Origin: a virus
Length of the DNA: 64,000 nt
Direction: 5' to 3' (one strand)
Virus record (IMG/VR): IMGVR_UViG_3300050821_007134
Coordinates: 1-64,000 of that record
The translations under genes and the position numbers were made by a program. This document shows, piece by piece, positions 1 through 64,000 of the stretch (within the stretch, counting starts at the first letter, position 1; each line of letters begins with the position of its first letter). Under the pieces are notes generated by a model. That model did no database searches. It worked only from the letters and a program-made list of their open reading frames with translations, and had not been told where the DNA came from.

Positions 1-3000
1 ATTCAGAGTAGTGGAAAATAATGGATTTGTTCCTACACCTGTCCAACTTAAGCAGACAAGGGCACCTTGTTTTTCAATTCTAAAGGTATCGCCTTCGGTC
101 CTAATGAAATTTCTTGGTTTTCCAAAATATCTTTGGGTTAAATTTTGTCCAGATAAAGTGATTAAGCTCTTTCCTAAAGAAGGAGTATTGCTCTGGATAG
201 TAACTCCAGTATTGGAAGAAAATCCGTCATTTTTTGCTTGTGCAGTAGAAGCTTGCAATCTGAACCATTGATCACTATGAACCCCTGCTGCGGCTCCCAC
301 ATTTGCGGAAACGATCATATATGTGTTGTCTAATCTAACTGCTGAATCTAAAACTGGAACTTCATAACCATTGGCGAACCCGCCGATTATTTGAACTGCT
401 CCGCTACTACCTAGAACAAGAGTTGCCAATTCTAATCTGGTTCCTCTTTCCACGACACCTACAGTACCTTCCGTAGTGAATCCAGTCACGGCCAAAACAG
501 AAATTAGCCTTCTTACCTGATCTTGGGTTGTGGGAATTAATCGAACTTCTTCTCCATTATTAAAGGCATAGCCAATATCGGATGATTCGTTCAATGGAAC
601 TTTTAATGTAAATTGAGGACTGCCACTGAGATTGCTAGATTGAATCCAATTGATTCCGTCTAAAAGTTGGATATAACTTCTGGTAAAATTGCTATCTTCG
701 AAAGTACTCTCAATTAAAACGCCAGCGCCAGTGATGCCTCCGTCATTAACTAATGTAGCCGTAATGTCGAGTAAGTTTGCATTTACGTATGCGGATACTT
801 GAGCTGCCGTGGTAGCAGAAGCTTGATAGAATGTTATGGCTCCCGTAACATTGGTTGAAACATTGCTTTGAGGAACTGCTACACCATGAGGCTGCTGTAT
901 GGAAAAACTTGTGGCGGTAGGAGTAAATCCAGCTTGCGTCGAAACACGGTAAATACCAGTATTCGCAATTGCTAGTTCGGTTTGTTGAGTAATATTTACG
1001 TATTCTCCGCCCACTAAAGTAAGGGCTGGAGCTGTTCCAACACCATTCCAAGTATAGGTTACTTGATCTACTCCTGCGACAGGAACGTTGGGCGTAATCG
1101 TTACATTCCATTCCGTAGTACTATCAATAGCAGAAGGAGCCGGTGCCCCACTTTGCAAATTAATGGTAATATTTACAAAAGGATTAATTATGATTGTGCT
1201 ACCAATAGCTGCATTTGGAACTGTTGGGTACACATAAGAGACTCTGATTTTTTCGCCGCTTCTGCCCCATCTTGTAGCTCTATATAATATAGCAGTTTGC
1301 GATGCAGTTTGTTTCAATACCTTTTTGGCCTTCATTAAAACTTTGAAATTTGAAAAATCAAAACTACCAAATGCAACATCAAAATCAGCCGTAGGCCCAG
1401 AATCAACATCGTATGCATTGAAGTTAGAAGGATTATTTGCTAAAGAAGTATTCGCGATTGCGCGCCTATAAAATGGAATATTGAAACTTTCAGTTTCGGG
1501 ATTATTATCCAAAATAGTAACTAAAGTGTCTGCACTTCCGAAATCAAGAGGATTAGCGATATAGAATCTATCATCTATGATTGATCCTCTTACTCTGTGT
1601 ATAAGCGGCTGATTTACTAAGCCAACTACGGCGCCTGAAATGGAAGTTACCTGATCGTATTCACCATAAGGCTGAGAATCTCTAATGGCCCCATAAGGAT
1701 GTAACATAGAGATCAGTTCATTTGGATCTCTTCCGGCGAATGAAACAGCAGATGTGACAGAATTTACAAATGTGTCTGGAGGATTCGCAAAAGAATCCGC
1801 TGCGAAAGTGCTATGAATGAACAATGGAAGTTGAGCATCTTTAGTTTGACTGTCCAAATAAGCGATCAGAGATTCTTGACTTACTTTTCTTTGGTTTACA
1901 GGTAATAGTAAAAGCTTACCTTGAGTATCAGCCGTAACTACCAATAGAGATCCATTAGAATCTTTTGTAACAGTTCTTACGATTATGAATTGTTCTTCTT
2001 GAACTGAAAAAATCAATTCATTTGTTTGAGCCTGTAATTGAAGAACGATTTGATCTAAACTTAAAGTTCCTGAGGTAACTTCAAATCTTTGAGGAGCCAA
2101 TGTACTTCTGAGTGTAACAAATCCATCGACGAATACGACGGTTTGAGGAACAACGGCTGTATATTCGGCATTAGTGAGTTCTATATCTAAAGTAGTGGAT
2201 GAAGCCGCATGTACTCTGCCTTCAAATCTATTGTTCGCATTTAGCTCGGCGGACCAAACAATTACATAATCACCCGGAAGAACATTGATGAATGCATTCG
2301 CATTTGAAGAAGTATATCTAATAATATTCGGAGCTGGCTTAGATACAACAAGGACTGAATTCCCAGTCACTCCGTTTGCAATAATTTGACCCGGATTGTC
2401 TACTAAGATCCACACATTTGCATTGGATGAGAACAGAATTGAATTACCAGTAATGGAACCGCTTTGAAGTCTAGCTTCTGTTTGGTTACTGCCCGCGCTA
2501 AGAGTATCGCCAGCGACAAGAGGAACGGCTAATTCAAATTGCGCCGTGTTTCTGGAAAGAATGAAATCTGATGCGGCACCCTGAGACGATAAGCCAATGA
2601 GGGTGCTGAACATTCCTTTAGTCACTAATGTAGAAGTGGGATCAATTACAATTTGTGCTCTGTTGTTATCGCCTAAATTACTTGCGATAGTGAGTTGCTG
2701 ACCAATGATTGTCGTGGTCACACCCGTTAATTTGTTTAAGAAAACTTGTGCCCAAGCAGCCAGAGAATTTGTAGAAGAAACTGTATTGTAAAGTCCAGTA
2801 GCTACAAAGTCTGAATCATTTACGGTGTAAGTGATGGGTGCGGTTCCATCGACAGACAGTATTAAAGTATCGCCACTTGTTATGGATGGAGACCATAAAG
2901 CTTGAGACTGAGTAAAGATGATTGCTTCTGCGCCGTCTTTACTTAATGGAATTTGATTTTTGTATAATCTTAATGTTTGAATTTTGTTAGAAGAAAATCC

Positions 3001-4416
3001 AAGTTGAACTGCGGCGTCTCTTCCAGAGGTAGTTGGCTTAACACATTGAATTGAATCATTGCCTTCGTGATTGGAACGAATAACTACGAATGCGCCGTTG
3101 CCAGCAGTAGTAGCTTCAAATCCAAGTGTCGTGTCTGCATTGATACTCGCAGTGACTTCAAATGAAGTAGCGCCGCCGGGACTTAGGAAATCACTATTTG
3201 CAAAAATGTGCTGATACGTGACCTCTCCAACTGTTACTGCCAGAGTATCTCCGCCGATCAAATCGAAGGGAGAAGATAAATTAGATTGTAAGAACGCTTT
3301 TGCTACTGGAGCTTGTCGTCCGCCTGTCGCTAATTGGAAAAATTGTTCTCCGCCTAAAGCGCTGTCTACGATTGATTCTAAACCAACACCTGCTGATTTG
3401 GCTTCATAACCATTTCCACTATCGATGTATAAAATAGCGCCAGAAGAATTAAGAATTAAAGAATCACTTACGACGGTTGCCTGCTCATCTGAAGGGCTAG
3501 CTCCAATAACGGCAGCTTTAACGGCTGTAGCTGTACCGAGTCCGGTTGATGCTTGAGCATTTTTAATTCTAACTCTAAGAGAATCATCTGTTTCACTATC
3601 TCGACCAGTAACAAATGGCAATGCATTTGAAACGCTAGCTCCCGCGAAAGGAGGAGTAGCGAAACTCTTAATAGCACCGGCTGGAACGTTTCCAGAAGAT
3701 CCGGTGTTTAGTGCGCTGACTTGTACACCGGTAACGGTTGTTTCACCGTCCAAAATAACGGCAGATGCGATAATTCCAAATTGAATGTCTGGGCTTGAAC
3801 CTAAGGCAGGAGATACGACTACTGCATTCGCTGCGATGGATCTATTGCCGCCTTGAGCTAAAATAACTGATTCGCCAATATTATGAAATTTGACGGTAGG
3901 CGCAGAAAGATTGATTATAAAATAGCCGCCAACGGGAGTTATTGACGAATATGGAAGGGGGCCTTCCACATTTGGAGTCCCTCGACCGATGTAAATCGAT
4001 CCTGATGCGAAGAATTGTGAGGCATCGCTCACATTGATGGAAACCGAACCTACGTTAGGCGGATTGGCTCCAGCATAGATCTTTGAGGCGATTTTGTTAA
4101 AACTAGTATCTACGATATTTACGGGGCCAGTCGCGGGAGCAGCGACGATTGGAGGCACATTATTCTCAATGGCTAAGTTCTTTAAGGCATCTCCGGTCGC
4201 TCTATCTATTGAGAAGTCCCGAAGAATTTGGAAAATATCGCCCGATGCGCGTGCCGTGGTGAGAGCTACTGTTTCGAAAAAACCCGTGACAGCAGAACCC
4301 ACATTAAAGTCAGTTATTCCGACTTTAGCCGCGTAAGTACTTAACATGTCAGAGTTTAATTGATCGTAACTCTGAGGATTTGGCAGTCCTGCGACTGGGG
4401 CGGGTCCGGTTGGCAT
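1..4416 (-). CDS. Very large baseplate J-like (wedge) protein, partial: runs off the left edge, at least 1472 aa; absent from the ORF track
   Basis: ATG at 4416 after a GGAG RBS. N-terminus MPTGPAPVAGLPNPQSYDQLNSDML...TDFNVGS...SIDRATGDALKNLA...GNVPAGAI...GRDSETDDSLRVRI carries Baseplate_J hallmarks. The frame was open wherever I spot-checked it down to base 1. Confidence 0.85.
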   Translation of the reverse strand, partial: MPTGPAPVAGLPNPQSYDQLNSDMLSTYAAKVGITDFNVGSAVTGFFETVALTTARASGDIFQILRDFSIDRATGDALKNLAIENNVPPIVAAPATGPVNIVDTSFNKIASKIYAGANPPNVGSVSINVSDASQFFASGSIYIGRGTPNVEGPLPYSSITPVGGYFIINLSAPTVKFHNIGESVILAQGGNRSIAANAVVVSPALGSSPDIQFGIIASAVILDGETTVTGVQVSALNTGSSGNVPAGAIKSFATPPFAGASVSNALPFVTGRDSETDDSLRVRIKNAQASTGLGTATAVKAAVIGASPSDEQATVVSDSLILNSSGAILYIDSGNGYEAKSAGVGLESIVDSALGGEQFFQLATGGRQAPVAKAFLQSNLSSPFDLIGGDTLAVTVGEVTYQHIFANSDFLSPGGATSFEVTASINADTTLGFEATTAGNGAFVVIRSNHEGNDSIQCVKPTTSGRDAAVQLGFSSNKIQTLRLYKNQIPLSKDGAEAIIFTQSQALWSPSITSGDTLILSVDGTAPITYTVNDSDFVATGLYNTVSSTNSLAAWAQVFLNKLTGVTTTIIGQQLTIASNLGDNNRAQIVIDPTSTLVTKGMFSTLIGLSSQGAASDFILSRNTAQFELAVPLVAGDTLSAGSNQTEARLQSGSITGNSILFSSNANVWILVDNPGQIIANGVTGNSVLVVSKPAPNIIRYTSSNANAFINVLPGDYVIVWSAELNANNRFEGRVHAASSTTLDIELTNAEYTAVVPQTVVFVDGFVTLRSTLAPQRFEVTSGTLSLDQIVLQLQAQTNELIFSVQEEQFIIVRTVTKDSNGSLLVVTADTQGKLLLLPVNQRKVSQESLIAYLDSQTKDAQLPLFIHSTFAADSFANPPDTFVNSVTSAVSFAGRDPNELISMLHPYGAIRDSQPYGEYDQVTSISGAVVGLVNQPLIHRVRGSIIDDRFYIANPLDFGSADTLVTILDNNPETESFNIPFYRRAIANTSLANNPSNFNAYDVDSGPTADFDVAFGSFDFSNFKVLMKAKKVLKQTASQTAILYRATRWGRSGEKIRVSYVYPTVPNAAIGSTIIINPFVNITINLQSGAPAPSAIDSTTEWNVTITPNVPVAGVDQVTYTWNGVGTAPALTLVGGEYVNITQQTELAIANTGIYRVSTQAGFTPTATSFSIQQPHGVAVPQSNVSTNVTGAITFYQASATTAAQVSAYVNANLLDITATLVNDGGITGAGVLIESTFEDSNFTRSYIQLLDGINWIQSSNLSGSPQFTLKVPLNESSDIGYAFNNGEEVRLIPTTQDQVRRLISVLAVTGFTTEGTVGVVERGTRLELATLVLGSSGAVQIIGGFANGYEVPVLDSAVRLDNTYMIVSANVGAAAGVHSDQWFRLQASTAQAKNDGFSSNTGVTIQSNTPSLGKSLITLSGQNLTQRYFGKPRNFIRTEGDTFRIEKQGALVCLSWTGVGTNPLFSTTLN

Positions 4417-4441
4417 TATTTTAAACTCCAATTACCTAGTT

Positions 4442-4447
4442 AAGATT
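4442..4447 (-). promoter_or_regulatory. Putative phage late-promoter motif AATCTT (also 7099-7104, 15503-15508, 17241-17246, 32465-32470 on -, and 15949-15954 on +)
   Basis: The same hexamer lies about 6-26 nt upstream of start codons, including those of three structural genes, with no obvious correctly spaced -35. Confidence 0.55.
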
Positions 4448-4471
4448 CAGGGTAGGGCCAATTAGTATATA

Positions 4472-7078
4472 TCATGTAGGGACAACAAAGTTGACCGGGA
4501 ATACGCCTTGAATCCCAGCCAAGGCAACCGCCATATTAAGGGACAGCGTAGGCCCGTTTAAATTGATCTGGAGGTTATTGATCCCGGAGAATCTCGGGTC
4601 CTGTTGGATCAGCTTATTCATAGAATTAAAGGTATCTTCTACATTGAAATCTGAATTTATCATGCCAACCTTGATGCCCAATCCGAAGTCTGGATGCGTC
4701 AAAACTTTACCGGCCTGGGTACCAATTTTGATCTTAAGAGCCTGGATGATATTGGTCATACCATAAGCGAATCTAAAGTCACCGAAGTTATTTACGGCCA
4801 AATCTCCAGAATCAGTCAAAAGTAGATCTACTTTGCTAAGTCCGGTCAATGGGTCAGACAACGAAGCTTGAGGAACAACGATATCAGGATTATTTGAAAG
4901 AGGCAAATCGCTCGGTATGAAAATCTTTTGCTGACTATTAACTGTTCCAGGTAAATATGCCTGTAAATAAGCTTGATCAGCAATTAAAAAATTATCCAAA
5001 TTCGGCATACCATCTAAGGTGATCAAAAAGCTTGTGCTCGACAGAGTGTCGATGCCGAGAATTACTCTGGCAGAAGGTTGTTGAGTAGCGCTTTGAACTA
5101 TAACTCTCTGTCCTATATATAGGTCAGTGATACTTCCAATAGTGATATTTCTGCCGCTGGCGTTCGAGAGTAAAGGAACTTGAAAACCATTTTCATCTAT
5201 GTAAGGATCTTTTAAATTATTCAAAGTAACAATTTCAAGCCATCGTTGAGGATCTTGTAAATATCTGGCTGCAATCTGTTCTACATTTAATCCAAATGGA
5301 ACGGGAACTAGAATCTTAGCTACCGTAGTATTGAATTCTATACCTGACAGATCTGCTAATCCAGCTACGTAATCCATATTTGATTGAATCTGATTATCGT
5401 CAATTTCCCTTGTGGCCGTCAAAAGATCATAGCTTTGAATGGACTGATATAGAGCAGCTAAAATGTCATATTCATCCAAAGTCATTGGCTGAATTCTAGG
5501 AGTAGGAGGCGGCAATCCATAAACTTTATTGTAAAAAGCATCACCTGCTCCAAAACTATTTGAAAGCTGAAGAGCTAATCCCAAAATTGTTTGGCGAAAT
5601 TGTTTTAATTGAGCTACTGTAGTTTGTCTCGCTTGCGCAATTACATTGTCAATTACAGCTTGTTGCGCAACGGTCAAACTCAAACTGGTTACGGGAACCT
5701 GATCTAAGAGATCAAAATTTGCATTCGAATTTGCATAAATATTATTAGCAGGATTAATCGTAACGGCGGTTGCAGCCTTGGCTCCAATTTGTCCACCTGA
5801 AACTGCGTCGATAGTTAAACCTTCATTGACCGATTGACTTGCGACAACAGCGGCCAAAGGATTTCTGACAGCTGGATCGCTAGAAGTTGTCGCTATGGAA
5901 TTTGCCAAAATATTCATTGATGCGTTGATTGAACTTTTGTAATCATTGATTACTTGTGCGGGAAGATCTGCCACTGTAACGGCTACCCCTGCTAGATCTT
6001 TAACCAAAAGTGCAGTCTGTCTTAACGCAGTTAAAGGAGCCTCGATATCACTTCTCACAGAAGAAATTAAAGTTAAAGCTGCGCTTGCGGTACTTCGGGC
6101 GGCACTGATCGCGCCAAGAACCCTTTGCAAAATCCCAGGACTTATTGGCTGAATTGTCGAAACTACTGCTGGAACTTTTTGCTGAAGGTCGATTCGTCTC
6201 CATGCCTTCAATTGAAGGTTGTACATGAATTCCATGGGTTTCGTAGACGATTGAATCCAATGGAAATTGATTGGAGTAACAATAAGTGATTGATTTTGTT
6301 TAGGAATATCTAAAACCATGCGCCATCCTGCGTTGGCAGGATTCTTTTTCGCTTCCGCATATTGTTCGATAAGTTGGGCCAAAGCCATGATCTGATAGTA
6401 ACCCGTGCTTCCCACGCCTTCCCCGGAGGTCTCAGGACCCTTACGGGCGGGTTTACTGTTAGGACTATTCCCCGTGGCAATGTTGATAACTCTTTGGAAT
6501 TGACTCACCACGTTAGTAGCGGCCTCGATAGTTCCACCAAAAACGGATTGGAGAATTGTCGGGCTTTGGGGAGGACTGGTGACATCCTGTCGATATGGCC
6601 AAACACCGAAAGTACCAGCCATGGAAATGGATTTGAATTTTAGACCGTTATGTTCTTCGACGATACCCCTTAAAGTGGCCGATGTGCCGATTGCATATTG
6701 ATCAATGATATTGAACTGTTGTGGAGTTATTGGAAACGTGAATACCCATTGTTGGCCAATCGCTTGAAAAGCCACGATGGGACTCGTGTTATCGCCCTTT
6801 ACTGTGGTTTGAGCTATTGTGCTTCCATTAACGGTTTTATTGCCATTGGCGGTATCGATGACCAAAAGACGATAGGGGAAAAGCTGATCCCATCTGACTG
6901 GGTCGATTTCGATGGATTTAAAAAATGGACTTGGAAGTGTGGACCATGGCAATAGAGTTGCCTGTCCAGATTTACTATTCTGTAATACATTCGCTATGTT
7001 AAGTGCATTTCCAACCTGTAAGTTGCCTAAATCAGGCTTAAAACCAGACGGTTGATCTGCGAAAACTGAATCTGCCAT
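4472..7078 (-). CDS. Baseplate multidomain protein: tube-initiator-like N-terminus, LysM-like domain, C-terminal gp25/gpW-like wedge domain
   Basis: LysM-like VEQIAARYLQDPQRWLEIVTLNNLKDPY. gp25-like C-terminus GDLAV...NIIQALKIKIGTQAG...HPDFGLG...IQQDPRF. Lies next to the J-like gene. Confidence 0.75.
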   Translation of the reverse strand: MADSVFADQPSGFKPDLGNLQVGNALNIANVLQNSKSGQATLLPWSTLPSPFFKSIEIDPVRWDQLFPYRLLVIDTANGNKTVNGSTIAQTTVKGDNTSPIVAFQAIGQQWVFTFPITPQQFNIIDQYAIGTSATLRGIVEEHNGLKFKSISMAGTFGVWPYRQDVTSPPQSPTILQSVFGGTIEAATNVVSQFQRVINIATGNSPNSKPARKGPETSGEGVGSTGYYQIMALAQLIEQYAEAKKNPANAGWRMVLDIPKQNQSLIVTPINFHWIQSSTKPMEFMYNLQLKAWRRIDLQQKVPAVVSTIQPISPGILQRVLGAISAARSTASAALTLISSVRSDIEAPLTALRQTALLVKDLAGVAVTVADLPAQVINDYKSSINASMNILANSIATTSSDPAVRNPLAAVVASQSVNEGLTIDAVSGGQIGAKAATAVTINPANNIYANSNANFDLLDQVPVTSLSLTVAQQAVIDNVIAQARQTTVAQLKQFRQTILGLALQLSNSFGAGDAFYNKVYGLPPPTPRIQPMTLDEYDILAALYQSIQSYDLLTATREIDDNQIQSNMDYVAGLADLSGIEFNTTVAKILVPVPFGLNVEQIAARYLQDPQRWLEIVTLNNLKDPYIDENGFQVPLLSNASGRNITIGSITDLYIGQRVIVQSATQQPSARVILGIDTLSSTSFLITLDGMPNLDNFLIADQAYLQAYLPGTVNSQQKIFIPSDLPLSNNPDIVVPQASLSDPLTGLSKVDLLLTDSGDLAVNNFGDFRFAYGMTNIIQALKIKIGTQAGKVLTHPDFGLGIKVGMINSDFNVEDTFNSMNKLIQQDPRFSGINNLQINLNGPTLSLNMAVALAGIQGVFPVNFVVPT

Positions 7079-7141
7079 TTAAGAGTGCTCCATACATAAA
7101 GATTGCAGGTGAACAAGGCTCATCCATGATATATCACAAAC

Positions 7142-7723
7142 ATGAGAAAACTCTTCGGAATCCTGATCTTAATAGTCCTATCTTTATCCTGCGCGAGCGT
7201 ACCAAAACCTCACGTTCCGTTGATACTGAAAATAGCGCCCGAGCACAAAGGGATTGATCCTAAGCTCCAGCCCTATTATGATGAATACGTTGCTTTGGCC
7301 AAAGAGCGTGGAATCATTTTTAAAAATAAAGTAACCATGGGATTTAAAGATCTCGACAGCGAAAATTACATCGGAGTTTGTCATCGAAATGGTTTCATGC
7401 ATTTTAGAGAAATCGACATAGACAAAGGGTATTGGGATCACACCACTGAACAACAAAGAATAAACGAAGTGTTCCATGAATTGACTCACTGCCTCTGCAC
7501 TAGGGATCACGATTTCGCGCCAGGAAAATTCTATCCAGAAGTAGCGGTTTGGAAGATTTTTATAGACATAACAAACATGTGTGTGTCAAAAGAACCAGAA
7601 GGTTTCAAAGACGATGGCTGTCCAGTAACTATAATGCACCCCCGAATTCTTTGGCAGTGGTGCTTCAATATGTATTACGACGAATATATAAAAGAAATGT
7701 TCGACAGATGCGAACCTTGGTAG
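7142..7723 (+). CDS. Lipoprotein zinc metallopeptidase (HEXXH, metzincin-like)
   Basis: Lipobox LSLSC, HELTHCLCTRDH zinc motif and IMHP Met-turn-like motif. Confidence 0.7.
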   Translation: MRKLFGILILIVLSLSCASVPKPHVPLILKIAPEHKGIDPKLQPYYDEYVALAKERGIIFKNKVTMGFKDLDSENYIGVCHRNGFMHFREIDIDKGYWDHTTEQQRINEVFHELTHCLCTRDHDFAPGKFYPEVAVWKIFIDITNMCVSKEPEGFKDDGCPVTIMHPRILWQWCFNMYYDEYIKEMFDRCEPW

Positions 7724-7748
7724 TATAACAAGACTACAGGAGAACGTA

Positions 7749-8117
7749 ATGACAGAAGAACAAACACAAATAATAGACGCAGTTTTTCAGAGATTCATTG
7801 ACAGCGAAAATCAAAGGCCAATCTGGAATCCAATAGACGAGGCCATGTACAAACTTCAATGGATCGATAGCGATCAACTTGTCAGAGAAGCCAGCATAAT
7901 TTCCTACGAACATAAGCACGGTAAGGTTCGATGCAATATGCAACATAACCAATCAGTTTGCTTTGCTCCTAAAATAGTGCAAGCTGCTCAAATACTTTTA
8001 ACTGATTATGAGTCAACAAGAAATCTGCCCGCTGCGCACAAGTACATGCTTCAGTACTACTTATCTCTTCATCATTTGAAAATTATCTATACGGACGAAA
8101 ATAAGACAAAAACTTAA
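7749..8117 (+). CDS. Hypothetical protein
   Basis: AGGAG RBS; 122 aa ORF. Confidence 0.6.
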   Translation: MTEEQTQIIDAVFQRFIDSENQRPIWNPIDEAMYKLQWIDSDQLVREASIISYEHKHGKVRCNMQHNQSVCFAPKIVQAAQILLTDYESTRNLPAAHKYMLQYYLSLHHLKIIYTDENKTKT

Positions 8118-9358
8118 GTTAGATCTTTGTACACTCTTCCATTGTTAGAAGTTGTGTATTTTGATGGAACGATATCGTTCAGCGTAATGGCGTTGCCATT
8201 TATAGATTTTATCCCTCGGGTTAATTCAACCTGTTGTTCAGAATAGATGTAAACAAAATCTCCCGGACTAAACAAGCTAGCGTCGGCAGTGTGAATCACT
8301 GCTGTTCCATTACCTGCGGCGCTGAAAAGGCCAACAGAAAGTAGAGTTTTATAAATTGCCACAGTCGAAATAATATTGGCTATCATTTGAGTCTGAGCAT
8401 TAACGGCCCCTTGCAAACTCAAAATCTGCGATAGAGAACCACTAAGAGCATTAACCCGCAAATTTAAAAATGAATATCTTTGACCATAAAGACCGCTGCT
8501 TGCAGTAATGGTCCCGTCGGTTAAACTCTGAGTTATAGAACCAAGATTTGTATCAAGTTGTGTTATCCTGGTTGGTATAAATGTATTTCGGACAGTAAAT
8601 GCAGCCTGCAATGCTGCCAATTGAGTCGAGTGCAACTTCGATGGTCCAGGCATTGGAGCAAAGTCTGGTTGAGCTTGCCAAGAACTTAGAGCAGAAAGAA
8701 ATGTATTCAAGTTGCTTATCGCCGTTACATTCTGAGCCGCTCTAGTAGCGTTGGTATCTGTTATGCTATTGAGTGCAGTCAATTCTGCGTTGGCCGTCGC
8801 TTGTAAGGCGGTAACGGCGGTTACCATATTATTTTTAATAGTAACAATGGCACCATCCATAGCCATATCGATGCCAGTAGTTAACTCGGTATCTGTGTAC
8901 ATTCCCGTAGCAGACGTTATTATGGCATTAATCGCAGTCATTTGAGCGCTCTCTGAACTGACTGGCGTAAAAGCCTCAGAATAGTTCTTACCTATCGCAA
9001 AGCCAAGGGCGAATGGGTTTACTTTAGACCAGACATTCGTGGGCGCTAGAGAAGGAACTGATGCTTGAGTATTATTTGGAAAGAAAACATTTCCCAAAAT
9101 ATGATTGGCCGAATCTATCAAATTTTGTTCCGTGATAGACGTTCTTCCATTGCCATCCAAATTTTGTAATTCTATTTGATATGCTGTAATTAAACCATTG
9201 ACCGGACTGAATAGGCCATCATTCGCTGTATCGAGACTTTCGAGACTTGCAATTTTGGCATTGAGTGCATTTTGGGCATTCTGAATCCCTGCAATAGTAG
9301 CGTCTGCCTGAACTATAGCTAAGGAAAATGCAATTCTATCATTCTGTGAAAGTGGCAT
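8114..9358 (-). CDS. Probable virion structural protein (baseplate/tail)
   Basis: 414 aa, A/T/N/S-rich with few charged residues, inside the baseplate module. Confidence 0.55.
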   Translation of the reverse strand: MPLSQNDRIAFSLAIVQADATIAGIQNAQNALNAKIASLESLDTANDGLFSPVNGLITAYQIELQNLDGNGRTSITEQNLIDSANHILGNVFFPNNTQASVPSLAPTNVWSKVNPFALGFAIGKNYSEAFTPVSSESAQMTAINAIITSATGMYTDTELTTGIDMAMDGAIVTIKNNMVTAVTALQATANAELTALNSITDTNATRAAQNVTAISNLNTFLSALSSWQAQPDFAPMPGPSKLHSTQLAALQAAFTVRNTFIPTRITQLDTNLGSITQSLTDGTITASSGLYGQRYSFLNLRVNALSGSLSQILSLQGAVNAQTQMIANIISTVAIYKTLLSVGLFSAAGNGTAVIHTADASLFSPGDFVYIYSEQQVELTRGIKSINGNAITLNDIVPSKYTTSNNGRVYKDLT

Positions 9359-9612
9359 TAATGGAACCTCAACGGGAATACTTGAAATCTAAGTAAAGTC
9401 TTATAGACTTCTTCTTTCTCTTTTGGAGTGCCCGTTTCTATTAAATGTTTAAAACCTCTCATTATCATATCACTCAAATTCTTAGCTGATCGTTTATCAA
9501 AAAAATATTCGCCCTGTACCGTGTAGACAGTATTATCCACTTGAATGTAGTAAGCTTCCGCTTCCATTGCTGTCAGATGCTCAAATGGATACTTAACCTT
9601 CTCATCGGGCAT
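9358..9612 (-). CDS. Hypothetical protein
   Basis: Coupled to both neighbours by TAATG overlaps. Confidence 0.6.
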   Translation of the reverse strand: MPDEKVKYPFEHLTAMEAEAYYIQVDNTVYTVQGEYFFDKRSAKNLSDMIMRGFKHLIETGTPKEKEEVYKTLLRFQVFPLRFH

Positions 9613-10154
9613 TAAGACCCTTTCATGGCCAAGGCCGTCGTGGCAATCATCACTAAGTCAAAAATAGTATGACATATCATTGTCGTACCTACTCCAAATT
9701 GTCTAACTAAATCCATCATTATGGGGATATAGAACATCATAAAAATTCCAGTGGCGACGCTTTGATATAAATGGCCTGCACCAAAACTCAAACACATCAG
9801 AAACATGAGCGCATAATAGAACAATCTCATGTATTTCTTTCCATGGACAACATCTTTAAAAATAACAAATGGAAGCACATAAATGGCATCTTCCGAGTAG
9901 ACACCTAGCGCTACCCACCATGGAATCGCTTGAGCCGCCTTTAGATCTACCGGTATTATAGTCATTTGATGAAACTTTTGGTAACAAAAATATCTCACGA
10001 TTCCAAGTACGAACACAAAGCATGTGAGGAACTTAACGGCTTTGGGCTCTACCCTAAGCAAATATTGATACTTGGATCTATAAGTAAAAAATAGAATGAC
10101 CAGGCCTAAAATCCAGGCGGGCAACATATGGGTTAAAACTTCGTGACTGGTCAT
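9612..10154 (-). CDS. CPBP/Abi (CAAX protease-like) intramembrane protein
   Basis: Multiple TM helices. SEDAIY (EExxxR-like), FGAGHLYQ and ICHTIFD correspond to the CPBP motifs. Confidence 0.65.
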   Translation of the reverse strand: MTSHEVLTHMLPAWILGLVILFFTYRSKYQYLLRVEPKAVKFLTCFVFVLGIVRYFCYQKFHQMTIIPVDLKAAQAIPWWVALGVYSEDAIYVLPFVIFKDVVHGKKYMRLFYYALMFLMCLSFGAGHLYQSVATGIFMMFYIPIMMDLVRQFGVGTTMICHTIFDLVMIATTALAMKGS

Positions 10155-10221
10155 ATAAGTTCCTTAAATCATTGATATATTCAATATTCCAATTTGGAAT
10201 ATCGCAAATTGCGATTTGCGA

Positions 10222-11277
10222 TTAATTAGCGAATGTTTTCAAAGTGAACCCAGATATCGCCGTACTAATTACTGGTAATCCTAAATTTCCTATGCCAAAC
10301 ATTTGAGTCGTAATCGTCAAAAGAGGCTGGCCGCCGGAGCCACCCAAAAAGGTCACTCCATCCAAAGTAATCTCGGGAGCCTTGATCATCGCTAAAGACT
10401 GGGCCTGCATGTTGATCTGGGAGGCTTGTAGAGTGGCGTTCGCATTAACCATGATCGAAAGACTGTCTACGTTAAATGACGCACTGCCTTGAGCCGTTAC
10501 GGTGAGTTCATTACATTTTGCTACAATATCCTTTTGGGCCGTAAGATTTATTCCGCCGGTAGCCGTTACAGAAAAATCTTTCTTCGTAGTATTAGAGATA
10601 TTCCCATCGGCTGTTAAGGAAGCGTCTCCTGATTTATCGAAACGTTGCGTTATAGTTTTGTGATTTACTTGATAGGAACCATCTTTTTCTACTGTAATTA
10701 CAGTATTTCCCTGTGTAGCATCAATTACTGCTCCACTGTTGTCTGTAGCCCCTTTGAAGGTAAATTGAGAACTGCCGTCGGCATTTATGACTACATGGAT
10801 GCCATTGAATTCTCCCTCTAAGTGCGGACCATCGCCATCCAAAGTAGTTTTCCGATCCGGATGGGTTACGGCTCCAATTATGATAGCCTTTTCAGTCATC
10901 CCGTCTAAACAAAGAATCAGTACCACTGACCCATCTTGACCAGAAGTGTTTAACGCGCCTTTATTTTTAACTGTCTGCTTTCTTAGAGTCTTCTCGAAAA
11001 AATCAGCAATGGACCCTAAGCCTTCGGCAGACAGACAGTTTCTATAAATTAAAGGAGTCGATCCGGCATCTTCATTTTGTTCGAACACTAAAACATCATA
11101 CTCATTGGATAGCTTTGAAAAATTATTAGGATCTGACACACCGTATGTTTTAAGAATGACGCCCATTCGCATAGCTACGTTCTTATAGGTTTTGTTAAAT
11201 CCTGCAATGCCAGAACGTAACTCTTCGCCGAGAAGACCAAAGGGAAGAACTGTTCCATTCTCTAGAAAGTTTTCCAT
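10222..11277 (-). CDS. Baseplate central spike (gpV/gp5-like)
   Basis: OB-fold-like N-terminus (GSVVLILCLDG...AIIIGA) followed by beta-helix repeats; directly follows the hub gene. Confidence 0.7.
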   Translation of the reverse strand: MENFLENGTVLPFGLLGEELRSGIAGFNKTYKNVAMRMGVILKTYGVSDPNNFSKLSNEYDVLVFEQNEDAGSTPLIYRNCLSAEGLGSIADFFEKTLRKQTVKNKGALNTSGQDGSVVLILCLDGMTEKAIIIGAVTHPDRKTTLDGDGPHLEGEFNGIHVVINADGSSQFTFKGATDNSGAVIDATQGNTVITVEKDGSYQVNHKTITQRFDKSGDASLTADGNISNTTKKDFSVTATGGINLTAQKDIVAKCNELTVTAQGSASFNVDSLSIMVNANATLQASQINMQAQSLAMIKAPEITLDGVTFLGGSGGQPLLTITTQMFGIGNLGLPVISTAISGFTLKTFAN

Positions 11278-13199
11278 TAGTCATTATCCTCGTTCTTTTT
11301 ATTTTTGTTTTGAGTATTAATAAAAGGTTGAGGAAAGGGAGCGCCTCCAGAATGGGGTTGATCTACGCTCTTAGGTCTATAAACAACATCTTGGCTTTCA
11401 GACACGCCAGGTAAAACTTGATTATATTTGGCATCGTTTTCTCTAAGTTTGTATGCGTCGGAGTAAGTCATTTCAGAATATGTCATGCCCTTGGCGCTGC
11501 CTTGAATATTTATGCCAGAACTTAAACTCAAAACAGTCCTAAAACTTTTACTACCGGTAATAATATTTATGGTAGCAGTATGGGTAACTTGCTCTATGTG
11601 GTAAACCGTACCATCAAATTCCAAATTGTCGCCTACGGTTATCGGATCTGCGATACCAATGCAGGCCATGGTTCCATTGAGTTTTAACTGTCCGCCGACT
11701 AGCGCATCTCCAACTATTCTGGCCCATATAGGAGCCGAGAATGTCAAATTGTCGGGGCTGTCGTCAAATTGATTTTGCGCTATATAGGGTCGAAGGCCAT
11801 TCCTTTTGATATCTTCGGCGTCGAACATGTAGTTAACTTTTGCAGTTTCGCCAGATACCTCTATACCTTTATCATTGAAATTTGACTTAGCATAGTATTG
11901 TACAAAGTTTATTCTGGCTGCTTCATCTCTTCCGATATCCAATTCATCTATTAGATCCGAAGTAATTTTCCATCTAGGAAGCGTTAAAAAAGTAGTGACT
12001 GGGATACTGTTAGCCTGCGCATCTTGCGTACCCATTGTTTGGCTAACAAAATCTGTATTGGTAAAAGGAATCTGTCTGAAAACCAATGTTGGCATAACTC
12101 GGTTGACTGCCGGTGCGATCCTAAAACAAGTATACATTTCATTCAAAGGAGTATTTGTGTACTGATTCATTATAGACCAAAGTTTAACTTGGTTCCAGAA
12201 TTCTGGCTTCAAAAGAGATAGGCCGCCACACAATTGATTGGTGTAATAAAATCCAGGATATTCTTGTTGCGGCTTCAAATTTGATGGATTCATTCCTGCA
12301 CTTAAGTTGGTCGTTGCTGTTCCTGATGCGTACTGTTGAATACCAAATAGATAAATGTAAACGTCTTTAACCGCTTGAGTAGTTTTATATTTATTTTCAT
12401 TATTTGTTTGACCAATGTCCGGATCAACAACTCCTAGGAGTCTTCCGACCAAAGTTGGAACTAAGAAATGGACATTAGGACTAATTGTTTGCCCTCCAAC
12501 TTTTCTAGATTTAGAGCTTGCGCCCGCACCAATAAAATTCATAATCAAAAATGCTATAACGTCTTGAATAGGCGGTTTACTGCTTCTGGTAACATTAGCC
12601 GACCAAAAAGCTCCAACATCACTTATGAATAAGGCCTGATTGGCCAGAGACTTTTGATTAACTAAATTGGGATTAAAATAAATTGTATTATTGAATTCTG
12701 TAAAAGCAAACCCCGTAATATTAAATAGTACGTTCTTTGTTCCAGATTCAGGATCTACTGTAACAGACCTACGAACACTCTGAACTTTAAAAAATCCTTT
12801 AAACCCATCGTTAATACCATTGATTGGCTGATTCTGTCTAGCCTGATCGGCCACACGTCTGGAATCTCTTTCCCAGTTAAGAATGTTTACGAAAACGAAA
12901 TCGCCTGGAGCAATTTCTGTCTCATAGTTAACATCTGTCATCTTCAGAACTGCGGTCATGGAAGGTGTTAAGGTTCCCTTATTCATAGTCGTAGTTACAC
13001 TTATGCAGTCATTCTCTATAACTAAAGGAGGTCTAACCTGATCTGGACTGTCAGTAGGAGTTCGTAGGGTATCTCTAAATTGCCATCTTACGAAGGTAAG
13101 AACCCACGTAGGACTAGATTGATTGACATGAAAATTCTCATCGGGGCCAGAACCCAACGGAGCTATTACTCTAGTAAAAGCTTTTACGTTATTGGACAT
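11277..13199 (-). CDS. Baseplate hub protein (gp27/gpD-like)
   Basis: 640 aa between tape measure and spike. C-terminal NGTMACIG...ITVGDNLEFDGTVYHIEQVTH is typical of hub proteins. Confidence 0.65.
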   Translation of the reverse strand: MSNNVKAFTRVIAPLGSGPDENFHVNQSSPTWVLTFVRWQFRDTLRTPTDSPDQVRPPLVIENDCISVTTTMNKGTLTPSMTAVLKMTDVNYETEIAPGDFVFVNILNWERDSRRVADQARQNQPINGINDGFKGFFKVQSVRRSVTVDPESGTKNVLFNITGFAFTEFNNTIYFNPNLVNQKSLANQALFISDVGAFWSANVTRSSKPPIQDVIAFLIMNFIGAGASSKSRKVGGQTISPNVHFLVPTLVGRLLGVVDPDIGQTNNENKYKTTQAVKDVYIYLFGIQQYASGTATTNLSAGMNPSNLKPQQEYPGFYYTNQLCGGLSLLKPEFWNQVKLWSIMNQYTNTPLNEMYTCFRIAPAVNRVMPTLVFRQIPFTNTDFVSQTMGTQDAQANSIPVTTFLTLPRWKITSDLIDELDIGRDEAARINFVQYYAKSNFNDKGIEVSGETAKVNYMFDAEDIKRNGLRPYIAQNQFDDSPDNLTFSAPIWARIVGDALVGGQLKLNGTMACIGIADPITVGDNLEFDGTVYHIEQVTHTATINIITGSKSFRTVLSLSSGINIQGSAKGMTYSEMTYSDAYKLRENDAKYNQVLPGVSESQDVVYRPKSVDQPHSGGAPFPQPFINTQNKNKKNEDND

Positions 13200-15478
13200 T
13201 AGGGTCCTTTACCGGCGGCAGGTTTGCCAGCCTGAGTTTGAGTGGGAGCTTTAGCTCCCTTGCCACCATTGGTAACTCTTAAAAACTCTATCATATTCTT
13301 AGTGAAATTGGCCAATGCATCGGCAGCCGGAGTAATAACCGTTACGTAGTCTCTAAAATTTTGTAAAAATCTTTGATTTAAAGCTCCAATAGCTTTCTCA
13401 TTTGCGTCTTCAACTTTTCCTGTTTCCCCGGCAGCCGCCCTTTGTTTAGCCGCAGCAATCTGATCTGCTCCAGTTCCAGTCGTAGGTTCTGCAAATCCTC
13501 TTCGCATTCCTCTAGTTCTGGCTTCGGCCTTTTGTGGGCCTCCGTAAGCTCCAGTCTGAGTTCCAGCTTCAATCATTTTTATGTATGTTGCTTTAATATC
13601 TCCAGGAAGTGAATTGATATCAACTGTAGATTCATCAAGACCATTTTGTTGGAAATATTTGTCTACCTTATCCATCTCAGTAGTGCTTAGGCCGACTTGT
13701 ACTCCTGGAAGTTGTCGCTTAGCTTTTGCAGCTGATGCTACGATATCTTTAGGTTGTACGTTTGCTTTTGCTGCTTCTGCGCGAACAGAAATATTTCGTT
13801 CATTGAGATCCTCATCTGGCATCTCCATTAACGTACCTATTCCGGTAGCGCCTAATTTGCCCAACGTAGGGTCTTGTTGCATCAAGGCAAATTGTAAAGC
13901 GCCTAGTCTTCCAGAAGTGGAAGATGATTGTTGCTGATATTCCTGATAAGCTGATTGTGCTCCTGTTAAACCTCCAGGAGTAATATTATCGCCAACAAAT
14001 CTGCCGAACCCTTGAGTAAGTCTTGCTGCGTCTTGGGGCGATTGTGCTCCGCTATTAGCGATTATTGTTCCAGCGATATCTGCGAATTGTCTAAATTCCT
14101 GTGTAAATTCTGATTTACTAAATCCACGATTGACTGCTTCTTCTAGCATTCTTTCAGTAAGTTGCTGTGCTAGTCCTGCATTGCCGGTTTGTCCACTGAT
14201 TTTCCCTAAGATTCCACCAATATTAGTGAGATTCATTCCTGCTTGAAGTTGTAATCCGCCGGTTGTAGATCTTCCTCCGCGAGTAGATCCTCCAGCGCCC
14301 ATGATTGCTTGGGTCATAGCAAGAGAGGCGGCTTCATTAGAGCCGCTCAAATTTGCAGATTCTAAATATCCACCGGCACCATGATATGTCCCGTAATCTA
14401 AACCAAGTAATCTCTGAGCCGTTAAATCTCGCTGACTATTTTGCTGAAATCTCTGAGAGGCCAAAACCTTCATAGGATTCTTTGCCATTTCAGCCTGTAA
14501 CATCTTTTGGTAATCTTGACCGTATTCTTGTTCTTTTTGCGCTTCGTAGGATTCTACGAATTCTTGGTGCATTTTGGTATTTTCTAATAACGATCCACCG
14601 GTAAGAGCTGCCCCGGTTTTGCTAAAAAATTGAGAGAAATTTGTTGGACGATTGTAATTATTTTTTAACTTGACCTTAGCTATTCTCATAGCTTCTTGAC
14701 GCTCTTGGTCAAAAGCCATATTGCCGATCGCATCTCCAGCCGACAAAGACTCTAACTGTTTGCCTAAAACATCTTGAGTAGCGCTACCCTGGGCCTGAGC
14801 CGTTGTAATTGGCAAATTGGCATACTGGTTAACCATAACGTTACCGGCAGCCGCTAAGGCCATTACGCTCGCTACGACTTTTCCCAAACCAAACAAAGTT
14901 TTCCCAATTTCTGAGATAGTGCCTCCAGGAGGCCCCTTTTTGCCGCCGCCGCCGCCCTCGTCAAAGTCCATACCTTCGAGCTGATAGCCTCTACCAGCCA
15001 AAACGTTCTGGATATTTGCCTGGCGCTTAGCTCTTTCATTGAGAGATTCTTCTATGACTTTTCTTCGAGTGGAGTGCTGTTGAATTAATTCTTGAGTTAT
15101 ATCTTGGTTTTTTCTTAATTTTTCCTCTAAGATGGCAACTTCTTCACGACTTAAATTATTGTTATCCTTCATTAATTTAGAAATTTTTGCTTCATTATTT
15201 AGTCGTTCGATGATTCTTTGGGCCAAAGCCTGATTCGTGCGATTTTGGGCGATGGTCATTTGATCCATCTCTCGACGAGCCTGTAAATTGTTTCCGGGAT
15301 TCATTGGATTGAATCCAGCGCCTACGCCGCCCATCCTGGCATTCATGGCATTCTGAGACCTAGCGATATCACCAGGTGCGTAGAGTTCTTTAAGTTTTTT
15401 CTGCATCTGATCAATCGAGCGATTGAAATCTTCGTTATCAAACTCGACTTTACCAGTGATTTTAAAGGTTTTATCCAT
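13199..15478 (-). CDS. Probable tape measure protein
   Basis: 759 aa, A/G/Q-rich and helical with a coiled-coil N-terminus, directly upstream of hub and spike. Confidence 0.6.
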   Translation of the reverse strand: MDKTFKITGKVEFDNEDFNRSIDQMQKKLKELYAPGDIARSQNAMNARMGGVGAGFNPMNPGNNLQARREMDQMTIAQNRTNQALAQRIIERLNNEAKISKLMKDNNNLSREEVAILEEKLRKNQDITQELIQQHSTRRKVIEESLNERAKRQANIQNVLAGRGYQLEGMDFDEGGGGGKKGPPGGTISEIGKTLFGLGKVVASVMALAAAGNVMVNQYANLPITTAQAQGSATQDVLGKQLESLSAGDAIGNMAFDQERQEAMRIAKVKLKNNYNRPTNFSQFFSKTGAALTGGSLLENTKMHQEFVESYEAQKEQEYGQDYQKMLQAEMAKNPMKVLASQRFQQNSQRDLTAQRLLGLDYGTYHGAGGYLESANLSGSNEAASLAMTQAIMGAGGSTRGGRSTTGGLQLQAGMNLTNIGGILGKISGQTGNAGLAQQLTERMLEEAVNRGFSKSEFTQEFRQFADIAGTIIANSGAQSPQDAARLTQGFGRFVGDNITPGGLTGAQSAYQEYQQQSSSTSGRLGALQFALMQQDPTLGKLGATGIGTLMEMPDEDLNERNISVRAEAAKANVQPKDIVASAAKAKRQLPGVQVGLSTTEMDKVDKYFQQNGLDESTVDINSLPGDIKATYIKMIEAGTQTGAYGGPQKAEARTRGMRRGFAEPTTGTGADQIAAAKQRAAAGETGKVEDANEKAIGALNQRFLQNFRDYVTVITPAADALANFTKNMIEFLRVTNGGKGAKAPTQTQAGKPAAGKGP

Positions 15479-15755
15479 TTTTTAAGCTTCCTATTTAACT
15501 TAAAGATTCCAATTCTGGGAAGTACCCCGTCTATATCCTAGATATGACATTTGGGGCGGTGCAGTATTTACCGTGTGAATAGATACTGAATGGGTATTTG
15601 ATCAAATACCCAATACAATACTTAATAATAACAAGTAGTTGTAGAACTTATTTGATTAAATCAGCGTCATTTTTGAATAGATACTGAATAGAAAGAAACC
15701 CATTGACCTAATCCGCGTTCCGCGATATTCTATTTGAAGAAAGTGGGAACAATAA

Positions 15756-16218
15756 ATGGCTAAAAAACAATCCAAGAAGCCCCAAGCTACCTTTTTCAAA
15801 GATATGCCAAAAAATGAAAAAGAACGATTAGAACTCATGATCAGACTCAATCAAGAGGCCCTGACAGACACCGCCGAAACCGAAATTGATGACATCCTTC
15901 GAACCCAAATTGAAGGCATAAAAGAGAGAATAAAAGCTCTAAAATACTAATCTTCAGTGAATGCCGACGAATCCCATAAATCAATACACAATTTTATTCC
16001 TAACAATCGTGTCTATCTGGGTACTTATAGAATACCACGCGCCTATTAACGCTTTCTTCACATCGGGCTTCAAAAAATACCGTTGTAAGGCAGGACTGCA
16101 CAATGCAGCAAAATCCAAGTATTATTGCGCAGATTGCAAAAAAGCGGCCAAATCACATTTGAAGGTTATAGACGGTAACGGGGAATTTAAAAAGAAAATA
16201 AACGATTTCAAGTTTTAA
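15756..16218 (+). CDS. Two small hypothetical proteins (15756-15950; 15961-16218 with a TM helix and Cys motif)
   Basis: ORF track; divergent from the structural operon. Confidence 0.5.
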
Positions 16219-16557
16219 TCTAATGGCGGAAGACATTCGTCGGACAGCCAAGTAAAACCACAAAACCCTAATTCGAAGATTTTACAACCGCAAATCCCTT
16301 TGAGATACCCAAAACTCCAGGATTTACTGACCCATAATTCTAGTCTGTGGATTTGAATAAACATTATCTAAACTTGAAATCTTGAGGTTCGATCCATTGA
16401 GTGATCTTGACTTCTACTTCTACTATTCCGCAAGTTTTCCAACATTTTCTCTGTTCTTTGAGGGCTTTGACTGAAGCATAGACCGGAGTGGAATCTAGGA
16501 CTTCTCCAAGTTCATGTTGGAAATCTACTCCACACATATAGCCTTTTCTTGTATCGT

Positions 16558-16977
16558 TCATTTTAAAAGCTCGATAGCCTCATCGGCTTCTTTAGAGGTT
16601 AGACCAATAAATTGACTGGGCTTGACCCAATGATCTTTGAGGGCATCGATACGGTAATCGTCATCGATGATTACGAATTTTTCAATATCTTTGTGATCTT
16701 TTAGATATTCCTCGATGTGATGAATTCTTTTATGGGGTTTGTCTTCTGCTGTCAGTCCACATACTCGGGAGGCGTCTATGCCATTGTCCGTAAGCATGTC
16801 TTTTACATATTTCATGCCATGATGGCGCCAAGTACTCGACACGACAATTTTTGCCTCGGGAACGGCTTTAAGAATCTTGTTAAGACTTTCAACAGGAGCT
16901 TTGGAAAATTTCTTAGGCTCATACCGCTTGTTGTATGGGGCTAAGACTCCGTCGAAATCTAAAAAAATTACCTTCAT
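16558..16977 (-). CDS. HAD phosphatase, Swiss-Army-knife RNA-repair type (HAD_SAK-like)
   Basis: Motifs MKVIFLDFDGVL, IVVSSTWR, FVIIDDD and GLT. Confidence 0.85.
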   Translation of the reverse strand: MKVIFLDFDGVLAPYNKRYEPKKFSKAPVESLNKILKAVPEAKIVVSSTWRHHGMKYVKDMLTDNGIDASRVCGLTAEDKPHKRIHHIEEYLKDHKDIEKFVIIDDDYRIDALKDHWVKPSQFIGLTSKEADEAIELLK

Positions 16978-17281
16978 GGAGAACCTTCTGGCTTATTAGA
17001 AATATCGGTGTAACCGTAAAAATCTACCAATTTTTGAATGTACTTTTTGATTTCTTCCGTCCATCCAAAAGCTTCACCGGCATAGTAGGCTACCACGATG
17101 CAAGGGCAGCCAGTAGTTACGGCGATCATGGAGATATCGGCACTTCGATCTTTCGGATCACGATTGGACAGCCAATTGACTATTGTTCTTTTGCTGGCCT
17201 CGTAGGCTCCGACATCGATATGCATAAACTCCTAAATGATAAGATTAACATTATCGGACAAAGGTCAACAAAAACAACTAT

Positions 17282-17770
17282 TTACATCTTAAGACCCCAT
17301 TTTTTAGCTAATTCTTTGCGCTTGGTCTTTGGAATTGTTTTGGATTCCATAAAGGACTTGCCGTCTAAATGCTCGATCTCGTGCTCTATGCAAATTGCGT
17401 CGATTCCTTTCATGATTCGAAGTCTAGCTTCGCCCTTCTCATTTTGGAATTGCATTTCGACCCATTCATGGCGGCTTCCGGTGACGACTTGTTCTCCGGG
17501 AGCGCTCAGGCAGGATTCCTTGAAAAGACAAGTAACCAACGATTTCTTTGTAATTATGGGATTTACGACGTTTATGCGCTCACCGGCCTCAGTATCCATG
17601 ACAAACATGCGAAACTCTAAGCCCACTTGATTTGCGGCCAGGCCGACACCATTGGCAGTGTGCATGGTTCGATACATATTATCCAATAGAAGTTTTAATT
17701 CAGTTTCGAATACTGTGACTGGAATACAGACCTTAAATAGAGCCGGATCAGGAAATTTAAGGACCTTCAT
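17282..17770 (-). CDS. def: Peptide deformylase
   Basis: GVGLAANQVG, ESCLS (EGCLS variant) and HEIEHLDG. Confidence 0.95.
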   Translation of the reverse strand: MKVLKFPDPALFKVCIPVTVFETELKLLLDNMYRTMHTANGVGLAANQVGLEFRMFVMDTEAGERINVVNPIITKKSLVTCLFKESCLSAPGEQVVTGSRHEWVEMQFQNEKGEARLRIMKGIDAICIEHEIEHLDGKSFMESKTIPKTKRKELAKKWGLKM

Positions 17771-18612
17771 ACAGAAATTTTAGCGCTATCAATACAAATA
17801 GCGTTCCCCATATTAAAAACATGAAGGACACGTAGAGTGCCCGTTTTATCTTTTTCTTCACTTAAAGTTCCACTGAAGTTTCAACAATTGTGAATCGGTA
17901 GCGAGTTCGGTAGTAACTTTATCGCAGATGCCAAGGCTTGGCAAATCTACATGCAATTTTTTGTCTTCCACTGTTTTATAAACGAACACGCTTGCACCCA
18001 CTACGTTAATGGTTTTGTTTCCTACTAAAGATTCGGCCTTCTGATATCCCAGCTTTGTAGCAGAATCCTCTATCTTTATACTTTCTTGCTTTACGCCAGT
18101 TTGAAGGGAGGTAGCATCGGCGGCCTTATTACAAGCTAAACCGTAGTTTGCTGGAGCCATGGCACAAAGGCTGGCCATTAAACTTTCAATAAGAGCCACG
18201 ATTCTTCCTTTCCCACTCTTCATCGAGTTCTGCATTAGAATTAGATGGGTCTGGTACTTCTTTACTTATGATTTTATCGGAGAGTTCAAGTAAATGCGCA
18301 ACTTGGGATGGATCAGACATACCAACTTCACCAATGGCTCTCAGAGCCTCTCGGTTGGTCATTTTGCCTTTTTCCCAATCCTTACAAATGATGCACATTG
18401 TTATCCTCGTTTCAAACGATCCAGGGTTCCGTACTCAGAAGTCAAATCTCGAATAAAAAAGGATGTTTGACTCAGAGCCTTCTTATTCAATTTTCTAACT
18501 TCTACGGTCACTTCTTCTAGGGAATCGTAGATGTGTCCCAGAGATCTATAAGTCTGACTGAAACCCATCATCTCCACTATATCCCATCGCTCTTTCACTT
18601 GCTCGTTATTTT

Positions 18613-19695
18613 TCACTTAGCCTCCAAAATTTTTAAATCATTGCCGTCCGGACGTATCTGTTTCATGACATACTTGGTCACAATATGATTTTTTCCTTCC
18701 AAAAGTGGGAACATGGCGGATTTATGTTTAACTTCGTTAGTATCTCGCAAGAATATCCCAACAGTTTTACGGCCCTCGGGACTTAAATCACGGGTAGGAA
18801 GCGTGCAAAAGTCTTGCTGGACTTCTTCCATCATAGCCACAAATTGTTTTTCTAGGGTCTCCACAATTGGCTCGAATTCCTTCTTAAACTCTTCTGGGAG
18901 CTGCGCAAGGTAGTCTTTTGGTACTTTGCCATCAACCATGGCTTCCCAGAAAGAAATTGGGGACATATGCGACAACATTTTCGCGATCCTAAGATACTCT
19001 TCACCTTTGATTTTGACGCGTAGCCCATTATCGAATCTAACCACGAAGCCTTCTTCGTCCTTAGGAAGTGATTTTTGAAGTTCGACCATATCCATAATGG
19101 AATACGAGAAAAGCTTAGCGTGTGGCATTCCTGTCTGTTCCGAAAATTGCAAAAGACTCATGGGATTAAATTCATGCCCACTTCCGGCGTCATAGGCGCC
19201 GATCAAAACTAATTTCTCTTGATCGCCATAATCCACAATAATTTTATTGGCAGGATAGATGATTTCCGCCAATAATGTAGTTGACGGAGAAATGGCGGAT
19301 AAATCATATTTCTTCAGTAATTCTGCGCCCTTTTGGGCTTGTTCTGAGTAGAAACTTCCTCTAGTTGCGATCTGCCACTGACCCTCGTAATTGAAGATGA
19401 TACCAAGAGATCCGTCAACCTTTTCGAAGGAAGTGTAATTCATTCCCATAGGAAGATTGGCCAAAAATGTCTCTTCCATCTCGCCTAAATTGAAGAACTT
19501 AGGGAATGGTTTCGCTATGACTCTGCCGGTACCTTTTTCTAAAATGAGACCTCTGGCCGCTCGGGTGTATTCGTTCCAATGGCGATCGAACGTGGTCTTT
19601 TCAGAATAACCGTAGAGTACAAGACCGTCCTTTTCGGATTTTCTAAGATAGCCCTCTTTGTAGAGTTCTTCAAATTTTTCAACGTCGTACAACAC
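18613..19695 (-). CDS. T4 Rnl1-like RNA ligase
   Basis: ARGLIL...PFPKFFNLGE, motif I EKVDGSLG, ATRGSF, EGFVV, RVKIK. Confidence 0.92.
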   Translation of the reverse strand: MLYDVEKFEELYKEGYLRKSEKDGLVLYGYSEKTTFDRHWNEYTRAARGLILEKGTGRVIAKPFPKFFNLGEMEETFLANLPMGMNYTSFEKVDGSLGIIFNYEGQWQIATRGSFYSEQAQKGAELLKKYDLSAISPSTTLLAEIIYPANKIIVDYGDQEKLVLIGAYDAGSGHEFNPMSLLQFSEQTGMPHAKLFSYSIMDMVELQKSLPKDEEGFVVRFDNGLRVKIKGEEYLRIAKMLSHMSPISFWEAMVDGKVPKDYLAQLPEEFKKEFEPIVETLEKQFVAMMEEVQQDFCTLPTRDLSPEGRKTVGIFLRDTNEVKHKSAMFPLLEGKNHIVTKYVMKQIRPDGNDLKILEAK

Positions 19696-19842
19696 TTAAT
19701 GCTCCTAACACTTTCTTGGCGGCTTGCTTTTTATTTAAGCCCTTTTTAATCAACTTATCGAACTGTCTTCTTTGTTTTCGATTCATGTTGGCTAGCCTCA
19801 TCTCGAACTCTTCTTCTACGGTTAGAGGATAAGCCATTCCCA

Positions 19843-20712
19843 TTAAAAATTACCCGGCGCAACTTGATGGCATTCGAAGCCTCTAGCACGCCACATATCA
19901 ACTACCTGATTGCGGTCATCGAGAATAAAGGCTGGTTTCCATTGAGTCAAAATATCAAAATCCAAGATAATTTCTTTGACGATTGAATCTGGGCGATGAT
20001 CTCCGGCTTCTCTCATTAATAAATGTGTATTAAATCCATGGGGCGTTACGTGTTTATAAAGCCAATCAATGGTTAATTGCTCATATTCTTTTGGGCGTCC
20101 GGAACAAAATACAATATCGTGATCTTTGGAGAATCTCTTGAGAATTTCTAGAACGTTATTATTCGGGGTATCATTGACCATTTCTAGAAAAAATTTATTC
20201 CAATCCTTTTTACCTTCTCGCTGAACGTAATGCTGCCTATGTTTTACATTACATAGAGTGCCATCAAGATCACAAATAATTGCAGGATGACAATAGCCCG
20301 ATTGCCCGCGCTTAGTAATCAAATCTGCTTCTGAAGCTTCTACCGGCTCGTATTTTGAGAAAAAGAATGCCAACACTCGCTTGGCGGTTTCCGTGTCTTT
20401 GATTGTAGGATGATTGGTTCTACGGCTCATTCTTTCCATACAAATGGAGTGCGATGCATAGAGAATTACAATTTCTGTGTGATAACCATTGGCTTTGGCG
20501 AATTCGATATATCTCTGGCGTTGATGATAAGAAAAACCCATTCGATCTACTACGATATCCTTCCCTAGATTAACGGCTTCTTCAAAAAGTCGAATGTGAT
20601 CTTTGCCTTGGTCATCCTGATTAATTCTTATCCAGCCAATCCCAACGCATTCTTGTGCAAAAGTACTTTTCCCAGAACCAGGAGGCCCGACTAGAACTAC
20701 AAGTTTTTTCAT
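19843..20712 (-). CDS. pseT: Polynucleotide 5'-kinase/3'-phosphatase (T4 PseT-like)
   Basis: P-loop GPPGSGKST, plus C-terminal HAD motifs DLDGTL, SGR and DDRNQVVDMWR. Confidence 0.92.
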   Translation of the reverse strand: MKKLVVLVGPPGSGKSTFAQECVGIGWIRINQDDQGKDHIRLFEEAVNLGKDIVVDRMGFSYHQRQRYIEFAKANGYHTEIVILYASHSICMERMSRRTNHPTIKDTETAKRVLAFFFSKYEPVEASEADLITKRGQSGYCHPAIICDLDGTLCNVKHRQHYVQREGKKDWNKFFLEMVNDTPNNNVLEILKRFSKDHDIVFCSGRPKEYEQLTIDWLYKHVTPHGFNTHLLMREAGDHRPDSIVKEIILDFDILTQWKPAFILDDRNQVVDMWRARGFECHQVAPGNF

Positions 20713-20905
20713 GGTATCCCATGATGATCTACGTCATCGTAGTCATCTCCTTCATCAACCTCAGTCCCGCGAGGAACAGCACGTTCAACCAAGAACTTGA
20801 AGACATCGTGAAAAATCATGAGAAGTTCTTTTGACTCACCGTCAGTTTCTTTTGCGGCAAGCTCTTTCAGTTTTTTTATTCTTTTTTTAACATATGCGCG
20901 TCCCA

Positions 20906-21595
20906 TTAAAATTTCTCCACAATAGGTGCCCACAAATCAACGAACTCTTCGTTAGCGCCCGTAGAAGGATTAAAATAAACTTCCAATCCATACATTGGAC
21001 CATTTCTTCTAAGTTTGAAAAGTTTCTTTGAAAGCCAAGCGAATAAAGTCGGCAAGACTGCATTGGATTGTGCCAAATCTCCGATCAAATTGATATTATC
21101 TCCGACATACTTATTGGCCTTATCGAAGTAAGAAAGAACGACACTAAAGAGCGTGCTTCCCAATAAATACAGATCTGCAACATAAAGCAGGGGCAATAAA
21201 TACCATGCATAAAGCGCTCTTGCTATTCTTGCGTAGTCGGTAATGAAAGCTAGATCCCCGTTAGGATAGCGGGAGTAATTTTTCAAAATATTTTTTAAAA
21301 TAGTTTTGACACGGCCATTGTAATCGTAGTAGCCGCAGGCCCTTACAGTGGGACTTAATTGGTCCCTAGAAACGTCGTTGGGGTCCAGAATAGCAGTGTA
21401 TTTGATTTCGTCTCTTTGAAGATTTCCGTTAGCGTCAGTCAGGACGACCAATGCTTCATAATAGGGAGCCATTCCGGGAATGGGCATTTGGGCGGGATTA
21501 AGATAGCACCCTTCATACCAGAAACCCTCGCGCCCGAGCTTGTCTCCGCCATCGCCGTCAGATTGTTCTATTAGTCCTTTGTCGTCTAAGTACAT
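20906..21595 (-). CDS. Hypothetical membrane protein (DGGD...SRDQ motifs)
   Basis: 229 aa with hydrophobic segments; has its own sigma70-like promoter. Confidence 0.55.
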   Translation of the reverse strand: MYLDDKGLIEQSDGDGGDKLGREGFWYEGCYLNPAQMPIPGMAPYYEALVVLTDANGNLQRDEIKYTAILDPNDVSRDQLSPTVRACGYYDYNGRVKTILKNILKNYSRYPNGDLAFITDYARIARALYAWYLLPLLYVADLYLLGSTLFSVVLSYFDKANKYVGDNINLIGDLAQSNAVLPTLFAWLSKKLFKLRRNGPMYGLEVYFNPSTGANEEFVDLWAPIVEKF

Positions 21596-21602
21596 AAATT
21601 AT

Positions 21603-21631
21603 ATTTTACGTGAGGGATGTTTTATTGTCAA
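21603..21631 (-). promoter_or_regulatory. sigma70-type promoter
   Basis: TTGACA-N17-TAAAAT just upstream of the ATG at 21595 (near-leaderless). Confidence 0.75.
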
Positions 21632-24600
21632 CCTTTAAGAGCTTTATCCATGGCTTCCACGGCTTTATCGATATAGGGGCTTACGGCCTTTCTAACCTTG
21701 GCCACAAGCTCTTCGCCTTCATCGTCTGATTCCTTTTCGACTAATGCGGCGTGTTCTATGGCTTCATGGTAGAAATCTTCGGCCATACTCCAAATGGCCA
21801 ATTTGTCTTCGCCTTTATTGGAAACCAATTCATAAGATGCTGCGGCGCGACTTGCCCACTTCCATGCTGTTTCTTCTTCAATTTGCCTATGGGTTTTTGA
21901 AGCGATCTCGTCTCGGGCTTCTTCAATTTTCAACATTTAATTTCTCCAATTTGTAAATACCGCCTTCGGTTTCTACAGTCAGACCATTTTGGGTTTGATC
22001 CAAAACTTTGACTATTGGGCTAGTTCTGATGTATCTACTGAGACCGCGAGTGACTCTGAGAGCAGGATCTCCTTGAACGTCAACGACCTCTAAGCTTCCC
22101 GAAACACCTTCGCCAGGGCTTACGCGGGTGAATTCAGATTTTGCATGAATTTTGGTTAGTCTGTAATCCACATCGGGCAAGTCTTTGATAACTTGAGGAG
22201 TTTTTTCTTTCACTGTGTCGGCTACTGTAATTTTCATCATTTTGAGTGCATCCCATCTTTATTGTTTGCTTTATCGATACATTTCGTAATCACGAATGCC
22301 TTTCGATATTCTGTTTCATAACGTTTGACTTCTTCTGAATTTAAACCTTTTTCATAACATTCTGCAACGGCATCTGCGCACTTCTGAATATCACTTTGGT
22401 TTCTACAGCCAACTTTTATGAGAGCTACGACCAAAATTTCACTAATCATTGTGGTATCTCCGTGTTAAGAGGAGTTCTCATGCGTAATTGTAGATCTGAT
22501 TCTTTTGAATCAATAATTTTTCCAAGGGGACCAAGGCGACAGAAAACTGCCACTCGGTAATAAATCTCTCCATTATCATTCTTGCGAGGATAATAATCAA
22601 CAATGGCGCCAAAACAGTTTTCATAAAATGGCTGACCATGGATCAGAACCATATCGTTGGCCTTAAACTGAAGCTCTTCTTGCTTAACAACATTAGATGG
22701 TTCTTCGGCACATCCTAGAAGGAAAGCGAACAAGACTAAAAATAAAAACTTCATTTGGTCTCCTCTGGATACAAAATTTTTCTTAAGTTCTCGTTAAATT
22801 CTTTTCTCTTGGCCATAGATTCTTTGAGCATGTAGTGCATGATGAAAAGGAAGTTTATAATGGCGGTAGGGAAGACAAAAGAATCAGATTTGACATAAAG
22901 GATATTGACCATAACTGTTAGGAAGGCCGATAGCCACAAAAAGAAAGTGTATTTGATAAAAAGGAAAAAATTCACAGCCATATGCTGTTTCAAAAGCTTT
23001 TGAACTGCTTGTTTTTGTTCTGGAGTTACTACTTTGTCTTCCATTAATCCCACCAAGCGTTTTGATATTTCTTCAAAATTTTGTTGAGTCTGTCGAAATC
23101 TCTCATGCGATCCCGCCAGGCTAAACCGGCATCGCGCAGAGTGTCTATTCCTTCTTCTCTCTTATCTGTCTCGGTTTTAACACCTTTTCGACCGCAAGTC
23201 CAGTCAATAAATCCTTGTTCGTCTAAAAGTCTTTTGAGATTCATCCGGCCCCATTTTTTATCGTGAGCTTTTCTGTATGGCTCTTCGTATTGGTTCTCAT
23301 ATAAACGATTACAGATCTTAATAGCTTCTTTCATGGCTTGTTTGACGGGCTTCGGATAAACTCCATAACCTTCATCCATGCATTTTTTGACGCGCTGAAG
23401 CTTAAAAGCCATGATGGCGAACATAGAGTCTGATTCGAAGTCGTATTTGTCCCAAACAAATCTACCGAATGCAATTGCTCGACTGAGACTCTCGTAAAAT
23501 ACTCGAATATTGATCTTAATGGGATAGAAGATCTCGTCATTCAAATATTCCCAGAATTCTTTTAACCGTTTCACGCCCATTCCTCTTCTTTAAAGTCTAC
23601 TGCTACCATGTGATCGTAGCAATTAATACACGGTTTGTCGGTGCCTTTTCTCTTATATTCTTCGGGAACTTCTCGTTCCTTATCTTCTTCAGAAAGAGGT
23701 CTATCGCAAAGCCAACAATTATCGGGCATCTTTTTCTACCTTGGTTGGGAAGCTGGCAGTTACTTTATATGTACCCGACTCTTTGACGGTGAAAAGAAAA
23801 GTAATAGGGTCCTTTTCGTACAGGGCTAGTCGGCGTTTAAGATCGGACACATGATCAAAATAAAGAGCCAAATTTACAATTATGAAAGAAAAAACCCACG
23901 GACGAATGGTGTTTGTCATTGTTAAAGACACCAGAATTATGAAGGTAGCCAAAAATCCAAGACCGTTTAACCAATAAAGAACTTTTCTTACTTTCACCAA
24001 TTTCTCCTATTTCTACAAATATACCATACTTTTATTTTTACTAACAACTTTTATATTTTTCTGCAAGTTCCTAGTAAAAATGCAAGTATTTGATTCTACA
24101 AGTTTTTCTACAAGTTTTGCAGCAAATCTTGCAGAAAGTCATGTTCAATAAGAGTGTTCATTATCGCTGAACAACGATAAATCTATGAACATGAATAACT
24201 ATTCCCCAGTAAAATCAGATAGTAACTGCTGGACTTGCCCTAAAGTATTTCTGTCGACCGTCGTAATTTGTGTGCGAACTCTAGCTAAACAGGCCAGGCC
24301 AAACCCGTGTCGATTCTTTACAACTTCAAAGTCCGTTAATGACGCGGCCATCCAAGTTCTTGGAGCAACGCGAACCAAATAATTTGTGGAGCCCATTTCT
24401 ACAGTGTGATTGGTCACCAAATTCTCAAGAATCTCTTCTTTCTTTGCGCTGTACATATGGGTAAAATTAGCCTGATAAAACAGGGCAGTCTTAAGAATAG
24501 ATTTCGTATCTCCTTTAGAGAGGAAAGCTTCTTTTCTTTCGTAGTCTGAGGTACTTTCCGTTATACCTTCTGGGCTCCAATTAGCGGCAGGACTGCTAAT

Positions 24601-24926
24601 CAGGGTATTATACGAGAATCGTCTAGTTTTAGGATTTAGCTCACGCACGGAGAGCATTTCCAAAAATCGGTCGACAGTAATCAATTCCACATTGCCAAAG
24701 GCGCACTCTAGATTTTTCATTTCTCCAACTTCTTTCTTAATTTTAAAGCCAAATCGTAGGCATCTAATAAATTACTGTCATCTACGAGTTTTACTAACTC
24801 GACAAACTGGGGAACCAAGGCAATAGCTCGTGCATCCGATTCCAAATTCACGTCCAAAGATTCCTCACCCATCAAAACGTGATGGTGGCCTTCAGCTTTC
24901 TGGTATTTCCATGGTCCCTTGGTCAT
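21628..24926 (-). CDS. Run of about 10 small hypothetical ORFs, including a lipoprotein (22446-22754) and a GPW...ARAIALVP family protein (24717-24926)
   Basis: Tightly overlapping starts and stops in the ORF track. Confidence 0.55.
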
Positions 24927-24929
24927 TTA

Positions 24930-25066
24930 CTCTCCAAACGTATGTTTATAAACATACTTTGTAAAGGTATTTTTATGTTTATAAACATACTTATTCTCTT
25001 AAACGAACAATCGATTTAAGGGAATAATTATGTAGATCTATGCCTCGGACTATAGATCTAAATAAT
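24930..25066. repeat. Palindrome island: perfect 18-bp palindrome GTATGTTTATAAACATAC repeated 33 bp later, plus further inverted repeats
   Basis: TATGTTTATAAACATACT at 24941 and 24974; TTATTCTCTTAAA...TTTAAGGGAATAA; TAGATCTA twice. Confidence 0.8.
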
Positions 25067-25067
25067 C

Positions 25068-25484
25068 CTATCTTATCAAATACTTAATGGCACTTTTTAG
25101 CAATTCTGGGTTGTCTAAGAACATGCCAATGCCAACATTACACCTCTTGCAAAGAAGTCCGCGAACCTCTCCAGTCTTATGGTCGTGATCTATTGGAGGC
25201 CTTGATTTGAAGGAATCTCCACAAATCTGACATTTATTAAGGCACGTCTCAATCATTTTCTCAAAAGTATCAAGAGTTATTCCATAATTATGTCTAAGTT
25301 TAGAATCCAATCCCTTGCTGCTCTTACTCCAAATTTTGGCTCGTGCAGTTTTAGATTCCTTATGTTTTTGATAATCTCTTTTGTCAAATCCTGTTTTCTT
25401 TGCCCACTGCTTTCTATAATGATTTCTGCAAAGATTTATCGCATAGATTTTACTTATACAATTTTCCTCAATACAATGTCTCAT
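25068..25484 (-). CDS. Endonuclease VII-domain protein (probable free-standing homing endonuclease)
   Basis: YGITL...CQIC...IDHDHKTGEVRGLLCKRCNVGIGMFLD. Confidence 0.88.
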   Translation of the reverse strand: MRHCIEENCISKIYAINLCRNHYRKQWAKKTGFDKRDYQKHKESKTARAKIWSKSSKGLDSKLRHNYGITLDTFEKMIETCLNKCQICGDSFKSRPPIDHDHKTGEVRGLLCKRCNVGIGMFLDNPELLKSAIKYLIR

Positions 25485-25889
25485 TTTGCAAGACTCAAGA
25501 AACTTAAATAATGGATATGGCTATTGGAAGAGAAAATACTTGCGATCAGAGATAAAAGCACTGCTGACTTAAAAAGCCCTGGTAATTTGCTAGTTTTAGG
25601 TAAACCATCCCTATAAACCGTAGCCGCCAGGCCCAGTGTGACCCATATACCGAAGTGAACGACATAGTGATGGCCCCATTGGATGAAATAGTTCATTTTA
25701 CGACTTTTAGGCCAGGCAGAAAGGCTAACCTTTCCAAACCGCATCCGGCCCACATTTCAAAGGGATCTTTAGAATTTTCCACCGGAACAGCGATTTTATT
25801 GTCGCCATATCTTATGACTTTCCATTGTCTTTTGCCGTCTGTAAGCTTGGTACCAACTCTGGCCGAATTTATGATCTGCGCTATCGTTT

Positions 25890-26717
25890 TCATAAGTTAT
25901 GCTGCTCCGCAATAAAAGATTTAATAAATTTAAACAATTCGGCGCCTAGCGCCTTTCTAATAGCCTTCATCTCGTCATCGGTACCCGCAATCTGACCTTC
26001 CTTGATTAAATCGTTGGTATAGTCGGCGCAGATATTCTTAATGGAAGACGGGTACTCTCTTAAGTAGACCTCGTCACGCGACAGGAGCTTCTCCAGGCGC
26101 ATTGGCTGTAAAAGATGTGAAACATCAGGGCCAGCCGGTCTGGGCTCACCCTTGGGGCGATCAGGCTTTTTCCAGGCAGTTTCTTCGGCCTTAAAGACTT
26201 TTTTGAATCTTAAATCGGTGCCAAGCAAATGAACAACGATTCCTTCTGGCGACATGTATCCAGGAACCAAAGCTGAGCCCTTTTCACGCAGTGTGTTAAA
26301 AGCTTCATTGATAGCTTCAGAACTGAAGGGACCTTTATAAAGTAGGGGAACACCGACTACACGATTAGGAAGCGGCTTACCATCGATTCTGGCGATATTG
26401 AACACGGCGAAGACCTTTTCTGTAAGACCTTCACTAGAATTGATGCCAGGGCCTACCCATTCTCCGAACCAAGTACCTTCGCCAAGTTTTTCGATGAGTT
26501 CTGCTTTATTATCTTCAACGAATCGTGCAAAACCAAAATTGTCGTCGTCTACAGTAAGCCAGCGGTTACGGGAACCGGCTTTAATATCATAGGTTACTCT
26601 GTCCCCATCGGAAACTTGATAAATCAAAATTTGGGCATTCGTACCATGAAGTTTTTGGGTAATAGTGACAGCGGCCTTCCCGATTTGCTTTACATCGGGA
26701 AATGACTTAAATTCCAT
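25890..26717 (-). CDS. RNA ligase, Rnl2-like family
   Basis: Motif I TQKLHGTNA, plus GSRNRW, DNFGFA, FGEWVGPGI and PEGIVV. Confidence 0.8.
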   Translation of the reverse strand: MEFKSFPDVKQIGKAAVTITQKLHGTNAQILIYQVSDGDRVTYDIKAGSRNRWLTVDDDNFGFARFVEDNKAELIEKLGEGTWFGEWVGPGINSSEGLTEKVFAVFNIARIDGKPLPNRVVGVPLLYKGPFSSEAINEAFNTLREKGSALVPGYMSPEGIVVHLLGTDLRFKKVFKAEETAWKKPDRPKGEPRPAGPDVSHLLQPMRLEKLLSRDEVYLREYPSSIKNICADYTNDLIKEGQIAGTDDEMKAIRKALGAELFKFIKSFIAEQHNL

Positions 26718-27024
26718 TGGTTTCTCCTTATAAGCTTACGACAACCGGGAAATCAACTGGCTTAGTAGAGCCAGAACGTAAAGCTGTATAGACCACTGGT
26801 AAAATGTCTAAGACCAATCCATCTGGAGTAGAAATTGTAACAATTTGGCTTTGTCCATCAGACCCAGGAGCGCCAATTCTAACTTTTGTTCTCATGGAAT
26901 CGCTAAGTACTTCTTGCTGTTCTGTAGTCATAACGATATGGGTTGGTTGTTTATTATTTGTTTTGATAAACTCTGTAACCAATTCTGACATGAGTTCTTC
27001 AGTAACAATTTTCATATTTTCTCC

Positions 27025-27456
27025 TTAAAAGTTAATGCCTAAACCTAAATCAACTTGGCCGCTGGAAGTTCCACCAGCGCCGCGCAAAACTCGATTATTT
27101 TCTTTAACAAACAATGGACCTGCGATATCTGCTTTAAGTCCAAGTTCAGCTCCGGCCAATCCTGAAACAGATCCGGATGATGATTCAATTCTTGTTCCAA
27201 CTACTGGACCAAAATTGATTGGGCCGAGTTGTAAGCCGCCTGAAAGAAGGGCCGTATTTTGTCGAGAATTTCTGGTTGTCTGTGCTTCCAAAGAAGCGTA
27301 AGTTTCTCGATCACCAACTGAATAAGAAAGTCCGTAGGCTGGTGTCAAATTATCGTTACCGATAAGATGAACTCCTAGAGAATCCGCGTGAGCATTAGTC
27401 ATCGTTCCCAAAACTACGACGAGGACCACTGCTAAAATAAACATCAATTTTTTCAT
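27025..27456 (-). CDS. Small outer-membrane beta-barrel protein
   Basis: Signal peptide ending AHA, amphipathic beta strands and C-terminal LGLGINF beta-signal. Confidence 0.65.
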   Translation of the reverse strand: MKKLMFILAVVLVVVLGTMTNAHADSLGVHLIGNDNLTPAYGLSYSVGDRETYASLEAQTTRNSRQNTALLSGGLQLGPINFGPVVGTRIESSSGSVSGLAGAELGLKADIAGPLFVKENNRVLRGAGGTSSGQVDLGLGINF

Positions 27457-27989
27457 TTTCTTTTACCTTTCAAGTCGGTTGAGGTCTTAGTCTTGTGACA
27501 AGAGTAACAAATGGCCTGATGGTTGTCAAGGCCTAAACTTTGGCCACCTTTATAAATGGGAATTATATGGTCTACTTCAAGCCTGCGTTCTTTGGGGGTC
27601 TTATGTTTCAAATTCTTTACGTGGTGCCAAGAAAACTTATTCCTGTAATCCCAAGGCTCAAAAAATCCACCTCGACTGTTCCATGCTTCAACGATCATGT
27701 CTAAAAGTGGAACGTAATCATATTGACATAGCGCGCATTTAAAGTCTTGACGTTGCAAAAGATAATATAGGCCCTGTTCCTTTTGAGGATAAGACCAGGC
27801 CATGGCCATATCTCCGCACTCGCTCGTGCAATATTTTTGGTTCCCATGATGAAGTCTGCCTTCTCCACACCACGCACAATATCTTAGAAGATCACGAGTA
27901 ATAGCTCGTAAACCGCCCAGATTATAGCTGCGCTTAGTCCAACTCTTATTGAGTTCCTCAACTTTAGGATTGGGCGATTTTTTGAACAT
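27453..27989 (-). CDS. HNH endonuclease
   Basis: CALC...EVDHIIPIYKGG...LDNHQAICYSCHKTKT. Confidence 0.88.
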   Translation of the reverse strand: MFKKSPNPKVEELNKSWTKRSYNLGGLRAITRDLLRYCAWCGEGRLHHGNQKYCTSECGDMAMAWSYPQKEQGLYYLLQRQDFKCALCQYDYVPLLDMIVEAWNSRGGFFEPWDYRNKFSWHHVKNLKHKTPKERRLEVDHIIPIYKGGQSLGLDNHQAICYSCHKTKTSTDLKGKRK

Positions 27990-28312
27990 TACGGAGCTGG
28001 ATTAAATATCGTATTTGCGTTCGCTGTCGAAGGAATAGTATTTTGATTATTAGGATTCTGCCAATCCAAAGTCAGTGACGTGTTATTCGCCAAATATTGA
28101 ATAGTGTATCCTGCTGCCTGGAATGCAGCCGTAATTGTATCCAAGTTAAGTCCTCCGGGGACCGCCACGGTTACTCGATACGCGCCGGTATTTGCAGCTG
28201 TCTGGATAGCCGTATCCAGGCCAGCAATAAATGCCTGTGTTGCAACGCTAGTAGCATTGATTACTGCCGCATCCGATAAGGCTTTTGCATCTGTTGCTAA
28301 TAAATTACTCAT
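27989..28312 (-). CDS. Hypothetical A/T/N-rich protein, possibly virion-associated
   Basis: Amino-acid composition resembles the structural proteins. Confidence 0.45.
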   Translation of the reverse strand: MSNLLATDAKALSDAAVINATSVATQAFIAGLDTAIQTAANTGAYRVTVAVPGGLNLDTITAAFQAAGYTIQYLANNTSLTLDWQNPNNQNTIPSTANANTIFNPAP

Positions 28313-29072
28313 TTTCTAATCTCCCTAATTTTTCTAAAATTTGCTTTGTAGAGTTCAGTCCAATATGGACGGAAACTCTCTTATTTGCTTTTGGATTCAT
28401 TACTTTCATGGAGCCATAGTCTTCTGCGTCAGCTACTATCTTATAGCCCTTCACATCACAGAATGTCTTCAATTGTTCGTAGCTATTAAGTGATACCCCA
28501 AGTTCCCTTTGAATAATTTCGCAATTTCTAGGGTGATGAAGTGTTTCTGGATCAACTTTGTCTAGTATGGCCATTACCATCTTTATGAAGAGACCGTGGG
28601 AAACGACTACGATTGGCCGACCTTCCGGGAAACCTTCTAAAAATCTGACAAATTTATTGGCGCGAATAAGAACATCCTGGAGACTTTCGCCGCCGTCGAA
28701 CTCAATCTCCATGAACTCTGTTAAACCCCAGCCACTATCTCTGAATCTTTCAAATTTAGCCCAATTTTCATCATGACCGACCAAATTCATGTGTTGTTCG
28801 GTGATATCGGGACGCATGATAGGGAATATAGTAAGTTGCATTGACTTGGCCATTTCTTCATATGTCTGTAGGGCTCTTAGCCAAGAAGAAACGAAGACTA
28901 GAGGAATAACATCACTGCCTGAAAGTAATTCTTTTACCTTCAATCCAGCTTCTATAGCCTGTTCATGGCCTAATTTAGTCAACGGGACTGTCCCTTCGTC
29001 CATAGTGCGGAGCAGATGCCAATCGACATTGGCTTCGCTCTGGCCGTGACGAACTAGATAGAGAGTTTTCAC
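28305..29072 (-). CDS. Histidine phosphatase (phosphoglycerate mutase family)
   Basis: LYLVRHGQSEAN, LRALQT, GES, VVVSHG and NCE. Confidence 0.9.
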   Translation of the reverse strand: MKTLYLVRHGQSEANVDWHLLRTMDEGTVPLTKLGHEQAIEAGLKVKELLSGSDVIPLVFVSSWLRALQTYEEMAKSMQLTIFPIMRPDITEQHMNLVGHDENWAKFERFRDSGWGLTEFMEIEFDGGESLQDVLIRANKFVRFLEGFPEGRPIVVVSHGLFIKMVMAILDKVDPETLHHPRNCEIIQRELGVSLNSYEQLKTFCDVKGYKIVADAEDYGSMKVMNPKANKRVSVHIGLNSTKQILEKLGRLENE

Positions 29073-29449
29073 TTAGCAGTTTCTCCGGTCTCTATTTTAT
29101 CCAAACGCGCTTGAGCTAACTGTTCTGTAAATCCTCCGGGATATCGTTTTTCAAGCTTGTCATGATTCATTTGCATGACCTCTTCGAAGGACGATCCGAT
29201 TTCATCTAATAATAGTGCCATGTACCAAAGAATGTCACCGACTTCTTCTTTGACATTTTCTACATCCAAGGCTTTGTTGTAAAGAACTGATTTTTTAACT
29301 GCATCGGTTACTTCACCGACTTCACCGGCCAAACCCATGACTGCGTGCATGAGACGCATTTGTCCATGGTTTGCACGGAGGCGTTCCATCAAATCAACGT
29401 AACCTCGATCTTTAGTTATCGCCCATTTCAGATAATTGTTGTTGTTCAT
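29069..29449 (-). CDS. MazG-like nucleoside triphosphate pyrophosphohydrolase
   Basis: GLAGEVGEV...EEVGDILWY...NHDKLEKRYP. Start moved to the ATG at 29449, which has a GAGGAG RBS. Confidence 0.88.
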   Translation of the reverse strand: MNNNNYLKWAITKDRGYVDLMERLRANHGQMRLMHAVMGLAGEVGEVTDAVKKSVLYNKALDVENVKEEVGDILWYMALLLDEIGSSFEEVMQMNHDKLEKRYPGGFTEQLAQARLDKIETGETAK

Positions 29450-29894
29450 CTTTTCTCCTCTTTTCTTCTTCTGCTTGAAATTTATCAATTGCGCGGATTA
29501 CGCTACTAGAAACGTGCGTCAGATTTCTGTCCGCAAGAAAATAAACAGTAGGAATTTTCATACCAAGATCTTCGTTTGTATATTGCTGAACTTTTTCATA
29601 TTCTAGATCTTGGCCAGTGCGAAGTCCTCGAATTATTGCATACTGATGATTCTCTAGCGCGTGCCCTAAAACATAATTGCCGATTACAATGAACAGGAAT
29701 GTATTCTTTCTCTGTATGATTTCGATGCCGCTTTGAAAATTTGGAATTTCTAATGGTTTGGTTGGTCCTGTTTTTTCTGGATTCGTAAGTTGCAATATGA
29801 CTACCCTATCGAAAACTTTCAAAGCCTTCGCTAGAACATCCGAATGACCATCGTGCCAGGGATTAAAAGAACCTGGGTAAAAACCTATCTTCAT
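29412..29894 (-). CDS. coaD: Phosphopantetheine adenylyltransferase-like protein
   Basis: FYPGSFNPWHDGH, NPEK, IIRGLRTGQDLEYE and HVSSSVIR. Confidence 0.8.
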   Translation of the reverse strand: MKIGFYPGSFNPWHDGHSDVLAKALKVFDRVVILQLTNPEKTGPTKPLEIPNFQSGIEIIQRKNTFLFIVIGNYVLGHALENHQYAIIRGLRTGQDLEYEKVQQYTNEDLGMKIPTVYFLADRNLTHVSSSVIRAIDKFQAEEEKRRKDEQQQLSEMGDN

Positions 29895-30496
29895 CTAGTC
29901 ACCAAGTAGAAAATTATTGCGTAATGCGTCAAGTGGTGAACGCCCTGGTCTAGACCTAAACTCAGCCAGAAATTCACATTATTCTTAAATTTCTTTTTGA
30001 ATGCTTCGTCTTGATTTTTTACAAAATTTACGCATTCCGGATGTTTGGAGGCTCTCATATCTGGACTTACAGACTGTTGATAATCCTCATATTCTTGTTT
30101 CGAGATGGCGTGATAACGGCCAAGAAGCTTTGGTGAGGCTTTTATTCTATCCATGATGAAGTGAACGACCATGTCGAAAAGAGCTAGCTTGCCGGAATAA
30201 ATGGAAAGTGAAAGAAGCGCTCTCGGAACGTCTACATACAGTGGAAAGTAGAAATGCAAGGGAGCGCCATTCATAATCATAAAAAATTTAAAAAGAAAAA
30301 CAATGACGAAGGTGAAGGCGCCATGAACTGCTACGTGAGCTAAGAGAGGACCTACGAATTTAAGACCTGGCTTAAATTTGCCGAGCATATATCTAGAATT
30401 TAACTGAAATGTGTAATCAGCCAGAAAGTGCTTGATCTGATAAACGACAAGTAGAACAAAAATTGTACCAATGTAATGAGCTGTAGCTTCACTCAT
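29891..30496 (-). CDS. DUF3307-like membrane protein
   Basis: KHFLADY, HVAVHG, HFIMD and LGLDQGVHH. Confidence 0.75.
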   Translation of the reverse strand: MSEATAHYIGTIFVLLVVYQIKHFLADYTFQLNSRYMLGKFKPGLKFVGPLLAHVAVHGAFTFVIVFLFKFFMIMNGAPLHFYFPLYVDVPRALLSLSIYSGKLALFDMVVHFIMDRIKASPKLLGRYHAISKQEYEDYQQSVSPDMRASKHPECVNFVKNQDEAFKKKFKNNVNFWLSLGLDQGVHHLTHYAIIFYLVTR

Positions 30497-30734
30497 AAGA
30501 TAACTTCCTCTCCCTCGAAGTTCTTAAGTTCTTTTTCAAAATCTGTAACCATAGACAGGCGTTCAGTTTTACTGGGTTCGTAGATAATTCCAGCCATTGC
30601 GCGATCGACCTTGCCCATAAGTTCTATCCATTCCTCAACCACGGCTTTTCTTTCCTGTGACGTTTCCTTTTCCGCTATTTCCTTCACTGCTCCGTGGAAT
30701 ACTTTGAGAAGTGCCATAAAGTCCGAACGCTTTA

Positions 30735-31124
30735 TCATACTGTTATCCTATATTTGTCAAATTTATCTGAACTGACAGTGAAAGAACTTTTTATTTCTGA
30801 TAAGGTCGTCCAAGGTATCCAGTACCGTTTGTTTGTTTCTGAATCAAAAATAAACATCCAATCGAAATCTCCTTCAACGTAAGCAGATCTTCCTTTGGAC
30901 CTTCCCCTTCTGAAATTTACAGATCTTGCGGTGCCTTTTTTACAAAAATAAGCACTTTTAACTTGTACCTTAAGCCATTTATTCTGGATAGAACAAAATA
31001 TTAAAAAGTCATATGACAAATCATGTTCTATGGGCTCACAAATGTCTGAATAGCCTCTTTGTAAGATCCATTTTAGGAACTCACTTTCTGCTATCAATCC
31101 TTTTTTAGTCGAATTTAAGATCAT
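30735..31124 (-). CDS. PD-(D/E)XK endonuclease (group I intron-associated family)
   Basis: KGLIAE...YDFL...KVQVKS...Y...DFD. Confidence 0.8.
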   Translation of the reverse strand: MILNSTKKGLIAESEFLKWILQRGYSDICEPIEHDLSYDFLIFCSIQNKWLKVQVKSAYFCKKGTARSVNFRRGRSKGRSAYVEGDFDWMFIFDSETNKRYWIPWTTLSEIKSSFTVSSDKFDKYRITV

Positions 31125-31141
31125 GTTCTTCCTTTAAAAAG

Positions 31142-31421
31142 AAAGTTGGGCGGGACGCGACCCCCGCTCTCTCATAAACTGAGATTATCACACTAAAGGT
31201 GTTATGGCCAGTCTCTTAATCATCCACTACCTGCTCGATCAGGTTTGTCGGCGCACTTGCGCAATAACGCCGTACTGCTCTTCGCCATAAAGGCAATTTC
31301 TTCCTTTTAAGCGGGCCATAGGATAACTGCTTTCCTGGCAGCCACTTCAAGTCAATCCGAGAACATAGCGCACCAGGCGGCGATGGCCTGGTAGGACCGG
31401 GTTTCTCTCCCGATTGGACTA
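31142..31421 (-). ncRNA. Large tRNA-like structured RNA 1 (tRNA-mimic core about 31142-31348 plus a 5' multibranch domain)
   Basis: Acceptor-like GAAGT-GG/CC-A-ACTTT, D-like arm CTGC-CAGGAAA-GCAG, T-like arm GCGGG-GGTCGCGT-CCCGC. Insert has many helices (TATGGCC/GGCCATA, ACCTG/CAGGT, TCTCA/TGAGA). No long ORF. Confidence 0.65.
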
Positions 31422-31474
31422 ACCTAAATCAAATAGGGCAATATCACCCTAAATTAGGTAATATGAAGCTTTCA

Positions 31475-31960
31475 TTACCCTATTCTAAAGGGTAAAGAAC
31501 TTTTTCGGGCCATTTCATTCAAGCCCTTGATTCCATGAATTTTTTTAATTAAGTGGTAAGATATAAAACCAAGTTTTTTGGTCGTAGTACAAATCAAAAT
31601 ATTGTTCTTGTACCATTTCAGTGTCGCATAATAAAATAGACCTTTTCTTTCCCAAAGATTTTTCTCCGAATATGGACCAAGATCAACGAGGATTGTGTGT
31701 TTTGGAGAGTCTTCTGTACGCTCATTATCGTACATTTCCCGCGTAGGGATATCTAAACCAATCATGTATTCGACTTTAAGTTTTTGGGGAATATCATCCA
31801 TCACTTGACGATATTGCGCTAAAAGATCAAATTCTTTCCAATCCTTGTGGATCAAGAGAACGTCCAAAACACGATGGGATTTGAAGATCACTCCAATTTT
31901 CGTGTAACCCTTGGATTCCATGGAAGCCAGGAGATTACGGGTCTCTTTTCGACTCATCAT
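31475..31960 (-). CDS. Hypothetical protein
   Basis: 161 aa ORF. Confidence 0.55.
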   Translation of the reverse strand: MMSRKETRNLLASMESKGYTKIGVIFKSHRVLDVLLIHKDWKEFDLLAQYRQVMDDIPQKLKVEYMIGLDIPTREMYDNERTEDSPKHTILVDLGPYSEKNLWERKGLFYYATLKWYKNNILICTTTKKLGFISYHLIKKIHGIKGLNEMARKSSLPFRIG

Positions 31961-32143
31961 GCGAAATCCGTTTCAAATGTTTCGAGTTCTTGATTGGGGC
32001 CGCATTCATCCAGAGTAGGTTGAATCGTAGGCGTAGTGGCACAAGCCGACATCAATAGGGCCAAAATTATAAGAATTGCGACTTTTGACATTCTGTAAGA
32101 ATATCATGGTCCAATTACTAAGGGAAGTAGATTTTAGTAGGAA

Positions 32144-32458
32144 TTAGTAGATTACTTGGCCGTTGGTGACCCATCCGTGGAACTTACATGAAGAATGAAC
32201 TTTCTTGATGGTCCCGTCGGGCTGCTTTACATCGACATCGCAATCGCAATTGATGGACGGCGTTATAGAAACGTCTTCCAAAGTAGATCCAGTCTTTTTC
32301 CAAACTGCGCCGTTTTGCGAATAGCTGGTTCCCTGGAAAGCCACGGCGATATAGTGGCCGCACGGGCATATTGGGCACTGGAACCAAAGAGAAGTCGGAT
32401 GACCGACTTTCATATGATCGTATAGATCCCCGTCAAGTTCTGTAAGTTTCTTTTGCAT
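32144..32458 (-). CDS. DUF6527-like zinc-binding protein
   Basis: FQCP..CGH, W...SITPSI, C.FHGWVTNG. Confidence 0.6.
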   Translation of the reverse strand: MQKKLTELDGDLYDHMKVGHPTSLWFQCPICPCGHYIAVAFQGTSYSQNGAVWKKTGSTLEDVSITPSINCDCDVDVKQPDGTIKKVHSSCKFHGWVTNGQVIY

Positions 32459-32476
32459 AGTGTTAAGATTGCTTTA

Positions 32477-32876
32477 AAGCCCCGTTAAGCGAGCTTTATA
32501 CCCGATTGGGTACGATAAAGCCTATTTAATAGGTACTTATACCCGTTCGGGTACCCAATTACATCCATTATGGTTTTCATAACCGCCGGACGTTAGAAAA
32601 TCACTAACGAATAAGATTTCATGCAACATACTGTCATTTTTCGATAGTTTCGAACAAATTGTCTATTATAGTAGCCATTTCAGGCATTTATGATCACTAT
32701 AATGTACATTTGGTGCCTTATAGGGTGCCAAAAATCATTTTAATGGTACCTTATAGGGTACCTTTCCCGCCATTTGGCAGGATAAATGGCAGGATATGTC
32801 GCAAAATCTCAAAAAAATCGTCATATCCGTGAGACGTGTCGCGATTTGATAAGTTTTTCGATATATAAACTGATCA
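32477..32876. repeat. Island of tandem, unrelated operator-like palindrome pairs
   Basis: TTATACCCGnTnGGGTAC twice (41 bp apart), TGGTRCCTTATAGGGTRCC twice (33 bp apart), TGTCTATTATAGTAGCCA/TGATCACTATAATGTACA, TGGCAGGA twice. Confidence 0.8.
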
Positions 32877-35043
32877 CTTTTTGGGGAAACAGGTGCAGAC
32901 TTCAAATTCGGGATCATTCTTATCAATAAGCATTCCGTCCCATTCGTAACACCAATGAAGAAAGGGCCTTTGGCGTCGGATCTCTTTATATTCTGATTCA
33001 ATGGCGGCTTCCCAGATCTTCTTGGTCCATTTTTGGAAATAAACCGACTGTTTTAGAGGAACTTCTGTCGAAAGAACTTCTCTAATCATTTCGACCATGA
33101 GCTTTTCTTGTTCTGGAGTAAGTTGGATCTCTTCTAGAGTAGGCATTATTTCAAGATCTCCAGCGAGGTTTGAAGTCTGAAACGAAGCCCCTTAATGGCT
33201 TGACTTCTGTCGCTATAAATAATGACTGCACAGAAATAGATCTTCCAGAATCCAACGTCCAGCTTTAAAACTCCAGGATATTTGTTTCGCAAGGAAAATG
33301 TCATGCGTCACCCGTTGATTGAAATGGTTTTGTCGTCATGGTAAATCGTAAAGTCGCCCTTATTTATGTGCCCGCACGCGGAATCATATTTAATTTGATA
33401 ATCATCGGGTAACTTTTCGAGCATTTTCTTTAACATTCCCACGGTAACTTGCTCCCATGCGTCTGTGTCTTTGGCGAAAGGGGTCTCGATGTTGTATTCT
33501 TTATCGATTTCTTCTATAGGGAGGAATATTTCGGGTATCTCCTTTGTTGGCAATGCGTGCAATTCTCTTTTGTAAAATTCCTTATAGGCCTCGGTCGGTT
33601 TGCCATCAAGAAGAATCCAACCATAATTTGGATGGAACAGGTCTTTGGGCGCTCCCATATTTTTAGCCGATGCTACTGAGGCATCTTCAATAACGGTTTG
33701 TTTTTCTTCATCTGTCATGTCTTCAAACTTTTTCATTTATGCTCCATAATTTATAATTGGTAAGTGATAATGCATATTTTTTGGATTCCAAGCCAGTTCC
33801 ATTACAACTTGCCAGGCGACTATCTCCCAGTCTGGCGCGAAAGGATCTTCGGTCCAAGTATAATTGGCGTCATTTAGTTCAGCGTCTTCTAGTAGCATCA
33901 TATCTTTTGTACCAATAGGCCAACTGCATCGCCTTTGTAAAGAAGGGGATCGCTCAATCTTATGGCAAACTGTTCTATACCGGTACATTTATAAACAGTT
34001 CCATCTACTTCTATTTCTTGATTTAGAACTTCTTTTCTTGGCATTGTTTCTTCTAAATGTAGCGTATATACAGTACCCTTGCCACCAATAACAAATTTGT
34101 CTTCGCTTTTGAACTTTCTCATTTCTTTAAACTCAATTCTATATCGGCAAAAATATTTGCGATTTTGGATTTCACCACATAAAAGTAAGTATCGGCGGTA
34201 TTCCAATATTTTAAACCGTATGTCTCAGGATGAACCGAAGAACATTTAGGGCACGGAACCAATTTTGTCTCGTTCTCGATCTTATCGAACACTCCAAAAC
34301 CAGCGCATTTATTGCAAGGTCTTTTGGTAGAACTGCTTTGAATAAGCATTAGTTTCCACACCAATCGAAGTGAGCGTTTAAAATGTCCAAGAATTCTTTG
34401 TCAAGACTGGTAACTTTATATCCCAACTTTTGAAAGTGATCTACGATTTCTTTTGAGTTAACCGGCGTTGGGATCGACTGATCATAGGACGCATTATAAT
34501 CGTAAGTGCATTCGCCAAAAGAGGAGTTATGTTCGATGGCCTTTTCAATCAATTTAAGGGCTAGCTTTGTATTTGTGACCAACATTTGATCGTAAGTTAT
34601 TTTTTGTTTTTCTATGGCTTTTTGATACCTTCGATAGGATTCCTGAGCCGTCATCGCGTGCGCCTGGGAGACCAAAAGTAGAATCATCAAAATTTTCATT
34701 TCTTTCTCTCCTTTATTCGTTGCATTCTTTGATGGAGGGATTCAGCCCTACGTGTTTTCATTTCCATGACCTTTTCGTCTTTCTCAAGATCTTCATCCCA
34801 TTGATAAAGAGAGTATCCGCCATAGTAAACGTGCAGAATTGCTTGGGCATCTTCCTCAGATACGTGAGGAGGCTTCATGCCAGCTTCTTCCATTAAACTC
34901 AAAAACTTATTTGCCATGTCTTGGCTGCTGTCGGCATATTTGAATTGTATTTGATGATCGGTAAGAAATCTATGAATTTTACTTAACATCTCTTCGCGTT
35001 TCATCACTTTTCCCCATTTGGCGGCGGCCAGATGATCATACAA
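32874..35043 (-). CDS. Run of small hypothetical ORFs
   Basis: Coupled ORFs in the track. Confidence 0.5.
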
Positions 35044-35105
35044 ACAACGACCACGAAAGCAAAGACAAGAATTCTAAAAGCTGCTTCCTTTAAGGTCATC
35101 GAACC

Positions 35106-35134
35106 ATGGTACCAAAACTATTCACTATTTGCAA
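35106..35134 (-). promoter_or_regulatory. sigma70-type promoter
   Basis: TTGCAA-N17-TACCAT with a TG extension. Confidence 0.6.
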
Positions 35135-35195
35135 CCATTCATTCTGAAGTGAATAGGCAAGATCATGCCATGAAACGTTGCCTAATGTTGCTCGA

Positions 35196-35525
35196 TCAGA
35201 AGTTGTTATTATTTGGCTTCTTGTGTCTAATCTTCTTGGGAAGGCGATGATCCTGAAGCATATGACCGAAACTATCTTCCAAATTGGTAAATTTGTACAT
35301 GATATGACTCATATTAAGAATCCATAGCGCCGAAAAATATAACCCAGCACTAGTGTTCGGGTTTCCTCGTTCTAAGCTCATGACCGTAGGGCGTGAAACT
35401 GACATCTTCTCAGCAACTTGCGCGATGGTCAAATTCTGTCTGCGACGCGCCATTCTTAGGAGTTCGCCTAGCTTCTTTAATGTGTCTTCCGCTGAACTTT
35501 GTAAATAAACCATAATGGAAACCAT
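35196..35525 (-). CDS. XRE/HipB-like HTH protein (orphan, no adjacent HipA)
   Basis: LGELLRMARRRQNLTIAQVAEKMSVSRPTVMSLERGNP; upstream palindrome AATGTAAACAATACTTTACATT. Confidence 0.85.
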   Translation of the reverse strand: MVSIMVYLQSSAEDTLKKLGELLRMARRRQNLTIAQVAEKMSVSRPTVMSLERGNPNTSAGLYFSALWILNMSHIMYKFTNLEDSFGHMLQDHRLPKKIRHKKPNNNNF

Positions 35526-35984
35526 TGTTGCACATAATGGCTAAAATGTAAACAATACTTTACATTATCGCGAAACCTACCGCTCGTTCTTGTCCAGATT
35601 TATGGGGTAAAAACTGGATTTTTTGTCAGGTTAAAAGCTTACAAATTGGGACAAAAAGTCAGGTATAAACCTGACAAATGTTTAAACATTTTAGGCCCTT
35701 TTATGCGCAAATAAGCTCCTTGTATGTATACGTGTATAATTCGAATCAATAAAATCAAGTAGTTACAAGGATATACACGTTATACGTGACAGGTGGCAGG
35801 AATATATACATTTGGGACAATTTCGTGAATATCGGGACAAAATTTGTCCCGATTTCGTGCGGAGAATAAGGTCTTCAATCTCCGCATTACTGGTTAATAG
35901 GATCGCGATTATGCCTTAATCAGTCGTGTAAGTGTTTGATTTAAAAACCTTATATAGGACGATTATAAGGTAATCGGGTCAATA
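35511..35984. repeat. Island of operator-like palindromes with two IHF consensus sites
   Basis: GTCAGGT(T/A)-type pair 33 bp apart, ATCGGGACAAAATTTGTCCCGAT, TGCGGAGA-N13-TCTCCGCA; WATCAANNNNTTR at 35753 (+) and 35929 (-). Confidence 0.8.
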
Positions 35985-36980
35985 TTAGACCTTAATAGGA
36001 TCTTTATTAGGGTCAACTAAAGCTTCGTTGGCCATCTTTTCGACTTCGTCTATTGTGCGGCTCTCGTACATAACGACCCTTGGGTCTGGCTGCCTCTTGG
36101 CGGGCCAGTAAAGCCATCCAGGGCCAAGTTTCTTAAGAGCAGTTTCTAACTTCGCTATTCGTTCGGAGGCCTCTTTATTGACCGCGTGGGCTCCGGCCAC
36201 GAAAGCACACCAGCGAACGTCAGTGGGATCTGTGACCATGTGCTTGATATTTTCGTAGTCTTTGGCCCAAAGTTCGATCTGTTCTTGAGTGATCATTCGT
36301 CACCTTGTTCCAATTCTTCAATTTCTTTTAAAACTTTTCTGGCATACTCGCAGCCAGGCTCAGCGATTAATCGTTCAAGATATTGTTCATGATTGCCCGC
36401 TTCTGTAATAGGATTAACTGCTTCAGCTCTGATGAATTCTTTAGCGCGATTCAAGGCTTGTTGTAACCTGTTAGCCTTTCTAAAGCTGTATTCCCACGAG
36501 CAATACGGACCATGATCATTTACTCCTGGGCAGCACTCTTTTTTCATTCTTCGCCTCTTTCGAGTTCGATTGTAACTTCTACCCTCATGTTGACAATGAG
36601 ATATTCCTTACAGCTCGGGCATTCCATCTCAATCCAGTGGCCATTGTTTTCTTGAACCATGCTGGCTGGGTAAAATCTCCATCCATTAATGAGAATTTTA
36701 CACTTTGGGCATTTACCCCAAGTGAGCTTATTAGTGTTCACTTTGGCGCCAAAAACCAAAAGGGTCTTATGCGACCAATTCTCTTTAGAATTTTACGCAA
36801 AAATTCAACGGTATGAACGAAAGCTATAGTTGGAAGTGAAATCAAACCTAATATTGAATATCCGAGAGTAAGTTTTGACCATCGGAAATCTCTCCATCCT
36901 GGCCAACTATCCATAAACATGGCTCCAGGAATAAATCCTATCGCGATCCAGAATATCGTTATCAAAACAAACGCAACCAT
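35985..36980 (-). CDS. Four small hypothetical ORFs, including a Zn-ribbon protein (36544-36759) and a membrane protein starting at 36980
   Basis: Coupled ORFs; GGAGG RBS before the ATG at 36980. Confidence 0.5.
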
Positions 36981-37000
36981 GTGTCCTCCAAAAAAGTAAA

Positions 37001-37198
37001 TCAAAGGGCCGGACGCTAACCCGGCTCGTTACCAGACAACCTAAGAGATCAGAGCCACGGGTAACCACTTAGACTCCCGGACTTAGGTAGTGCATGTCTC
37101 TTGGCTAATGATCGCTCAGTTCGCCAGCATTACCACGCTGCTCTTTGACGACGGCTGCTTCGCGGGGAGAAGCATATTGCACTAACCCAGGCACCGTC
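37001..37198 (-). ncRNA. tRNA-like structured RNA 2 (core 37001-37148 plus a 5' three-way-junction domain)
   Basis: Acceptor-like TCAAAGAG/CCCTTTGA, D-like arm CAGCG-TGGTAA-TGCTG, T-like arm GCCGG-GTTAGCGT-CCGGC, and a structured insert of about 100 nt (ACCTAAG/CTTAGGT). Confidence 0.65.
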
Positions 37199-37235
37199 TT
37201 TGGAGTTTCTCATGAATTTAAAGGAGGATCAAGAA

Positions 37236-38069
37236 TTATTTATAAAGTTGTTTGCCCGTGGCGTCAAAGTATTTGATGCCGGTTAGAACATTCCCTTCAA
37301 TGACTTTATCGCCATTAATGGCCGCTTCTCGGCGGTATTCCAACTCGACATTTCTAACGCGGGACAATAATGGATTTGAGAACCTAAGTTCATATGGGAT
37401 TGAAAGGTCATAGATGGCGGTCCGGTTGGCACCTAAGAACTTGGTTCCCGGCGGAAGGACATTCAAATATTCTTGCACTAAAGCAAAAAGCCGCCCATCG
37501 ATATCGTAATGGCCAGGATTGCTAGTGTCCATGTAATTATGTAGGATTCTGGCTTCCGCCCAAAATTCACCTTCGGGAAGGATCAAATTAGTTGAACCAA
37601 GGGTTTTACCCATTTCGCCTTCCTTGATTGAAAAATCAAGTTTTTCGGCTTCTTCGGCTTTATCCAAAATGATATGTGGGAAGAAAAATACGGCACTTTT
37701 CGGGAGTTCTCCAGGCATGATGGCAAGTTTTATAGAAGACATGGTAGCGAGACTAGAAAGAATCCAACCCTTCTCGGCCAGGTCATTTGCTACTTTAGAC
37801 AATTCTTGCAGACCAAGGTCGACATTGTTGTTTGCTACGACGACGCTGAAAAATACGGCCCGACCGGTAACTTCACCATCTTTGGTGACAAGTAGATTTT
37901 TCTCGATTTTTGATAGGGCGGCTTTTGCCTTATCAGTAAGGTACTTTGAGGCATTTTCCGTATGATCGTCAATTTGAAGGGCACTGCCCTTTGTGATGGT
38001 TTTCTCGCTGGCCTTCAGGGTCTCGTTTACTTCCTCGATTAATTTTTCTAAGTTTTCTTGGTTTTCCAT
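37236..38069 (-). CDS. Hypothetical protein (277 aa)
   Basis: AAGGAG RBS and an extended -10 TGATATAAG upstream. Confidence 0.65.
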   Translation of the reverse strand: MENQENLEKLIEEVNETLKASEKTITKGSALQIDDHTENASKYLTDKAKAALSKIEKNLLVTKDGEVTGRAVFFSVVVANNNVDLGLQELSKVANDLAEKGWILSSLATMSSIKLAIMPGELPKSAVFFFPHIILDKAEEAEKLDFSIKEGEMGKTLGSTNLILPEGEFWAEARILHNYMDTSNPGHYDIDGRLFALVQEYLNVLPPGTKFLGANRTAIYDLSIPYELRFSNPLLSRVRNVELEYRREAAINGDKVIEGNVLTGIKYFDATGKQLYK

Positions 38070-38860
38070 AAGTTCTCCTTTGCCCCCTTATATCAGAACT
38101 CTTATAAATGGCATTTTAATATTAATTTTGAAATTTTTTGATGAGTAGTTTCAGGGGTTTAATAAAATTAATACGAAAAGTGCAATTTTCCACCTTTATT
38201 AATTTATTAAAGGATTTTATCGCGAATCATCTCTTCTTAGACTTGGCTGACAAGATTACTTGTCTTTTTAAAATCTTTACGTAGTCTTGAGCCTGTTTTT
38301 CAGAGTAAAAAATCCTTTTTAATTTCCTTTTGCCATTAAAAACAAAATAGTGATACCCTGTGCCAACGCAGTCGTCTTCACCTTGATCTTCGCAAGCCAT
38401 ATAACTTCGATACGTGTACTTGTATTCCTCTATCACTATTTTGTAACTCATTTCTTCTTCCTTTGGTTGTGTTCGGCAGCGATCCGTTCAAAATATCCGA
38501 GATCCCTTAAAATCGGGGTTGACCAGTGTTCAGGTTCATTTTCATGTTTTTTAAGCAGCGCGTCAAGTTCTTCATTGGACATGGACAGCATTTTGTCCAA
38601 AACCTCGATTGCCATTTGGGTCCCTGATTTTTTCTTAGAGCGCATTATCTTTGTCCTTTTTGACTTTTCCTTCACCTTTGCAATTCGCGCAAGGTTGCGG
38701 AACTGGTTCCCAACAACCATCAAAGGAATTATAGGCCGAATCCGGAACTGGGTCAACCCCGGAGCCATCGCAAATATGGCAAGTTTCCATGTCATTAGGT
38801 GACCGCTTCATAAGTCCTTCTTTTTGCTTGAGTTTTTATAGGTGTCATTGAGTGACATTA

Positions 38861-39223
38861 TCAGTCTATCCGGCCATGGCCAAGTGGATTGCGTAAATAT
38901 TCAGAATAATTCATAGCAGCATCCCTTACCCTTTGATCTGGGTCCTTTAGGGCCTTGCGCCAAAAACCGCTGGCTTTTGACTGTTTGGTCAAATAAGCCA
39001 CAAATCGCTCATACCAGACTGAACTAGTGGCGGCATATTCCAAAATCTTGTTTGGGCACTTCGGATGCCGTAAAATGGCCTTCCGATTTTGCCACTGATC
39101 CATTCGAACGAAACGATCCTCAGTCGGTTCCAAGGTCGACATGAAAAATTCGGAAAATTGGGCTTCCGTGGGTTCCGCCGCCATAAAGGCCTTCAGGGTC
39201 GGATAGTCAAATATTTTACGCAT
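38861..39223 (-). CDS. HEAT/LRV-repeat-like protein
   Basis: RKAILRHPKCP...ALKDPDQRVRDAA. Confidence 0.5.
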   Translation of the reverse strand: MRKIFDYPTLKAFMAAEPTEAQFSEFFMSTLEPTEDRFVRMDQWQNRKAILRHPKCPNKILEYAATSSVWYERFVAYLTKQSKASGFWRKALKDPDQRVRDAAMNYSEYLRNPLGHGRID

Positions 39224-39241
39224 AAGTCCTCCTATCCTTTC

Positions 39242-39270
39242 ACCATACCCCTATGGAATTTCTTTGTCAA
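39242..39270 (-). promoter_or_regulatory. sigma70-type promoter heading the left arm
   Basis: TTGACA-N17-TATGGT. Confidence 0.75.
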
Positions 39271-39828
39271 GGGATTATATGCTAGCGCATATATTTGCTA
39301 CGAAATCGGGCTATTTTATATGACATCGCATATATTCTATGCGATCATGCAGAAATACTATCAATGGTATTTTTGGGGCCGGAAGTGGGCTCTGAATCGA
39401 GCTGGCGGGCGGAATTCAGTGGAAGGGTGGATTGGGCCGGGCTGTCACGGAACTCGTTACTATGCCCTATCCTGGCTCATTTCTGGCCCCTTTATAGCGT
39501 GGTATCGGGACTGTGGCGGCCCGGTTAAGGTATGGATATAATTTTGGGAAAAATTTTTATAGCTATGGATATAAGAAAAATTTTGGAAATTTTATAGTGA
39601 TTCGATGTCCTAGTACATTAGACCCTTGCCTCGGCTGTATACCTACCTACCGGACGACTCGTTTTCCTGACTGATTCCAATAGGATAGACGTTTTAGGTG
39701 CTGTCTAATGTGTGTACAGACTGTCAACTGATTAATCGTGCCAATGATAGCTGTCTGGTTCTACATACATACGAGCTGTCTAGTTTATCCACAAGTGTCA
39801 ACGAATGTGTGTACAGTGCTCTTCCCCT

Positions 39829-39844
39829 TGCAATAGCCGTACCA
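39829..39844 (-). promoter_or_regulatory. sigma54-type -24/-12 element
   Basis: TGGTACGGCTATTGCA (GG-N10-GC). Confidence 0.55.
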
Positions 39845-39999
39845 TGTTGTTTGACCATAAGTTAGACAGTGGTGGCGGTTGCTTATATTGGGTCTGGTTG
39901 GCCTAATCACATATAGGGCCAGCAAACGACCAGCCATTAGACATTGACTAATAGTTCGACACATTGACGCGTGCCATATGCGCCACGGCGCGGCGTGGC

Positions 40000-40015
40000 T
40001 GGCACGGGCCATGCA
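40000..40015 (+). promoter_or_regulatory. sigma54-type promoter heading the early arm
   Basis: TGGCACGGGCCATGCA (GG-N10-GC), about 60 nt before an AGGAGG-ATG at 40076. Confidence 0.7.
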
Positions 40016-40164
40016 AATACTAATTATGAGACATACGCGGGCCACGGACTAAGGCCCTTCCCCTTAGGAGGCATTATGTTAAAGCTTTTGAAAAGATGGT
40101 TTAGAATACGCAATACCGAGCATGTTAAAGATCAGTTAGACCTAATTGAGCAATAGGAGAGAAT

Positions 40165-40419
40165 ATGAATACATTAGAGCTACGTGTCAAATTAGAAGAG
40201 GCTGGCCTGACTGTACGCCAAACAGAGGTCGTCTTATTGGTCGCTCAAGGCCTGTCAAACAAAGAAGTAGGCAACCAGCTATTTATCGCGCCAAAGACAG
40301 TCAAGTTTCACCTAACGACTGTTTATGGCCTGTTAGGCGTCAAAAGCAGGGCTCAATTAATCGTTTGGTGTGTACCACACTTGTACACTCCCATCATTCG
40401 AATAGAGGAGGCTGTATGA
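40165..40419 (+). CDS. Stand-alone LuxR/GerE HTH regulator
   Basis: LTVRQTEVVLLVAQGLSNKEVGNQLFIAPKTVKFHLTTVYGLLGVKSRAQL. Confidence 0.92.
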   Translation: MNTLELRVKLEEAGLTVRQTEVVLLVAQGLSNKEVGNQLFIAPKTVKFHLTTVYGLLGVKSRAQLIVWCVPHLYTPIIRIEEAV

Positions 40420-40661
40420 TTAAAGTATTGCCAATGGATGCCAGCACGGAGTCAATTCAATATTGGCGTTCGATGGGTTATACAATCCAGTTTGTGCAAA
40501 CAAAATAGGCAAAGCTTCGCCGTCCAGCGTAGTTTGCTTGTTTAAAATAAATGTGGTCGCGTGTGTGGTGTGTAAATAGGGGCCTTTTTGGCATTGTTTC
40601 GCGTGGCAAGTAAAGCAATTGTAACGGCATTTGTGAGGTAACTATATGAAAGAATTAGTAA

Positions 40662-43600
40662 ATGCGTCAATACATAGTGTTTAGGGCTGATTTACAGCTA
40701 TTCGACTCATACGGCCAGCCGTGTATTGTCGAGGCTACTAACTTAAAGAATGCTCAATACATTGCAGTCAGGGCCTTTGGTTATGATCTAGGCAATATAC
40801 CGCTATCGGTTATTAGGTCAATTCGAGTCAGGCCATACAAGGAGGCTATCTAATGTTTGGTTATAGCTTAGTCAAGACTTCCATTCTAACTGAATTAGTC
40901 AATGTATCTACGGAGGCCCTCGACCATGTTGAGGCTAACGGAGGTTTTCTAAATGAGAAGAGGACCTTTGCAAGTGATGGTAATAATAAGGCCATTCAAG
41001 CGCATTGGAATTTATTTCATACTCTAACTAGGCGTTTCTTCTCATTAAAATACAAACTGTTAAAATAGTGCTAAAGTTTTTAAACAATCTCCCGATAAGT
41101 TAGATAGAAACAAAGGGGGTTATATGAGACAGTCTTTAAATGCCGATACAAGAGTCATACTAACTTTAGGGCTTGTCAATTTACTATCGACCATTAAGCT
41201 ATATGAGTCCGAGGTCCGTACCATTGGCGGTTATGGCATTGCAGTTGACCATCATCTAACAGACGCTGTTAACACTGCTATAGACACTCACAAGGCCAAT
41301 TTTAAAAGGGCCACACAAGAAACCTTGTCAACACATGCCGGTTTTATTCAAGAGTACGATGAAATAGTAGACCGAGCGTTACAATTGACAGCCATGCCAG
41401 TTAGTGTTTTTGAATCTTATCAATTTTCATAAGGGGGTTTAAAATGAGTGCAAGAAGTTTTAAAATGAACGTTTTCAACCGTAACCAAGGCCAGATCAGA
41501 GTCGAGCGCTCGTTAGAGGCTCAAGGTGTCGTTACCCGCGTCCAGATGTACCAAACCATCATCGTTGAATATTGGGTTAACCACATTGGCCCTAGCCCTA
41601 CTATCGTCTTAAATTCGGGAGGCTATCGAACGGCGTCCACAAAGACAGCCATAAATCAGGCATTGAGTCAATTAGTCTTGCCATGGAATGTTATTCAACG
41701 CAAGGGTCAATGGCTTGTAACTAACGGCGTCAAGACCTTTGATTTTATTGACGGCATTCAATTGGACGCAACCGGCATTGTATTAAAGGAGGCTTCATAA
41801 TGCCTAACCTATTGTTTTTAAAACTCAAAGACCACATAGGCCATAAAATTGAATGCGTTTACTACGGGCCAGCGGATAGCCCTTGCAATATAGCCATTGA
41901 ATGTGTCGATTGTTATATGGTTTTAGTTGACACTGACCTTGAGGAGATCAAATGAAATACTATAAAGAACAATTAAATCAATTAGTTGACGACCATCCTT
42001 ATTTTAAATCAATTCAAGTTAGGGATACCGTAGGCAATTCGACTCATTGTCTGGCCTTAAATATTGAGTCAATCCCAATATTTATAGCATTTTTGAAAAA
42101 AGAACAAAAAAGACTAAAGAATTTAGAACAAACAGCCGAGAAGTCCAATGGAGGGAATGAGAATGAAAACCAAGATCACACTTAACACGATGAAACTAAA
42201 TAATAAAACGCATCTCTTTGAACAAGTTGCAACCACGTCAATTGAGCAACCAACAATTAAACAAGCCGAGCGTTTCCTTAAGAGCTATCTCTATAAGTTT
42301 GACGCTATGCTTAGTAGTGGCCCTATCGACATTTGGTCAAAACGAACGGTAACTAAACAGGGCGAATACTTATTGCATGCCGAATTGAAGAGGGGCGCAT
42401 GAATTCGGTTTTCGTTGTTTCCATCGTTTTTGGCTTAGTCAGTCTAATAGGTGCCGCGTTTAGGCATTCATTAGGGCCATTGAAAAACTTCTTTGACACA
42501 TTGACCACATTCCTTGCATTGGCTGTACTGTTAACCGTGGCATTTACAATCGGAGTACAAGTTTGGGGCATTCGATGAAATACCTTTCAGCCTATGCCGT
42601 GGTCGATATACTCTTAAGTCTACCTATAGATCAATACGTTGTACCTGCAATAATTATTTACTTTATTGCTAAAGTTTTATTGCAACGCGCCGATAAGTTA
42701 AATAGGAGGGAGTTACAATGAAAACGAAACAAGGTTTAGTCGAGGTTAAACGAACGGTTATTGACACGGTACCAATTGGTTATTGGCTGGTAACGTTTGA
42801 CGCAATTTGGGGAGCACGTTGCAACGAAGGGCCACATAACTCTTGTGAGCAGCATGGTTGCATTGACAACGAGCCAGATTACATTGCAGACGTTGACGGC
42901 GCCATTAATAAGATCACACGACGAAACTACTATGAATTAGGCGCCAATGGCCTAACCATTAGCTCGAATACAAACGACCAACACGACGACACACACGATC
43001 TAAGGCCACGGCTTTTTAAAACGAAACAAGAGGCCAAAGAGCATTTGGAATACACTTTAAAGCGGTTTAAAAACCCTCAACCATGGGAGAGCTTCGTTAA
43101 AACAGCTTAAAAACTATGATTGAAACTCTTAAAATACAAGTGTTTACAATAAGTTGTCAGCTATTACCGATACTGATTAGGCTTTTAACGTAGGGAGTTA
43201 AAATGAATTCGAGCGAAGTAAACTGGTATAAAGAGAGACTTGCTGGCCTTGTTAAAGACTTGCAATTCGATCTTAAATACGAAAAAGACGTTGAAACAGT
43301 CCGTTACCTTCAGAATATGATTAGACACTTAAATTCAAGTGTTGAAGTCTTTAACCGAGTGGAAGGGACTGAAAACCAATGAAGAGAATAGTTTCGATGC
43401 TCATTGAAGTCGGAAACAAAGGGCCAGTCTATGCGTGGACCATTGGCATAGGCCTTGCACTAATTGCCCTGTCAATAACTGGTATGGTCGAAAACATTAT
43501 GAGGGAGTTACAATGAATACTAAACCGAACGTTCTAATTTTCAATGCATACGATGCGCTGGACGTTGAAAACGTTGATAAGACTATCTTGCAACATTACT

Positions 43601-43920
43601 CGGCATTACAAGAATTGCAACGTCAAGGCGTACCAGTGGTCGAGCTGCTCGGGCGAAACAATGGAACGAGTCAAATGTCAATTCTAGTGGTCGGGTTTCA
43701 ACACACGGACCTAGTTGAAACACTCGCTAAACAATCTGGCCAGGACTCTTATCTAAGGAGCCACGGAGACAGATATACAGAAAGAGTTAGCTTAAAAAAG
43801 GCACACGTTGAGTCGGTAGGTTACCTTAAACCCATTTCCGAGGACGGGGCATGGTTAAAAGGCACTTATGCGTATAATCCACAAACAAACACATTTTATG
43901 CATTGGAGTCGAGGCCATGA
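40662..43920 (+). CDS. Cluster of small early hypothetical ORFs (41124, 41444, 41952, 42718, 43203, 43513 and others)
   Basis: Strong GGGAG/GGGGG RBSs and coupled stops/starts. Confidence 0.55.
41072..41098 (+). promoter_or_regulatory. sigma28 (FliA)-type promoter
   Basis: TAAAGTTT-N11-CCCGATAA upstream of ORF 41124. Confidence 0.75.
42670..42696 (+). promoter_or_regulatory. sigma28 (FliA)-type promoter, perfect consensus
   Basis: TAAAGTTT-N11-GCCGATAA upstream of ORF 42718. Confidence 0.85.
43444..43459 (+). promoter_or_regulatory. sigma54-type promoter
   Basis: TGGCATAGGCCTTGCA upstream of the RBS and ATG at 43513. Confidence 0.7.
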
Positions 43921-44070
43921 AAGTTCTAATCATTGTCGCGCTATTTATTGGACTGACCACTTATTGTTTAACACAATGTATGATAAGTCCACAAAGAGCA
44001 CTTTCAATAATTCAAACCTTTGGAGGTAAATAGACCAGAAAGTCCACACTCCCCAAACCCCTAAACCCTG

Positions 44071-44102
44071 GCCCTAGGTTGTTTTCAGCCTAGGGCTTTT
44101 TC
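44071..44102 (+). terminator. Rho-independent terminator
   Basis: GCCCTAGG...CCTAGGGC hairpin followed by TTTTT. Confidence 0.8.
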
Positions 44103-44489
44103 ATTGGATAAAAGTGAATTTTTGCTTTACTTGCCACGGTTGCCTAAAGCCGAGCGTCTGTCTATTCATTGAGTCAACTTGTCTCCAGGGGCATTCCAAC
44201 CTTCTCTCGGGTCACTTCCCTTTGGAGTCGAATAGTCAAACCTATTTACACAATGCCTCAAGCCGCTAATGTGAGTGAGACTGTATATCGTAAAGCATTG
44301 ATAACTGAGGGCTTATCACGGCATTATTGGCGCAATTGGCAATAAACGCAATACCTACGGCGTAATTGGCATAGGCTCTTTACGGTTTAAAGATTCGGAG
44401 CGGCGCATTAGATCGAATATAGGCCCCCTGGCTATCGTTTTGACACTGTCCATAAAATCGACGGTAAAAGTGAATTTTAGGACTAATAG

Positions 44490-44522
44490 TTTCAATAGTT
44501 TATGCGTGGCATCATAGTTGCT
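44490..44522 (+). promoter_or_regulatory. sigma54-type promoter with an adjacent IHF-like site
   Basis: TGGCATCATAGTTGCT at 44507-44522; TTTCAATAGTTTA at 44490; perfect IHF consensus at 44291-44303 (-). Confidence 0.7.
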
Positions 44523-44641
44523 TATTAATAAATCATGTAGGTTAAACAAAAGGCCGAGGAGGCTATATGTACTAGGCCAGCGAAAGTTGGCATTTGAGGG
44601 CTACGGAGGGCTCAAGTTTAACCCCAAACGTGAGGAGTTTT

Positions 44642-44974
44642 ATGTACGCGCCAATTAATCAGTGGACCAAGGAAAAGATCATAAACCACATTGAAAAGAA
44701 CTTCGTAGGCAAGAGCTATGAGAATGAAGAAACCTGTCTATATAGGTCTGACGATGGTCGCAAGTGCGCCTTAGGCCTATTCATACCAGATAAACGCTAT
44801 TCGAGCAAGATGGAGCACCAATGCGCTCGAACGGTTATTACAGATTACAAACTTGAAAGGTTTATGCCATTAGAGACAGACGCCATGAGGCAATTGCAAA
44901 TGGTCCACGATGAGAGCAACGAAAACAAAACCAAAGAACAGATGATTAATTGGATTAAAAGAAACGTAGCATAG
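44642..44974 (+). CDS. Phage hypothetical protein (CLYR...KCALG...HD motif)
   Basis: GAGGAG RBS before the ATG at 44642. Confidence 0.6.
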   Translation: MYAPINQWTKEKIINHIEKNFVGKSYENEETCLYRSDDGRKCALGLFIPDKRYSSKMEHQCARTVITDYKLERFMPLETDAMRQLQMVHDESNENKTKEQMINWIKRNVA

Positions 44975-44985
44975 CAGGGAGTTTT

Positions 44986-46002
44986 ATGAATGTTCTAAAT
45001 GAAGCGTTAAAAATACAGGCCAATGCCATCAAAGAAGAGACGAAACTAGAAAAGGCCATACAAGCCAAGGCCCGTAAATACCAGAAAGAACTTGAGGCAT
45101 TTAAGACTTTCGTTACTGGCCTAGTCGATAGGTTCAAAGAATTCGATAAAATGCCAATTCGCTATTACCAATACAGTGAAAACGGAGCAACCTATCGTTA
45201 CAATGAAGAGCGTTGGAAAACAATTGACATTGAATACTCGGCAAGAGGCTATAACTCTCATTTAAGTAAACTCTTCCAATTGTATGAAAACCCACGAAAC
45301 ACTGAAACTGAATTGAAGTCTGTCTATATCTATTTGGCTGATTATCACATGAGTTTAGTTATTGAAGAGACAGAGGGCGGACCTATCGTAATGAAATTCA
45401 CACGCCGAACGTTTTCCTTTGAAGAGGTTAAAGACCTGCTATTGCCATATGGCCAGGGCTGGAGGGTTCAAAAAGGCTCCCGTCCCTTAAGTTGCATTGA
45501 AACTGAATTTACAGATCGCGAGCTGGCCTATAAACACATCAAAGGAGTTATCTTAAAAATTGCCAATATTGAAACACTTAAAGAGCTGGCCGAACAAACC
45601 GAGCGAAAGACAGTTTTGGCTAAGTACCTGAATGTTGACGGTATTGGTTCAATTGAACACGTTTCAAACGGCGCCTATACAAACCCCAATGGCATTGTAT
45701 TAAAGACCAATGGCAAAGAGTACCGAGTTTTAAATAAGAGCGAAGTACCATCATGGTACGCATTCATGGTTATTGGCAACGTCCACAAACATTCAGATTT
45801 AGGGCTCCTTGCCGATGCTACGGGACTTAAATATGAAGAGCTAAAGACCATGCAAACATTTGGCGAGAAGAGTTTCAATTCATTGGTTAGCCCTTTCGTT
45901 AGAAATAGCGAATATGGCAACGAGATGGCAAAGAAATACTCATTCAGTCAATACGTTGTACCAGTCGATAACTATTTCATTGTTGAATTGGGGGCCATAT
46001 GA
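44986..46002 (+). CDS. Hypothetical protein (338 aa)
   Basis: Long ORF with an RBS. Confidence 0.65.
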   Translation: MNVLNEALKIQANAIKEETKLEKAIQAKARKYQKELEAFKTFVTGLVDRFKEFDKMPIRYYQYSENGATYRYNEERWKTIDIEYSARGYNSHLSKLFQLYENPRNTETELKSVYIYLADYHMSLVIEETEGGPIVMKFTRRTFSFEEVKDLLLPYGQGWRVQKGSRPLSCIETEFTDRELAYKHIKGVILKIANIETLKELAEQTERKTVLAKYLNVDGIGSIEHVSNGAYTNPNGIVLKTNGKEYRVLNKSEVPSWYAFMVIGNVHKHSDLGLLADATGLKYEELKTMQTFGEKSFNSLVSPFVRNSEYGNEMAKKYSFSQYVVPVDNYFIVELGAI

Positions 46003-46883
46003 TTAAAACGTTCACCAATGCAAGTCTGACTGAAACTGAATTAAAGAGCCTAGGCCAAAAGATCGCGGAGGTTTTAAATCTAGAGCCAATTTATCGCATC
46101 CTAAATGAGCCTATTAAATATCAAACGACTTGGGGAGTTAAAACAGAAGTCGGCTTAGCATTGACCGTAATTAGAGTATTGGAGGACGGGCCATGAAACG
46201 GGACATTTCAATTGACAGAGAAGAGGCACAATTATTGGAGGACACTCTAAACTATATCGTTAATGATAGCGATAGCGAAAAAGAGGACTTCATTGAACAG
46301 CTTAAAGATGATGGCATAACAGATGAAACTCCGTTCTTTGACGAGCATGATAACCTAATCATCAAAGAAGTACCAAAGAAACATAGAAACCACATTTTTT
46401 ATAAAGCAAGTTTATTATTGCAGGCCCTCGCTGGCCCGATGTATGGAGGTTAAAATGAAATTGACAGTTAAAGACATCAAGGCAATTGCTAACTATCTCG
46501 GGCAAGTAGCCATGGATAAGGCCGAACAGGGTAAACCCGAAGAAGAGATGAGAATTTTTACTTTAATTGAAAAACTTGAGAGTGAAATTGGAGATTAAAA
46601 TGGACGTTAAAAAACTATTAGAGAAACTTAAAATTGCCATTCGATCTGGAGCCTTGACTCCCACTAATAAAGTGGACGCTGGCACTTTCGTTTGTCTCAA
46701 GGAGACTAATAACAAGGGAGAGATAACAAACTACTGGCAAGCTGTTTACGAGGCACTCCCCTATCAATTTCAAACTTCCTTAAAAGATAAAACCAAAGGC
46801 CATACTGTTACGAGTGTTGATGGATGTCGTATTTATAAAGTTATTGCCATCTTTGACTCATGGAATGAAGAGGAGAAGAGCGC

Positions 46884-47243
46884 ATGAGAATTGCATTTGA
46901 TGTAATGGGCACAATTGAAGGGCCTAAACAAAAACAAGTATTAGAACTGTTTTCTAGGTTGTGGACCGCTGGCCATGAGATGTTCGTATGGTCAAACCTT
47001 GAAAGCTATGCTGTCGATGCAATTAAAAAACATAATTTGCCAGCCACGTCAATGAGAAAGTACAGCTCGACAGATGCCGAGGAGCGAGGCTTTATGGACT
47101 TAGCTATAGAAGACGACCCAAGTCAAACGTGGTTAGGGGCTAAGCAAATTGTATTAGTCTCTGAATTGCCCGCTAAAACTGAATTTTTGCTTAAACAATT
47201 TGGCGTAGCTAAAACGCCTTGGAGTTCACATGAGCAGGAATAA
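46884..47243 (+). CDS. Degenerate HAD-family protein
   Basis: IAFDVMGT, VWS and IEDD. Confidence 0.55.
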   Translation: MRIAFDVMGTIEGPKQKQVLELFSRLWTAGHEMFVWSNLESYAVDAIKKHNLPATSMRKYSSTDAEERGFMDLAIEDDPSQTWLGAKQIVLVSELPAKTEFLLKQFGVAKTPWSSHEQE

Positions 47244-47438
47244 ACTTGGAGCGCTGGCCATTATAACTTCAATGCTCGCGATGGGTTCTTTGGCCAATGA
47301 AAACTTATTTGGACGCTCGGAAAAAGCGCCAAAGAAAAACAATAAAATGCCCTTGACAGATGAAGAGACTAAAACACTCGCAAGTCTGTCGGGAAGAGAT
47401 AAAAAGAAATATGTGAAACAATTAAAGGAGAAGTACAA

Positions 47439-47645
47439 GTGAAAACAGGTATTGTTAAATGGTTTAATTCAAACAAAGGTTTTGGTTTTCTGACGGTCGA
47501 TAACAGTGAAAAAGATGTGTTCGTTCACTATACTGCTATTGTATCGGATGGCTTTAAAGACTTAGTCGAGGGCCAGAAAGTTAAGTTTGAAGTCCTTGAA
47601 ACCGAGCGAGGGCCACAAGCGGCAAAAGTTGAGGTTGTAAAGTGA
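47439..47645 (+). CDS. cspA: Cold-shock protein
   Basis: [23 protein letters not shown] and GPQA. Confidence 0.95.
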
Positions 47646-48041
47646 TCTTAGAAAAAGGAGACATAATATTTTCACAATACAACTTTAAAAAAGATAAACG
47701 TCTTTTCTTGCTTGAAGATGTTCTACCTTTTAAGTGGCGTTGCATGTTCAGGGATAAAAAAATAAATAATACTTCACTGACTTTTTACGGTAGTTTCGAT
47801 GTGTCCAATATTCGCATGGCAACAGATGAAGAAATAGCATTTGTCAAGGCAAATATTGAGGCTGGCTATTTAACATTAGACTCTTCCATGGTCGAATTAT
47901 TGCAGACTCGAAACAAAGGAGTACCAGAGGTAACGAACCCCGAACTATTAGGAAGCAAACCCACTTGCAATAAACACGAGCCCATTCGCTACGTGAGTTT
48001 TAATATGGTTTACACTATTTGTAAAAATTGCGATAAAACTC

Positions 48042-48070
48042 TTGCATAATGTCGCATTGCGTTATATAGT
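48042..48070 (+). promoter_or_regulatory. sigma70-type promoter
   Basis: TTGCAT-N17-TATAGT. Confidence 0.65.
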
Positions 48071-48076
48071 AAAAGA

Positions 48077-49851
48077 ATGAAGGAGAGACACATGAAAACA
48101 ATGAAAGTTAACGGCTTCAAATTAAAGTTAGATCACGAGGGCAAGGTCAAAGACTATGTCCTTCCGTACCAAGTTAGGAATAAACAGTTCAAAGGAAATA
48201 ATGGCAAGAACAAATTTAACCTCGAAACAGAAGAGGCCCATTCATATGGCCATTGGTGCTATGTTAAAAAGATCAAAGGCAAATGGGTTTTCAACGACTA
48301 TAGTTATAGTGTTACCACAAATGGCCATCAAGGCACCATGCGCCAGTTGCTACGTGAGCTTGGCATAAAAATTGATTTAGTAGTGAACATGCAATCCAGC
48401 CTTGACGACTATAGCTTTAGAAGTGGAGCGCTATCGTCAATGTACTACGATCTTATTGGCAATGAAATTAAGATCAATAACAAATTTATCAAAGATAAGA
48501 GCTATTACGTTGATGCCAATAAAGAACTCAAGAAACAAATTAGCGCCGCTCGCAAATTAGGTGCCAAATACACACGCAATGATGTTAAAGAATTGCGCAA
48601 GCGACTAGAGCAGCATGAAGTTAATAGGTTAACGCAAGCCCGTGAACAGCGCTTAAGAGTCAAAGAGGCCAATAAGACTTTGTATCAAGCCAAAAAGACC
48701 TTAGAAGAGTCGGGCATTGAATTTGACATAGCTAATTAAAGGAGTACCGGATGAAAGCTTTAGAAGTTGTTAAACAAAAACCCATTAACTATCGTTTCAG
48801 TGAGCCAAATAACGATGGCGAAAAAGCTGCTCAAAAGTTTCTCAATGGAGCAACCGAGGGCAAGAATGGGCGCTATGTTATCGCTGGTAATAAATTCATT
48901 TATCGAAACGTTGTCGATAAACAGGTTCGACTTCCCGACAATGAACTAGAGAAACAGAGAGTTCTAAAAAAGCTTAGAAATGCCGCGTCTAAAGGCATTA
49001 TTGTATTGACCACATCGGAAGAGTATATGAAAAACTCGTGGTGTAGTCGTGTTGAATTTAAAGCCCTATCGTCAAACATTATTGCTATGCGATTAGAGTC
49101 AGGCTCCATCATTGGCAATAGTTCGGTCCTTCCACTCATTGGACGCCGCATGTCTTTTGGACGTGAAAGACTTAACAGGGGCGAAACCCCAATTCAACGT
49201 TATCTTGCTCAATACGTGCCAATGATTCCTTTTTCTGTATTTACTCAAACTGGCCTTGACATCAATAGGCTAGACATCATTGAAAGAGGGCCAGAAGAGG
49301 AGATCACTCGCAAGCTTCCAAGAGGACGCGATAAAAAAGGTAAACAGAAATGGGTCGATGAAACAGTTCACTATACTGGCGCATCACTCTTTAAAATTGA
49401 TAGCAAGACATTCCTTTTTGACATTGACCGTAGGGAAGTAACTCATAAAATCTTTAACCCTTTCCTTGTTCAATTGCCAAAAGCAGTGAAGAGTATTAAG
49501 GAGGCCTACGATAGCCTCATTCCCACGGAAGTAAAGAGGGCTATGCTCAAAGGCCTTGATGTTAAAAGACAGGGCGAATGGTTTTTCATTCCTGTGAAGG
49601 GCCAGCATACTCCGGACCCTGTGAGAGAAGAGGATAAACAGTGGCAACGTGGCCCGTACAGACCTATGACGTTACGAGCTGGCAATAATAGCCCTAATCA
49701 CGCTACGCAAGGAGTCGCTAAACTTATGCTCGTAAAGGGCAAGGTAACTCATTCGGGGCGAGAACATGCCGACATGCTCTTGAAAGGCTGGCATAAAGCC
49801 ATACCAAATACTGCAATTGGAAGTTTCACAATAACGGGAGATGTAGACTAG
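48077..49851 (+). CDS. Two phage hypothetical proteins (48077-48739; 48751-49851 with an RQGEWFFIP motif)
   Basis: Long ORFs with RBSs. Confidence 0.6.
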
Positions 49852-50055
49852 GCCCCATAGTCACATAGGAGATGTTATGGAAATTACTAAGCAAAAGCGA
49901 ATTTTAGGTCAACTAGAGATGGACTTAAGTGACATACGAATTCTGCTAAAGACCACAGAGGATGAAGAGAGGCAGAACGAATTGAGACAGGCCTATAGGG
50001 ACCTTGAGCATAAGATCGAGAGTCAGGCACAATTAATTGAGGACTTGGAGAGTTT

Positions 50056-50373
50056 ATGAATAAATTTACAGAAGGACCATGGAAACAATTACCCAAAGAC
50101 CCTCTTAAGATCAAAGGCACCGATAAACTTTCAATTGCTTGCATAGTTTCGCAAGCTGGCAAGAACGGGCGATCTTATGAAGAGAAATTGGCCAATGCAA
50201 GGCTTATATCTGCTGCTCCGGAAATGTTGGAGGCTCTTCACATAGCTCGAATGCAAATTTCATATGATCTTAAGACCAGAGTTCAACAGCCAACCGAGAA
50301 AGAGGCCAATAGACTTATCTTGGAAGTTGTTGAAAAAGCAATTACTAGAGCTACTGGGGAGTTTTTCGAATGA
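50056..50373 (+). CDS. Common phage hypothetical protein (GPW...ANARLISAAPEMLEAL family)
   Basis: Motif recognised by eye. Confidence 0.6.
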   Translation: MNKFTEGPWKQLPKDPLKIKGTDKLSIACIVSQAGKNGRSYEEKLANARLISAAPEMLEALHIARMQISYDLKTRVQQPTEKEANRLILEVVEKAITRATGEFFE

Positions 50374-51163
50374 AGAAAACTAAAGTCCCAAAAATAGGCT
50401 CGACAGTTAATTACAAGGGGAAGGAATTTAAAGTTCTAGGCTACGCGGCGCGAGTAGACGAAAACCAAAACAAGTGGATAGAAATTGCATGGAATAATTA
50501 TAACGTGTCTCCCAGTGGGTATCTAGCGGTACCATTAAGGCTTTTAAAATGAGTAAAGTGATTAGCATTTTCACAAAGAAAGAATTGAAAGAATTACCTT
50601 TTCAAGAGGATGCCGCATTAGAAATTATTAAGTATGTCTTGAGTTACAAAGAGGATAATTTCCTTAAGATTTCAATGGCTGAAAGACTTATTCTTGACTC
50701 AATACTTAGGTACGTGGCCAATGCATCGGGCACTAATCCTAATCAGCTCATGGTCGATGCTTTACAAGAAATACTTCCCACGTTTGGAGATGCATCGTGA
50801 AAATATACGGACGTTTAACAAGGCAAGAAAAAGCGAAAGCAATAGACAAAGCCCTTGAAGAGCTAGTGAATTGTGTGGCCAATGGGCTAATTTCATTCAC
50901 TGGGAAATTGCAGGTTAAAATTGATTTAGCGATTAAGACAGCTAATGATAACAACATGCAATGGAGCATTCAAGAACACATCCTTGAAGTCGCCAAACCC
51001 GAGCTATTGAAACATGCTCAAGGCATTGCAGAGGACGCCACATATAAAGAGAACGGTGACTTTTTGAAAGTGTTGATGGTTGTATGAGCTATAGAATGAT
51101 AATTGTTATGTTGCTGGCAATGGGGCTGGCAATGTTTATAACCCAAATGATAGGAGATTTAAA

Positions 51164-51451
51164 ATGAAAACCGGACCAAATAACACAGGCAAGACCGTAA
51201 TCGTGAGATACGCAAACCGAAAGCTATACAACACTGAATTGTCCAACTATGCGACACTTCCACAAGTGTTAGCACTCGGCGTTGACAATTTTATCGTGCT
51301 CGATAATAAAACTAAGAAAGACATCACGTTTGACGTTCTCATCAATGCATTGTCTGGCCACTTCCGAGATAACCCCACAGCATTTGAGACAGTGAAACCC
51401 GTTATCGTTGAAAAGCTTGGCCTCGGCGCCCCAACAGTAGCAAATAACTAA
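51164..51451 (+). CDS. PhaR-like (PHB accumulation regulator N-terminal) DNA-binding protein
   Basis: IVRYANRKLYNTELSNYATL...FIVLDNKTKKDITFDVL follows the PHB_acc_N pattern. Confidence 0.8.
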   Translation: MKTGPNNTGKTVIVRYANRKLYNTELSNYATLPQVLALGVDNFIVLDNKTKKDITFDVLINALSGHFRDNPTAFETVKPVIVEKLGLGAPTVANN

Positions 51452-52947
51452 GGAGCCGAGCCATGAAGAAAATAAATGTTACGGTCAGTCTTATTATTAA
51501 GGCTGACCCTGAGGATGAGGACTCTATAAAAGATGCCGTCTATGCCAAATTAGAGGACGAATTAGTCGATGAAACTATTGACTACAGCGTGGACGAAGAA
51601 GTTGAGGAAGAGGATGAAAGCGAAGTTTGATTGGTTTTTATGCATGGGGGTACTAATATTTTTACTATTTGCCTCCGTGCTCTTAAAACTAGATTTTTGA
51701 TTGGAGATGTTATGAACACACTTATCGCTATAACGATATGGCTTGCAGTAGGGTTTGTATGTGCTCTTCGCTTTACTTATGTGATGAGAGTAAAGCCCTA
51801 TGCCTACTCTGATATCTTTGCCTCTATTTTTTTAAGTGTCCTAGGACCACTTCTAGCCGTAATGGGCACCTTGATAGCTGTTGCCAAGAAACTTGACCGA
51901 CCAGTATTTAAGAATGAAGGGCCAAGAGACTGGTACGAACAGTCCAAGAAACGAGATGCAAAATGAACACAGATTTACTTGCTGTCAAACAAGAACTTAT
52001 TGACTCTCAGGATAAACTTATTGCTCTGCTAAAGAGTTCGATGGAAGACCGAGATGAAGTAATTAACACTCAAAAGAATTTGATCTTGGCTCAACAAGGA
52101 ATGATCGAAGTTCTAAGAGAACGCTTAACCATTCTGAGGGCCTTATGATTACTAGACACGTATTCGTTGTTATAAATGAACAGCTTTCTTGGGGAAACCA
52201 GGGCGGCGCCTATACGGTTTTCGAATATAGGGGCGATGCCGAGAAATTCATTCACGGCCAAACCACTATGGGACATCCTGATTTAAAGGGCGACTGGGCT
52301 TTTGAAGAGAAAAACTTTAAGATCATTGAATTAATGGTCAGGGGGCGCTATGAGCAATCGAGTGACTAAAACTTTAACAGTAGAATTAAATTCTGGGAAG
52401 TCTTTTGAAATTGAAGTCACGGCAATTGGCGAGTATGATAATAATTGTGGCTCAGACGCCGATGGTAATAGAGGTACATCGGGATGGACCGTAGATAAGT
52501 TTGAATTTGATTTGCCAAAAGTAGACGAGGACACGAATGTTCTCACTCTTGATGAATTGCACGAGCTAGACATCGCAATTCACAAAGAGGCCCTGAAAGA
52601 AGAGTGGGAGTTTTCACAGGAAGAGGATTGGGATAACTATAAAGACTATGAACTTGGAGAGGACATATGAAAAAGAAAACTTATATGGTCGCTATACAAA
52701 GAACTTTTAAAGTCAGTGGTCTGGTATTCTACGAAGCACTCACTACAAGCGCTAAGGCCGCTGTAAAAGAAGCTAAGGCTCATTATAAAAAACACAAAAT
52801 CGAAATAGATGAGGAAATAGAAGAGGATGCTAAAGAAACTGGCGGTATTGGAGATGCAGGCGAAGCAGAGATATATTCTATTGGAATGGCCAGTCAATAC
52901 CACTCGGACGCCGAATGCAAGCTATGTAAAAAATCTAAGGAGGCCGC

Positions 52948-53481
52948 ATGAACACACGTAAATATGAAGAGGACCTTGGTCAATACTTCGAAAAGACTTT
53001 AGAGTTGGCCAAAGACTTAGGGGTACCGATCTTTTTCGGTAAACTCCCTAAGCCCTACACAAACACGACTTGCGGAGTGTACTTTAGCGAAACAAGAACC
53101 ATATGGATAAGCACTGATGTCTATAACATTGCAAGGCCAACTAAGGGACTCATTCATACAATAGTGCATGAGATTGTTCACTCCATTCAGCATATGCTGG
53201 ACGCCTATGAGTTCTTCAAATTGCCCGACGATTTGGACGCAATAAAGGCAAATGAGATTTGGAAAAGAACTGTAATGGAGGATGCTCCCTTATTTGAAGT
53301 TGAGGCCGACGAATTAGCTATTAAGATTTGTGAGTCTTGGGGAATGAACTACATGTCTGTGTATGGCTCCTATGCTTTAAGAAAAAACTTAAAGAAAAAG
53401 CACGAATTTTTGAATTATATGTGGAATGAAGCATATGAACTTGAAGTTGAACCATTAACTGAAATAAAGGAGGCCGCATGA
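52948..53481 (+). CDS. HEXXH metallopeptidase-like protein (ImmA/IrrE-like)
   Basis: TIVHEIVHSIQH...FEVEADELA. Confidence 0.65.
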   Translation: MNTRKYEEDLGQYFEKTLELAKDLGVPIFFGKLPKPYTNTTCGVYFSETRTIWISTDVYNIARPTKGLIHTIVHEIVHSIQHMLDAYEFFKLPDDLDAIKANEIWKRTVMEDAPLFEVEADELAIKICESWGMNYMSVYGSYALRKNLKKKHEFLNYMWNEAYELEVEPLTEIKEAA

Positions 53482-53889
53482 ACGAGACGGATAAGGTACA
53501 AGAATTAGAACGACAAGTCAAAAGACTTGAAGAACTATTAAAACAAACGGCATCGGGCGTAAGTTCATTGGCCGATCAAGTAATAAGACTTGCAGAAGTT
53601 ACACAGAATATGCTTAACAGAGAGATTGAAAGGGAGTCAGGGCGATGAGCTTAACTACGCATGGAAAGAAAACAAACAATAATAAGAGCGGCGCGGCCTC
53701 AGCCAATAAACAGCGCAAGCGCAAAGAAGCCGAGGAGAGACAGGCGAAGTATACCGCTCTCACTCTATTACAAAAGCTTGACCGGCTGGTACAAAATGGG
53801 TTGCCCTCAAAAGAGCGAGTAAAACTGCTTTTGAAGGTTAAAAAAGAAGGATTGATTTTATCAAATGATATGAAGGAGAAATTAAACTT

Positions 53890-54285
53890 ATGAAAACACT
53901 TATCTTATTGATTGCCCTAATGATGTTGTCCGGATGTACCATGTGGCCACCATACAACGTATGGCAACAAAGACTTGAAGGAGAGGCCGATCTTGCAAAG
54001 GCTGAGTACTCCAAGAAAGTCGTTGTTCAGGATGCCATTGCTAAAGAGGAGTCCGCCACTCACTTAGCCGCTGCCGAAGTCGCTAGAGCCCATGGAGTAG
54101 AGCAAGCCAATATTATCATTGGCAATAGCCTTAAGAATAACGAGGCTTATCTCAAATGGCTCTACATCGAAGGTCTTAAGGAGCGCACCGGTATTGAGAC
54201 AATTTACATTCCTACCGAGGCCGGTCTACCAATACTCGAAGCTGGTCGCAAACATAATCAACAGCCAACCGGAAAGAAGGAGTAG
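53890..54285 (+). CDS. SPFH/band-7-related phage membrane lipoprotein
   Basis: LSGC lipobox, AEVARAHGVEQAN, YLKWLYI, IYIPTEAGLPILEAGR. Confidence 0.65.
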   Translation: MKTLILLIALMMLSGCTMWPPYNVWQQRLEGEADLAKAEYSKKVVVQDAIAKEESATHLAAAEVARAHGVEQANIIIGNSLKNNEAYLKWLYIEGLKERTGIETIYIPTEAGLPILEAGRKHNQQPTGKKE

Positions 54286-55562
54286 GCCATGTTAAAAGAC
54301 AATGAACAAAGAATGGACGATGAACTTGACGCCGTAGTTAAATTGCTTGCAGAGGACTTCCCTGGCACAGACGATTACAATGTGTGCAACGACGAAGAGG
54401 TCGATTTGTTCGATGATTGCGGGAATGTCTTTAAAACTATTTCCATGGAAACGTTCAATAAGTATTGGACTAGAATGGAAAACGAGTTCGACTATTCCCA
54501 ATACATTGAGATGGGAGAAAGCAATGCCTAAGCCGACTAAAGCTGAAATAGTAGTAACCAAACTACTTGATGGCATCTGGGCCGAGTGGGATCTTGACTC
54601 GGGGTACCCCAAAGAAATCAACGAACAGATTTTAAAGGTCAGAAGTGAAATTGTAGCTAAGTACCCAGACATTTATCAAATGAACATAGAAGAAGGAGTT
54701 TAAAATGCAATCGCAAAAGAAACACAGGATGCCCAAAAGAGAAAAAGTGAATGCTCTTGATTTCGCTCAGGGCTTTTTAGTCAGCGTCAGCGCATCTGCT
54801 GATACGCGAGAAGAGGCCATCAGTAAAGCTGTATTGAGCGCACGCAACATGCAAACAGCGGCTTTAAGTAAATCTAAGGACAGTGATCTTAGGGCAGCCG
54901 AGGCCAAAGAATGGACCCGAACGGCCAATTTCTGGGACAACATTGCTGGGCATTTGCCAAAGGTTAAGTACAAGTGAGTGCTTCATTGGACGGTCAATTC
55001 AAAACTAAGCAGGAAGAGTCCGACTATGGGTTTAAGCTCATAATGGATATTATTCGGGCTGCCAAAAATGGTGACCCTTACAAAGAAGAAATTAAGGAAA
55101 TGTGGGATATCGCCTACAGAAACGAAGACGTAATGTCGATGGTACGACATACACTTACATCCTTAGCCAAAGGGAGAGAGTAAATGAGAAAGTTTGATCC
55201 AGAAGACCCAGACAAATGTGAAAGATGCGGTTCGACAGAAAACGTTAGAACTGGATTGGACCCATTTGCTCAAGATGTTCACAACGAAGAAATAGAAGTA
55301 ACTTGGTGTGATGATTGTTTTTATCAGTCAGCGATGGATATATGACAAGACAAGAAGCTAATAGAGAAATATTGAAACAATTGTCTAAAGCCGTTAAGGC
55401 CAACACAGATCAGCGTTTCGGCCAGCTATTGAGAAACCTTGGTCTAGTAACAGAGGTCCGTAACGGCGAAGGGACACCCACTCATTGGATAAATGAGTTC
55501 AATACTGAGAGTGTTGCTATACTGGAACGCATGACTAAAATTGAATGGGACAAGGAAGGAAT

Positions 55563-56120
55563 ATGAGAGTTAAACTTGTAGGTATTCCTACAGAGCAACA
55601 CAAGGCTGCACGACAAGCTATTAAAATGGTTGACCGATTAGTCTGGGGCAATGAGATGAAGAAAAAAGTACAGAAAATTACCGTAATCAAAAATAGCAAA
55701 GGTAATCCTTTGGATGCCCCTATCTTCAAGGGCATATTAGACGTTTACAACCATAAAACCAAATCTTGCGTTCTTCATATCCAAGCGTTGATCGAAATGG
55801 GCGCGAACGATGATGGCAATTTGGCTTGGTCCATATGCCACGATCTTTCTCATGCATTTGATGTTGCTCACAAAAATCTAATCTTTGACACCAAAAACAA
55901 AACTTTGATTTATCTAGGAAAAACCTATGATTTTAAGAAACCGGCTGTCCATTTGATTGACGAAGAATTTGCAAAGAAAAACCGATATAGAGACTCTCGC
56001 TATTATGCTGCTCACGACTTCTATGAGCCCTGGGAAGTCAGACCTTTGATGGCTGCCGACGCGTGTATGGCCGAAATAAGAAGAAAAGACTGTCCAAATT
56101 TACTTAAGGAGGCCGCATAA
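55563..56120 (+). CDS. Metallopeptidase-like protein with an HDXXH motif
   Basis: ICHDLSHAFD...YEPWEVRP. Confidence 0.45.
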   Translation: MRVKLVGIPTEQHKAARQAIKMVDRLVWGNEMKKKVQKITVIKNSKGNPLDAPIFKGILDVYNHKTKSCVLHIQALIEMGANDDGNLAWSICHDLSHAFDVAHKNLIFDTKNKTLIYLGKTYDFKKPAVHLIDEEFAKKNRYRDSRYYAAHDFYEPWEVRPLMAADACMAEIRRKDCPNLLKEAA

Positions 56121-56923
56121 TGCACGACGAATTAGGTAACAGACTTAAGAATCAATACGAGGATAGAACGCGTTACTTCTTGCCTCGTCGAACCTACACA
56201 ATCATTCGAATTGATGGAAAGGCATTCCATACATTCGCTAAACATTGCGAAAAACCCTTTGATAAAGATTTGATGGCATTAATGGACACGACCGCAAGGG
56301 CTCTATGCAAGGAAATACAAGGTGCAAAATTTGCGTATGTTCAATCCGACGAAATAAGTATTCTTTTAACTGATTTTGAAACCATTCACACAGATGCATG
56401 GTTTGACGGCAATATACAAAAAATTGTATCTGTAGCTGCTTCTCTGGCTACGGCACGCTTTAACGAAGAACTTCAGTTATTGGCCGAAAGTCAAAGTGGA
56501 ACTAAAGACAGATTTGATTTAAGCGCAAGGCCTGCCATGTTCGACGCTAGAGTATTCACCATTCCAGACCCTACAGAAGTAGATAACTATTTCAGATGGA
56601 GGCAACAAGACGCAGTTCGTAATAGTATTCAGATGGCAGCTCGGGCCGCATTCACTCATAGCCAATGCATGGGCAAAAACTGCGATGAACTTCAGGAAAT
56701 GCTATTTACGGCGAAAAATATCAACTGGAGTGAATACTCAGCTGGAGAAAAGAACGGGCGAGTAGTTATTAAAGAGGCATATCTAGCCCCAATGATTCAT
56801 AGAAAAGATGGACCTCCTGGCAATGTAGCAAGGACTCGATGGGTAGCCCAGGGAGCCCCAATTTTCACTCAAGACACGGCGTTTCTTAAAACTAAAATTC
56901 CAGTTATGAGTCAGGAGGACTAA
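56120..56923 (+). CDS. tRNA(His) guanylyltransferase Thg1-like protein (3'-5' polymerase)
   Basis: IIRIDGKAFH, KPFD, YVQSDEISI, FDARVF and WRQQDAVRNS. Confidence 0.93.
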   Translation: MHDELGNRLKNQYEDRTRYFLPRRTYTIIRIDGKAFHTFAKHCEKPFDKDLMALMDTTARALCKEIQGAKFAYVQSDEISILLTDFETIHTDAWFDGNIQKIVSVAASLATARFNEELQLLAESQSGTKDRFDLSARPAMFDARVFTIPDPTEVDNYFRWRQQDAVRNSIQMAARAAFTHSQCMGKNCDELQEMLFTAKNINWSEYSAGEKNGRVVIKEAYLAPMIHRKDGPPGNVARTRWVAQGAPIFTQDTAFLKTKIPVMSQED

Positions 56924-57941
56924 TGATAAACAACGATACCAAAAAAGTAAAGATCGACGGAGCCATATCAATAGCTAGAAGTACGGGGTCCGATGGACAC
57001 TCTATTTCAATAAGTGTTGAGGATAGACTTTCAGGACTTCACGTTCTTGAATTAAGATTATCCATGGAAGAATTCGGAAACGTCGTTACGGGGTCCTCGG
57101 GAAAGACCCTTAGTGCGACAGTCTATCAGAATGAAAATTTAGGTAAAGAACAAGAAGTAGCAACGGCCCAGATTCCCTTAGAAGGTTTTGATATTGGTTA
57201 TGATGGCAAAGGCTGGGAGGCGTTCAATCAATTCGTAGAGACTTATGTTGAAGAGAAGTTCGGTTCGGAATGGAAAGCCGATCTGGATAAATCAAAAAAT
57301 CACTACAGAGTAATCAATGGTAAAACTCCAGAAACAAAAGGGAAACAGTATTATTCAGTTCACATTAGGAGATGGCTATGAGCGCTTATTCAACTGAAAC
57401 TACTACTCGCAATAAGGCGATTAGAAAAATCATTCAAAAGGTCAATGCAATGTCTAACCAAGAGTTGGCAGATCTTCTCTTCGAAGTCCATGGAAGAGAA
57501 GTTCTTCACAATTACATCATAGAAAATGACGAACCAGAGGAGAACGATGATTTATGAAAGACGCCTATAAAATTATTGGAAACCGATGGGTTAAAAACAA
57601 ACCATTAAAAGTTGAGGAATTTACTTTAGAAGAACTTGAAAGCGCGATAGATCAAGGATGTAGCGATAGAAATTATTCATCCTACATGCATTATATCGCT
57701 AAACGTGTTCAACAATTGAAGGAAGTGGGAAAATGAAATACGGTATCTATGACACACAGTCTGAAAGCTGGGTTAAACGCGGTCTTGTTACGACCCTAAA
57801 AGAAGGCCTATACATGACAATCGACAAATCAGAAGCTTTGGGCAGTGAAAGCAAAGAATTTGTAGAGGATGTCTTTACTCAATTGGGAACACACTTTAAA
57901 GACCGTCCCCTTGTACTGCAAGGGCTGGAAGTAAGAGAACT

Positions 57942-58472
57942 GTGAAAACTATTTTTTTGATTATCCTGTTAAGCTCTATAGCTCAGGCCAAAGACTCTTT
58001 GGAAGTCGTTGGCGGCAGTCTGACCTATCACTTAGAAAGTAGCTCTGATGGGCGCCCAATGCCCTACGATCACACTTTAACACCAGACCACGAACTTATA
58101 GACAATCCCTTATTTGGCCTTGGATGGGTCCACCAAACCAAGGACGACTACTATTGGGGCGCCAAGCTATTCGGGGGCGAGAACTCTGTTGGTCAGCCCA
58201 TGACTGGACTTGATGCGTCATTCGGCGCCGTCTATGGAGGTTGGTTCATTGGTGTCGTTGGCGGGGGCTATGTTCAAAACAATAAGACATTTGAGAGTGC
58301 TGGAGTCATACCGCCCAGCATTGCTGAATTCGGTGACACCGGCCTTGTTCCGATCATTGGGGGCGAAGCCAATTATAGAATCAATTTATGGGGTAACTCC
58401 TATTTGAAGTGGAATAACCTTTTGACTCCAATGTTGTACAATATGAGCTTATCCATAGGATTTGACCTATGA
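57942..58472 (+). CDS. Outer-membrane beta-barrel protein
   Basis: Signal peptide ending AQA, Gly/aromatic beta strands and C-terminal SLSIGFDL. Confidence 0.6.
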   Translation: MKTIFLIILLSSIAQAKDSLEVVGGSLTYHLESSSDGRPMPYDHTLTPDHELIDNPLFGLGWVHQTKDDYYWGAKLFGGENSVGQPMTGLDASFGAVYGGWFIGVVGGGYVQNNKTFESAGVIPPSIAEFGDTGLVPIIGGEANYRINLWGNSYLKWNNLLTPMLYNMSLSIGFDL

Positions 58473-59011
58473 AAGAAAAACTCGCGAATTTAGGCCCGAA
58501 AAGGGGGAGGGGTACCCCTCCAAGTACCTGTAATCATTGGACCCCAAAAACTGTATTTTCACCTTTCAGACTGTATAGGTATGTTCTTTATAGAGAATGG
58601 GACCCAACACTTGAAACCATAGCTTTTATTGGCCTAAATCCCTCCACAGCCGATGAGACTCAAGACGATCCAACCATTAGGCGCTGCATTGGCTTCGCGA
58701 AAAAATGGGGATACGGAAGTATCTTGGTCGGAAACATATTTGCATTAAGATCTACGGACCCAAAGAAACTATATAAAAGCGACAATCCTGTAGGTTATAG
58801 AAATGATTACTGGCTCGGCGAGATTTACAAATATGCCAAAACGACTGTTGCATGTTGGGGAACTCACGGCGCCCTAAATAGACGACACAACGATGTAAAG
58901 CAAAAACTTGGTGTAATGCACGTTTTTGGCTTTACCAAAGAGGGATTTCCTAAACATCCTCTATATTTAAGTAGTAAAGCTAAAATTCACGAATGGTGGG
59001 AGACAAGCTAA
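58469..59011 (+). CDS. DUF1643 domain protein
   Basis: YRYVLYREW, FIGLNPSTAD, DDPTIRRC, ACWG and PKHPLY. Confidence 0.88.
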   Translation: MKEKLANLGPKRGRGTPPSTCNHWTPKTVFSPFRLYRYVLYREWDPTLETIAFIGLNPSTADETQDDPTIRRCIGFAKKWGYGSILVGNIFALRSTDPKKLYKSDNPVGYRNDYWLGEIYKYAKTTVACWGTHGALNRRHNDVKQKLGVMHVFGFTKEGFPKHPLYLSSKAKIHEWWETS

Positions 59012-59270
59012 TGGACAAGCTAATGGCTAATCCAATTATTTGTAAAACGTGGGAAAATGGTAAGTGCCACTGTTTTCCAACCCATATTCCAGTAGAAGTT
59101 ATTGACTCTACAGGAGATTATAAATATTTAGGTGATTTTTCTGCGACTCCGCCACAATACAGTCGGGGCATGTTTTGCGACGACTGTAAAGTTCGTTGGA
59201 CCGGTTGTTGGGATAATTTCCAGTGTCCGCAATGTGGACAAGGAGAATTACCATCCAGCGACCCAAATGA

Positions 59271-59789
59271 CTATTCATCTTTAAAGCCGCCCTCTTCCTC
59301 TTCAGCGGCCAAGTGAGCTAGCTTATCCATATCGATGCCGCCCTGTTTAGGCATGGGCTTAGGCTTTGGAGTTTTTTTCTTGAGGATTTGTTTCATCTTA
59401 GTTGCGTTATTTTTTGTGGAACGACTGATCAAATGTTTAAACAATGACTCGCCGCGCTCCAGACGTTCGTTCTCGTCCTTCTCGGCCTGTTCATCAAATG
59501 CTTGCTGCTCTGCGGCTTTATCTTTGGAGTAGGTTGGGTCTTCCATTGTGTAGATCGAGTCAAGAATAGAATCTAGATTTTCTTCGTGATCGACGTTTTC
59601 TAGACGTGATGCATAAACTTGGGAGATTACTAGTTCCGGATCTAAAGCGTTTAAGACCAAATGAAGAGGAGTGTGAAATTTGGTGGAATATTCACGACAT
59701 ATGGATTTCCACACTGCGTCTTCCGTGGGCTCCATGGAATTAGCCAATGCGTCAGCACTGCAAAAATCAATAAGGTCCTTGAAACTCAT
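59271..59789 (-). CDS. Probable tail assembly chaperone (second subunit)
   Basis: WKSICREYSTKFHTPLH followed by an acidic region; follows the chaperone-like ORF. Confidence 0.45.
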   Translation of the reverse strand: MSFKDLIDFCSADALANSMEPTEDAVWKSICREYSTKFHTPLHLVLNALDPELVISQVYASRLENVDHEENLDSILDSIYTMEDPTYSKDKAAEQQAFDEQAEKDENERLERGESLFKHLISRSTKNNATKMKQILKKKTPKPKPMPKQGGIDMDKLAHLAAEEEEGGFKDE

Positions 59790-60019
59790 ATTCTTTCAAA
59801 CTCAGTACGTAAAAGGGGAGCTATGGTGTTGACATCGATCGCATCAAAGGATTCATCCTCGACCAATAGGATGATTGATTGTGTATATGGGTCGATAGAG
59901 GCTCCGCGAAGCTTTGCTCCACGGGGAACGCCCTCAGAAACCCTCCAGGCTGTATCTTCAGCCATGATATGGAGGAAAGCTTCAGGATTTATCTGGATTC
60001 TCTTTATCCTCGCCTTCAT
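59786..60019 (-). CDS. Small hypothetical protein (true start probably at 60019)
   Basis: MKARIKRIQINPEAF...; ATGA overlap with the downstream ORF. Confidence 0.5.
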   Translation of the reverse strand: MKARIKRIQINPEAFLHIMAEDTAWRVSEGVPRGAKLRGASIDPYTQSIILLVEDESFDAIDVNTIAPLLRTEFERI

Positions 60020-60485
60020 CCTTCGCTTCTTTATTTTCATCAACTTGCTGTTGGTAGATTTTCTCGGCGGCTTCTTTGGCTCTTTGAATGGCGTTCTTTC
60101 TCTTTTCTTCCAAATGTTTCCTATACTTAAGTTCGGCGGCAACGGCTGCGTCAAGAACCAGGGAGATGATATTCGTGTCAGCGATATCGCCAAGAACGGG
60201 CTTGTCTTCTCCCTCCCAGAATGGGGGATAAGAAATTATTCTGTACTTAAGCTGGCTTAGCGCATATGCGAGAGAGTCTTCATGTTCGGGAGTGAGTGTT
60301 GGATTACCGCCCAACATTTCACGGTACTCTCTATTGGCGGAAATTCTTTGTGTAGGAGTAAGGAAACATCGAAATTTGAATGTTCCTATATACTTACCGT
60401 TGATGGGTCCGTCTTCATTGATTCGCCATGTAGCTTCAGTGCCTTCAATGAATATTTTGGAATCGTCAAATACTTTATCGGCCAT
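59982..60485 (-). CDS. Probable tail assembly chaperone
   Basis: GKYIGTFKFRCFLTP...LAYALSQLKYRIISYPPFW...DTNIISLV pattern, as in myophage chaperones. Confidence 0.5.
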   Translation of the reverse strand: MADKVFDDSKIFIEGTEATWRINEDGPINGKYIGTFKFRCFLTPTQRISANREYREMLGGNPTLTPEHEDSLAYALSQLKYRIISYPPFWEGEDKPVLGDIADTNIISLVLDAAVAAELKYRKHLEEKRKNAIQRAKEAAEKIYQQQVDENKEAKDEGEDKENPDKS

Positions 60486-60655
60486 AAATACCTCTCGACT
60501 TTTTGTATATCATAAGTTATCCAAAGGACAACGAATTATTATTTTAGGTCCGCTCTAAGGAATGCATACAGTCAAACATACATACATACAAACATTCATG
60601 CCTGCGGGCGTGATCTTTTTATATCATTAAAAAGTGTCTTTCGATGAAAAAATTA

Positions 60656-60684
60656 TTGACCAAACGAAAAATATTTCATATCAT
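60656..60684 (+). promoter_or_regulatory. sigma70-type promoter
   Basis: TTGACC-N17-TATCAT. Confidence 0.7.
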
Positions 60685-60689
60685 GGTTA

Positions 60690-63600
60690 ATGGAGGGATC
60701 AAATATGTTCGAACTTTTTTGTCCAGCAGTAGATATGATTCATGGTGAATGGCAGATTCATACAAAGCATAATGGTGCATTCGCTGGTAACTTCACAGCT
60801 ATCATTGCGCATTGTATCAGAAATTTAGAAATAGAACAATCAGAACTTGATGTCGCAGTGCAAGAAATGTGTAAAAAGAATCACAACTGCGCTCATTTCG
60901 GAATGTTCAAGAGCTTTCTCTTTACCTATAATCGTGGTGAAAAGAAGGAGGCCGGATGAATTTTGAGGAAATGCTCGGCATAGTAAAAAAGCTTTCTTAT
61001 AAGGGTGAAAAAGAGTTTTGTTTCATTGGCTCTACATGGGGCGGCGCTGACGGTAACGAGCACATGATGGATTTGAAGGTATTCATTACGATCAAGGATC
61101 GCATTACTGGGGAAGATAGAAGAATCTACAGGCACCATGTGTTTCAAGAGGATGAACTCAAACAAATGACTGAGACTAGACTCCTTAGGGCCGTTAGGGA
61201 TTTACTAATTTGGCTGGAAAGTCATGAAGTTGAAGAGCAGCTCATCTACGGCACCAGGCGTGTTTTTGATCCTCATGCACCATTAGCGGGCGGCACCAAT
61301 GTAGTTAAGGAAAAGAAACAACATGAGAAAAAGATCAATGATTTCAAGAAGCAAGTGGTTAAACAATTAAATGAACAAAAGGAAAAACAGAATGAAGGAA
61401 TCGTACAGGGAGAAGCTTTATAAATTTGTAGTTCCCAGATTCGATATCAGTATGTTGGCAGTTAAGGCCCTAGATGCTTACAATTATCTTAATTCAGAGA
61501 GCTTAACATTTGATAAGATTGAGGAAATGCAACTGAATCACATCATGGTGAATTATATTCGCCATAAGCTAGTGAGTGATTACAACCAAAATTACAGTTC
61601 TCCTTCCTTTTCTAAGGAACCTAAGTTATACTTTGAATGGTTCAAGGCAATCAACCATGAGATCGGCCAGGTCTACCCATTCCTTAGACAGGCCATAGCA
61701 ATGCAGATTGCCCACAAGAGGAATGTAATATTTCACCCAAGAAAGAAGGAAGTGACCAAATGAATGACGCATGGAATATAATGCTAGCCGTATTGGGAGT
61801 ATTAAGCGCACTCGCCGTTGTCTTTGTAGTCCACGTGCTTTGTTTTCCTCGCAAACGAAAAACAGCCGAAGAAAAGGATAATTACAGAGTTGATAAGCAG
61901 CTTGTTTATCAATATAGAGATCACGAACTACGAACGGCAAAAATTTCAATAAAAACTGCCACAAAAAACCACGTAATTTTACTTGAAGAAATTGTTTCGT
62001 CATATCCTATAGAAGTGGACTTAGGTCCAGGAAGACATTACGGAGATACGACCATAAGCGATGCAGAATACAGAAATAAATGTATAGTCCAGGCAGTCAA
62101 CGAATTCCCCGCTCTGAAAAGAACGGTCAATAACAACTTTGACCAATTGGGCAATGTGTTCGACTCTGCTTTAAATTGGCTTCTGAGCGTTCCTGGTACC
62201 GCAGGAGCATTAGTTTTGAGCGACAATGATGAGGGAACCTTACAGCATTCCATACGTCGCCAGGATGTTCTTTCAGTGAGAGTGGTATTTTTGAAGAAAA
62301 CGTCAGTAAAATTGAAATTTTACACGGTTCAAAATATAATAGCTAAAGTTATGGAACAATTGGAAGAAATGGCTGAAAAAGATCGCTGGAGCCGACCCCC
62401 AGGCGATGTATAAGGAGAATATATGACTGACGCACAAAAAGAATTCGTAAGGCTTGCCGCCAAGTATGAAGCCATCAAAGATGAGCTTGACGACACTCGC
62501 GAAAAACTACAATCGGTTATGAAGGAAGTTGGTCTTGATACCTATACTCAAGATCCCAACACCCTTTTGGTTTATAAGATCCACAAACCAAACGGAACCT
62601 TTATGTACTACCGAGATATCGACTTCAAGCGTACAGCTAAAGAAGGCGAAAAGGGTGGAACTGTTCTCTCCAAGAAAGAAGCTGAAGAGGCAGGGTTTAC
62701 TCTGAAAAGATCGTGAGAGAATTAGAGAGTAAGCGCTTTCACGGTTGGTTCGATGAGAATTTTGAAAGTATTCAACCTGAAGGCATGGACGAATACATAA
62801 AGGTTCAACAAATTCTCCATGTAGAAGAGGGTGACGACAATATTTGGGATGCTAATATTGAATTCACTTTGTATGCCAATGAATACGGAATCGGGTTTCA
62901 TCATCGAATCCCCGCAGGTTATAGCGAATACACCTATGATCCAGATGATACATATAAATTTTATTTGACCAATGATTTCGAGGCCTTCATGAATCTTGGC
63001 TTGACTCAAGATCAGAGAGAATTCGTCACGGAAAGCAGGAAAATAAGAGTTCTTAACGCACTGAAAGAAATTTGGTTAAAAGATGAAAAAACCGAAGAGT
63101 AAATTTGGACAAGGCGAAGCCATTGTGTTTGCTCCTTCTTGGATGACACCAAGATATAAAGATCATCCATTAAAAGTAGGAGAAGTTGTTTATTTTCTCT
63201 CGGATATCCCTAATTGCCCCGGCCATTGCATTGTAGCCAAATGGAACGGATTAGTAGTTCCCATGGTGCATCCGGAAGACTTTAGAAAAGCTACGGAGGA
63301 AGAATTATGAATTTGGCCATGAGTGTAACGCCTGGCGATCACCTTCTCGAAGTAATGCATCCATTCGAAGACATTCCCTTAGCCGCCGTGTTTGATTACT
63401 TTGAAAGAATTGTTATTGGTCGCGATGTTCTAATGAAATTCCCGCATGGCGCCCGCTTATTTGTAGACGGTGAGGATAAGGGCAGATTAAGAGACATGGA
63501 TGAAATTTAAGGAATCGCCAAAAGAGATGCCCAGACATTTACAGTCCATTGAAATATATCGCTGTGCATCATGTGATAAAGCTTTCAATGGGCCGCCGGG

Positions 63601-64000
63601 ACCAATAAGATGCAAATATTGTGGACATAAGTTCGTAACTTGGTTAAACTATGAGCAGTTCCAGAGATGGTACGATTTACAGGAGGAAAAATGAACATTC
63701 AATCGGTATTACAATATGTCAAAAAGACGTATGATCCACAGCGCTACATGAACATGAAGCTTTCCACTTTCCCTACGCTCGTCAAAAGAACTATCTTCTT
63801 TGGCCAACAAGAAGGAAAGACGGACGCACAAATCATTGAGAGTTTAGAAAAACTAGCAAGTAAGTTTGAAAAACAAATTCAAGAAACGGGGTTTCAATTA
63901 TGAACTTGAAAAATTCTATTTTAAATCCACCCAACACTCAGGAAAAGAGTGAAGCCGAGCACAGAGATTTAATAAACACTGCTAACACTGGCGTTCAAGC
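60690..64000 (+). CDS. Run of about 11 small hypothetical ORFs; the last (from 63900) is truncated by the window edge
   Basis: Coupled ORFs with RBSs. Confidence 0.55.

What the first reader, a model, noticed from the sequence alone, without database searches (positions are those of the whole stretch)
31142..31421. tRNA-mimic RNA 1: about 280 nt, with the anticodon arm replaced by a large structured insert
Seen: acceptor-, D- and T-like arms with an 8-nt T-loop ending GCGT. A TTATC/GATAA helix opens into about 130 nt of nested hairpins, followed by a variable-arm-like hairpin, and a separate 5' domain (AGTCCAATC/GATTGACT closing ACCAGGC/GCCTGGT) precedes the core. There is no anticodon loop, encoded CCA, G3-U70 pair or proteolysis tag. 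Inference: an unclassified ncRNA that uses a tRNA elbow for processing or stability, or as a decoy for anticodon nucleases or RNA-sensing defences. YrlA Y RNAs are an established precedent for tRNA mimics linked to RNA repair.
Basis: partly seen in the sequence, partly recalled or inferred. Interest (0 to 1): 0.72.

Follow-up and report, generated by a model that had tools for sequence, protein, structure and literature searches.

The report
Phage tRNA-shaped RNA, undescribed family
The flagged stretch is a real non-coding RNA gene: a divergent member of a large family of tRNA-shaped phage RNAs that has a conserved frame and a variable middle, is absent from Rfam, and has no known function.

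Summary
The element is real. It lies on the minus strand of a complete 171-kb phage genome. Its conserved core is 208 nt (31348 to 31141), not 280 nt. It has no Rfam, tRNA or tmRNA match.

A 21-nt pattern from its T-like hairpin found about 16 relatives in IMG/VR. These relatives share three features:
- a closing stem that runs straight on from the T-like stem;
- a D-like hairpin with loop GAAAGCAGA;
- a T-like hairpin with an 8-nt loop, R-N-U-A-G-C-G-N.

In that alignment 17 of 19 base pairs show compensatory changes. Members are 97-234 nt long and have unrelated middle regions. Where a phage carries tRNA genes, the RNA usually sits among or beside them, 1-8 nt away and on the same strand. 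No protein partner recurs.

The 5' domain and the roughly 110-nt insert have no comparative support.

My best reading is a tRNA-like scaffold that host tRNA-processing enzymes cut out and that carries a variable payload. This is inferred, not shown.

Earlier agents of this scan reported what appear to be similar tRNA-shaped phage RNA families on other DNA. I did not test whether they are the same family.

The parts
31141..31348 (-). Core of RNA1, the part homologous to the phage RNA family (208 nt)
   Evidence: Models built without this sequence give full-length matches: R1 25.2 bits, E 1.4e-3 in the window; R2 17.6 bits, E 0.11. The unconstrained MFE of this stretch reproduces the family frame.
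31342..31348 (-). Closing stem P1, 5' strand (GAAGUGG)
   Evidence: It pairs with CCA(A)CUUU at 31141-31149, giving 7 bp with one bulged A. In the family this stem is 7-10 bp in most members, and all 9 modelled pairs covary.
31141..31149 (-). Closing stem P1, 3' strand (CCAACUUUC), directly following the T-like stem
   Evidence: The same segment (CUUUC) could instead pair with the GGAAG ribosome-binding site of the next gene. This alternative is inferred from the sequence and untested.
31335..31339 (-). D-like hairpin A, 5' strand (GCCAG), after a 2-nt linker CU (31340-31341)
   Evidence: Equivalent to GCGUG in the family consensus. It pairs with CUGGC at 31207-31211 in the MFE.
31327..31334 (-). 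Conserved loop motif GAAAGCAG of hairpin A
   Evidence: The family loop is GAAAGCAGA. GGAAAGCAG occurs only twice in the 64-kb window, once exactly here.
31218..31326 (-). 109-nt structured insert specific to RNA1 (nested hairpins closed by AGUUAUCC/GGAUGAUU)
   Evidence: Predicted by MFE only. No orthologue was found, so there is no covariation test.
31207..31217 (-). AAGAGA followed by CUGGC, the 3' strand of hairpin A
   Evidence: RNA2 has the same AAGAGA followed by CAUGC, the complement of its own GCGUG.
31170..31202 (-). Two small hairpins (ACAC-CUUUA-GUGU and UCUCA-GUUUA-UGAGA) in the variable middle region
   Evidence: MFE. The middle region is not conserved across the family.
31150..31167 (-). 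T-like hairpin: 5-bp stem GCGGG/CCCGC with 8-nt loop GGUCGCGU, preceded by GA
   Evidence: The family loop consensus is R-N-U-A-G-C-G-N, and C at loop position 4 is also seen in L072 and L042. All 5 stem pairs covary across the family.
31350..31420 (-). 5' domain: Y-shaped fold closed by AGUCCAAUC/GGAUUGACU, abutting P1
   Evidence: Present in the sequence and in the MFE. It is not a family feature, so it is not established whether it belongs to the same RNA.
37000..37149 (-). RNA2: second, sequence-divergent copy of the same family in this genome
   Evidence: R1 32 bits, E 4e-5; R2 28 bits, E 8e-4. RNA1 and RNA2 are the only two places found in the 171-kb genome.
30735..31124 (-). Downstream gene: PD-(D/E)XK_5 endonuclease-like ORF, whose start codon lies 17 nt after the RNA
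   Evidence: Pfam PF11645, E 2.9e-9. It is not a recurrent neighbour of the family.

Best explanation
RNA1 is a gene for a stable, tRNA-shaped non-coding RNA. It belongs to a large, phage-specific RNA family that is not in Rfam.

The family frame is a roughly 9-bp closing stem stacked directly on a 5-bp T-like stem, a 2-nt linker, and a 5-bp D-like hairpin. The two conserved loops are GAAAGCAGA and R-N-U-A-G-C-G-N.

I infer that this frame mimics the outline of a tRNA closely enough for host tRNA-maturation enzymes to cut the RNA out of longer transcripts and protect it from decay: RNase P at the 5' side, and endo- and exonucleases at the 3' side. On this reading the hypervariable middle is the payload that differs from phage to phage. 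In RNA1 the middle is expanded by a roughly 110-nt insert plus two small hairpins. This would be a natural counterpart of the engineered "tRNA scaffold".

Shown: family membership, the three helices, the conserved loops, the variable middle, and the position inside tRNA arrays.

Inferred: transcription, processing by RNase P, stability, and any role for the payload.
For: 1. A pattern from the T-like hairpin found 21 IMG/VR loci. In 18 of them the two free stem positions are complementary. Sixteen also carry a closing stem of 7-14 bp, and most of these carry the GAAAGCAGA hairpin.
2. The same pattern in bacterial genomes gave chance-level complementarity (24 of 80) and only 4 model hits. The viral hits are therefore not a composition artefact.
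Of 79 fetched loci, 70 are full-length model matches.
4. On that alignment 96.6% of cells are paired, against 70% when shuffled and 32-43% when slid. Seventeen of 19 pairs show changes on both sides. Hairpin A also covaries in the set that was not anchored on it: GCGUG/CACGC, GCGCU/AGCGC, GCACG/CGUGC, GUGUG/CACAC.
5. Model R1, trained without window sequences, finds RNA2 and RNA1 as the only two hits in the window, both full length. The motif GGAAAGCAG sits at the expected offset.
6. Eleven of 88 members lie within 500 nt of a tRNA, 10 of those 11 on the same strand, and several are 1-8 nt away. L055 sits between two tRNAs, and L012 starts 2 nt after a tmRNA 3' end. Of the 14 loci that hold any tRNA, 11 have the RNA beside it.
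7. In Pseudomonas phage Persinger the RNA is unannotated and is followed by an intrinsic terminator.
8. The middle region is 40-180 nt long and unrelated between members. Six of 46 whole phage records hold two copies.
9. Flanking and downstream genes are diverse.
Against:
- RNA1's model scores are marginal. R2 gives E 0.11, because its hairpin A stem differs from the consensus and is interrupted.
- RNA1's closing stem is weak (7 bp with a bulge), and it is absent from the MFE of the longer 301-nt stretch.
- Folding energy is not better than shuffled sequence.
- The conserved loops are unlike tRNA D and T loops, and the tRNA models do not see the family even at E<=5. Recognition by RNase P is therefore an assumption.
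- The closing stem plus the T-like stem gives about 14 bp, against 12 bp in a tRNA.
- Such strong loop conservation suggests a specific partner, which a pure scaffold role does not require.
- G-U and A-C counts in the stems (22 against 18) do not identify the strand. The strand rests on the orientation relative to tRNAs and on the asymmetric loops.
Confidence: 0.5

Rival explanations
1. The conserved frame is itself the functional part. The two invariant loops form a binding site for a conserved host factor, or occasionally a phage factor. Candidates are a tRNA-binding enzyme, a defence nuclease, or the ribosome. The RNA would act as a decoy, inhibitor or recruiter, and the middle region would be only a tolerated spacer.
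For: The loops are far more conserved than a structural scaffold needs. No neighbouring protein recurs, which points to a host partner. The middle region shows no conservation and no antisense match longer than 12 nt in the phage's own genome.
Against: No candidate partner was identified. Some genomes hold two or three copies with different middles, which is easier to explain if the middles matter. Known anticodon nucleases read anticodon loops (established knowledge), and this RNA has none.
Confidence: 0.22
2. It is a cis-acting element of a polycistronic mRNA. The tRNA-like fold would mark a processing site, as in tRNA punctuation or plant mitochondrial t-elements, or would control stability or translation of the gene that starts 17 nt downstream.
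For: RNA1 and RNA2 lie between co-directional genes, with a ribosome-binding site and start codon about 20 nt after P1. About 20 of 88 members have a ribosome-binding site and ORF 16-60 nt downstream. In RNA1 the CUUUC of the P1 3' strand could instead pair with the GGAAG ribosome-binding site (read from the sequence).
Against: Many members sit in tRNA arrays, before a terminator, or far from any ORF. Downstream genes are unrelated. The nearest large ORFs are often on the other strand.
Confidence: 0.15
3. It is a ligand-sensing riboswitch: a three-way junction with interacting loops.
For: It has a closing stem, two hairpins with conserved loops, and a position upstream of ORFs in some loci.
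Against: No gene family is consistently regulated. Members are embedded between tRNAs. Very few junction nucleotides are conserved. There is no consistent expression platform.
Confidence: 0.03
4. It is not an RNA gene. It would instead be part of a group I intron carrying the PD-(D/E)XK homing endonuclease, a DNA-level site (attP, origin), or a chance assembly of hairpins.
For: The downstream ORF belongs to PF11645, which as I recall includes an intron-encoded endonuclease. In phage Persinger the RNA follows the integrase gene. Folding z-scores are not significant.
Against: There is no group I intron hit at E<=10. The flanking ORFs are complete, with their own stop and start codons. More than 80 homologues in unrelated contexts show compensatory changes in all three helices. 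Ten of 11 members near a tRNA share its strand.
Confidence: 0.05

Closest known systems
Phage T4 species 1 and 2 RNAs (RNAC, RNAD), small stable RNAs at the end of the T4 tRNA cluster
   Same: These are phage-encoded, non-tRNA stable RNAs of about 120-140 nt, co-located and co-oriented with tRNA genes. Their function is still unknown (PMC3014915, PMC9697503). RNAC ends in a tRNA-like T arm and acceptor stem. RNAC also contains the 8-mer AGUAGCGU twice, which equals the family's T-like loop consensus.
   Different: Neither covariance model matches T4. RNAC has a canonical GGUUCGAAUCC T arm, which this family lacks. In the RNAC MFE the AGUAGCGU 8-mers lie partly in stems rather than in 8-nt loops. 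T4 has no GAAAGCAGA hairpin.
Canonical tRNA (Rfam RF00005)
   Same: The outline is shared: a terminal stem continuous with a 5-bp stem-loop, a 2-nt linker to a second short hairpin, and a third arm between them. The RNA occupies gene slots in tRNA arrays with tRNA-like spacing.
   Different: ARAGORN and Rfam do not recognise it. There is no anticodon loop. The loops are GAAAGCAGA and RNUAGCGN rather than the GG D-loop and the UUCRANY T-loop. The closing stem is about 9 bp rather than 7, and the T-like loop is 8 nt rather than 7. No CCA is encoded.
YrlA / bacterial Y RNAs (Rfam RF02553) with Ro60 (Rsr)
   Same: These are tRNA-like modules in non-coding RNAs, and some occur in phages.
   Different: There is no RF02553 match and no TROVE/Ro60 gene in the phage. 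As I recall, in YrlA the ends form the Ro-binding stem and the tRNA-like part is capped by a loop, which is the opposite topology.
Engineered tRNA scaffolds for recombinant RNA expression in E. coli (e.g. PMC3753655, abstract only)
   Same: As I recall the method, a tRNA frame with the anticodon arm replaced by an arbitrary RNA is processed and stabilised by the host. That is the mechanism proposed here.
   Different: The scaffold is man-made and uses true tRNA loops. No natural equivalent with this frame has been described in the papers I could search.
tmRNA tRNA-like domain; plant mitochondrial t-elements (PMC1920247, abstract only)
   Same: These are tRNA-like folds with an interrupted or absent anticodon arm, which (as I recall) are substrates for tRNA-processing enzymes. 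t-elements contribute to forming mRNA 5' and 3' ends.
   Different: There is no tag reading frame, no canonical T loop, no CCA and no tmRNA match. t-elements are not a sequence-conserved family with invariant loops.

Membership tests
Unnamed phage tRNA-shaped RNA family (defined here; models R1, R2) | T-like hairpin with a 5-bp stem and an 8-nt loop N-N-U-N-G-C-G-N, followed directly by the 3' strand of the closing stem | tested here: met
   GCGGG-GGUCGCGU-CCCGC at 31150-31167, followed directly by CCAACUUUC. The same loop variant with C at position 4 occurs in L072 and L042.
Unnamed phage tRNA-shaped RNA family (defined here; models R1, R2) | Closing stem of about 7-10 bp joining the two ends | tested here: met
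   GAAGUGG pairs with CCA(A)CUUU, giving 7 bp with one bulge. The stem is in the MFE of the core. It is weak, and it is not formed in the MFE of the 301-nt stretch.
Unnamed phage tRNA-shaped RNA family (defined here; models R1, R2) | 2-nt linker, then a 5-bp hairpin with loop GAAAGCAGA | tested here: inconclusive
   The linker CU and GCCAG-GAAAGCAG are at the right offset. However, the stem closes only after a 109-nt insert (CUGGC at 31207-31211). A local alternative, CUGC/GCAG, exists.
Unnamed phage tRNA-shaped RNA family (defined here; models R1, R2) | Significant full-length match to a covariance model trained on other members | tested here: inconclusive
   R1: 25.2 bits, E 1.4e-3 in the window. 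R2: 17.6 bits, E 0.11. Both matches are full length and rank second in the window, behind RNA2.
tRNA (RF00005) | Cloverleaf with a 7-nt anticodon loop and conserved D and T loop nucleotides, recognised by ARAGORN or the Rfam model | tested here: not met
   ARAGORN finds no genes, even with relaxed settings and introns allowed at this place. There is no RF00005 hit at E<=10, nor on 10 member loci at E<=5.
tmRNA (RF00023) | tRNA-like domain plus a tag reading frame | tested here: not met
   ARAGORN in tmRNA mode and Rfam find nothing.
YrlA / Y RNA (RF02553) | Match to the family model, and a Ro60 (TROVE) partner gene | tested here: not met
   There is no Rfam match. PF05731 is absent from the 171-kb genome, while the control genomes were detected.
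Group I intron (RF00028) with a homing endonuclease | Catalytic core match, and an interrupted host gene | tested here: not met
   There is no RF00028 hit at E<=10. The flanking ORFs are complete.
T4 RNAC-type stable RNA | Sequence and structure homology to T4 rnaC | tested here: not met
   R1 and R2 give no match to the T4 genome. Only an 8-mer is shared, and it sits in a different predicted context.
RNase P substrate (functional class) | Cleavage by RNase P at the 5' end of the closing stem | not testable with these tools
   Inferred only, from the position within tRNA arrays.

The most novel reading that the evidence does not exclude
Phages use this conserved tRNA-like frame as a natural display scaffold. 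The frame hijacks host tRNA processing to make a nuclease-resistant RNA. The freely swappable middle domain would be a fast-evolving effector, such as an aptamer, decoy or guide against host defence or regulatory proteins. Each phage, and each of the two copies in this genome, would then carry a different weapon on the same handle.
Probability: 0.25. Interest if true: 0.85.

Novelty: new variant of a known kind. Interest (0 to 1): 0.62.

Why it matters
If the reading holds, this is one of the larger structured RNA classes of phages still missing from RNA family databases. A narrow pattern alone finds well over a hundred contigs. Carriers include complete genomes with terminal repeats, proviruses, and at least one cultured phage, Pseudomonas phage Persinger.

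The design is a conserved tRNA-shaped frame around a hypervariable middle. It sits in tRNA arrays but is invisible to tRNA finders. That would explain some "empty" gaps in phage tRNA clusters. It would give a natural precedent for tRNA-scaffolded RNA expression. It may also bear on the 50-year-old question of what small stable phage RNAs such as T4 RNAC and RNAD do. Because Persinger infects P. aeruginosa, the question can be tested directly in the laboratory.

Tried and rejected
- **Rfam.** Gathering thresholds on the window, E<=10 on the region, and two scans covering 25 member loci gave nothing for the RNA.
- **ARAGORN.** Normal and relaxed runs with introns allowed gave nothing at this place.
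- **BLAST against GenBank phages.** RNA1 and one member (L085) gave no match.
- **Relatives of this phage.** Searches with the two upstream proteins found none in IMG/VR.
- **Orthologues of RNA1.** A pattern for RNA1-like inserts in IMG/VR gave one chance hit inside a coding region. A pattern for RNA1's T-loop in metagenomes gave 72 hits, 15 with complementary stems (chance level) and none with family features. The insert and the 5' domain therefore cannot be tested by covariation.
- **Group I intron with the PD-(D/E)XK ORF.** Rejected.
- **Ro60 partner.** Absent.
- **Conserved protein neighbour.** None.
- **Antisense targets in the phage's own genome.** Only 12-mers, which is chance level.
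- **Strand assignment from G-U against A-C counts.** Uninformative.
Neither model matches.
- **Loop-to-loop covariation between the two conserved loops.** None seen by inspection.
- **Literature.** Four searches, including literal motif strings, found no description of the family. The library lacks most subscription journals, so this is not proof of novelty.

Full report
**Where it lies.** The window is the first 64 kb of a 171-kb IMG/VR phage record that CheckV rates complete. The flagged stretch reads as an RNA on the minus strand. It lies in a 350-nt gap between two co-directional ORFs. The upstream ORF is 31475-31960, with no family match. The downstream ORF is 30735-31124, a PD-(D/E)XK_5 endonuclease-like protein. 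ARAGORN finds no tRNA or tmRNA in the window or in the whole genome. Rfam 15 gives nothing at gathering thresholds, and nothing for this RNA at E<=10. Folding energy is unremarkable: z = -1.5 for 301 nt and -1.7 for the core. The sequence alone therefore would not establish a structured RNA.

**How the family was found.** I wrote that hairpin as a 21-nt pattern with the variable positions left free. It matched 21 IMG/VR contigs.
- In 18 of these the two free stem positions are Watson-Crick complementary, with C-G, A-U, G-C and U-A all seen.
- Sixteen loci also have a terminal stem of 7-14 bp whose sequence differs completely from locus to locus.
- Most of them have a second hairpin, typically GCGUG-GAAAGCAGA-CACGC, two nucleotides after the 5' strand of that stem.

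As a control I ran the same pattern on bacterial genomes. It hit mostly coding sequence. Only 24 of 80 hits had complementary positions, close to the one in four expected by chance, and only four matched the model. The viral signal is therefore specific.

**Extent and covariation.** A covariance model (R1) built from eight members of the first set recognised 70 of the 79 fetched loci as full-length matches. On that alignment:
- 96.6% of cells form standard pairs, against 70% after shuffling and 32-43% when partners are slid;
- 17 of 19 pairs show changes on both sides;
- all nine pairs of the closing stem and all five pairs of the T-like stem covary.

Two caveats apply. The alignment is fitted to the model. 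In this set the linker and the first two pairs of hairpin A were fixed by the search pattern. Hairpin A does covary in the first set, which was not anchored on it.

The T-like loop, seen without bias in the second set, is R-N-U-A-G-C-G-N, most often AGUAGCGC. The closing stem is most often 9 bp. Members are 97-234 nt long. The middle region of 40-180 nt is unrelated between members.

**Is RNA1 a member?** R1 contains no window sequence. Its only two hits in the window are full-length matches to RNA2 (32 bits, E 4e-5) and to RNA1 at 31348-31141 (25.2 bits, E 1.4e-3). A broader model, R2, built from 49 sequences, scores RNA1 at only 17.6 bits (E 0.11). The reason is that RNA1's hairpin A stem is GCCAG/CUGGC and is interrupted by 109 nt.

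Independent of the models:
- GGAAAGCAG occurs twice in the window, once at exactly the expected offset from the closing stem;
- the unconstrained MFE of the 208-nt core reproduces the family frame;
- RNA1's T-loop variant, with C at position 4, is seen in other members.

I put membership at about 0.9.

**What is not settled in RNA1.**
- The 5' domain (31420-31350) is present and folds well. However, other members show no excess of a helix abutting the closing stem, and members inside tRNA arrays have no room for one.
- The large insert has no orthologue anywhere I could search.
- Two folds compete. In the fold homology favours, the insert sits inside the D-like loop. RNA1 and RNA2 both have AAGAGA followed by the complement of their own hairpin-A 5' strand, which supports this fold.
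The cloverleaf is 3.7 kcal/mol worse for RNA1, but the corresponding fold is the MFE for RNA2.

**Genomic context.**
- Eleven of 88 members lie within 500 nt of a tRNA, 10 of those 11 on the same strand, and several are only 1-8 nt away.
- One member sits between two tRNAs with 4-5-nt spacers. Another starts 2 nt after a tmRNA 3' end, apparently at a prophage boundary.
- Of the 14 loci that hold any tRNA, 11 have the RNA beside it.
- Elsewhere the RNA is intergenic. About 20 of 88 members have a ribosome-binding site and ORF 16-60 nt downstream, as RNA1 and RNA2 do, but those genes are unrelated to each other.
- No Pfam family recurs among 83 flanking ORFs.
- Forty-three of 46 whole phage records carry the RNA. 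Most have one copy and six have two. The records include complete genomes with terminal repeats and proviruses of 38-197 kb.
- One member lies in the cultured Pseudomonas phage Persinger. It is unannotated, begins 10 nt after the integrase stop codon, and is followed by an intrinsic terminator.

**Mechanism.** Structure, conservation and context are shown. The rest is inference. Occupying tRNA slots, on the tRNA strand and at tRNA spacing, argues that the RNA is released by the tRNA-maturation machinery and accumulates as a discrete species. A conserved frame around a hypervariable middle, sometimes in two or three copies per genome, suggests a scaffold that carries a variable payload.

Three points weigh against a pure scaffold:
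- the two loops are unlike tRNA loops;
- the loops are conserved far more strongly than a scaffold needs, which points to a specific, probably host-encoded, partner;
- the coaxial stack is about 14 bp rather than the 12 bp of a tRNA.

I give the scaffold reading 0.5, the reading in which the frame itself is the functional part 0.22, a cis-acting mRNA element 0.15, and the remaining readings small odds.

**Comparison with known RNAs.** The nearest described things are T4 RNAC and RNAD, stable RNAs of unknown function in the T4 tRNA cluster (PMC3014915, PMC9697503). Neither model matches T4. RNAC does contain AGUAGCGU twice, but not in predicted 8-nt loops. Membership tests for tRNA, tmRNA, YrlA and group I introns all fail. 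Four literature searches found no description of the family.

**Earlier notes of this scan.** Several earlier notes (e1-3503651, e1-3265062, e1-1910035, e1-3434375) describe tRNA-shaped phage RNAs with swappable middles that are absent from Rfam. These may be the same or similar families. I could not compare sequences, because look-ups by sequence found nothing. The phage P1 family named in e1-185209 is not this one.

Noticed in passing
window 30735-31124 (-): A PD-(D/E)XK_5 (PF11645) endonuclease-like ORF starts 17 nt after RNA1. The layout recalls free-standing homing endonucleases lodged in phage tRNA clusters, such as SegB in T4. It is not a recurrent neighbour of the RNA family.
   Followed up: partly
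L024 2909-3047 (-) = T4 rnaC, AF158101 70908-71046: T4 species 1 RNA contains the 8-mer AGUAGCGU twice. This equals the consensus of the family's T-like loop. In the RNAC MFE both copies lie partly in stems, so the meaning is unclear.
   Followed up: partly
window 31141-31124 region (-): The CUUUC at the end of RNA1's closing stem could instead pair with the GGAAG ribosome-binding site of the downstream gene, through an 8-nt loop. The two pairings exclude each other, so this could be a switch. It may also be chance in AT-rich sequence.
   Followed up: no
family members, 20 nt after the closing stem (loci L002-L103): The 3' trailers are C-rich and G-poor (C 32%, G 18%). Strings such as ACCCCUCC, ACUCAUUC and CACCUAUUC recur, and some resemble the anti-Shine-Dalgarno end of 16S rRNA.
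   Followed up: partly
L012 13072-13306 (-): The RNA starts 2 nt after the CCA end of a tmRNA gene, at what looks like a prophage boundary. In the lysogen it could be transcribed by read-through from the host ssrA promoter.
   Followed up: no
L002 3757-3792 (-): A match to the Rfam abiF RNA (RF03085, 38.3 bits against a 37-bit cut-off) lies just upstream of the family member in this contig.
   Followed up: no
L026 13282-13480 (-) and L089 5255-5475 (+): These two members, from lower-GC phages, share conserved blocks in the otherwise variable middle, such as GAGAUGCACC and AGAGCCGUGCAUGGCAAG. This suggests subfamilies with a common payload.
   Followed up: no
window 25890-29894 (-): A run of genes lies downstream of RNA1: RNA ligase (PF09414), HNH endonuclease, histidine phosphatase and a cytidylyltransferase-like protein. 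It is a possible RNA repair or nucleotide module, and no link to the RNA was tested.
   Followed up: no
window 31434-31495: Two short hairpins followed by T-rich runs, one on each strand, lie between the upstream ORF's stop codon and RNA1's 5' domain. They may be a weak bidirectional terminator, which would imply that RNA1 has its own promoter. No sigma-70-like promoter was evident.
   Followed up: partly
L049 1231-2035 (+): A sub-threshold group I intron match (39.8 bits against a 50-bit cut-off) lies about 0.9 kb upstream of the family member in that contig.
   Followed up: no

Follow-up and report, generated by a model that had tools for sequence, protein, structure and literature searches.

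The DNA analysed here (the window, 64,000 nucleotides) comprises the first 64 kb of an IMG/VR virus record of 171,073 bp that is rated complete. Between about 8 and 40 kb its genes are read from the minus strand; most are small and have no annotation. A 415-bp gap at 32459-32873 separates two of these minus-strand genes. As had been noticed on first inspection, it contains no credible gene, the longest ORFs being only 57 aa (with a TTG start) and 47 aa. The gene upstream of the gap (32874-33146, minus strand; stop codon 32876-32874) encodes a 90-aa protein of no family. The gene downstream (32144-32458, minus strand) is a stand-alone gene for a 104-aa DUF6527/BubE-like protein (Pfam PF20137, E = 7.7e-8), and no Shine-Dalgarno sequence precedes its ATG. 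Atlas clusters of PF20137 'BubE' are 80-95% viral. The serine protease of ubiquitination-like Bub operons in bacteria, BubE, cleaves ubiquitin-like conjugates (PMC11601596). Judging from the family match, the putative BubE-like phage protein could remove ubiquitin-like conjugates and would then be a counter-defence candidate.

Searches for close relatives of the phage found none. The 30-36 kb stretch had no blastn match among 50,697 phage records, and the proteins flanking the gap had either no relatives in IMG/VR or one partial locus. A tRNA search of the region found none.

Palindromes in the gap

The gap contains six perfect inverted repeats with arms of at least 6, and their summed arm length of 37 was matched by one of 200 shuffles. 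Across the genome, the mean for 415-bp windows was 9.0 (sd 7.8), and of about 1,700 windows just seven exceeded the gap. The unit at 32470-32560 was significant when taken alone (2 of 200 shuffles), and the remaining 313 bp (32561-32873) showed no significant palindrome enrichment (22 of 200 shuffles). The gap is palindrome-rich for real, and the excess comes mainly from this one unit.

The unit consists of two 18-bp palindromes, TTATACCC-N4-GGGTAC, which start at 32496 and 32537. The gene-proximal one (TTATACCCGATTGGGTAC, 32496-32513, core TACCC-N4-GGGTA) matches the bacterial consensus described below, and the distal one (TTATACCCGTTCGGGTAC, 32537-32554) lies exactly 41 bp from it. The spacer between them (32514-32536) has a small hairpin, CCTATTTAATAGG, and is not conserved among other carriers of the pair. 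The AAGCC... modules that had been described as interleaved with the palindromes are no more than this spacer sequence, which separates the two TTATACCC...GGGTAC sites and is not conserved. The pair has the features of an operator array, namely the inverted repeat TACCC-N4-GGGTA within AT-rich flanks (TTATACCC...GGGTATAA) and 41-bp phasing from start to start. Across carriers the arms are fixed as far as TTATACCC/GGGTATAA and the central four bases vary freely, which fits a dimeric DNA-binding protein. In the 171-kb genome the motif is confined to the 32496/32537 pair.

The end of the proximal operator is separated by 38 nt from the ATG of the DUF6527/BubE-like gene at 32458. Each of the two operators has TATAA inside its right arm. 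No recognisable -35/-10 pair or Shine-Dalgarno sequence was found between the operators and the ATG, and a sigma-70 scan gave four weak sites (3.5 expected from shuffles), none of them at the operators.

Distribution of the pair in viral and bacterial contigs

The two-site pattern used for searching was YACCC-N4-GGGTR, 27 nt, YACCC-N4-GGGTR. It holds about 36 bits, so by our estimate about one chance match was expected in IMG/VR and about nine in the bacterial genomes. The pattern was present in 93 IMG/VR contigs, representing 75 distinct sequences, and in more than 120 bacterial contigs among the matches listed. The array is therefore found far beyond chance. When IMG/VR was scanned for a single site, 44 contigs matched, about the chance expectation; 19 of the 44 had a second site, 18 at exactly 41 bp.

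The bacterial carriers listed were mostly Bacteroidota, together with Firmicutes, spirochaetes, one Pseudobdellovibrionaceae MAG and others. Some bacterial genomes have three or four sites at 41-bp steps (G050, for example, has three). Like these multi-site bacterial arrays, the arrays of viral carriers L075/L105, L104, L079, L064 and L013 consist of three or four units in 41-bp tandem (31-bp in L013). About twenty of the viral arrays are no more than a few hundred bases away from the end of their contig. Just two of the 151 Bdellovibrionota genomes sampled carry the TACCC array, and the reversed-pattern control gave 0 matches in the same 151 genomes. Given this rarity, the cognate HipB may be absent from the phage's host.

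Bacterial context of the array

ORFs beside the pair were clustered for 120 bacterial loci among the matches listed, and one gene set dominated. It comprises an HTH protein of 72-83 aa (85 of the 120 listed loci), a Couple_hipA protein of 109-110 aa (72 of 120) and a HipA_C kinase of 316-332 aa (63 of 120); the trio was assigned to HTH_3, Couple_hipA and HipA_C (PF01381, PF13657 and PF07804). The bacterial HTH protein scored 78 bits against TIGR03070 (couple_hipB, type II TA system Y4mF family antitoxin; cut-off 71.65), and its nearest solved structure is HipB of Legionella HipBST (8ezt).

In 76 listed loci the array is upstream of the HTH gene, mostly ending a few nt before the start codon, and the bacterial operator consensus was built from these 76 arrays, oriented by the HTH gene. 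In our own reading of the loci, the native bacterial element contains the operon promoter, as TTGACA-17-TAnnnT around the proximal site (Firmicutes) or as TAnnTTTG (Bacteroidota). Because the array adjoins an operon of HTH (couple_hipB/Y4mF), HipS-like and HipT-like genes, it is predicted to be the operator array of that operon. Our literature search found no description of the TACCC-N4-GGGTA motif at 41 bp.

Two other identities were considered for the motif. The TAC...GTA palindromes resemble CsoR/RcnR-type operators, of which the type 2 site is TAC-N9-GTA (PMC3902906). This candidate was rejected because the spacing here is TAC-N8-GTA, not N9, and the bacterial neighbours are hip genes; PF02583 (DUF156 repressor) was found neither in the phage's own genome nor in 40 carrier records. 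Phage RNA-polymerase promoters (T7/Syn5-like, or the N4 hairpin) were dropped because the motif occurs once per genome and stands beside hip operons in bacteria.

A second array and covariation with the recognition helix

Outside the gap, at 39275-39335, the window contains a second orphan HipB-type array, TTATATGCTAGCGCATATAT and TTATATGACATCGCATATAT, 41 bp apart. Its layout is TTATATGC-N4-GCATATAT (8-4-8) with the same phasing as the first array. It is located upstream of a promoter-like TTGACA-17-TATGGT (39270-39242, minus strand) and of a gene at 38861-39223 whose 120-aa product is HEAT/LRV-like. When metagenomes were scanned for ATATG-N6-CATAT twice at 41 bp, many of the matches were of low complexity, and 14 arrays adjoin couple_hipB, HipS-like and HipT-like genes. 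Orphan arrays of this second class were also found in three more IMG/VR contigs, one of 366 kb.

The HipB proteins encoded next to TATATG-N6-CATATA arrays have the recognition helix GVALTVVRKIEQGK, and those next to arrays of the TACCC class have GVGLRFVRELEQGK, which is almost invariant. On this comparison the second array appears to match a sister HipB subfamily, with a predicted recognition helix that changes with the operator. That operator class and recognition helix change together is the strongest of the indirect evidence for the palindromes as candidate HipB binding sites.

Orphan arrays in phage genomes

HMMs of the three bacterial families found no match at E<0.01 among the phage's own ORFs. 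The gene downstream of the first array is the DUF6527/BubE-like gene and the genome has no homologue of the three hip proteins, so the array is an orphan. The phage element has exactly the architecture of the bacterial operator, and its cognate protein is missing from the phage. The sequence-only reading had proposed that operators of host TA regulators are present in the phage without the genes, and this is borne out, for HipB, by the pair at 32496/32537 and by the array at 39275-39335: in bacteria such arrays front hip operons, and the phage encodes none.

The orphan state is common among phages. A HipB profile was searched against 50 whole records (49 pair-bearing viral records and the phage's own genome) and matched two of them, one with a full operon (L112) and one with a weak match in a generic 178-aa HTH protein. 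There was no HipB match in 15 of the 16 pair-bearing genomes rated at least 90% complete. The 16 complete carrier genomes measure 28-187 kb and come from many lineages. When the HMMs were applied to all viral loci, the operon was found near the array in L112 only. There (IMGVR_UViG_3300029251_000412, 7552-9106) a full HTH-HipS-HipT operon lies behind the array, and the contig is either a phage with a TA module or a bacterial fragment.

Genes next to the array in viral carriers are replication genes, recombination genes and unknown small genes, with no neighbouring gene or family common to the carrier loci. Homologues of the DUF6527 protein, of the 120-aa protein and of the 90-aa protein were absent from the other carrier loci. 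The genes downstream of the viral arrays are mutually unrelated, and none is an evident anti-HipT factor. An autoregulated neighbouring regulator was also considered as the reason for the arrays and was rejected, since the viral loci have no shared or DNA-binding neighbour.

The placement of the arrays agrees with a control element. Most viral pairs (80 of 94) are outside long ORFs, and for 43 of the 94 an ORF of at least 60 aa starts within 100 nt and reads away from the pair. Co-oriented genes enclose 52 of 66 viral arrays, and a PWM from the bacterial arrays agreed with the orientation of the flanking genes in just 43 of 66 viral loci. A genome has one array of two to four sites; the phage studied here has one for each specificity class.

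The phage does encode an XRE-type HTH protein (35196-35525, minus strand), which is weakly couple_hipB-like (27.8 bits against a cut-off of 71.65; hhalign probability 89%). Its recognition helix, SVSRPTVMSLE, lacks the invariants G28, G30, L31, R32, F33 and R35 of the cognate family. As the helix differs in this way from that of the cognate HipB family, the XRE protein is unlikely to be the binder of the arrays. The gap upstream of its gene (35526-35984) has long palindromes of its own, ATGTAAACAATACTTTACAT, GTCAGGTATAAACCTGAC, AAATGTTTAAACATTT and ATCGGGACAAAATTTGTCCCGAT, and extra GGGACAA half-sites at 35648 and 35814. This gap is probably the control region of the XRE protein itself.

Other repeats in the gap and in the window

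The sequence-only reading had described the whole gap as a cassette of operators from many unrelated host regulators. The sequences it quoted are all present at the positions it gave, and the features other than the HipB-type pair are as follows. Two 19-mers, TGGTRCCTTATAGGGTRCC, 17/19 identical, start at 32711 and 32744 (32711-32762), 33 bp apart, and contain direct GGTRCC repeats with a 12-bp period. This pair is clearly non-random. TGGTGCCTTATAGGGTGCC, which had been called a palindrome, is a direct repeat with GGTGCC twice 12 bp apart, and its pairing with a GGTACC copy 33 bp away is correct (17/19 identical). At 32654-32714 there is an inverted pair of 19-mers, 79% complementary and each with TATAAT. 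From their sequence these are candidate divergent -10 elements without good -35 boxes, and the sigma-70-like matches there are weak, at shuffle level.

At 32775-32798 (plus strand) TGGCAGGATA occurs twice with a 12-bp period, overlapping a possible Shine-Dalgarno sequence and the ATG of the 47-aa ORF; we estimate its significance as marginal. By the same kind of estimate, the two copies of TGGCAGGA and the inverted 19-mers with TATAAT are just marginally above chance. The 47-aa ORF (32786-32929, plus strand) encodes a basic product, starts inside the TGGCAGGA repeat with AGGA 3-4 nt before its ATG, overlaps the 3' end of the minus-strand gene and may be spurious. The small palindromes TTATGGTTTTCATAA and CGTTAG-N7-CTAACG (32569-32609) are within chance expectation, and the GATAAGTTT...AAACTGATC module overlaps the stop codon of the upstream gene.

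The GGTRCC two-site scan of IMG/VR found coding Gly/Ala/Lys repeats only. The single-site scan gave three IMG/VR matches, two of which are 12-bp tandem repeats, and a second site at 33 bp was not found; in 401 Bdellovibrionota genomes the single site was no commoner than the reversed control. The TATAAT inverted pair, the two TGGCAGGA copies and the small palindromes were without counterpart in IMG/VR or the 401 Bdellovibrionota genomes, or were within chance. For the gap as a whole, the cassette of many host operators is thus not supported, GGTRCC being at the level of coding repeats or control and the other short palindromes within chance. Comparing the modules with regulator promoters, as had been suggested, succeeded for the 32496/32537 pair, which matched the HipB operon, and the other gap modules matched nothing. 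The GGTRCC pair, the TATAAT inverted pair and TGGCAGGA are private to the phage, and the simplest account of them is chance, or parts of promoters or operators that serve factors encoded by the phage.

Similar islands had been said to recur about eight times in the window. Six other gaps of the window, near 15.2, 24.7-24.9, 35.5-35.6, 38.2 and 39.2-39.3 kb, are palindrome-rich and within the top 25 windows of the genome. The 33-bp spacing recurs with different motifs (24942/24975, 32711/32744 and 39531/39564), and the 41-bp spacing is present at both HipB-type arrays. These recurring spacings hint at several regulators of similar architecture.

At 24942-24988 ATGTTTATAAACAT occurs twice, 33 bp apart, and a search of IMG/VR for this arrangement gave no match. 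A 33-bp tandem unit beginning with TATGGATATAA occurs twice at 39531-39596. Direct repeats with a 12-bp period, TCTACAAGTTTT twice and TTGCAGNAA twice, belong to the phased-repeat regions (24942-24988, 39531-39596 and 24095-24140). A 1-kb gap at a strand switch has a perfect 22-bp palindrome (15591-15612, core GGGTATTTGATCAAATACCC), and it is flanked by direct repeats ATAGATACTGAAT at 15579 and 15677 (15579-15690).

Discussion

We regard the gap as the regulatory region of the DUF6527/BubE-like gene and the 59 bp at 32496-32554 as an orphan HipB/Y4mF operator array gated by host HipB. On balance we consider this account probable, by a modest degree. In a host with a HipB-HipS-HipT module, HipB would bind the phage array, alone or together with HipS/HipT, and the downstream phage gene would be off until HipB was lost or titrated. 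Gating of this kind would tie an accessory gene of the phage to the condition of the host's TA system. When the phage genome replicates, its sites would necessarily soak up HipB. A gate is favoured because the element, where it is native, combines promoter and operator, and its phage copies stand in the same place with respect to genes. As the arrays are just upstream of phage genes, a promoter gated by a host repressor fits at least as well as the sponge that had been proposed for the gap. As a more general and tentative proposal, the orphan arrays may form, in many unrelated phages, a non-coding interface with host HipB-S-T modules, serving either as a switch that activates accessory or counter-defence genes once the antitoxin is gone or as a sink that holds the kinase complex inactive.

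The main rival of the host-HipB gate is an operator sink or tether, in which the arrays would mainly titrate HipB or assemble HipB-HipS-HipT on replicating phage DNA and any promoter activity would be incidental. The kinase toxin would then be held inactive on DNA, or antitoxin synthesis would be derepressed. About 90 phages retain both palindromes at exactly 41 bp despite the absence of a common downstream gene, the array at 32496/32537 has no clear promoter elements, the arrays show only weak conservation of orientation towards genes (43 of 66), and this phage has two specificity classes, all of which speaks for a sink. Operator-bound higher-order HipA-HipB complexes of E. coli reportedly keep HipA inactive (work of Schumacher et al. 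from 2015), and this also counts for a sink. However, a genome has a single array of two to four sites, and the arrays are nearly always intergenic and often right before a start codon, a position which a pure decoy does not need. A repressor titrated off its own operon would, moreover, let toxin and antitoxin rise together. We consider a sink not very likely. Still less is to be said for left-overs of TA cassettes, or portable promoters spread by recombination, that now work as ordinary promoters or 5' leaders to which HipB is irrelevant. TA cassettes are mobile, the native element includes the promoter of the operon, and L112 keeps the complete operon behind its array. Neutral remnants should decay, yet the 19 single-site contigs keep an intact second site, 18 of them at 41 bp, and 16 of the carriers are complete genomes, 28-187 kb in size and of many lineages. 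Promoter activity alone does not require that both half-sites of both operators be retained, and we consider such a captured promoter or fossil unlikely.

The arrays could also be bound by a phage-encoded protein from a different family or one that has diverged strongly, such as the XRE protein at 35196-35525, and the likeness to hipB operators would then mean no more than that the regulators share an ancestor. Phages often have XRE-type HTH genes, and this one weakly matches couple_hipB (27.8 bits; hhalign 89%), but its helix is without the invariant residues of the cognate family, and no protein family is common to the arrays, either in the viral loci or in whole records. Such a binder seems improbable. 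The palindromes could instead be hairpins of a structured RNA, either a leader or a small RNA. Folding gave z-scores of -5.1 (minus strand) and -6.9 (plus strand), and on the plus strand the GGTGCC copy stays paired through G-U. However, palindrome-rich DNA of any kind folds well on both strands, and no Rfam match was found in the window, with only sub-threshold chance matches in 32300-33000. The TACCC stems are invariant, the loops are free and the stems co-vary with the protein helix, which argues for recognition of DNA by a protein rather than for an RNA; we consider the latter highly improbable.

The orphan arrays bear on whether and how phages deal with HipA-family kinase TA modules, for which a defence role is only hypothesised (PMC8262856). 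A conserved and searchable DNA signature in about ninety phage contigs without TA genes gives a testable handle on this question. The operator code of a very common HipB-S-T family of Bacteroidota and Firmicutes, previously undescribed, is defined here, with two specificity classes tied to changes in the recognition helix. Should the arrays indeed gate phage genes, the diverse genes that they precede would be candidates for new counter-defence functions, in this phage the BubE-like protease and the HEAT/LRV-like protein.

The E. coli hip operator is TATCC-N8-GGATA. The sites described here, TACCC-N4-GGGTA or TATATG-N6-CATATA at 41 bp, are unlike it in motif and in phasing. Like the hipBA and hipBST promoters (hipBA of E. 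coli K-12; HipBST of E. coli O127 and Legionella), the bacterial arrays are tandem palindromic operators before the autoregulating HTH antitoxin gene of a HipA-family kinase module (PMC8262856). The bacterial counterparts share the split HipB-HipS-HipT gene order with HipBST, whereas the phage array, unlike hipBA and hipBST, has no hip gene at all.

As a sink, the arrays might be likened to the pseudo-ToxI RNA and to datA, in that a non-coding nucleic acid would soak up a component of a host system. Pseudo-ToxI of phage phiTE is an antitoxin mimic directed against TA-based defence, and datA is a chromosomal sink for DnaA. Pseudo-ToxI is an RNA and datA a chromosomal locus, whereas here the element would be a DNA operator for a protein antitoxin. 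As far as our literature search reached, no DNA operator sink for a protein antitoxin has been described.

Phages 186, CTXphi and GIL01 have LexA boxes and cyanophages have pho or NtcA boxes, through which phage promoters are wired to a host repressor. Like these phages, the carriers of HipB-type arrays have the site of a host regulator before phage genes and lack the regulator gene, an arrangement by which the phage would read the state of the host. Unlike the LexA, pho and NtcA boxes, the regulator here would be a TA antitoxin found on mobile cassettes and not a core stress regulator, and the controlled genes vary from phage to phage. Aca operators are a conserved inverted-repeat pair that marks variable small accessory genes (anti-CRISPR loci) in many unrelated phages. 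The HipB-type arrays resemble Aca loci in their conserved inverted-repeat pair, their variable small accessory genes and their occurrence in unrelated phages; however, the Aca repressor is encoded by the phage beside its operators, and phages with HipB-type arrays have no gene for the cognate repressor. If the arrays are indeed an interface with host HipB-S-T modules, they would point to unknown genes directed against TA or defence systems, in the way that Aca operators point to anti-CRISPRs. Among known systems, the arrays look best filed with phage elements that are wired to host repressors.

Follow-up and report, generated by a model that had tools for sequence, protein, structure and literature searches.

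The IMG/VR phage genome carries two sites that reproduce the bacterial sigma-28 (FliA) promoter consensus in both boxes and in their spacing, each placed a short distance upstream of a small gene in the first rightward gene unit. Both are very probably functional promoters of the sigma-28 class. The explanation that accounts best for the data, and that we consider reasonably probable as a whole, is that they are host sigma-28 promoters acting early in the infection of a host from the Bdellovibrionota. The original prediction had spoken of phage early genes under flagellar promoters; the promoter type is borne out, and the scope is smaller than that wording implies, namely two promoters and about 11 small genes in 3 kb.

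Layout of the region

The window, that is, the whole stretch of DNA analysed, covers the opening 64 kb of an IMG/VR virus record that is 171,073 bp long and is rated as complete. Its G+C content is 41%, and its coding strand switches near 40 kb, with leftward genes at about 4.4-39.2 kb and rightward small genes at about 40.1-59 kb. A divergent control region at about 39.3-40.1 kb precedes the first rightward unit (40.0-44.1 kb), which contains an 84-aa LuxR/GerE gene and some 15 ORFans that lack an informative Pfam or PHROG match. The genome shows no useful DNA similarity to GenBank phages, its sole cultured relative is Myxococcus phage Mx1, and no tyrosine integrase (PF00589) was found in it. 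The features on which the analysis is based are the following.

40165-40419, plus strand: stand-alone LuxR/GerE helix-turn-helix gene, 84 aa, upstream of the sites; a clue to the host
41039-41066, plus strand: weak sigma-70-like site with a TG-extended -10 box, TTCTCA-16-TAAAAT, directly upstream of site 1
41072-41098, plus strand: site 1, putative sigma-28-type promoter, TAAAGTTT-N11-CCCGATAA, then GTTAGATAG; intergenic
41124-42578, plus strand: genes downstream of site 1, with closely spaced or overlapping ORFs of 102, 118, 51, 77, 84/79 and 59 aa
42575-42721, plus strand: gene for a 48-aa hydrophobic membrane peptide, conserved, with an ATGA overlap with both neighbours
42670-42696, plus strand: site 2, putative sigma-28-type promoter, TAAAGTTT-N11-GCCGATAA, then GTTAAATAG; inside the 48-aa ORF
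42718-43110, plus strand: gene behind site 2 for a 130-aa Cys-rich protein with no assigned function; 18 homologues
43147-43173, plus strand: third, degenerate site, with a fair -10 box (ACCGATAC) and a mis-spaced TAAGTT box; fails the relaxed scan
43203-43920, plus strand: three more small ORFs (59, 45 and 135 aa) up to the terminator
44070-44097, plus strand: strong terminator-like hairpin of the intrinsic type, 12 pairs and then a T run; closes the 40.0-44.1 kb unit

Two sites that match the sigma-28 consensus

The class 3 flagellar promoters of Escherichia coli and Salmonella follow the sigma-28/FliA consensus TAAAGTTT-N11-GCCGATAA. At sites 1 and 2 the -35 box TAAA(GTTT) is matched at eight of eight positions, the -10 box is exact at site 2 (GCCGATAA) and reads CCCGATAA at site 1, and the two octamers are separated by N11, as the consensus demands. 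The exact pattern TAAAGTTT-N11-[G/C]CCGATAA occurs twice in 171,073 bp, both times oriented as the local genes, against a chance expectation of about 4e-4 (a composition-based estimate for the whole genome and both strands). When up to two mismatches are allowed, the 64-kb window contains 2 matches, compared with 0.09 expected from shuffled sequences. The original prediction had proposed a genome scan for FliA-type sites, and the consensus scan returned no other good site in 171 kb: outside the window only two-mismatch matches turned up, located within late coding regions, and a relaxed whole-genome scan gave no further credible sigma-28-type site.

Between the -10 box and the start codon lie 25 nt at site 1 (ATG 41124, with the ribosome-binding site AAAGGGGG) and 21 nt at site 2 (ATG 42718, with AGGAGGGAG), and both ribosome-binding sites are purine-rich. 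The sites have in common a TGC before the -35 box and GTTA[G/A]ATAG after the -10 box, and their spacers are unlike at most positions. Shared boxes and flanks combined with differing spacers point to a two-part recognition site and not to a duplicated segment. Neither site has a terminator ahead of it, so that both would be internal promoters, adding to whatever transcription reads through from upstream. The sigma-70-like site at 41039-41066 and site 1 may together form a tandem promoter.

These observations agree with the original prediction in most respects. It had placed perfect sites at both positions, ahead of start codons that have ribosome-binding sites, at a distance of about 20-25 nt, and each followed by GTTARATAG, and had recognised the FliA consensus in them; sites, distances and the common downstream motif were all recovered. 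It had also called both sites intergenic, a description that suits site 1, where the stop codon of the preceding gene is found at 41066-41068, but not site 2, which lies within the 48-aa ORF. The 3' third of this ORF holds both site 2 and the ribosome-binding site of the next gene. Because a related locus (L238) has an ORF for a corresponding hydrophobic peptide in this position, the 48-aa ORF is taken to be a real gene.

The genes behind the sites reveal little about their roles. The 118-aa protein has a weak match to phrog_554 / Kyano_Gp96, and the gene run behind site 1 is otherwise without known function. The homologues of the 130-aa protein (n=18) have no known function either and are found in phage-like gene contexts where inspected. 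Neither the 102-aa nor the 130-aa protein was found among 201 genomes sampled from the candidate host phylum, in 40 of which the LuxR gene, searched as a control, was present. This result argues that the genes are not freshly captured host cassettes, and capture of host cassettes was rejected.

Conservation of the sites in related phages

Relatives were recruited by means of the 130-aa protein, a protein search with a word index and an aligned set of sequences of the phage sigma factor. A conserved 366-aa phage protein (380 homologues) also led to relatives, although single-protein scans of IMG/VR with it and with the 118-aa protein gave no loci. A 16-kb IMG/VR contig reached through the 130-aa protein (G001) shows synteny with the 41.9-51.5 kb part of the window, and its four sites are all oriented with the genes. 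With two mismatches or fewer, four sites each are present in G001, L196 and G006, two each in L015, G005, G212 and G218, three in L239 and five in G223. No sites were detected in 13-21 kb of each of L014, L016, L194, L195 and L197, and the complete genomes of five relatives (G209, G210, G211, G214 and G215) hold no sigma-28-type site within two mismatches.

A scan of the relatives had likewise been suggested at the outset. When their site-bearing loci were pooled with the IMG/VR phage genome (292 kb), the count was 35 sites, compared with 1 in the reversed-sequence control. The relatives' sites are almost all oriented with the local genes, most are intergenic, and in most cases a start codon with a ribosome-binding site follows at 16-39 nt. 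In the 35-site pool, conservation extends to flanking bases that had not been selected for, a C immediately upstream of TAAAG and a G immediately downstream of CCGATAA (1.4-1.7 bits each), and spacer positions carry at most 0.5 bits each.

Site 2 overlaps conserved coding sequence, in which GCC GAT AAG TTA AAT encodes ADKLN. Both boxes and the adjoining GTTAAAT are kept in L238 and L239, whose 130-aa orthologues are 89% and 63% identical, respectively, and the spacers have diverged in both. The coding overlap could explain part of the conservation of site 2 in L238. In L239, the cassette follows an unrelated gene, the stop codon of which lies inside the -35 box; the conservation of site 2 is therefore not only a by-product of the peptide ORF.

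The distribution of the sites also bears on what kind of promoters they are. Genuine host sigma-28 promoters might be internal, moron-like accessories standing outside the early programme, which would raise the expression of a few cargo genes only when the host is motile and would be dispensable for infection. Such a role would suit the presence of only two sites in this phage, the patchy occurrence among close relatives (from 0 to 5 sites per genome) and the character of the genes behind the sites, which are small, variable ORFans shuffled between relatives; read-through from upstream promoters is possible as well. Against it, the downstream genes have no homologue in the 201 genomes of the candidate host phylum and so are not recent host captures, and the sites of relatives cluster in small-gene blocks, those of L015 at 2-4 kb from a strand switch. 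We regard a purely accessory role as rather unlikely and prefer to see in sites 1 and 2 host sigma-28 promoters that contribute to early expression.

A candidate host among the Bdellovibrionota

Two Oligoflexia genomes and one from the Bdellovibrionales contain genes with 62-67% identity to the LuxR gene of the phage, and the next-best matches, which belong to other phyla, reach 34-48% identity. At E values of 1e-10 or better, the phage gene has matches in 40 of the 201 genomes of the phylum that includes the Oligoflexia; in 37 of the 201 the match is 60-66% identical, almost always in single copy and often on a megabase contig. Host prediction by protein matches, which had been proposed beforehand, thus makes a Bdellovibrionota-type host plausible. 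The assignment is drawn from one shared gene of the LuxR type, and on this basis the host is likely to be a member of the Bdellovibrionota.

All three of the LuxR-sharing genomes, which we treat as candidate hosts, encode a FliA above the TIGR02479 cut-off, and two of the three have seven to nine Flagellin_N matches each, mostly flagellin genes. Upstream of several flagellin genes in these two genomes stand TAAAGTCT-N11-TCCGATCA, TTAAGTCC-N11-GCCGATGA and similar sequences, conforming to the pattern TAAAGTnn/TTAAGTnn-N11-[G/T]CCGAnnn. Across 101 genomes of the phylum, matches to the consensus with at most one mismatch are twice as frequent as in the reversed control (243 versus 121, summed over the table). 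The host is probably flagellated, and FliA together with promoters similar to those of the phage is present in the candidate host genomes.

The reader of the sites

The proteins of the phage include no Sigma70_r2 match. Their sole Sigma70_r4 match (35196-35525) was rejected as a sigma factor, being a helix-turn-helix of the XRE type. A phmmer search at full sensitivity with three FliA queries from the host clade found no phage FliA (best E 0.26), and no FlgM-like anti-sigma factor was found in the phage. The genome does encode a divergent sigma-70 relative of its own (genome positions 111317-112351; TIGR02937, E 8e-5), which aligns to positions 4-189 of the 227 of the SigB/F/G model. An AlphaFold model of this protein (mean pLDDT 76) matches primary sigma factors in structures of the RNA polymerase holoenzyme. 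Only two helices follow the disordered 3.2 linker in both the HMM alignment and the model, and the helix-turn-helix that reads the -35 box consequently appears to be missing. A sigma factor without a -35 reader fits the motif TAATCTTA, which consists of a -10 box only and is found upstream of many structural genes at 65-105 kb. This late motif is not shared with Mx1, so the phage sigma is not tied to it across that distance.

In public data, the homologues of the phage sigma number more than 1000 at an E-value cut-off of 1e-10, with 70-92% identity among the 120 matches listed, and the annotated sigma factor of Mx1 is 33% identical to it. Together with an 82-aa partner protein, the phage sigma occurs in every complete genome of the clade that was searched, including the five complete relatives with 0 sites. 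Mx1 has the sigma and no sigma-28-type site; to our knowledge its host, Myxococcus, lacks flagella. Across the clade, then, the sigma-28-type sites do not follow the distribution of the phage sigma. Promoters of a conserved core factor would be expected in each genome that encodes it, and the patchy occurrence of the sites indicates a reader outside the phage core, which would most simply be the host sigma-28. Judged on these sequence data, it is fairly likely that host FliA reads both sites. An accessory phage factor that sequence searches fail to recognise is possible.

Recognition by a phage-encoded sigma factor had been named beforehand as grounds for giving up the original prediction. Such a reading would make the sites middle-type promoters whose likeness to sigma-28 promoters is convergent. 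Their reader could be the divergent phage sigma alone, the same protein with the 82-aa partner, or an unrecognised early protein that redirects the host polymerase in the manner of MotA/AsiA of phage T4. The phage does encode a member of the sigma-70 family, annotated as a sigma factor in Mx1, as well as the small 82-aa partner, and the additional conserved bases before TAAAG and after CCGATAA could mark a specialised reader. This reading is disfavoured, however, by the conservation of both proteins in the five complete site-less relatives, and of the sigma in Mx1 too, by the incomplete domain 4 of the phage sigma in the alignment and the model, and by the lack of a FliA-like ORF in the phage; it further requires a chance match at all 16 consensus positions with the exact spacing. 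We therefore consider a phage-encoded reader improbable and host FliA the better candidate. That the sites are no promoters at all, and reflect chance, coding constraint or another DNA-binding protein, is very improbable: the overlap of site 2 with a conserved small ORF would agree with it, but not the two exact matches where about 4e-4 are expected, the excess of sites in relatives over the control, their conservation in two parts, their constant spacing and their constant position ahead of start codons, the intergenic position of site 1 and of most sites in relatives, or the L239 cassette behind an unrelated gene.

Comparison with known systems

Textbook lytic phages start with the host housekeeping sigma factor, or bring a polymerase or a sigma factor of their own. 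Phage-encoded sigma factors direct the late promoters of T4 (gp55/gp33) and a programme of SPO1 (gp28). The IMG/VR phage resembles these in having its own, truncated sigma factor and a -10-only motif upstream of structural genes. Its sigma-28-type sites, unlike the promoters of phage-encoded sigma factors in T4 and SPO1, are bipartite, match a host sigma factor and are not co-distributed with the phage sigma. Compared with the class 3 promoters of E. coli and Salmonella, the -35 and -10 octamers, their spacing and the same-strand placement just upstream of genes are equivalent. The enterobacterial promoters precede flagellar and chemotaxis genes, whereas the phage sites precede ORFans, have very short leaders and, within the phage clade, add the conserved G after CCGATAA and the C before TAAAG.

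We searched the literature for lytic phages whose early region contains promoters for the host sigma-28 and found only examples of prophage cargo. A prophage flagellin, FliC^P, that occurs with the repressor TldR is reported to have a sigma-28 promoter (bioRxiv 10.1101/2023.11.30.569447). The case parallels ours in that a promoter for the host flagellar sigma is located on phage DNA; it differs in that the flagellin is cargo of a resident prophage, whereas the genes concerned here are ORFans in a presumed early region of a genome in which no tyrosine integrase was found.

The closest functional parallel comes from B. bacteriovorus, in which 92 of 140 mapped attack-phase promoters contain a FliA motif and FliA has been proposed as a global regulator of the attack phase (Karunker et al. 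2013, PMC3627812). In reporter assays with attack-phase cells, FliA-type promoters tended to be the stronger ones (PMC12622784). Both studies agree with the premise of the original prediction that FliA drives much of the attack phase of Bdellovibrio. The motif in these promoters, TTAAG...CCGATA, is of the same type as the phage sites (PMC3627812); the spacer of the published consensus, TTAAG-N16-CCGATA, is written one nucleotide longer than the N15 of the phage sites and of the flagellin promoters of the candidate hosts, a difference that may lie in the counting. The phage shares its LuxR-type gene with the phylum of Bdellovibrio, and the action of FliA as a global regulator of the non-growing, swimming state of Bdellovibrio provides a biological rationale for such wiring of a phage. 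Bdellovibrio is predatory; for the LuxR-matching Oligoflexia genomes, predation is only presumed.

Proposed role in infection

In the mechanism that we propose, host RNA polymerase carrying sigma-28 (FliA) would read sites 1 and 2 and start the mRNA some 6-8 nt after CCGATAA, leaving a 5' UTR of roughly 13-19 nt that contains the ribosome-binding site. Transcripts from site 1 would cover six or seven small genes (41124-42578/42721), and those from site 2 the 130-aa gene and the genes that follow up to the terminator at 44070-44097. Both promoters would probably act at or soon after DNA entry, given their position in the first rightward unit adjoining the divergent control region. The assignment is made from position, 1-3 kb inside the first rightward small-gene unit and next to the strand switch, and the balance leans towards early timing for both. 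With two sites in this genome, they would not constitute the main early programme. The region also holds sites of other types, namely the sigma-70-like site at 41039 and the only three strict matches to a sigma-54-like pattern (TGGCA[C/T]-N5-nTGC[A/T]) in the whole genome, at 40000, 43444 and 44507; all three are on the plus strand and in or near the first rightward unit, and about one is expected.

Since two thirds of the attack-phase-specific promoters are of the FliA type in the one Bdellovibrionota species studied, the phage would be able to express these genes in swimming, non-growing host cells. The link to the attack phase presumes that the host is a predator that has such a phase. More tentatively, phages of the large, approximately 170-kb, Mx1-like clade with presumed Bdellovibrio-like hosts may start part of their infection programme from the host sigma-28, together with promoters of the sigma-54 type, probably because the only cells within their reach are non-growing attack-phase swimmers whose transcription is dominated by FliA.

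If this is correct, no lytic phage before would have been shown to need the host flagellar sigma for its early genes, and no large phage to have been linked to the Bdellovibrio-like host group. Use of the motility sigma would make the start of infection dependent on one physiological state of the host, which in predatory bacteria is the free-swimming phase outside the prey, and would give an idea of how phages infect non-growing cells. In the IMG/VR phage genome the effect would be modest, involving two promoters. The sites may assist host prediction in a large clade of uncultured phages, to judge from the number of homologues of the phage sigma, and may provide compact, portable sigma-28 promoter cassettes for work on Bdellovibrio.

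The third, degenerate site

The original prediction had listed a degenerate third site at about 43147-43173, after the 130-aa gene. Its -10 box, ACCGATAC, was found there, but the TAAGTT that would serve as the -35 box is two bases out of register, 9 nt upstream of the -10 box instead of 11. At the corresponding position after the 130-aa gene, one relative (L005) has a canonical TTAAGTTT-N11-CCCGATAA, and in L238 the counterpart is degraded too. As the counterpart in L005 is canonical, the third site is probably a decayed or weak copy of that promoter.

Clusters of sigma-28-type sites in two other IMG/VR records

The exact extended sigma-28-type motif occurs in 106 stretches in IMG/VR. For two IMG/VR records, G007 (161 kb) and G008 (118 kb, with terminal repeats), no protein common to either of them and the present phage genome was detected in the loci compared. 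Each record contains a strand-coherent cluster of 7–11 sigma-28-type sites, located at 130–158 kb in G007 and at 83–92 kb in G008, versus 3–4 control matches per record.

A further perfect site was found in G001, a 16-kb contig syntenic with part of the window:

L013 (G001) 751-777, - strand, perfect sigma-28-type site

Because only 6 nt separate the end of this site from an ATG that lacks an RBS, the arrangement suggests that a leaderless mRNA would be produced.

Other elements of the presumed early region

The early region includes two hydrophobic peptide genes that are ATGA-coupled to each other:

42399-42578, + strand, 59-aa hydrophobic peptide
42575-42721, + strand, 48-aa hydrophobic peptide

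Both are kept in the related phage locus L238, where the source gene calls annotate no gene over the counterpart of the 48-aa peptide.

A strict scan of the 171-kb genome for the sigma-54-like motif TGGCA[C/T]-N5-nTGC[A/T] returned three matches, versus about one expected genome-wide, all of them on the + strand and within one 4.5-kb early region:

40000-40016, + strand
43444-43460, + strand
44507-44523, + strand

The phage sigma factor and probable late promoters

The phage encodes a divergent sigma factor, and two smaller proteins are encoded elsewhere in the genome:

genome 111317-112351 (L006:1318-2352), sigma-70-family protein, 344 aa
genome 125477-125725 (L007:978-1226), 82-aa protein
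window 35196-35525, - strand, XRE/Cro-type HTH protein, 109 aa

The sigma factor has more than 1000 homologues at E 1e-10 or better and is strongly conserved (70–92% identity among the 120 homologues listed). Its predicted structure resembles primary sigma factors, with just two helices past the 3.2 linker. The 109-aa HTH protein, which lies in the leftward gene block, is the sole Sigma70_r4-like match in the genome. The 82-aa protein is found in all nine relatives having enough sequence, which places it among the clade's core genes, and it may be the partner of the truncated sigma.

Structural genes and others of late type are preceded, at a distance of 20–45 nt, by a repeated motif, TAATCTTA:

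window 17247, - strand
genome 65336, 67992, 72329, 73371, 77876, 91746, 91769 and 105427, - strand

The motif, which is not shared by the Myxococcus phage Mx1, is probably a late promoter that consists of a -10 element only and is recognised by the truncated sigma that the phage itself encodes.

RNA-processing genes

Two further enzymes are encoded in the window:

25890-26717, - strand, RNA ligase (phrog_548)
56120-56923, + strand, Thg1-like tRNA-His guanylyltransferase (phrog_4717, E 4e-82)

Their joint presence suggests a putative kit for tRNA repair or maturation.
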